34,927 bases of DNA from positions 1 to 34,927 of the forward strand of contig JNEM01013752.1 of assembly GCA_000697335.1 (NCBI GenBank). The letters run 5' to 3'. Each line of letters starts with the position of its first letter. Positions within the stretch are counted from its first letter, which is position 1. The translations under genes and the position numbers were made by a program. Below, in pieces: positions 1 to 34,927 of the stretch. The stretch comes from Conidiobolus incongruus B7586. Lineage: Eukaryota. The notes under the pieces were generated by a model. That model made no database searches. It saw only the letters and a program-made list of their open reading frames with translations, and was not told where the DNA came from.

Positions 1-479
1 AATTTTAATATATTAACCAATTATTAGTTAAATGAATAAATTATAATTAATTATAGTCAAAAAATATATTTTAATTATATAATCAGGTTTGAGTTAATTT
101 GATTAAGTATTAGTTAAGTTATAAGTAAATTTATAAATAATTTTAATTTTATAACTTATTTTTATATGTTAATATATATATATATATATATTAAAAATAA
201 TAAAACCTTAGTTTTTAAAAATAATTGAAATTTACTGCTCAGTCTATAATTATTACTATATATATCTTTTTACAATTATAAATTCTTAGATAAATTAATT
301 AATATGATATATTAAAAGGAATTTGATTATTTTTTAACTTGGTTTTTAATTAATAATCAAATTAATCTTTCAATTTTAAAATATATATATATGAAATATA
401 TAGAATAGTTAATATTAACTATTATGGCATTATTATTTTATTTATTTTGTTATACTTTGTAATGATAATAATTCAAAAC

Positions 480-1629
480 TACATAACCACTTGAACTAGT
501 ATATATTTAATATAATTTCAATGATTTTTTAATTAAGCCCTATTTATAACAAATTGAATTTCAAAATAGTTTTCAAGTTAAAATCTTTTGATATAATGAT
601 TTAATTAAAATATAAAAGACCACACATTTCATAATAAGTATAATCTGTCTCAATTTTTCCGATTTATAATATATTAGAGCAAACTATATAGAAGAATATA
701 AAAGGGATTTTCAACTTGATTTTGTTTGATATCACCTTTTTTGGATTTTATCTGTATGAATTGGTTATATTAAACGGAATCAAATTGATTTTTAACGGGA
801 GCATACTGAATAAATTTAAATCTAGTATATTATATATTTGCTTGGAATCACATTCAGTTCTTGCATCTATCATGATTTTGGAATGAAAGAGTCTGTAAAG
901 AATTGTACTCGGCATTAGGTGTAATGCTTCTGACAGTTGTGACATCATCTTCCATAACCACAAGCTCTTTGATTAAGCTCACTGTAGCAGGATATTTTTG
1001 AATTGTTTTGGCTATATTAGTTAAGAGTCCCAATGACATAATGGTTAATTTAAACGTTGATGATAATTTGATTGGATATAATATTTCATCTATAGTATCT
1101 CTGAAACTAACTTTGTACCTCCTTGATTTACCCGATTGATGGCTATTTTATCTTTTATATTCATTGATTGGAGTTGTAATATTGGTATCTCCAAAATCCA
1201 AACTTTTTAGCCCATTCCAAATCAGTCAACACTTAGTGAGCGACTTTTTTATTCTGAATATCATAATTCAAACCATATCAGAAGAATCAATGTGAGATAT
1301 TTTAAGTGGTTTACCAATTCTCACAGTTATTATTGGAATTGAATTGAACTAATACTGCTCTTTATATCAAGAATTTGGTTTAGTTTTATCATCTATATCT
1401 ATTTCTAAAATATAAATAGTTTTTCCCATAGTTTTAACAATATTTTATATTCCAAACCCCCCACTTATGAAAGTAATAGCACGAAAATATGAATTTGGAA
1501 TTCTTAAGCGATTGAAAAAAGCTAAATCATTATTTAAAGTTATGTCTGTATCCATAATTACTGGAATTTTTGACACAATTGAATCGATGAATATTAAAGA
1601 ATATTTTAATAAACTCTTTAAAATTTCAT
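480..1629 (-). pseudogene. Degenerate secreted-type IUNH nucleoside hydrolase pseudogene
   Basis: From ATG at 1629 the minus strand reads MKF*KSLLKYSLIFIDSIVSKIPVIMDTDITLNND..., then fragments SLGLLTNIAKTIQKYPATVSLIKELVVM, ITPNAEYN, LPLKINLIPFNIT, ENYFEIQF and LVQVVM. These are colinear with the intact gene at 25368-26606 but interrupted by stops and frameshifts. The 3' boundary is approximate. Confidence 0.88.
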
Positions 1630-2269
1630 AACAATATATATGTTTAATTATTATGTCTATATGATCAAAAAACTATATAATGCTAATACATATATTTTAT
1701 TAATAATTTGGAAACATATTATGAATATTGCTCTAAAGTTAATATAATAAATAAAAATAAACTATATTTAACTTAATATTGGAAAAATATCGCCATATTA
1801 TTATGTGATGAATATATTTACTGATATAATAAAATTCAACAAAATTTTACCAAAAATAATTAAATTTATTCAATTTGTTCATATTATAAAGATATAATGA
1901 ATTATAATTATTATGTTTAGGATTATATTATAAAAGGTATGCTTAGATCATATTAATATATTTTGAGATATTTTCTTTGAATCAATTATATTGAAATTTG
2001 GAAATATAATATATCTTCAATATTATGTATAATATTTTAATTAAATATATTATGAACATAAATCTATAAAATAAACGAAATTTATTCATTTAATTCAATA
2101 AGCAAAAAATTTTAAATATATATAATTAAAAGTAGATATTTTTTGAAGCTGTTTAATATTTATATTAATATTAATATCAATTTTTTTGAAAATAATATAA
2201 TTAAAACTATAAGTAAGATCAGTATATAGAGACTTTATTATTTTTCTATATTTAATAAATAATTAAATA

Positions 2270-3579
2270 TTACCTTGAATTTAAAATAATGGGAAATTTT
2301 TTAATTTCTGATTTTTCAAATATATTATTAGTTTGAAATAGATAAATATATACAAAGTTAATAGGAAATTATATATTTTTAATATATATATATATATTAG
2401 TTTTTTTGATTAAAAAATTAACTTTTTAAAATTGGTTGTTTAATTTAATCATGCTTAAACCAAATAATGATCATCAAAAGTTTTTTATTTTGGTATCAGT
2501 AAAACTTAACCATAAACCCTCTAAAATTATTTAAAATTTACAAGCAGCTTTTGGTAATAAAATATTATCTAAATCAACAATTTATTGCTGGGTAAATTAC
2601 TTTAAGGTTAAGAGAGAAACTATTCAAAACCTGTTAAAATTTAGAAAACCAACTTCAACTGTTACTTTTTCAATTATAAATAGAGTGAAAAAATATATTG
2701 AAAAGCACCTTTTTATTTCAGCTAGAGAATTATCTAAGTACTTTAATATTAGTTTTACAAGTATTTTATATATTTTAAAGTTTAAACTAAAATTAATAAA
2801 TAAAAATACAAAATAGGTACCTTATAATTTAACTAAAGCTTAAAAAAAAGCTAGAGTAGCTATTGCTAAATAAAACTTATTGAAATATTACTAGAAGCTT
2901 AAACTTTTATAGCAAATAATTATAATTGATGAATCTTAAATCCCTATATATAATCCTTTACTAAAACACAAATCAAGATGCTAGATTAAGCTATATCAAC
3001 CCCCTCTACAAATCCCTTTAAATAAGCATTTTGTTAATAAGTGAATATTAATTATTATAATAGATTATAATAGTATATGCTATTCTTATTTAGTTCCTGA
3101 AAGAAAATCAATTAATAATAAACTATATATTGTTTTTTTAAATAAAAGTATTTTTAATTAGTGTTCTCAATATAATTTGAGAAAACCTATTATTTTGCAT
3201 GATAATTGTAAAGTACATAAATCTAAAGCTGTAAAAAACTTTCTAATTAAAAATAACTGGAAAAAACTACCACATCTAGTATATTCTTTTGATTATAACC
3301 TATGTGATTATAATTGCTTTAGACAATTAAAAAACCAGCTTACAGGAAAGAAAATTTCTGCAGGAAAATTTAATTGGTTTGTGAAACATCAAATTTCAGT
3401 CTTTAATAAAAAGAACTGTTTTTTAAGTGTTAGAAGTTTGCTAAAAATATAGCAAAAAGTTATTAATAATAAAAGAAACTATTAAATTTATATTATATAT
3501 TTATTTTTATATATCATATATTCAAATGTTTATTTATTTTTAATTGCAAAAAATTCCTATTATTAAAAATACAGAGTAA
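2270..3579 (+). mobile_element. Full-length mariner (Tc1/mariner, DD34D) DNA transposon relic, copy 1
   Basis: About 1310 bp between TA dinucleotides (2268-69, 3580-81). Imperfect ~30-bp TIRs: left ttaccttgaatttaaaataatgggaaattttt, right (reverse complement) ttactctgtatttttaataataggaatttttt. Contains a transposase pseudo-frame at 2451-3485. Confidence 0.9.
2451..3485 (+). pseudogene. Mariner transposase pseudogene (344 codons, single frame, 11 internal stops)
   Basis: Manual translation gives *VPYNL (WVPHEL motif), IIDES* (TGDESW), LHDNCKVH (HDNARPH) and HLVYSFDYNLCDY (HPPYSPDLAPSDY). There are 34 residues between the 2nd and 3rd catalytic Asp. ORF 3177..3452 is one inter-stop piece of this frame. 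Confidence 0.93.
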
Positions 3580-4593
3580 TATTAATCAATCAATGCAAGA
3601 AAAAAAATATATTTATGCTAATTGATTTAAAAAATTCACTTGTTAAATAATTAAGTTTTGTTTAATTAGATATCTAGTATTTTTTGTAGATGTTTTTGAT
3701 AATCATAGTTATAAATGGAAATTTTTATACTAATTATAAACATTATTATATGATATACAAACTAATCATACTTATGAAAGAATATTTATTTGGTAATATT
3801 TTTTGATTTTAACAAATTTATGAAATAAATAAAATTATTTGATTTTATTTGATTTTTTTTAAATTATTCAAATTATTAAAATATAGTGTTGAATATTATG
3901 TATAAATACATGATTTACCAAAATACATCAAAGATAGTAAAAATATAAAATAATTATGCTTTGAATATAATCCTCAAGTGATTGAATTTTATAAATTGCC
4001 TTTAGAATTAATAATTGTGTATATTGTATTATTTGTTATTGTTTATTCTTCAAAGTATTTTAGTTTGAAGTATTATGTGTAATAACTATTTTAATGTATG
4101 AGATTAATAAAGAAGAATTTTATATATTGTACTTCGGTAAATTGAAATATTACCTTTATTCAACGAAGATGAATTATGAAATGTAGTATTGTACAAATAC
4201 AATCATGATGACTATTTTGAATTGTAAATAAAATGATATCTATAAATAAAACAATGATAATAAAGTAGTTATATAAATTTATTTTCTAATCTTTAATTAA
4301 TTGGAATACAGAATATGACATCAAAATTTTCAATATTAGTTTTCAAATGCATTAAATAGTTGAGAGAATATATAAATGGAACTTAAAATGATTAAAATGT
4401 TTGTAATTGAAGAAAAACTTTATTATTAAAAATTGAATGAAATTGAAAAAAAATCAAATTAAAAAAACTATATTAATAATATATTCATATTAAACAAAAA
4501 GCAAGAAAATAATATATAGGATATTTATTTTGATATTGAGAGCAAAATATAATTTTAAAAATATTTGGAAACATAAAAATAAGGGATTATCTG

Positions 4594-5149
4594 TGTGACG
4601 ATTGCTACCTAATTAATACCTTTCCTCACTCCAATTCACTATTAAGTACCTGATTAACCAAATTAGGCCTTATCAACATTTTACCAGTCCACATCTGAGT
4701 GACCTCACTGTTACTCATCCGTGCATACCTATGCCTATATATTTCACTTAAGTATAAGAAGGACTCCTCTCCTTTTGTGATTTCTCTCTCTTACCTTACT
4801 TTCTTACATTAATAAACCTTTTGCCTACATCCAAAACCAACCCTTTCGGTATACTCAAGTAACTGCTTATAGTTCCACTTGAGTCATTTTACACTAATCT
4901 TTCTAAACCTGTTCCTATTGATATTCCTTGACTCCATCTTCTTAGCATGTCGGATCCTAATGCCACCACTGTTGCTGCTGGTCTAGTCGCTCTTTACAAA
5001 GCCCATTTACAAGTGATCAAGGCCGAATAGCCTGAGACTTGATCATCGGTAGTTTACCCCAGCTGGTAGGTATCATATTTCACAATCTGGCCTACAGAAT
5101 GGCAGTGTCAGTGTCCTCAATGACGCTCCAAGAGCTAATAACCATGACA
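4594..5149 (+). mobile_element. Solo LTR A (556 bp), probably Ty3/Gypsy type
   Basis: Termini TGTGAC...ATGACA, flanked by the direct repeat ATCTG (4589-93, 5150-54). TATAAG at 4753, AATAAACCTT at 4811-20. GC-richer than the flanks and homologous to the inverted neighbour 5155-5721. Confidence 0.85.
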
Positions 5150-5154
5150 ATCTG

Positions 5155-5721
5155 TGTCACGGTTATTAGCTCCTTGAGCGTCATCGAGGATACTGACATA
5201 GCCATTGTGTAAGCCAGATTGTGAAGCATTGTGCCTACAAACTGAGGTAGACTGCCGATGATCAGTTCCCTGGCGATCCGACCATGATTACTGTTGAATG
5301 GGGCATTAAAGAGGGCGACTAAATCAGAAGTAGTAGTGGCAGTGTGAGGATTTGACATGCTAAGAAGGCAAAGTCACAGAATATCAATAGGAATGGATGC
5401 AGACGGATAATAGAATATGTCTCAAGTGAAGCTATAAGTGGCCTCTTGAGTACATTTGAGAGCAGGTTTTTAGTAGGAAAATAAGGTTTATTTGTGGAGT
5501 AGAATAGAAAGTCCTTTTTTGGATTGAGTGGGAAGGGTTGGCATAAATAGGCCATTACGGATCAATAGCGTGGTTGTAAGACATATAGATTTTGTGATAT
5601 CAAGGGTTTAGAGCCTTATTCATAACTGGTTGAGATTATTTATATGGCTTAATTGGGATAATCGGTGATTTGGTAGTGATTTTGAGTGAGAGAAGGTATC
5701 CATTAGATAATAAGTGTCACA
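5155..5721 (-). mobile_element. Solo LTR B (567 bp), inverted relative to LTR A, 10 bp upstream of tRNA-Arg
   Basis: On the minus strand it reads TGTGAC...GTGACA, flanked by ATCTG (5150-54, 5722-26). AATAAACCTT on the minus strand at 5483-92. Clear similarity to LTR A in both the 5' part and the 3' ~210 bp. Confidence 0.85.
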
Positions 5722-5731
5722 ATCTGTATAA

Positions 5732-5804
5732 GGTTCCATGGCCAAATGGATAAGGCGCTTGACTACGGATCAAGAGATTCCAGGTTCGATCCCTGGTGGA
5801 ATCG
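5732..5804 (+). tRNA. tRNA-Arg(ACG)
   Basis: 73 nt cloverleaf. Acceptor GGTTCCA/TGGAATC, anticodon arm CTTGA-CTACGGA-TCAAG, T-loop GTTCGAT. T6 run at 5822-27. Confidence 0.97.
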
Positions 5805-7417
5805 TAATGGTAATTCTTCTATTTTTTATTACTTTTTATTCGCTTTCCCATATTATATTGTATATTTTTTACTTTCTTCATTAATTGGATATCTTATTTT
5901 TTTATATTCGACAATATCTAATTCTTAATATTATATCATAATTAACAAAATTACTTAATTAAGATTCATATAAAATTTAATGGTTTTAACTTTTATCACA
6001 AAATTGAAACTTATTAACAATATAGTTAAAAAATCTTTATACAATTTTTTATCATAGTTAATTTAAATCCAATTTTAATTCTTTAAAATTATTCTTCCAT
6101 ATTGTTAAACTATATTCAAACTTTATATCTTGATAAAATCAATATTAACCAAGTGAGGATTGAAACAGTTTGAAAATAGTTAAAATAGTTACTAAAAATC
6201 TATTGATAAATTCATATAACATTAATTTGTAATACTTATTTTTTTTTGATAAACTTCAAAGTGAGATATATGTGACCAGAGTGTTAAATAACCGCCCATA
6301 TAGCTAAAATTCTAATTGTAATAGGTTATGACGGCTGAAAATTTCAAAATTAATCCAGTATAATTTACATCAATAATATAATATTAAATATTAGGTAAAT
6401 TTCCTCAATTCAATGAAATCATATTTACAAATTTACCGAAATAAACCCTACTATAGCTTATTACTTTCTTTAAGAATTGAACCAATTTGAATTAGTCATA
6501 GTGATGAAATAGATGGATCAGTAATAGTATATACATTTTGATGCCAAGATAATTTTATTATAATTTTTGGATAATTTTGAAATTTTGCACAAGTTTTTTA
6601 ATTATATGTTTCTATTTTTATCAAACTTAAAATTGATTGGAAAATAATTTATTATGATGAATTGAGGCGAATAGATGGTAAATTTATCACAGTTGATAAA
6701 TATTTTATAGGGATAATTAATTTTTAATTGCTTGGTAATATCTAGTTAATTATTTATAAGTTTAGTTGGTTTTGTATCAAATTCTTTGTTAGACTTGGTG
6801 AATTAATGTAAAGATTGAATGCTGCCAAAAGTGCGTAAATTTAAGTTTGTCAAATATAATTGAAGTATACCAATATAAGCAATTATAGTGTAATGTAATC
6901 ATGATGATGATATCAACCAAAACCATTTATGCGATTAACAAGCTTAAAGTTTTACTTATCGCTAAATTTATGTGTTTTATTATATATTTCACATTTATTT
7001 ACGCGAATTCACTCGAAAATTGAGAGCTAAATCACTCCAAATTGGAAAGACTTTAAAAAAGCTCATGTTTCAGAAATGTTACAAATTATTTGCATTGAAT
7101 GAAAAACCAATTAAATTTGTAGGTTCTTATGAGAACGTTGATTAGTTCAAATTATCTGAAGAGAAATACAGGTCACAAATAGTGAATAAATCCTTTTTAC
7201 TCCTTTTAAAAAAAATCTTTACATTTTTCATTGGAGATACTTTTTTATTTTTTGAGTATCTCCCCTGTTCTTTTTTGATATATTTAGGTTTTTCATTTTA
7301 GATATTTTTTTGTTTTTTGAACTCGTTTTTATTTAATTATTAAAAGTTTATTCATCTTTTATTGTATTAATTAATTTTAATATTATTATTTGAAAATAAT
7401 AAATATCTCGTATTAAT

Positions 7418-8752
7418 ATGTTCGTTAGTCTTTTTCAATTATGCTTACTATTGGGTTTTGTAACCTCTGATATATGTTGGGATACAGTATCACCTCAATC
7501 GAAAGTTGGAGGGTATCTCCAGCGAGTGGACTGCTCACCTGGTAAAACACCATCAGCCTTGAAAGTGAAATCTTCAGCAACCAAGCAGCTAGCAGGTGGC
7601 AACGGCAAAGTGTCAAAAACCAAAGATGGTATGATTGAAATAGACCTTACATGCACAACGGATCAAAGTACTTGTACTATGGTCATGGACACCTTTGTCA
7701 ATGCAGCAGAATATATGACAAATATAATTAAATTCAACACACCAATTCGTATTCAAGCAACTTTTACGTCATTTTGTTCTAATTTAGGCGATTGTGACAA
7801 GCTCCATCAGACCTTGGGCCAAGCCAGAGTCACCAGATATCATCAGCTAAGAAGTGATGATGGTAAAATCAGACTTTATCCTCAAGCCCTTGTCAAACAA
7901 ATATCTAAAACCACTAAGAGCTCTTTCCATGATAGTGATATTCTCGCCGACTTCAACTCCGATGCCAGCTTCTACTTCCAGTCACAAGGTGGACAGATCT
8001 CAAGAACACAATCTGACTTTTTATTCGTTGTTAGCCACGAGCTGATTCACGGACTTGGGTTCGCATCTCTTTACAATGACTACTTCAGTCAATCCACACC
8101 TCAAGCATTGTTCCCAAATCCACAAACAGCTACATATAATGATGGGTCAGCTAAAATTAGTAATTTCTTCGAATCAATTTTTGACCGCTATATTATGATC
8201 AAATCTAGTGGTAGGTCACTCACGTCTGTCACAGATGTGATCAATGGCTATGTAAGCAGCAACCGTGACAAGTTGTTCAAAAATGAGGATCAAGCATACG
8301 AAGACTTCATCAACTCCAGCCAATATTCAGTTGCAAAAGATTTGCTTCAAACTGCTCAATCTCCGGGCAGTATGGAGTTCGTGTTCAATACAACCACGAA
8401 GGTCCCTTTTTCCTCCCTTGTCCTCGAGACAAGTTTGAAGCCATATTCTGCGTCTTCATCAGTCTCCCACGTTTCTCTAAAGGATTATCAAAACAGTAAG
8501 GAATTCCTCATGAAGTACGAAATGAGTCCAGGTAGCAGCTTGTCCAAACTTGTTGGAGGCGTTGGCTCAAGTGGATGGGATACAGCACCTTACGGCCCAG
8601 GACTGATCGCCGTTCTGGAAACGATGGGCTACCCCACAAATCAAAATCCCCACCCCAATGTTGTCGCTGGCCCCGCATCTTTCGGTTTGAAAAATCTTAA
8701 AGTCTCCTGGACACTTTTGGCCACCTTTATGTTAATTTATTTCATTTATTAA
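7418..8752 (+). CDS. Secreted, probably GPI-anchored zinc metalloprotease-like protein (leishmanolysin/M8-like motif layout)
   Basis: 444 aa intronless ORF with a hydrophobic N-terminal signal (MFVSLFQLCLLLGFVTS), HELIHGLGF zinc motif, a distal SH...EFLM (candidate third His and Met-turn) and a hydrophobic C-terminal tail WTLLATFMLIYFIY. Confidence 0.8.
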   Translation: MFVSLFQLCLLLGFVTSDICWDTVSPQSKVGGYLQRVDCSPGKTPSALKVKSSATKQLAGGNGKVSKTKDGMIEIDLTCTTDQSTCTMVMDTFVNAAEYMTNIIKFNTPIRIQATFTSFCSNLGDCDKLHQTLGQARVTRYHQLRSDDGKIRLYPQALVKQISKTTKSSFHDSDILADFNSDASFYFQSQGGQISRTQSDFLFVVSHELIHGLGFASLYNDYFSQSTPQALFPNPQTATYNDGSAKISNFFESIFDRYIMIKSSGRSLTSVTDVINGYVSSNRDKLFKNEDQAYEDFINSSQYSVAKDLLQTAQSPGSMEFVFNTTTKVPFSSLVLETSLKPYSASSSVSHVSLKDYQNSKEFLMKYEMSPGSSLSKLVGGVGSSGWDTAPYGPGLIAVLETMGYPTNQNPHPNVVAGPASFGLKNLKVSWTLLATFMLIYFIY

Positions 8753-8960
8753 TTTGAATCTGAATATTGAATCATTTTAACTCCATCATATTATCCTTCA
8801 ATAATGACATTAATTAGTCCTTTCAAAAGCATTTCAACAAAGTTAGCCCATATTCAAAAAAAATTCTAGTTTTCAATAACCAAGTTTAACTCAAATTAAT
8901 TGATATGAAATTTGATTAATTTTTATTGAAATTTATTGGTGTAAATATTGTAAAAAATTA

Positions 8961-9033
8961 CGATTCCACCAGGGATCGAACCTGGAATCTCTTGATCCGT
9001 AGTCAAGCGCCTTATCCATTTGGCCATGGAACC
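8961..9033 (-). tRNA. tRNA-Arg(ACG)
   Basis: Exact reverse complement of 5732-5804, followed by a T-run terminator on the minus strand. Confidence 0.97.
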
Positions 9034-9085
9034 TCAATTTATCCCAATTTTTAATCAATAATTTTATGAAATCCTTTGAATATCG

Positions 9086-9120
9086 AATATATCATAATAT
9101 ATCATAATATATCATAATAT
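9086..9120. repeat. 10-bp tandem repeat (atcataatat) x3.5
   Basis: aatat-atcataatat-atcataatat-atcataatat read directly from the sequence. Confidence 0.85.
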
Positions 9121-9787
9121 TTCATTTTTAATATTAACAATTAATATTTTGAATATCTTATAATTTTATATTATTTATAATATTACTTTATCATTTTATA
9201 TTTAATTTTATTTTATTAATCCACAAATTCTTATTTAATTTTTATTTAATTTTCTTTTTTTTCATTGAATTAAATAACATCTAATTTAATTGGTAAAGTA
9301 CCTTAATATAAATATTATTTTAAATTTTTAAAACTTTTTTTTAAATTAAATGAATAAAATATTAGGAATATTATAAACTTTTATAAATTATAATTAATTA
9401 AATTTTATATAAAAATATTAATAATTTATCTATCAAAATAATATTTATTAATAATTAATAAATATATTTAATGATATACAGGTATATTTAGAAAATTTTA
9501 ACATAATTTTAGACAGCAAAAATAGAGACTTTATTAAAATTGGTTAATAATAAAAATAAGGAAAATTATTGATTTATTCGTGAATATTATGGATTTATAT
9601 ATTAATTAGAAGAATAGAAAAATGATAAAGATTAAAAGAAGGAAGTAGAATTAAAAATTTTAAAATGAAGTTAAATGAATGAATATTAAAGTGGACTTGT
9701 AAATTATGGTAAATTAAGTTGGATAAAAATAAATTTTAACTCTTTGTTACATCCTTTTTGTAATATGAGTTAAATGAAAAATATGAA

Positions 9788-10088
9788 TGTCACAGTTCTC
9801 AGTGGCATTACCACTGAAATCATGATCTACAGGGAGTTGTCACCAATCCATAACCCGCACAACTAGAACTGTGCTGTATACTGGTGGATGAACCACTGAT
9901 AAACAGAAATATATTAAGGTAAATAAGTAAGGTTTATTGTAGATATTGCACACAATAACAAGGTAAGGCTTAGTTATTGTACCAAAGATGGTATTTATAT
10001 GGTAATACCAGTATTGAGATTGAGCCATATACACATGATATGATTCTATTGGCTAGATGGTAGGAGAAACAGGATCAGATCCGTCACA
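9788..10088 (-). mobile_element. Solo LTR C (301 bp), 10 bp upstream of tRNA-Glu
   Basis: Minus strand TGTGAC...GTGACA, flanked by the direct repeat ATGAA (9783-87, 10089-93). On the minus strand CCAAT, TATAAATA (9992-99) and AATAAACCTT (9929-38) occur in the order expected for an LTR. Confidence 0.85.
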
Positions 10089-10098
10089 ATGAAATTAA

Positions 10099-10170
10099 TC
10101 CGATATGGTCCAGTGGTTAGGATTTCTCGCTTTCACCGAGACGGCCAGGGTTCGATTCCCTGTATCGGAG
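10099..10170 (+). tRNA. tRNA-Glu(TTC)
   Basis: 72 nt. Acceptor TCCGATA/TATCGGA, anticodon arm TCTCG-CTTTCAC-CGAGA, GTTCGATT T-loop, TTTT immediately downstream. Confidence 0.97.
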
Positions 10171-10712
10171 TTTTGAATATATATATCGATTTATTTTTCA
10201 TCATATTTATAATACCATTAATTTTTTTTAACTATTCCTTTTTTATATTTCTTACTAAAATGAATAAATCATATAAATTTTATTTTCTCCAATCTACATC
10301 TTTTCAACTAGAATTTTTTAATATATTCTCAAAATACTCCTACTTTATTGAGATTATTTAATAATTTTCTACAAAATATTATATATTTAATGAATAATTA
10401 AATAACTATAAAAAATCATTAAAAATATTTAAATATTAAACAATATAAAAATAGTAAATAACTGGTAATAGTATCAAATATTTGTTAAATTCAGTTATTG
10501 TTTAGAAATTCAAAATCAAGTGTTGCAATAAATAATATAATATGATATAGTATTATAATAATTTGAATTTAACAATAATCAAATAATACATATAATTAGA
10601 TTAATATAATTCTGGTTACTGTATAATCTTGATATATACAAAGTTATATCAAAATATGATGTTAATTGGATATAAATGGAAAAAATAACAAAAAGAATAA
10701 AAAATTTAAAAT

Positions 10713-10785
10713 CGATTCCACCAGGGATCGAACCTGGAATCTCTTGATCCGTAGTCAAGCGCCTTATCCATTTGGCCATGGAACC
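10713..10785 (-). tRNA. tRNA-Arg(ACG)
   Basis: Third identical copy of the Arg-ACG gene. Confidence 0.97.
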
Positions 10786-11219
10786 CTGAATCAAATTCAT
10801 TCGATCCGTTGATAATTTCCTATTTCTTGAAAATTATTTCTGAATTTTCATTTATTTAACTTTGTAATTTAAATTTTTTATGTAATTAATCCATTAAATC
10901 AGTTTCTAGTTTTTATTATATAATTACTCATATTTTTAATTTTTATACTTTAAATCCTTTTAATCATTTATAATTTAATAAATATATTATATTTATTTTT
11001 AAAAATTTTTTATATTTTTAATTTTAATAATTTATAAAAAAAACAAATATAATTTTTTATTAATATAAAATAAATCTAAAAGGAATTATGTAATTATCAA
11101 TTTAAATGATCCTTAATGAGTTAAAATTATTTATGATAATAACTGTATGTTAGAATGCAAAGTAAATTATTTAATCCAATATTAATATATTGAGATCTCA
11201 ATTGTCAACAATTGGACAA

Positions 11220-12649
11220 TTACAGACTTTGAATTTGTAATATAATATAACTCTTCTCATCCATAAATTTTTCATCATCTAGTTCATTAATTAATATTGA
11301 ATAATATATCATTAGAAGATCAAGTTTACCTGTTTTGTTTTCTTGAAAATTCTTCAAAAATTCAATTAGTTTAACTTGATTTAATTTTAATATTTTTATA
11401 ATTTGATCATTCTTTTTAGGATTCGCTACGAAAATCTATATTATATAGTAATTAATTTAAAGTATTGTCTGGATGAAGTTGGGAGTACTTTAAATATATG
11501 AAAAGCTTCCCATTGAATGTTTTTTGACGGGTCTTTTAGATAGTTCATCATAAGTTTGAGATAGTTTACATCGTTGATGAGTGCTGTCATGATCTTAAAA
11601 TTTACTCGATCTAGTAGGAATTCTCCAAGGAGCTAATGCATTAATTGGTAATTAATTCATCATTATTGACAACTGATTATTACCTTTAGGGATTGTCTTT
11701 TAATTACATAGTTTGAATTTAGTATTAATTGGTAATAATGATGGAAGAACTATAGTCAACTTGAGTTAATATATGAATGAAATGATCTAGTTAATATAGT
11801 GGAATAATTTACCAATTGAAAGTTATTCCAAATAAATTTTGACATTAATTTATTATGCTTCTTTATACAATCCTAAAAATTTTTTTAGTAAATTTACTAT
11901 TAGTAATATATGAATTATATACCTTGAATAATTGAAAACAATGGCAACTGATATCCAAACTATTATATTGAATAAATTTGAAAAAGTTTAAAAATTCGAT
12001 CTCATTTTCCCTTTCGGATTTCAATATGTGCTCAAAACAAGTTGGATGCCGAAATATCAGCTTGATTATTTCGATATTGTGTTGTGGATCTTCGGACTCA
12101 TAACTATTATCAATATTGAGTTCGTTGTATTCGAATTGATATAATTATCTTACCTGTGAAATAAGTGAATAATCAAATTGGGTCTTGCGTTAAAGTATTC
12201 GATGAATTGAACATCCTTGCTCTTTGAATTTAAATTCAAGCAGTATTGAATAATTTTAAAACTTAATCGTTTGCACTATTTAACTAGGATTTTAACCATT
12301 ATTGCATATATTGTAATTATATAATTTAATTACATTTGGGTTTAGCTTAGCATGAATCAATATCAAATCATGTAGAAATTCTTCATCTAGTAACTTTTTT
12401 TCCAACTCCAAATGCTGTATAGGAGGTAAATTATAATAGGATTCTTCGTACAATTGTTCTTTAATTTGCGTCAATAATCGCTCTAAATCCAAGAAATCCT
12501 AATTTTGATTACAATGAATAGCTTCGAAAGTTTCAAACATTGCTAAAATTTACCAAATTGTTATCATATTTGAGGAAATCTAGTTGCTCTTGAGCTAAAG
12601 TAACCGCTTGAAGATGGCCAACTGGTCTTGATTTAAAAATTGACAGCAT
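11220..12649 (-). CDS. MO25: MO25/Hym1/CAB39 family kinase scaffold protein, 9 exons, 332 aa
   Basis: Hand-spliced exons 12554-12649, 12334-12498, 12154-12275, 11923-12103, 11813-11872, 11684-11749, 11489-11632, 11330-11435, 11220-11278 give 999 nt in frame; all introns are GT-AG, 50-63 nt. The product contains [19 protein letters not shown]...[30 protein letters not shown]...DDEKFMDEK, the MO25 signature. Confidence 0.93.
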
Positions 12650-14747
12650 TTCTGGCCACTAATAAAAGAAAAACTTTTTAATAATTTTGAAGTGATATCA
12701 GTTGAATTTATATTATTATTAAATCTAAAACTTTGACAATGTTTGAATTAATTAAAACTCAACTCATTTGGGTTAAATAACCAATTGCAAATTATCCTCA
12801 AATTTGATTGGTCCATAGAGAAATTGGTGTATTTTTCTTTTTGAGTTTATTTAAATTAGTTTAAAAAAATTTTTTATCAAAGTATTTTTAACCCCCTAAT
12901 ATCATAATTTCTTATTGATTTTATTATTGATATATATATATTTTCCTGGGTATTTTAGATTTTGAGCATATTTAAGTTTCATTATATATCTGTATTTGAA
13001 TTTGATTAAATTAATTGATTATATAATTTAATATTAATGAATCATAATGATCTCATAATTTGATATTGATTAAATCTGTCAATTTTCAATTTAATTTGAA
13101 TTTTATATTGAATATCATATTCAAAGAATAATCAATCAAATCAATTTAGAACTAATACAATTTAGACTCAAGTTATCTGGATTACCTCAAATCCTTCATT
13201 TAATATCAAATTAATCAATTTACTAATTATTATAAACTTTCTAATATCTTTGAGCTAAAAATCAACACAAATGTTTAATAGCAACTGCTAATTACTTGAA
13301 TATTTTCAAACTTATAGTACATTTGTTGGTGGATTGCTTTAATTGAGTTATTTGATATTCAATTTTATATATTCTTACTATTGCCAAATATATTAGCTTG
13401 TTTTATTATAGTATGCACTAATGACAGATGCTAAAGGTAATTCAATCTAGATAGCATGAGTGTTTCAATTAAGAACTGATTTAGTATAATACTAATAGTT
13501 TGATATAAGTTGTAATTTAAAATGATGATTCATAATAATATTTGATAAAATTATTAAGTTTATAATAAAATTTTAGTGATATTATAAATCCTTCATATCT
13601 ATCATTTCTATTATTATAAATTAATTAACTTTATCATATTAATCAAATTCTTGATCTAATAACTAAATTAACTCATATATAATTCAATATTTATTTTAAT
13701 ATTATTTTATTTTTCATTTTAACAAAGCTATCACAGATTATATTTAATATATTTCATCCAGTTCAATGTTGTAAAATTGTTTATTTCCATTGACTATCTA
13801 AATATTTCCATATATTAACAAAAATCGAGGTCCAAGATCATGGATAGGACAGGTCGTACCTATTACTGTAGTTAGTTAATCTCCTATTAAATTTCTTCAT
13901 ATATGATAAAATACCTCCATTGGATAATTATGTTGAACTATAATGTTAAAATTATAATTATAAATATATGTATTATGTAATTGATAATATTTACTCATTC
14001 TAATTTTGATGTAATCTATTGTTTTAAATGAATATATTATTATGAGAGCAAGTCTGGCTCGGAATATGAATAATGAATATAAAGTACTTGATTTGATTTT
14101 GATGATTAACTATTTGAAAAGAGACATTGTATTTTGAATATTTGATTTAATTTAAAATTACTAAAATTGACATATAAATTTTACAGTATATTTAAACAAA
14201 AAAGATCTATATAGTATTCTTTTTATTTACTGTAAATTTATTTTTATCCCTCAAAACTTACTCATACCTTTTGAATAAATAATTTGCACTTAACATTTTA
14301 TATTAGTTTTGAATACTTCAAATAGTCTAATATATATTTATTTTATCATAATACTTTGATTGAAAATTATTATAGATTAGATATTAAGTAGTGATTACTT
14401 GTTTAAATTAAAAATTTTAAAATAAAAAAACTATATCATAATAAAATTAAAATTTAATATATTTATCTATATAAAATTATAATCTTTAATTTTTAAAATA
14501 TTTATTATTTTAAATTAAAAATATGAATCAAAATTAATATCAAAATATTCTTAAATTTAGAATTTGATAAAAAAAATATTATATTTAAATAATTTTTGTT
14601 TGTTGAATAAATTACTTATTAAATCAATGAAACTTTGCTAATGTCTTATGATAAAAGTCTTTATCTTCCTCAATTACAATATTTATAATTAGTAATCTTA
14701 TCAAATAAAGATAGTTTGTTAATATTATTCTTTAATATGATTGCCAA

Positions 14748-14751
<4 letters not shown>

Positions 14752-14780
<29 letters not shown>
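14752..14780. repeat. (AT)n microsatellite
   Basis: About 14 uninterrupted AT units. Confidence 0.9.
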
Positions 14781-14784
<4 letters not shown>

Positions 14785-16800
14785 TTATAAAGTTAAGACA
14801 ATCAATTATCAAAGACCATAGTCTTCCATTTAAACAATAAGTCGATTATATTAATTATACAAAGAAATATTTTAATACAATTAAAAATTATATTGGTTTA
14901 TTAAGAAAGGGACATAATTTTTGGATAATATAATAAATAATTAAAGAGCTAAAAGGATGATATAAATTGAACTAAACCCTAAACGTTTTAATAAAAACCC
15001 TAGGCTATTAAATTAATTTATAATATTGAATAAACCTTAGACCCCTATTTATAGCATGTTATCATAAAATACACCAAAATTTGAATATTACCCATTCATT
15101 TACATCCAAAACTTTCAAAATTGCAATATATTCAAAAAAACTACTGGTTGTTCATATGGATTATAATAATTTAATCTTATATTTACCAAAGGTCAAAAAT
15201 TAAATAATAAAGTATATACTGTAAAATAACTATTTTTAAATAAAACTAGTAAAGTAAGTTATTTTAAATAACGATAAAAGCTGTCATATCTCGAGAGTAG
15301 TTAAAGAGCGCTAAAAAAAGGATTAGTGAATATTCCCTCACTTAGCATACTCCCCTGATCTTTTTCCTTTTGATTATAATTGCTTCAGGATTTAAATAAC
15401 TAGCTCAAAGATTACAAATTTCAAATTTCTCAAATTGATTCAAAATTAAGTGATCTGATTTCAGTCTTCAATAACAAAGAATTTGTTGGATTAGTCATTT
15501 GCCAAAAAGTAATAGCTAAGATATTTTGTAATAAGAGAGATTACTAGTTTTATTATATATATATATATCCATTATAATTCAAATTGGATTCACGATAAAA
15601 ATTCAAGGAATTATCACTAAGTGATACCAAACATAATATTTAATATAGATGCATTATTATGTTTATTTTAGTTAACTGTTTAAATTTTATTGACAGTTTA
15701 TTAATTGCATTATTGTTAATTGATATTTCAAAATTCTAGTAATCTATAATATAAATATATATATCTTATTAGGTTACAAATATAATTTTTTTCAAGTTAT
15801 GATCTTTTAATATTAATTTTTTTAATTAATATCTCATTCTTTGTAATTAATTTACGATTATTTCTAACTAATTTTAACCTAGATTTTAACACATTTTATA
15901 TTTGGTTTGAAGTATAGTATTTCAGCTGATAAAAACCCATGTCAATAAATAAATCAAATTTTGAACACTTACTCCTATAGTTAAACGTACTAAATTTGCT
16001 ATAAAAATGGTCTATAAACTATTTTGTTGATATTTAAATATATATGTGTATATATATCTAGATTTCAATAATTTTAATAACCAATTATTTATATTTTAAA
16101 CAGTTTTTGATTTTTATGTCAATAAATATTATTTTGCTGATTTCATAATTTGAAATCTGACTCCAAAATTAAAATTTAAGGGTAACTAAAAATAAATGTG
16201 ATAAAAATAAAAATTGTGATAATAAAAATTATATTCTGAGTTTTTACAAGTTTTTGACGAAAAATTGTAACTTATTATCACATAATATAATACCAATTAA
16301 AAGTGTTTTTGATTACTTGGTTAAATTATTCCCAATCTTAATAATTATGCTTAAACCTTGGTAAAAATCATTCATTCTGTATTAAATTAATTAAAGTTCA
16401 AGTCTTAACCAATAATAAAATATAATTTAACAAAAATTGATATTATTAATAAAAATCCTAAAATTTATTTATCACATTAAAAACTCGTGAAATACAAGTA
16501 ATTTAGCCAAGAAAATTAAAAATAGAAAAAAAATAATAATTTAATATATTAACTTTTAAATAATGCAATTATACCTGATTAAAATTAAATTATTGGCGAA
16601 TTACTTTAATTTGAATTATGTGATAAATTATTTAATAAAATTTAATATGTAAAAAAATAAATGTTAATAATAATTAAATAAAATTTATATTAAAATTATA
16701 TTGTAATTAAAATTAATTAATAAAAAAACCATATTATGTAAATTATAATTAATAAAAAAACAATGTTTAATAATTAAAAAACAATATTTTTACAATGAAT

Positions 16801-17295
16801 TTAAAGAGATGTCCAAGACATTAAGAGGATAGCCAAAGTGGTCGCCGTGAACATAGGTGCCAAATTAGAAGAGTCGTTGAGATTGGGTACTGAAGAAGCT
16901 GTGGACTTGGTTGAGGTGGATGCTGGTACGGTGGCAGTCTTGCCGTCGTTGACATCCTTGGCAATACACTTGTAAGTATTGTCACAGTCAGTAGAGCAGC
17001 TGGAGTCGCCGCCACATTTGGCCTTACAGTCCGATTTCTTGTCGTTGCAAGCTTGAAACGCCGCTGGGAAGGTGTTCATATCTTGTGGCGGTGTGAAGTT
17101 GTTCCCACAAGTACATTGAAAGTTATAAGTTTGGGGATCACATTTATTCACGCTGACTGTAGAATTATTATTAGCACATACTGTCGAACAAAATCTGATA
17201 TTAGCTTCGCAAGTTGAGTTGCGGACGTCGTCATCCGAGGTTTGACAGCTGTAGAGTGATGCAATAGTAATGGGGATCAAGTAATTCAATTTCAT
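16801..17295 (-). CDS. Small secreted Cys-rich, probably GPI-anchored surface protein
   Basis: 164 aa with a signal peptide, a domain of about 12 Cys, a Ser/Thr-rich stalk (ATVPASTSTKSTASS) and a hydrophobic C-terminal tail. The Cys spacing resembles a widespread uncharacterised fungal extracellular domain (from recall, not searched). Confidence 0.85.
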   Translation of the reverse strand: MKLNYLIPITIASLYSCQTSDDDVRNSTCEANIRFCSTVCANNNSTVSVNKCDPQTYNFQCTCGNNFTPPQDMNTFPAAFQACNDKKSDCKAKCGGDSSCSTDCDNTYKCIAKDVNDGKTATVPASTSTKSTASSVPNLNDSSNLAPMFTATTLAILLMSWTSL

Positions 17296-17840
17296 ATTTA
17301 ATGATAATTAATTATACCAGGAATTTGGAATAATGATAAATAGGGAATTGAATGCTGACAAGAAGCGTATTTATATTAAATTGAATCCCCTTTTCGAAAC
17401 CAATTGGCGTTCATTTAAGTTACATTAATTTCAATTGGTAATTCCCCTAATTCTTAGTCTATTTTTATTAATGCAATAAATATTGAAAAATTAACAAGAT
17501 TGTCAAGTTAGTTATGACAAGTGATCAATGGAAAAGATATGGTCATACATAATTTATTATGATAATAAGCAAAACTTCAAGACTACAATGTTTGATTAAT
17601 GATGTGAAATTTAAAGGGATAACTCGTGTGGGGATTTGAGGCTCCTTGGAATGAATGGCTGTAAATTGCTATGCATTTGGAAATTGACTAAAATCATGCG
17701 AGTTAAATGGGATCAAGTGAAACGGATTAATTATTCGGTTCATGTTACACGATTAGGAGTGACATATCGTTTGAAATCAGCCTTTCCTTTAATATTATAT
17801 AATTTTTTGCAAGTTGTTACACCAATAACATAGCTGATTT

Positions 17841-19522
17841 TCACTGCATTGGAATAGCACTATCAAGTTCTTCAGTTTTATGTTGAATATCTATGTTGCG
17901 CACCTTGATTTTGGAGTTGTCAAAATCAATATTGAATCCCATTGATCCGGATTCTCCTCCGTGTGTAGAATTTATTGATAATAATGGTTCGCTGTATCGC
18001 TGAGATGCCATGCTGTCACTCTCCTTTTCGGTATAAACATTAGTTGAATTGCGTCTCCTGAGCGCACCTAGGAACCATCCTCTACTTGATTGATTTGATT
18101 CATTCTGTGTGGAGACTGAATTGGCTCTGGACAATCGATTCAATCTTAAAGGATATCGATTTGTTCTATCCGTATTAGGAACATCTGAAGATTGTGAATA
18201 CTGTAAAATTGTAGGCTGAGGAATTTTTGATTTAAAAAATATAGTTTTCTTAATCAGTGGAGTCTGAACTTTGGTCGATTGAGAGCATCCTTGAGCTTGA
18301 TAGTCCTTGAGACTGTCCACCTCAGCATAATCTTTGCGAGCGGTAAATTTGTGTTGATCTGAATTGGAATCAGTTGGTAAATTTGGATTCAATGATAACG
18401 GCTCTGAAGGTTTGGATGGACCACTTCGGAACCAGCCTCCAGCCCATTGCTTAGCGGTGCCCACACGCGATTTGACACAGTTTTTGGCAATCATCATTTT
18501 GAGGCGAGCAACATTCTTCATAGCCCACAGCATACCGCAATTCACTAGGAATAGAATGAGGATAAATAGATCGAAGGAGCAATACCTAATCAATAGACAG
18601 GATAAAGTGAGACCTATGACTGCTTGTCGTCTGTTTTTCACGGTTTCAATTTCTCTTAATGTATGATAAGATAGCTTTGTGTCAGGAGGAGGATATGTGA
18701 GTAACGAAAAGAATTGTAAAGGGAACAACAATATGTTATTTTCATAACGTTGACAAGTTGTGTGGGCATTGCTATTTAGCATATTGATAATACAAGTTGC
18801 GCTTCCAATCGCTAGCTGGATATAGGGTTGCAGCCAATCAAGGATGTGCAACAACGTTGCGGTACTACATTCTTGGTGAGTTTGTCCCAGTCTTGGATGC
18901 GTTTCACTTGTTTGACTTGAGCTTGAATCACTCCTTGCAGAGTTGGAACTAACAGAATTCATCATATTAACGGATGAAGGTCGACTATTCCAATTGAATT
19001 CACCACCTCCGAAAGAACTCATCAAATCAGACATATGAGACGATGATGACGAGGCAGTACTGGGAGGATCCAAACCAGGTAACCTGTCATTAATCGTATC
19101 GAAATCTGATAGCGTATGATCAGCATTATGGATATTTCCGTCGTCATCTTCCGAGATAGAATGTGTTGAAGATTGATCAGGGAATGATGAATATTCACTA
19201 CGAATCAATTTGACAAGCTGACTTACTTTAGCATTCTGCAATCCGGTTATAAGTCTATCAACAAAGAAACTAAATTCCGACTCAATTTGCTCCAGATTAT
19301 CACTTTCTGCCACTAGACAATCGTTTAACAAATATAATTATGAATAAATTAAAAATTACCTTTGTAAGCTGGATAAGTGCCCAAAACAACTCTGTAAAAG
19401 AATTTATTTTGGATACTGTTGATAATATGAGATTGTAGAGTGAATTGATCCTGTTTGTATATTATCTTCCATTTGCTATCGTTTATCTCTGTCGAAGGTA
19501 TTAAAGTTGGGTATATGAACAT
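17841..19522 (-). CDS. Two-exon hypothetical membrane protein (544 aa)
   Basis: Exon 1 19360-19522 (ATG, MFIYPTL...), 47-nt intron 19313-19359 (GTAATT...CTAG), exon 2 17841-19312. Splicing joins two listed ORFs in frame (..YK-V-AESDN..). Central hydrophobic hairpin AVIGLTLSCLLIRYCSFDLFILILFLVNCGMLW flanked by Ser-rich low-complexity regions. Confidence 0.8.
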
Positions 19523-22500
19523 TTTTATAGTTTTAGTTATTGATGTTAATACCAATATGGGTTTAACTTTAGTTTTTTAAAGTACTAGATATAAGTTAGT
19601 ATCTATTTAAATAAAATACAGTTTTTCAAAGATAATAAGGGTATCAATTATGATTTAATTTAGCAAAAAAATAAAATTTATCTAACGACAAATTTTAAAA
19701 ATAAAATACTGACAATATATGAGGTGAACTTTTCACCATCCATCAAAACGACTAAATCGAGGGTACATCATTACAACTCACATCCTTATATAACACTCCA
19801 CTAGATCCAATAAGCTTTAGATCAACTACCATAACTAACTATATAAAACGTTTAACCCAAAGCAAATATATAGAATTTTTTATATAAATTAGGGTTCTAA
19901 CAATTTCTTCTGAAACGTTACATATTCTTTTTTTGTTCTCATTTTTATCAATTTTGCAAAATTAAAATATTTAATCAGATAATTTTCAGCCAATGATCAG
20001 TGTGACGATATATATTGAATTGTGATCACCTATTATTTTCAACATATGACCATTCCTATGTTTTTTCACGTTCATTTCACCTTCAAATCCCTTCAGTTTT
20101 GGTTTTTAGTTTACTAATTTGGGTTAGAACTCAAAGTTGATCTTGATTCAAATTGATTTAGTACTCAAATTAATTTAATACTCGTTGCTAAATTATTGGT
20201 AAGTAATTAATTGAATGAATTAATAATATGTTAATTATTTTTTTTGTTTAATATTAGTTGATAATTAATTTTCAAAAATATTTAAATTTCTAATTAATAT
20301 TATCAAATTCAAAAATTTATAAATTTTAACAAAATTTTTAATTAGTCAATTTGTGTATATTTTATACTCAATTTATTATGTAATATAAAATTAATCAAAC
20401 ATTCCATTTCTTTAAATTTTAATGATTAAATACAATATAAGTATATTTATAATATATTTATTTCTCACTATTGAATATTTATGATATTATTTTTGCTGAT
20501 TTCATCAAGGAATTCATAACAATATTATTGAATATTATTTGTTTTATTTTATGATCTTAAATTTTTATATAAATATTTATATTATCCAAGTGCTGAAAAC
20601 TGGGATAGTTATATTAAGATCAGCTTGAGTGTTGATAACTTATAATATTTTGATAAAATATATTTAGAATTATATTTGAAAGTTAATTATAAAGATTCTG
20701 ATCTAATTTCCTTTTTGCAGAAAAGAATGCTATTTCTCATCTTATATATTGGTATAAGAATTGATAAATTTGAAGGAAAAATAGGATAAGAGGTAAATTA
20801 TGGGTAAATTGAAATAAAAAATAGAAATATAAGGAATAACTCGATAGGAACGCGACAATACTAAAATAGTCTAATTTGTGTTCTTAAGTACATCATATAA
20901 TATATTAAGATCAAAACTAAACGAATAATTAATAATTGTAAGCATTGTTTATAACTAGATAAATATTTGCTTTCCCTACTTTACAATGTATCTTGCTATT
21001 ATAATTAATTTATCTCTTGATTTAAAATAATTAATATTTTAATTTTCAATTAACAATACTATTTTAAAATGAAATATAAAAATAATTTTTTTTATTATAA
21101 TTCACAAAAATATTAAAATAATATAAAACTATTGATATGATTTATTAATAATATTATTTTGTTAAATTTTTGGGAAAATTCAAATATTAAGGATATAACT
21201 AATTCTCTAAAAAATAACTGTTTTTTATTTATTTAGTAAATTTATTTATAAGAATTTTTTCTAAGTATATTATTTATTATATAATCTAATTATTATCTTA
21301 TAAATAATAGTTTAGAAATTATATTAATTATTTTTCCTAAATAATATTAAATTAGAGTGAATTTTATAGTTTAACTTTATTTATTTTATATTTAATTTAT
21401 ATAATCAGAATATTTTTATATTATACAAAAAATATCAATTAAAAAGAATCTTATTTGAAAGAAATAATATTAATTACTTATAAACCTTTCTTTATTATTC
21501 AAATATAAAAAACAAATATATTTTAAGCTATTAAAGTAAATTATATATAAAAATAAAAAATGCATATTTATTAAAATAATAAAAAACATTATCTTGATAT
21601 TTTGGTTTATATATTAGATATAATATAAAATAATTAATGATATATAAAATACAATAATCTATTATAACATTTTTGTTCTTTTATTATTTCTTAATATGTT
21701 TTATTTAGGTTAATTAATTTTAGTTTTTTTAAATCTTTTTTATTTAATAAGATATTATTCTTATTTTTTTCATTTTTAATTTAAATTTAGTTTTTAATAT
21801 ATTTAAAATATTTATATAGCTATTATTAAAAAATTAGAATAACTTTTTAACTAAAACAATGTTCTTTGTATTATATTCTCTATTTTCTTTATTATTAAAT
21901 AATTATTATATTAAATTAACTTTCTAAATTCTATCATATTTTAAATAATTATTTTATAAATTAAAATCAATAAACTTGGCAATATATAATTTGATTAAAT
22001 ATATTATTATTATTTTTATAAGTTTGTTATGAATTTAAAAACTTATAATTTAGTTTTAATAATACAAAAATCAAAGATTCTTGATTTTTACTATCTAGTT
22101 TAAGTATATTCAAATCAATTATTAAAATTTTAAAAAAAATAATTTTCAATTAAAAACAATATCAATATATATACATTATTAATTTATAATTTGATTTTGA
22201 CTTATTTACCTTGGATATAGTTTTTTTAGAATTATTAATATATTTGTAAAATCAGTAATTAAAAGATTCCCCATTTTTTCAACCTTAAATAAAAAAATAA
22301 ATCATAAAAAATTTATTTGATACTAAAGAACAAAAAGTAGTTATATACTTTTCTGATATAACCAACTTTCACCTATCCTAATATTTATATCCAATATTTA
22401 AATTATTTCAGTGTAACTTTGATATATCAGCTAAAATGAATAACATAACTCAAATTACAAAGTATTTGCTATGATATTTATTTCACTTGATAAATTCTTG

Positions 22501-22960
22501 ATTATATTTAACTTTAGTAGTAAATAAGAAAAACTATTTTAAACTTGAATATATTAAATTTTTGTGTTATAGATATTAACATTAATTATGATATTGTTGT
22601 ATTTTAAAATTAATCATCCATTCCAATTTGATAGTTAAACCAATATTATTTCTATTTTAAACTAGCTTTGTTAGTTTATAATTGAAAGATACTCTTTGTT
22701 CACTTTGTTTTCTTTATTAAATTATATCCAAATTCCATATCATTCATTTAAGCAACTATTTAAACCCAAAAGTGATAAAGATAGAGAAAAGTCTTTTCTT
22801 TTTGAATATTCTGCTACAAAGTCTCAACAGTAAGTTCTCAAACCTACAGTCCTGACACATTAAATAGCAGGATTAATAAATAATTTACTAAATCATATTT
22901 CGAGTACTTTTCTAACTACAATCTTTATTTACAAAACTTATTATAAAAACACAACAATAT

Positions 22961-23690
22961 ATGAAATTACCAAGTGTCTATTTCAGTTTGCTTTATTTCA
23001 CTATTGACTTAGTTTTGTTAAAAATGTCATTAATTATTGATACAGACCCGGCTGCAAATAATATTCTAGTTATATTCAATGGCTTAGTAACTACAATCTT
23101 AGATATTTGTATTGTGACTTTGACTAGTGGGAATGTTGGAATAAAAAATATGTTTAAAACCATTGAATCATTTTTCCATACTATTGATTTAAATACAGGA
23201 TATTAGCCTAAATTGGAACACTCGTATAAAGAAAGATATTTGTTTAGTTCAATCCCATTGGTTGCCTTGAGAAGTGGGAAACCAATTAAAGTATCTCCGA
23301 TTAATTCTGCTAATATACATGGAAATAATAATGTTGGGAATATGACAGTCACTAATTCCGAGTTGATTGATTTCAATTGGGGTAAAAAGTTTAGTTTGGA
23401 TCTTGCTGTTATTAACGTTACAACTCCAATCAATGAATTTAAAAAATTGAATAACCATCAATTGGATAAACCAGCGAAATAAACGTTGGCTCCAGAGACC
23501 CTATAGATGAAATATTATATCTGATATAACTGTCATCAGCATTTATATTAATCATTATGATATTAAGACCATTGACAAATATAGCTAAAGCAATTCAAAA
23601 GGATCCAGCTACGATGAGTTTAATCAAAGAGCTCGTAATTATAGGAGGTGTTGCTATAACTTATGTAACATTATCCATTAGCAAATTTTA
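22961..23690 (+). pseudogene. 3'-truncated secreted-type IUNH nucleoside hydrolase pseudogene
   Basis: Signal-peptide-like start and IIDTDPAANN (degenerate DTDPGIDD). In-frame stop at 23204-06, frameshift near 23480, then RDPIDEILYLI*...PLTNIAKAIQKDPATMSLIKELVIIGG. Homology is lost near 23690. Confidence 0.9.
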
Positions 23691-25367
23691 AAAAGATATA
23701 AACCATATATTTGAATCATAATATAAAAAACTAGTTTTTGTATAACTTTCATATTTGAGTTATGCCCCAAATATAAATATTAAATGAAGAATTATTAACA
23801 AAATTTAATTCTAAATCGCAACTCCAAAATCTAGTGATATCCAAATCATTCATTTTGTTATTTGTAGTATTTGTATATAAATTTTATATTAAGTCAAGCG
23901 AAGTGATTTAAATTGAAACTATTTTCATATATATAGACAGTGCAATATTAATAAAATGATGATATAAAATTTTAAAAATTGTTTTCAAATTTGATACTAA
24001 ACTTGACATTATAACCTTAACTTCAACCTTTACTCACCTCATAATACTAAACAATTCTATAATGATTTTAAAATCTAGTTAGTAAAATCACTTCAAAAAC
24101 TCTCATTTTACTTGATTATTAATTATATTGTGATCAATTTTTGTATTTAATATCAGGTGAACTTGAATTATTTGAAAGTAGTCACTATATCAAAAAATGT
24201 GTATTCGCTAAATAGCCAGATTGGGTATATGTTCAGTTTGCAACTAGTGCTGTTGATTGCATGTGGACATCGATAATTAAAAGCCCAGCCTTCACGTTTG
24301 ATTTATCACTCTGTAATTTATCTGATTTGTTATATTTTCTCTAGAAAATAGAATATTATATCAGGTTTTTTAATTATCAAGTAATATTTGTATATTGAAA
24401 TTTATGCCTCTTATAAGATCAGAGTATTCTTTGGTTTAAAGTCTAATTGAAAAGTTTTAATAAATACAGATACCTCTTCCTCTTTGGTACTTTATTAAAC
24501 GACAAAGTAAATATATATTAAGTAATAAAAACCCTTAATTAATAAAAATAATTTGAATTGATTTATCCAATCATGTTAATTACAAAAGTAAGTTTAGAAT
24601 GTGTTTAAATTTATTAATGGAAAAATATATTGATAAGTAAAAAATATATTAATCTCTTTTATTGCTAAGTTAATGTTTTTCTATTGCTTCTCAAAAATGT
24701 ATATAACTTGACTATCGAATACATTTTATCAATATATTTTCAATTTGATGATTTCAATAAATTTTTTAACTGAATTGATCCATTAATTATCTTAATTTTA
24801 CTATTTTATTCGTTAGGTACCAAATTAAATTAAACTTTGGAATTGTTGACAATAAAATTGAAATATTTTCTATCAAAATTTGATAAAATATGTTATCATA
24901 TTTCATTAAATATCATTACTATGCCTTGCTTTTTATATCAAAAATTTAAATATTATTTGATTATGACAAAAATTTTTTTATTATGATTGATTAATTTGTT
25001 TTAAAGATAGAAACCTGTAATGAGTTGAAAATTATGATGCAATCCGTGTTTTAGGAAAACTTTTAATATGTAATAACAATATACTTAAACTTTTTAGTTT
25101 TCATTATCATGGTTTTATCGCTGATATTTTTACAATTAATGATATGTCTTCGAATTATCAGATTTTTTGGTAGAGATAGTAGTTATTAAAGCATATGATC
25201 CTATTCCTTTGAATTATTCAATTTATCCCACAAGGCTTTGCAATTTTAGAATGAGATGATAAAATTTCAATTAATTTAAGATTGTCAAATAAAAAAATCG
25301 ATTTCTTCAATAATCTCAAAAATTTATTTTAAGCAAAATATTATATTAACCAATAATATATAGTTAA

Positions 25368-26606
25368 ATGAAGTTGCAAATAGTTTATATAAGTGTCTTT
25401 TATTCAGCTATCAATTTAGCTCGATCATCAATTCCGGTCATTATTGATACGGATCCAGGTATAGACGACGTTCTAGCTTTATTCAATGGTTTAGCAACTC
25501 CCAAATTGGATATCCGAGCTATAACTCTGGTCAATGGAAATGTAGAGTTAAGACAAGTTGTGAAAAATATAGCAACAATTTTCCATACTGTTGATTTAGA
25601 TACAAAATATCAAACTAAGTTGAATCCCTGTTATAAGGAGCGATATCGTTTCAATTCAATTCCTCAAGTTGCTATTGGAAGTGACAAGCCACTAAATGTA
25701 CCTCCGCCTATTTCATACGATTATTATGGGATTGATGGTCTTGGTAATGTAACAGTGGCTCATCCTGAATTTGTTGATTTGGATTGGGAAAAGAAATTCG
25801 GTCTAGATCATGTTAGTATTAATTCTAATGCTCTTGTTGATCAATCTAAAGAGTTAGAGAAAGATAATCTGTATCAGCAAGAAAGATATCGCGTTAGTCC
25901 CAGAGATGCTGTAGATGAAATATTATATCAGATCAAATCAACACCACCATTCACCTTAACCATTATGGCATTAGGACCATTGACAAATATAGCCAAAGCA
26001 ATTCAAAAGGATCCAGCTACGATGAGTTTAATCAAAGAGCTCGTAATTATGGGGGGTGCTGTGACAGCTCCCGGAAATATTACACCAGATGCTGAATATA
26101 ATTTTTATGTAGACCCTCACGCTGCCAAAATTGTGATTGATGCCAGCTCTGGATACTATCCAAATCAAAAATATGATTTATCTAAATTCAATTCATCCAG
26201 GATTTTACCATTAAAAATTACTTTAGTACCATTAGATGTGACAGAAACTGCAAGATTATACCCCGAAGTAGTTGAAGCCAAACTTCGCAAGGATAGCAGT
26301 CCCGTGAGCATCTTTTTATACAACATGCTTCAATTCGCACTAAATTTAGAAGAATGTGACGAAAACAACGTATGCAAAAAGGGCACCGGACTTCACGATC
26401 CCCTATGCCTCAGCTATATCACTGGATTAGCGCGTGCAAAACGCGAAAAATATTTCAACATCCAAATAGGTGTCGATGGCGATTTGAGAGGAAAATGTAG
26501 AATTAATCAGCCGAACAGTCGCAACCTTGTTAAAGTTGTACTGGGAATTAAACACCCTTTAAAATTGCAAAATTCATTGTTGGATAATATTATTGATAAA
26601 AAATGA
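25368..26606 (+). CDS. Inosine/uridine-preferring nucleoside hydrolase (IUNH family), predicted secreted
   Basis: IIDTDPGIDD Ca2+/ribose motif, VNGN, LGPLTNIA, IMGG, GNITPDAEYNFYVDPHAA, VPLDVT and LHDP. A ~20-aa signal-peptide-like extension precedes the first strand. Confidence 0.93.
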   Translation: MKLQIVYISVFYSAINLARSSIPVIIDTDPGIDDVLALFNGLATPKLDIRAITLVNGNVELRQVVKNIATIFHTVDLDTKYQTKLNPCYKERYRFNSIPQVAIGSDKPLNVPPPISYDYYGIDGLGNVTVAHPEFVDLDWEKKFGLDHVSINSNALVDQSKELEKDNLYQQERYRVSPRDAVDEILYQIKSTPPFTLTIMALGPLTNIAKAIQKDPATMSLIKELVIMGGAVTAPGNITPDAEYNFYVDPHAAKIVIDASSGYYPNQKYDLSKFNSSRILPLKITLVPLDVTETARLYPEVVEAKLRKDSSPVSIFLYNMLQFALNLEECDENNVCKKGTGLHDPLCLSYITGLARAKREKYFNIQIGVDGDLRGKCRINQPNSRNLVKVVLGIKHPLKLQNSLLDNIIDKK

Positions 26607-28387
26607 TATTTAATATACATGAATGAAAGTTGGTTATTTATTCCAAAATAAATGTTATTAATGAAGGTATTATATCATACACAATATTTTGAATTAAATA
26701 TAATTAATATTCTCTAGAAATTATTATTTATAAATAATTATTAATTGACTTTTTTCAATATTATATTAGCAAATTTTTATTAACAATTCAACATAATATA
26801 ATATCAATTTATGCAATACTCATATAAGTAATAAAATCATCTACTATATACTGTTAATTGATATAAAACTTTATTTAGTATTACATCAATATTCCTTAAA
26901 AATCTATGAGAGTAATGTTTTTCTTGATCTATATAATTGATATAGAGTATTGTAATAAATGAATAGAGAATACTTTTATAAGAGCTTATTAAAACTGTAA
27001 TATTTTCAAATTAATAACGTTAGTTATATTAAAATATTGAGTTTGCATTATATATATTCAAAAATTTTATTTAACCAATAAAAATTAGTAAAAAATATCA
27101 AAATAGTTATTTAGGTTATAAGTAAAATAAGGTATTTAATATGTCTAACTAAAAATTATATTTTGTTATAAAATCAAACCATTTAACTAAGCTTTCGAAA
27201 ACTTCTTATTTCATATAATCAACTGTTTTTAATCTCGTGACTTTTGTTGGGTATTTTGGTATGTAAGTTAAATTAATAGTGGAGAACATTGATGAAAATT
27301 ATTAGATTATTTTTGGTAAAAAACCGTCAATTATTTGATATTATTAAAAATATTTTAGGTTGACTTGCAAATTTAAATAGATTAGAAGGGTTATATTCGC
27401 TTCTACAGGGATGTGAAAACATCTCACTTCTTCAATGATATCGGACTTTAGGTCTTCTCAGACATTTATAGTAACTTAAATATTATTTAGTTATTTTAAC
27501 TGTGGCAGTCAAACTATTTAAGAACATTATTAAACAATAATATATGCGGCCAAAAATAAAAAAATTAACTCAATATTAATTTTTCTGATTATATTTTCTA
27601 TTCAAAATATTGACACTTAAAGTTTTAATAATTAATATTGAATAAATAATATGAAATTTGTTTGAAAACTTTGAAATATTTACAGTTTCAAATTATAGAA
27701 TAACTTTTGGTAGAATTAGGCCAGATTGTTAAAATAATTAAAACAGATTTATTAATATATCTATGTTTATAAAAATGTAAAACGGTGCCAAGTAATATAT
27801 AACAACAATCTAATATATTTTATCACTCATTATTTTAAAATAGTCTAAAATTTCTTTCATTGTATTGAATTCTACCTAATTTAGATGAACTCAATGTATT
27901 TCAGAGTTGAAAAATACAACCCATAAACTGGTCTTGATTTTCATCTCAAAAATCCCGAAGGTTCCATAATATCTGGTATATTAGACTTCTAAAATCTGCT
28001 TAAATCAAGATTATAATTCCCCTTTGATTGGGGTTTCAAAATTGTTTTTAATGAAATTAAGGGGATAATATATGCAGAGTAATAAGAGGTTAATCGAATG
28101 AACTCCAATTCGAAGTTTTGGGCTGGATTCAAATTTAGTTTAATCATGGATTCAGGGATCTTAACAACAAATTGGCCAATAATCTTGAAAATATTTGGGA
28201 GAGTGAAATGGAAAAATAGTTTAACTAGTATATAAAGATTTAATAGATGCTGTGAATACATATTGGACTATAAAATTTTATACAGTTATTTCACTTTGAC
28301 ATTAGTTCAAAATAGTTTTGATTTATTTAATTTGAACATATATCACTGATAGCTTTGACATAATACCAATTTATTCTAGCAGTTAAA

Positions 28388-29578
28388 ATGGTTTGCGAAA
28401 TAGTTCCAGTCATTATCGATACTGACCCAGGTTGTGATGATGTGTTAGCACTTTTGAATTGCTTAGCATCTCCAAACCTTGATATTCGTGCTATTACCGT
28501 CACTTTTGGAAACGTTAACTTGAGGAAGGCTACGAGGAATCTTGCTTCAATGTTTCACACCATCACCCTGGATAAGGAATATCACACCAGCTTGAATCCC
28601 AACTATCAAGATCGCTTTCAATGGAATTCTATCCCTGTCGTTGCTCTCGGAAGTGAAGCACCTCTTCATATCGCACACATCGATGCCGAAAATTTCCACG
28701 GACTTGACGGTATTGGTAACGTCACTACAAGTCATCCACAATATGTAGATAAGTACTGGTTCAAGAAATTTGGTCTCGAACCCCTGGAAGAAGAAATAAA
28801 ATTTGAAATCAAGGAGGAACAGAAAATGGACAAGAACCATGCTGAAGGTCATCCCAGATTTGAGGTGAGCCCCAGAGATGCTGCTGATGAAATTTTGTGT
28901 CAGATCAAATCCGTTCCCCCATTCACTATGACAGTGATCGCCCTTGGACCATTGACAAATGTTGCTAAAGCCATTGAAAAGGATCCATATACTATGGGCT
29001 TGATCAAACAGCTCGTAATCATGGGTGGTGCTGTCACAACGAGAGGTAATGTTACTCCATTTGCTGAATTTAACTTTTATGGAGATCCCCACGCTGCTAA
29101 AATTGTCATGGATGCAAGCGCTGGATTTGACCCCAAGCAACCCAGAAATGCTAATCTGACAGATTCCACTCAACCTCTCCCTCTCCCCATCTGCTTAGTT
29201 CCATTAGACGTTACAGAATCCGCCAGACTATTCCCAGAAGTGGTTGATGCTAAAATCGCGAAAGACGAGAGTCCAGTTGGCAAAATGCTTTACAATATGC
29301 TCCAATACCCCATCAGCCTAATTGAATTAAATGACAACGACATCTGCACGGGAGGTATGGGACTGCACGATCCACTCTGTGTCAGCTTCGTGACAAGTTT
29401 AGCCGAAGTTGAGCATGAGCAATTTTTCAATATTACCATTATCGAGGAGGGAGAACAAGCTGGTAAATGCTCTGTCGACCAGCCCAACACCAATAACAAT
29501 GTCAAAGTTATCCTCAAAGCTAAGAACCCTCTTAAATTCCAACACTTTTTGTTAAATAATATTATGGATCCAAAATAA
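28388..29578 (+). CDS. Inosine/uridine-preferring nucleoside hydrolase (IUNH family, Urh1-like), cytosolic type
   Basis: IIDTDPGCDD, TFGN, FHGLDG, LGPLTNVA, GNVTPFAEFNFYGDPHAA, VPLDVT and LHDP. No N-terminal extension. Confidence 0.95.
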   Translation: MVCEIVPVIIDTDPGCDDVLALLNCLASPNLDIRAITVTFGNVNLRKATRNLASMFHTITLDKEYHTSLNPNYQDRFQWNSIPVVALGSEAPLHIAHIDAENFHGLDGIGNVTTSHPQYVDKYWFKKFGLEPLEEEIKFEIKEEQKMDKNHAEGHPRFEVSPRDAADEILCQIKSVPPFTMTVIALGPLTNVAKAIEKDPYTMGLIKQLVIMGGAVTTRGNVTPFAEFNFYGDPHAAKIVMDASAGFDPKQPRNANLTDSTQPLPLPICLVPLDVTESARLFPEVVDAKIAKDESPVGKMLYNMLQYPISLIELNDNDICTGGMGLHDPLCVSFVTSLAEVEHEQFFNITIIEEGEQAGKCSVDQPNTNNNVKVILKAKNPLKFQHFLLNNIMDPK

Positions 29579-30525
29579 TCGTAACTTGATTAATATTCAT
29601 CAATTATGAAAATAAAATTAGTGGTAAATTTAATAATCTTATTAAGTACTAATTATTATGGATAATTGCTATTAATAAATGTGTAATCATTATAAATTCG
29701 TGTGAAAATCCAATTCATTTCCTTATATATTTTTATAAGAGTTTCAATTTTATATTACTATTATTAAAATATCAAAATATTTAAATTAGGAATAGCATGA
29801 ATTAATATATATATATATTTCAATGATTACTTTGCAAAGATTTAGATTCTTCAAAAGTATTTTGATTATTATTGTATTTCAAAAATGTTTAATTATATTA
29901 AATATGTTTTCATATTAAAAAGTAGGTCAAATTAATCATAAATCAAATTATATATTTTGAAATCTATTCAAATAATTTTTTAATTATATTAATAGAGTCA
30001 ATATAATTCATTAATTTTATAAATGAAAAAATCAGTATTCTGTTTATAAAAATTAAAATAATATTTTTAAAGTTAATCTTAAATTTAAGACAAAATTATA
30101 GAGTATCAATTCTAATAATTTTAATGGAATTATAAGAAAATAGATTAAATTGATTTTTCATAATGTTTGAATATTAAACAAATATCGTTTTTGAAATAAG
30201 AATAATTTAAATTGATAATTTTTATGCTAATAGTTTAGTGCTTGGAAATTAGAACACATATTATAAATTTATTATCAGTATCTAAAAGATTAATTATATT
30301 TTTATATACTATTAATTTAATAGTTTATTTAATCAAAATTGATTTATTAGTTTTTTGTTTTATTTTGTCTGGAATTAAAATAAGTAGAGTTTTAATATAT
30401 ATAAAATATATGAATGAATTTAATTATTTATTTAATTAGAATACTCTCAAAGAAAATATATAAAGTAAAATATAGAAAATATAAAAAAGAAATGAGTATA
30501 AAGATAAATAATAAGAAAAAAGAAT

Positions 30526-30606
30526 CGACAAGAGCAGGATTTGAACCTACGCGGGAAATCCCATGTGCTTTCTAGGCACACGCCTTAACCACTCGGCCAT
30601 CTTGTC
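30526..30606 (-). tRNA. tRNA-Ser(AGA)
   Basis: 81 nt on the minus strand. Acceptor GACAAGA/TCTTGTC, anticodon arm TGTGC-CTAGAAA-GCACA, long variable arm GGGATTTCCC, discriminator G. Confidence 0.95.
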
Positions 30607-31478
30607 TTAAATTTAAGATTTAGGAAATTAAATTTATATATGAAAAATATTTTTTAACTGAGTTTTTTTATGAATTTAAAATGCTAATAATTATATAATA
30701 ATTTTTTTTTAAACCCATTATACTTTTATTAATATCAATATTTTTCATTTAATAAAATAAAATTTTTCTCCTTTTTTAAACTTTTTGCATTATATTTTTT
30801 TTATTCTTTTATTATAATCTATATATATCATCAACTAATGCGTTAAATGTGAAATTTTATGTTAAATTTAAAACCCTTAATAACTAACAAAAAAACTCAA
30901 TGCTTATAATAAAATATTGGATTTATCACCAATATACAACAAACTCTAAATTATTAATAAAATCATAATCTAAAAAGTATAAATTAATTTTTCATCATTT
31001 CTATTAAAATAAGTCAATATTAATTCATAAAACTTGAAAATAAATTGATGTTGAGGCTGATGACAATCTATTGATTAAATTCAACAATACTTGAAATTGG
31101 GGTACCATAAATTTAGAAATTTGTAATTGCTAAATTATTACTCTTTTCTTCTTTAAAAAAATTGATAATATAATTTTTATAACGATTTAATAATATATTT
31201 TAAAATTATTGAGTGATTAATAGTTTGTTATTTTTAATTTAACTGAGAAAAAAAGAGAGAGAGTACATTTAAACTTAAGATTAAAAAAATCTAAGTCATT
31301 AATGTTGTTGATTAGAAATTCCAATAGGTCTTTTATTAATTAGCTAACCTGGATTTTTCTTATATTAATATCTTATATTTGTTATAATTATCTATTAGTT
31401 TTGGTAGGTCAATACAATTTCTAACATACGTCAAACCTTTAATTAAAATTCTAGATAACTGAAAATTAAAGTCACAAT

Positions 31479-31985
31479 ATGTTACTCAAATTCAATTCCT
31501 TAAGGTCGAACAGTTACCACAAAATGCGAGAAAACGACAGCGAGTTCCTCATCACCGAGGAGGACCGCACTACCAACCAATTCGAATTAAACGATTTTAA
31601 CACCAGCAGCAACAATTACATTAATTATAACGACCAGTTGACTGAATCCCAACTCCAGTATGAGGATAAATATATCAGAATTGATCACAATATGATAGAG
31701 TTGAAACATTACTACTTCCCTACCGGCAATAGTAAAATGATACCCATTAAAGAAATTCTGGATATAACCACACCGGAGGCAATGGGTGTTCCGTGGTGGG
31801 ATGTGATGATTTGGGGTAGAGGAATTCATAATATTTGGTGGGCTAAGGATTCTAACAGAGATCAAGGTAGATGCTCCAACACTATTTGTCTAAAGCAGAG
31901 GGGCGAAAAATGTATCAAAGCGTGTTCCGCTCTCGATCGCGAACGGGTTTTGAGAATTGTGAGATTTAGGCTAAATCTGAATTAA
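31479..31985 (+). CDS. Hypothetical protein with a C-terminal beta-rich (possibly PH-like) domain
   Basis: 168 aa, GC-richer than the flanks. Low-complexity N-terminus, then YEDKYIRI...HYYFP...K.IPIKEI...WGRG...IWWAKD..R. The true start could be the second Met (MRENDS). Confidence 0.75.
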   Translation: MLLKFNSLRSNSYHKMRENDSEFLITEEDRTTNQFELNDFNTSSNNYINYNDQLTESQLQYEDKYIRIDHNMIELKHYYFPTGNSKMIPIKEILDITTPEAMGVPWWDVMIWGRGIHNIWWAKDSNRDQGRCSNTICLKQRGEKCIKACSALDRERVLRIVRFRLNLN

Positions 31986-32794
31986 TAAATATTCGTGACT
32001 TTTATTATTTATAGATATTGAACAATTGGTTATAGATAATTTTCTTCTATATTGTAACTAATTTTTAAATTTATATTATATTTCCAATTTCAATTTGTCC
32101 TATCTATTAATAATATATCAATATTTACTCATTAATGACTGTAATTACTTGGAATTAAAATTTAAAATCTAATATGATTATTCTAATTAAAATGGTAAAC
32201 CCTGGTTTATAGGTATTAAGTATTATAACTTAATCACAAATTTATAATTCATACTATATTATTATCAATATATTGATTTTACAAATTTCAAATTATTAAA
32301 TTATAAAAAATTTGAGTAAATTTATCAAATTAATAGTTCTAAATTATTTTGAGTTATAGTCATGGAGATTGAATATTAAGTCAACTTATTTGATGGATTA
32401 AAATGTCATTTATTTGCTCGAATATATTTGATATGAATTTTATAATTAATTGAATTAATTATCTAGTGATTGAAGCCCTGTATATGTTATTAACATTTTC
32501 AAGTCAATATTCTAGTCTAATTCACATCAATCAGCTTAATATCATAATAAGTTCTGTGATTTTATCAACTGATTTTTATTATTAACAAAATTATTTATAT
32601 GATATTGGTTTGTACACCTTTTTTTTCAAATATATCCTTGCATAATTTTTGTTTATAAAGCAATCTGGTAATTTAAATTTATTTTATTGTTTCATTAATA
32701 TATAGTTTTAGGTTATATATCAAGTTTCATGATATGAAATTATACTAAGTATATTTTTTAAATAATTTTTACATAATGCTAAGTTTAAAGTGAA

Positions 32795-33134
32795 TGTTAG
32801 TTATTAAAACTACTTGAGAAAGTTATGTCCGGATTAGTTTATTTGAATGAGAGAGATCTAGGGAATTTCAGGCAACTGTTGATAAGGTAGAGGGTTAATT
32901 GATTTAAGTAAGATAGCTGGGAGGACCAAGATCAAGCTCGTTTGTTTAAAGATAGCTCTGATTTCGAATTGTATACAGGGTGAGTTGGGTAAGGTGATTT
33001 ATGAGATTCTCCAGTGGCTTGTGTCGTCAGCCAATTAAAAGATAGAGGAGAGAGCTGATATATGATGGTGGAATGATTTTTCTATTAGGTTGATGTAAGT
33101 ATACTTGGTAAGGAAGGAATCACCTGACTCAACA
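32795..33134 (-). mobile_element. Possible degenerate LTR fragment
   Basis: Non-coding island of ~340 bp, purine- and GC-richer than the flanks, ending in TCAACA (TGTTGA on minus). Minus-strand AATAAAC near 32837-43 and a candidate TGTTA start at 32795. No convincing TSD. Confidence 0.35.
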
Positions 33135-33637
33135 AAATATTTGAAAAATAAGATATTTTATTACTATCCTCCAAAAGATAACAATATATTCTAATTTATT
33201 AACGTAAATTTAACAAATATGTGTATGAGTAACTTGTTTAATTATGATAAACTTAATGTTTTGTAATATAACAACCTATAGTTTGGTTCAATTGAATTAT
33301 TGCATAGATAATAGTTAATATATTTATTTCATTCTCTTAACTATTCTGTTTATTCTGGATTGATTCTTATTCCTTAAAATGTTATATTTTTTGATAAAAA
33401 GTTAATATAAGTTGATTTTAAAAATATTATTGCTTTTTTTAAATTGAATCAATTTATTATATAGATAAAATATATATTATATGATCATACAGGCAATATT
33501 ATTAATATTTAAAATGAAATATTTATTTTTATAAATAAATTTAAATGAAATTTATAATTGATTATATTTATCTAAAATTATTTAATTAAGTTTTAAAATT
33601 TAAATTATCTTTTTTAAAATCACTTATATTTTATTTA

Positions 33638-34924
33638 TTACTTTGTAATTTAAATAATAAGAATTTTTTATAATTGAAAAAAATAAACATTATAATATAT
33701 AAAAAATAAAAATAAATATACAATATAAAATTAATAATTTCTTTTATTTTTAACAAAGATTTATTTAAAAAATAAATCTTTTTATTAAAGACTGAAATTT
33801 CATATTTTATAAATTAATTAAATTTTGCTATAGAAATTTTCTTTCCTATAAGCTAGTTTTTTAATTGCTTAATATAATTATAATTATATAAGTTATAATC
33901 TAAAGAATATATTAGATATAGTAGTTTTTTCAACTTATTTTTAATTAGAAAGATTTTTATAACTTTAAATTAATATATTTTATAATTATCATATAAAATA
34001 ATAAGTTTTCTTAAATTATATTGAGCATACTAATTAAAAATAATTTTATTCAAAAAAGAAATATAAAGTTTACTATTAATTAATTTTCTTTTAAGAATTA
34101 AATAAAAATAACATATATTATTATTATTTATTATAATAATTAACATTTACTTATCAATAAAATATTTATTTTAAAAAATTTATAAAAAATGTTAATTTAA
34201 CTTAATTTAACATTTAGATTTATATTTTAATAAAAGATTATACAAAAAGATTTATAATTCATTAATTATAATAATTCACTATAAAAACCTTGGTTTTTAA
34301 TTATACTATAGTAAGTTTTATTTAATAATAGCTATTTTAACTTTTTTTAAGCTTTAATTAAATTATAAAGTATTTATTTTATATTTTTATTAATTAATTT
34401 TAATTTAAACTTTAATATATATAAAATACTTATATAATTAATATTAAAATATTTTGATAATTCTTTAGCTGAAATAAAAAACACTTTTTAATATATTTTT
34501 TTCTTTATTAATAATTAGAAGAGTAATTGTTGAAATTAATTTTTTAAATTTTAATATGTTTTAAATAATTTCTTTCTTAACTTTAAAAAAGTCTACCTAG
34601 TAATAAATTATTGATTTAAATAATACTTTAATATTAAAAGCTGCTTATAAATTTTAAATGATTTTAGAGGGTTTATGGTTAAGTTTTACTAATACTAAAA
34701 TAAAAAACTTTTCATGGTTACTATTTAATATAAGTATAATTAAATTAAACAACTAATTTTAAAAAATTATACTTTTAATCAAAAAAGTTATTATATATAT
34801 ATATATATAATTTAAAACTATTTATTCTCTTATTTATTTTGTATATATTTTTTTATTTGAAATTAATAATATGTTTAAAAAATCAGAAATTAAAAAATTT
34901 CTTATTTTTTTAATTCTATAGTAA
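33638..34924 (-). mobile_element. Mariner transposon relic, copy 2 (inverted, more degraded)
   Basis: The reverse complement aligns by eye along copy 1 (e.g. gtaaaacttaaccataaaccctctaaaat is shared). Both TIRs and flanking TA are present (33636-37, 34925-26). The transposase region spans about 33731-34737, with ATG changed to ATA and a short deletion near the 3' end. Confidence 0.9.
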
Positions 34925-34927
34925 TAA

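What the first reader, a model, noticed from the sequence alone, without database searches (positions are those of the whole stretch)
4589..5804. Two diverged solo LTRs stacked in opposite orientation at one nucleotide position 10 bp upstream of tRNA-Arg (triple TSD)
Seen: ATCTG-[LTR A 4594-5149, +]-ATCTG-[LTR B 5155-5721, -]-ATCTG-TATAA-tRNA-Arg. One 5-mer present three times is what two independent integrations at exactly the same 5-bp target would leave. Known: yeast Ty3 integrates at Pol III initiation sites through TFIIIB, and Dictyostelium retroelements also target tRNA flanks. Inference: this is a position-specific, tRNA-targeted Gypsy-like retrotransposon family that re-uses the same site and pushes older copies outward. 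Consistent with that order, the distal LTR A has a broken ORF while the proximal LTR B is intact. I do not recognise the family, and the 10-bp gap is shorter than the roughly 16-19 bp typical of Ty3.
Basis: partly seen in the sequence, partly recalled or inferred. Interest (0 to 1): 0.88.

Follow-up and report, generated by a model that had tools for sequence, protein, structure and literature searches.

The report
Solo LTRs stacked at tRNA genes
In a Conidiobolus-like fungus, two likely retrotransposon end-repeats (solo LTRs) sit back to back between three copies of the same five bases and end 10 bases before a tRNA gene, and a third element ends 10 bases before another tRNA gene, which likely reflects tRNA-gene-targeted insertion of the kind known from yeast Ty3 and Tj1.

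Summary
Observation confirmed at the stated coordinates: ATCTG-A(556 bp,+)-ATCTG-B(567 bp,-)-ATCTG-TATAA-tRNA-Arg(ACG); A and B are about 75% identical. New: a third element C (301 bp, 9788-10088, duplicated ATGAA), only weakly alike, also ends 10 bp before tRNA-Glu. Contigs from one sample show more: 2 of 2 countable LTR-tRNA-Glu junctions are 10 bp, in both orientations, and 5 of 5 LTR-LTR junctions have 5-bp spacers (listed rows only). A 68-codon frame running off the LTR 3' end shows purifying selection (dN/dS 0.23), likely a gag start. The host's nearest named relative is Conidiobolus coronatus (76%). Best reading: LTR retrotransposons position themselves on the Pol III machinery and re-use the -10..-6 target. 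Not shown: a gag-pol parent (so Ty3/Gypsy membership is untested), genome-wide specificity, and read support for the window's own A|B and B|tRNA junctions. The 10-bp gap is not unusual: Tj1 inserts at -5 to -11. I found no report for Entomophthoromycotina in nine literature searches. The scan noted similar stacks in other fungi. Verdict: new member of a known kind.

The parts
4589..4593 (+). Distal copy of the 5-bp target duplication ATCTG
4594..5149 (+). Element A, 556 bp, likely solo LTR (TGTGAC...ATGACA); TATATA at nt 143 and AATAAA at nt 218; 3' end faces the tRNA; likely the older insertion
4947..5149 (+). Broken copy of the LTR-terminal reading frame (1-nt gap near 5001, TGA at 5033-5035)
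   Evidence: most of the summed family depth lacks both lesions (tables 3, 4)
5150..5154 (+). Middle copy of ATCTG between the two 3' ends
5155..5721 (-). Element B, 567 bp, likely solo LTR (TGTGAC...GTGACA); TATAAA at nt 78 and AATAAA at nt 230; 5' end faces the tRNA; likely the newer insertion
5155..5358 (-). Open 68-codon frame from ATG to the last base of the LTR; likely the start of gag; no homologue found
   Evidence: dN/dS 0.23; mismatches by codon position 17/6/26; chi-square P 0.002; permutation P 0.0125; searches negative
5722..5731 (+). Proximal ATCTG (positions -10 to -6) plus TATAA (-5 to -1)
5732..5804 (+). tRNA-Arg(ACG), identical to two unoccupied copies at 8961-9033 and 10713-10785
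9783..9787 (+). Distal target duplication ATGAA of element C
9788..10088 (-). Element C, 301 bp, likely solo LTR of a second family (TGTGAC...GTGACA; TATAAA at nt 90, AATAAA at nt 151); only weakly like A and B
   Evidence: (A vs C: 1 of 300 shuffles reached the score; B vs C: 26 of 300)
10089..10098 (+). Proximal ATGAA (-10 to -6) plus ATTAA (-5 to -1)
10099..10170 (+). tRNA-Glu(TTC)

Best explanation
Three TG...CA elements with 5-bp target duplications lie at positions -10 to -6 of two tRNA genes, and they are likely solo LTRs of at least two retrotransposon families (probably Ty3/Gypsy) whose integrase is predicted to be positioned by the RNA polymerase III factors bound on the tRNA gene. 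Shown by the sequence: the termini, the triple ATCTG, the shared 10-bp offset, the opposite orientations of A and B, and a codon-like substitution pattern in the terminal frame. Inferred steps: (1) a full-length element integrated with a 5-bp staggered cut at -10..-6 of tRNA-Arg, duplicating ATCTG; (2) LTR-LTR recombination left solo LTR A, with the first 68 codons of gag inside it; (3) the tRNA promoter is internal, so the gene stayed a target with ATCTG still at -10..-6; (4) a 75%-identical relative integrated there in the other orientation, duplicated ATCTG again, pushed A outward and was itself reduced to B; (5) a different family did the same once at tRNA-Glu (C). A 10-bp gap would mean a tRNA leader of about 5 nt if the cut is at the start site, as for Ty3. 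Whether the tether is TFIIIB (Ty3) or TFIIIC (proposed for DGLT-A) is untested.
For: Triple 5-mer and complete termini. Second locus at the same offset; given the first site, an LTR-end motif at that offset of one of the other four tRNA genes has a chance of about 4 x 7.7e-4 = 0.003 before counting the duplication (motif frequency; hand arithmetic). All 3 elements found in the window are at tRNA genes. table 5c (12 of 42 rows shown, 7 distinct joints): 2 of 2 LTR-to-tRNA-Glu joints count to 10 nt (5150->10096 with the LTR 3' end facing the tRNA; 5699->10096 with the 5' end facing it), and 5 of 5 LTR-to-LTR joints count to 5 nt (5721->5155, 5147->4594, 5143->4594, 5137->4594, 10092->4594). Joint 5715->10083 puts a B-type end in register before tRNA-Glu (letters between not known). 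Multi-copy: up to 51 contigs at one place in A and 33 in C (table 3). AATAAA lies on the ORF strand in 3 of 3 elements and on the other strand in 0 of 3. The frame runs to the last base of the element, as expected of an LTR cut off from its internal region. Known precedents: PMC4600332, PMC5911963, PMC5014426, PMC6101501.
Against: No gag-pol parent and no homologue of the 68-residue frame: searches found none, none, no usable hit, only one sub-threshold hit (E 0.1), three hits that are repeat-protein artefacts, two chance bacterial loci. No genome is held, so the share of copies at tRNA genes is unknown; 12-15 contigs per run show LTR 3' ends next to mixed flanks that could be distal sides or non-tRNA sites (table 7). 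In one search the only contigs counted at 5152 (2 of 2) and 5726 (1 of 1) carry other letters, none carries the window's letter at 4847, and 4000-4433 is thinly covered; the tool says that a filter drops records, so this neither confirms nor refutes the junctions. The four runs are one sample and may be the window's source. Joints listed to tRNAs are all to tRNA-Glu. 3 of 5 tRNA genes in the window have no element. The coding signal is moderate (P 0.0125 by permutation) and rests on two sequences.
Confidence: 0.8

Rival explanations
1. Same targeting, but the parents are not Ty3/Gypsy (Ty1/Copia or another LTR lineage).
For: TG...CA ends and 5-bp duplications do not separate the superfamilies; a gag start inside the LTR is recalled for Ty1; no pol was seen.
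Against: In the review table every LTR element with start-site precision is Ty3/Gypsy, while Ty1, Ty2 and Ty4 use a window of about 1 kb (PMC5911963). Ty3 elements dominate related Entomophthoraceae genomes (PMC11105155), although the same passage gives only 0.01% for Neoconidiobolus thromboides.
Confidence: 0.08
2. A, B and C are complete short non-autonomous elements (MITE-like relatives of integrase-type DNA transposons such as Ginger/Tdd), not LTR remnants.
For: TGT...ACA ends and 5-bp duplications also fit such elements (recalled, no call); no internal region was seen next to any end.
Against: The terminal inverted repeats are only 5-7 bp; the frame has no stop before the end; TATA-like and AATAAA motifs lie on one strand.
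Confidence: 0.05
3. The elements are not tethered to Pol III: they land in one another's ends or at open sites, and survive near tRNA genes by selection.
For: Five LTR-LTR stacks are not shown to be next to tRNAs; genome-wide distribution is unknown.
Against: Selection does not give one exact offset at four countable junctions, two tRNA types and two families; C is a single insertion at that offset; the duplicated 5-mers differ among sites, so there is no fixed target sequence (table 5c).
Confidence: 0.05
4. The inverted pair is an assembly mis-join between repeat copies.
For: The window's own A|B and B|tRNA junctions were not among the contigs counted.
Against: A and B differ by about 25%, so they are not a fold-back copy; a mis-join of separate loci would bring unmatched 5-mers (chance about 7e-7); similar 5-bp stacks occur in contigs; unique flanks match the runs with no differences over 583, 1362 and 811 bp (table 8).
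Confidence: 0.02

Closest known systems
Tj1 of Schizosaccharomyces japonicus (Ty3/Gypsy; PMC4600332, parts 1-2 of 4 read)
   Same: 5-bp duplication; inserts 5-11 bp upstream of mature tRNA ends, 8 of 13 at 10-11 bp (one entry is printed without its sign).
   Different: Tj1 inserted in one orientation only and over a 7-bp spread in S. pombe; here both orientations occur and every countable junction is 10 bp. Tj1's LTR is 244 bp. No sequence likeness was tested.
Ty3/sigma of Saccharomyces cerevisiae and Tyl3/Tyl6 of Yarrowia (PMC5911963, PMC5014426; passages)
   Same: 5-bp duplication, fixed position at tRNA genes, both orientations, solo LTRs left behind.
   Different: [quoted passage not shown]
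DGLT-A of dictyostelids (PMC5006619, PMC6101501; passages)
   Same: Ty3/Gypsy LTR element upstream of tRNA genes in either orientation; later insertions at the same tRNA gene are noted in a table footnote.
   Different: Window of 13-33 bp (13-16 in D. purpureum); amoebozoan host; contacts Tfc4 of TFIIIC in two-hybrid tests.
beta LTR / Tca8 of Candida albicans (PMC5911963 table)
   Same: Known mostly from LTR remnants, 6-30 bp upstream of mature tRNAs.
   Different: Broad window; ascomycete host.

Membership tests
LTR retrotransposon (solo LTR) | TG...CA ends with a short terminal inverted repeat | tested here: met
   3 of 3 elements
LTR retrotransposon (solo LTR) | 4-6 bp target-site duplication | tested here: met
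   5 bp at 3 of 3 elements; 5 of 5 listed LTR-LTR joints
LTR retrotransposon (solo LTR) | Dispersed multi-copy family | tested here: met
   tables 2, 3, 7 (one sample; depth is no copy number)
LTR retrotransposon (solo LTR) | Parent with two direct LTRs, PBS, PPT and gag-pol | tested here: inconclusive
   no genome held; searches with the terminal frame negative
Ty3/Gypsy (Metaviridae) | pol order PR-RT-RH-IN and RT placed in the Ty3/Gypsy clade | not testable with these tools
   no pol sequence available
Ty3-type Pol III-targeted elements | Fixed offset upstream of tRNA genes of several types | tested here: met
   10 bp at tRNA-Arg and tRNA-Glu in the window and at 2 of 2 countable contig joints
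Ty3-type Pol III-targeted elements | Most copies in the genome lie at Pol III genes | tested here: inconclusive
   3 of 3 elements in the window; no genome-wide count
Ty3-type Pol III-targeted elements | Cut at the transcription start site; integrase binds TFIIIB or TFIIIC | not testable with these tools
   needs start-site mapping and protein tests
Ty3 / Tyl3 proper | [quoted passage not shown] | tested here: not met
   10 bp here; PMC5014426 passage
Tj1 | [quoted passage not shown] | tested here: met
   Table 1
Tj1 | Fixed orientation, same as the tRNA | tested here: not met
   A forward, B and C reverse; both in contigs
Ty1-type Pol III targeting | Insertions spread over about 1 kb upstream | tested here: not met
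   one offset at all four countable junctions (small sample)
Ginger/Tdd-like DNA transposons | Long terminal inverted repeats (recalled: tens to hundreds of bp) | tested here: not met
   5-7 bp only; the criterion is recalled, not from a call

The most novel reading that the evidence does not exclude
Conidiobolus-like fungi carry an independently evolved lineage of LTR retrotransposons, with several coexisting families, that targets tRNA genes with single-nucleotide precision at -10..-6 whatever lies upstream, carries about 68 gag codons inside the LTR, and builds dated stacks at tRNA genes. This would extend Pol III start-site targeting to Zoopagomycota and offer a targeted counterpart to the Ty3 expansions of the giant Entomophthoraceae genomes.
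Probability: 0.3. Interest if true: 0.62.

Novelty: new member of a known kind. Interest (0 to 1): 0.45.

Why it matters
Start-site targeting of tRNA genes is described for ascomycete yeasts and social amoebae. A case in an early-diverging fungus gives a further lineage in which to ask whether the habit is ancient in Ty3/Gypsy or arose repeatedly. The invariant offset predicts a short (about 5 nt) tRNA leader in this fungus, and the stacks record the order of insertions. The mechanism itself is a known one, so the gain is in range and precision.

Tried and rejected
No whole genome held. Parent search with the 68-residue frame: longer proteins, 0 of 139 candidates; similar-length proteins, no candidate; viral contigs, 0 of 26 stretches; metagenome contigs, 2 of 237 stretches, both a GC-rich bacterial recombinase-like frame sharing one 8-residue word, rejected; ESM Atlas, no usable hit; HMMER over 1.84 billion representatives, 3 hits, all repetitive proteins, rejected after reading the three sequences and two pairwise alignments; Pfam, one sub-threshold hit. 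The tRNA-Arg 5' part is not in viral contigs. A host gene searched in prokaryote genomes gave only 24-35% prokaryotic hits and no fungal contig among the 80 listed. No RNA holder listed. Earlier notes by place and by sequence: none. An alternative end for A at 5084 (internal TCACA-ATCTG) was rejected because homology to B runs on to 5149. Repbase could not be searched: a name Gypsy-8_CCO-I appears in PMC4289320, which assigns it to C. cinerea, while I recall CCO as Conidiobolus coronatus; unresolved, so relatives may already be catalogued there. No supplements were read.

Full report
Observation. The structure is in the sequence as described: ATCTG 4589-4593, element A 4594-5149 (556 bp), ATCTG 5150-5154, element B 5155-5721 (567 bp, minus strand), ATCTG 5722-5726, TATAA, and tRNA-Arg(ACG) 5732-5804. 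Both elements begin TGTGAC and end (A/G)TGACA on their own strand, are 40% GC in a window that is mostly 10-30% GC outside genes, and share 400 of 529 aligned bases. Two more copies of a given 5-mer at fixed junctions have a chance of about 7e-7, and 0 of 500 block shuffles gave three TSD-flanked units.

A second locus in the window. Reading upstream of all five tRNA genes showed GTCACA ten bases before tRNA-Glu. It is the end of element C, 9788-10088, 301 bp, flanked by ATGAA on both sides. C is only weakly like A (1 of 300 shuffles reached the score) and not significantly like B (26 of 300), so it is a second family. Both proximal duplications occupy -10 to -6 of the mature tRNA (the shuffle control also destroys the tRNAs and overstates the case). 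Given the first site, an end motif at that offset of one of the other four tRNA genes has a chance near 0.003 (from the motif frequency). The other three tRNA genes, two of them identical to the occupied tRNA-Arg, have no element in the 120 bp upstream.

Other copies. No genome is held, but four runs of one sample hold 82-83% of the words of 4000-9000; they may be the window's source and are not independent. Laid on 4000-10500, their contigs pile up over A, B and C (up to 51 contigs at one place in A and 33 in C; summed depth tens to hundreds of times that of the flanks, which the tool says is no copy number). Table 5c shows 12 of 42 rows, which are 7 distinct joints. Five join an LTR end to an LTR end, and all five count to 5 letters between the ends if equal LTR length is assumed, in tandem and head-to-head arrangements and across families. 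Two join an A/B-family end to tRNA-Glu, and both count to 10 letters: one with the 3' end and one with the 5' end facing the tRNA. A further joint (5715->10083) is in the same register with the letters between not known. Against: the contigs counted at 5152 and 5726 all carry other letters, none has the window's letter at 4847, and the left flank is thinly covered, so the window's own junctions are neither confirmed nor refuted; the tool warns that a filter drops records. C's left junction is crossed by an 811-bp contig without differences, 30 letters into the element, one short of the tool's bridging rule.

Are they LTRs? The ends and 5-bp duplications fit. AATAAA lies on one strand only in all three, downstream of a TATA-like word. 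In B an ATG at 5358 opens 68 codons that run to the last base without a stop. A frame of this length arises somewhere in 13.5% of shuffles of B, so length alone proves nothing. But A and B differ at codon positions 1/2/3 by 17/6/26 (chi-square P 0.002), dN/dS is 0.23 in this frame against 0.32-8.6 in the other five, and 44 residues are identical against 37.5 +/- 2.6 when the same substitutions are placed at random (P 0.0125). A selected frame that leaves the element is what a gag start inside the LTR would look like. It has no detectable homologue, so this stays an inference, as does the Ty3/Gypsy label. A carries a 1-nt gap and a stop in this frame; about 65% and 97% of the summed depth in X1 lacks them (tables 4, 3), in line with A being the older copy.

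Host. A nucleoside hydrolase in the window is 76% identical to a Conidiobolus coronatus protein, and next closest to Basidiobolus and Entomophthora proteins at 37-40%. The host is a Conidiobolus-like member of Entomophthoromycotina; the species was not determined.

Mechanism. tRNA promoters are internal, TFIIIC places TFIIIB upstream, and Ty3 integrase docks on TBP/Brf1 while DGLT-A proteins contact Tfc4 (PMC5911963, PMC6101501; passages). An integrase positioned this way cuts the same five bases again after an earlier insertion, because the proximal duplicate stays at -10..-6. That gives flank-TSD-old-TSD-new-TSD-tRNA, as seen. B used the same five bases although everything upstream of them had been replaced by A's 3' end, and Arg and Glu genes with different upstream sequence give the same offset, so the position is likely set from the gene side. 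This does not separate TFIIIB from TFIIIC. One full element cannot leave two inverted, 75%-identical LTRs with a duplication between them, so two insertions are needed.

Comparison. Ty3 and Tyl3 ends lie 15-17 bp upstream with a leader of about 10 nt (PMC5014426, passage). Tj1 lies at 5-11 bp, mostly 10-11, in one orientation (PMC4600332, parts 1-2 of 4). DGLT-A lies at 13-33 bp and Tca8 at 6-30 bp (PMC5911963). Later insertions at an occupied tRNA gene are noted for dictyostelids (PMC5006619, footnote passage). So it works like Ty3 or Tj1; it fails the Ty3 distance and the Tj1 orientation criteria, and membership of Ty3/Gypsy could not be tested. Nine searches of the held library listed no paper whose title or abstract start points to tRNA-targeted LTR elements in Conidiobolus or other Zoopagomycota; the passages shown from the E. 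muscae genome paper (PMC11105155) do not mention it. Subscription journals, Repbase and supplements were not seen. PMC7175516 (passages) and PMC4289320 (one passage) added only background. The scan's own notes, unchecked by me, list a similar two-element stack 16 bp before a tRNA in a probable gut fungus, a five-LTR array in a yeast and a single LTR at 23 bp in Basidiobolus.

Verdict. A real feature, well explained by a known mechanism, in a lineage where I found no report of it. Interest 0.45: the precision shared by two families and the new host group are of value to specialists, but the parent and the genome-wide test are missing.

Noticed in passing
window 2268-3581 and 33636-34926 (inverted copies, 80.5% over 1320 bp): Decayed DNA transposon, likely Tc1/mariner-type: a helix-turn-helix-like stretch at 2535-2813 and a DDE-like stretch at 3162-3449 (Pfam DDE_3, E 0.003, below its cut-off). 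The family label rests partly on recalled motifs.
   Followed up: partly
window about 782-1639 (-), 22960-23691 (+), 25368-26606 (+), 28388-29578 (+): Four paralogous inosine-uridine nucleoside hydrolase sequences, 67-77% identical in DNA; two are long open frames with PF01156. The other two gave no ATG frame of 100 aa and may have introns or be broken.
   Followed up: partly
window 5732-5804, 8961-9033, 10713-10785: Three identical tRNA-Arg(ACG) genes within 5 kb, plus tRNA-Glu; only one Arg copy carries elements.
   Followed up: yes
window 5080-5089 and the matching place in B: Both LTRs hold TCACAATCTG inside the terminal frame, the same letters as the B-end plus duplication junction; probably chance, since other junctions have other 5-mers.
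   Followed up: partly
elements A, B, C: CpG observed/expected is 0.39, 0.55 and 0.19, and C>T/G>A and T>C/A>G changes dominate among copies (table 1): possible methylation-driven decay.
   Followed up: no
window 7418-8752 (+), 17841-19034 (-), 31479-31985 (+), 16801-17295 (-): Three frames without a Pfam match (the 444-aa one has a signal-peptide-like start and an HELIHGLGF motif, which looks like a secreted zinc protease; recalled motif) and one DUF7707 protein.
   Followed up: no
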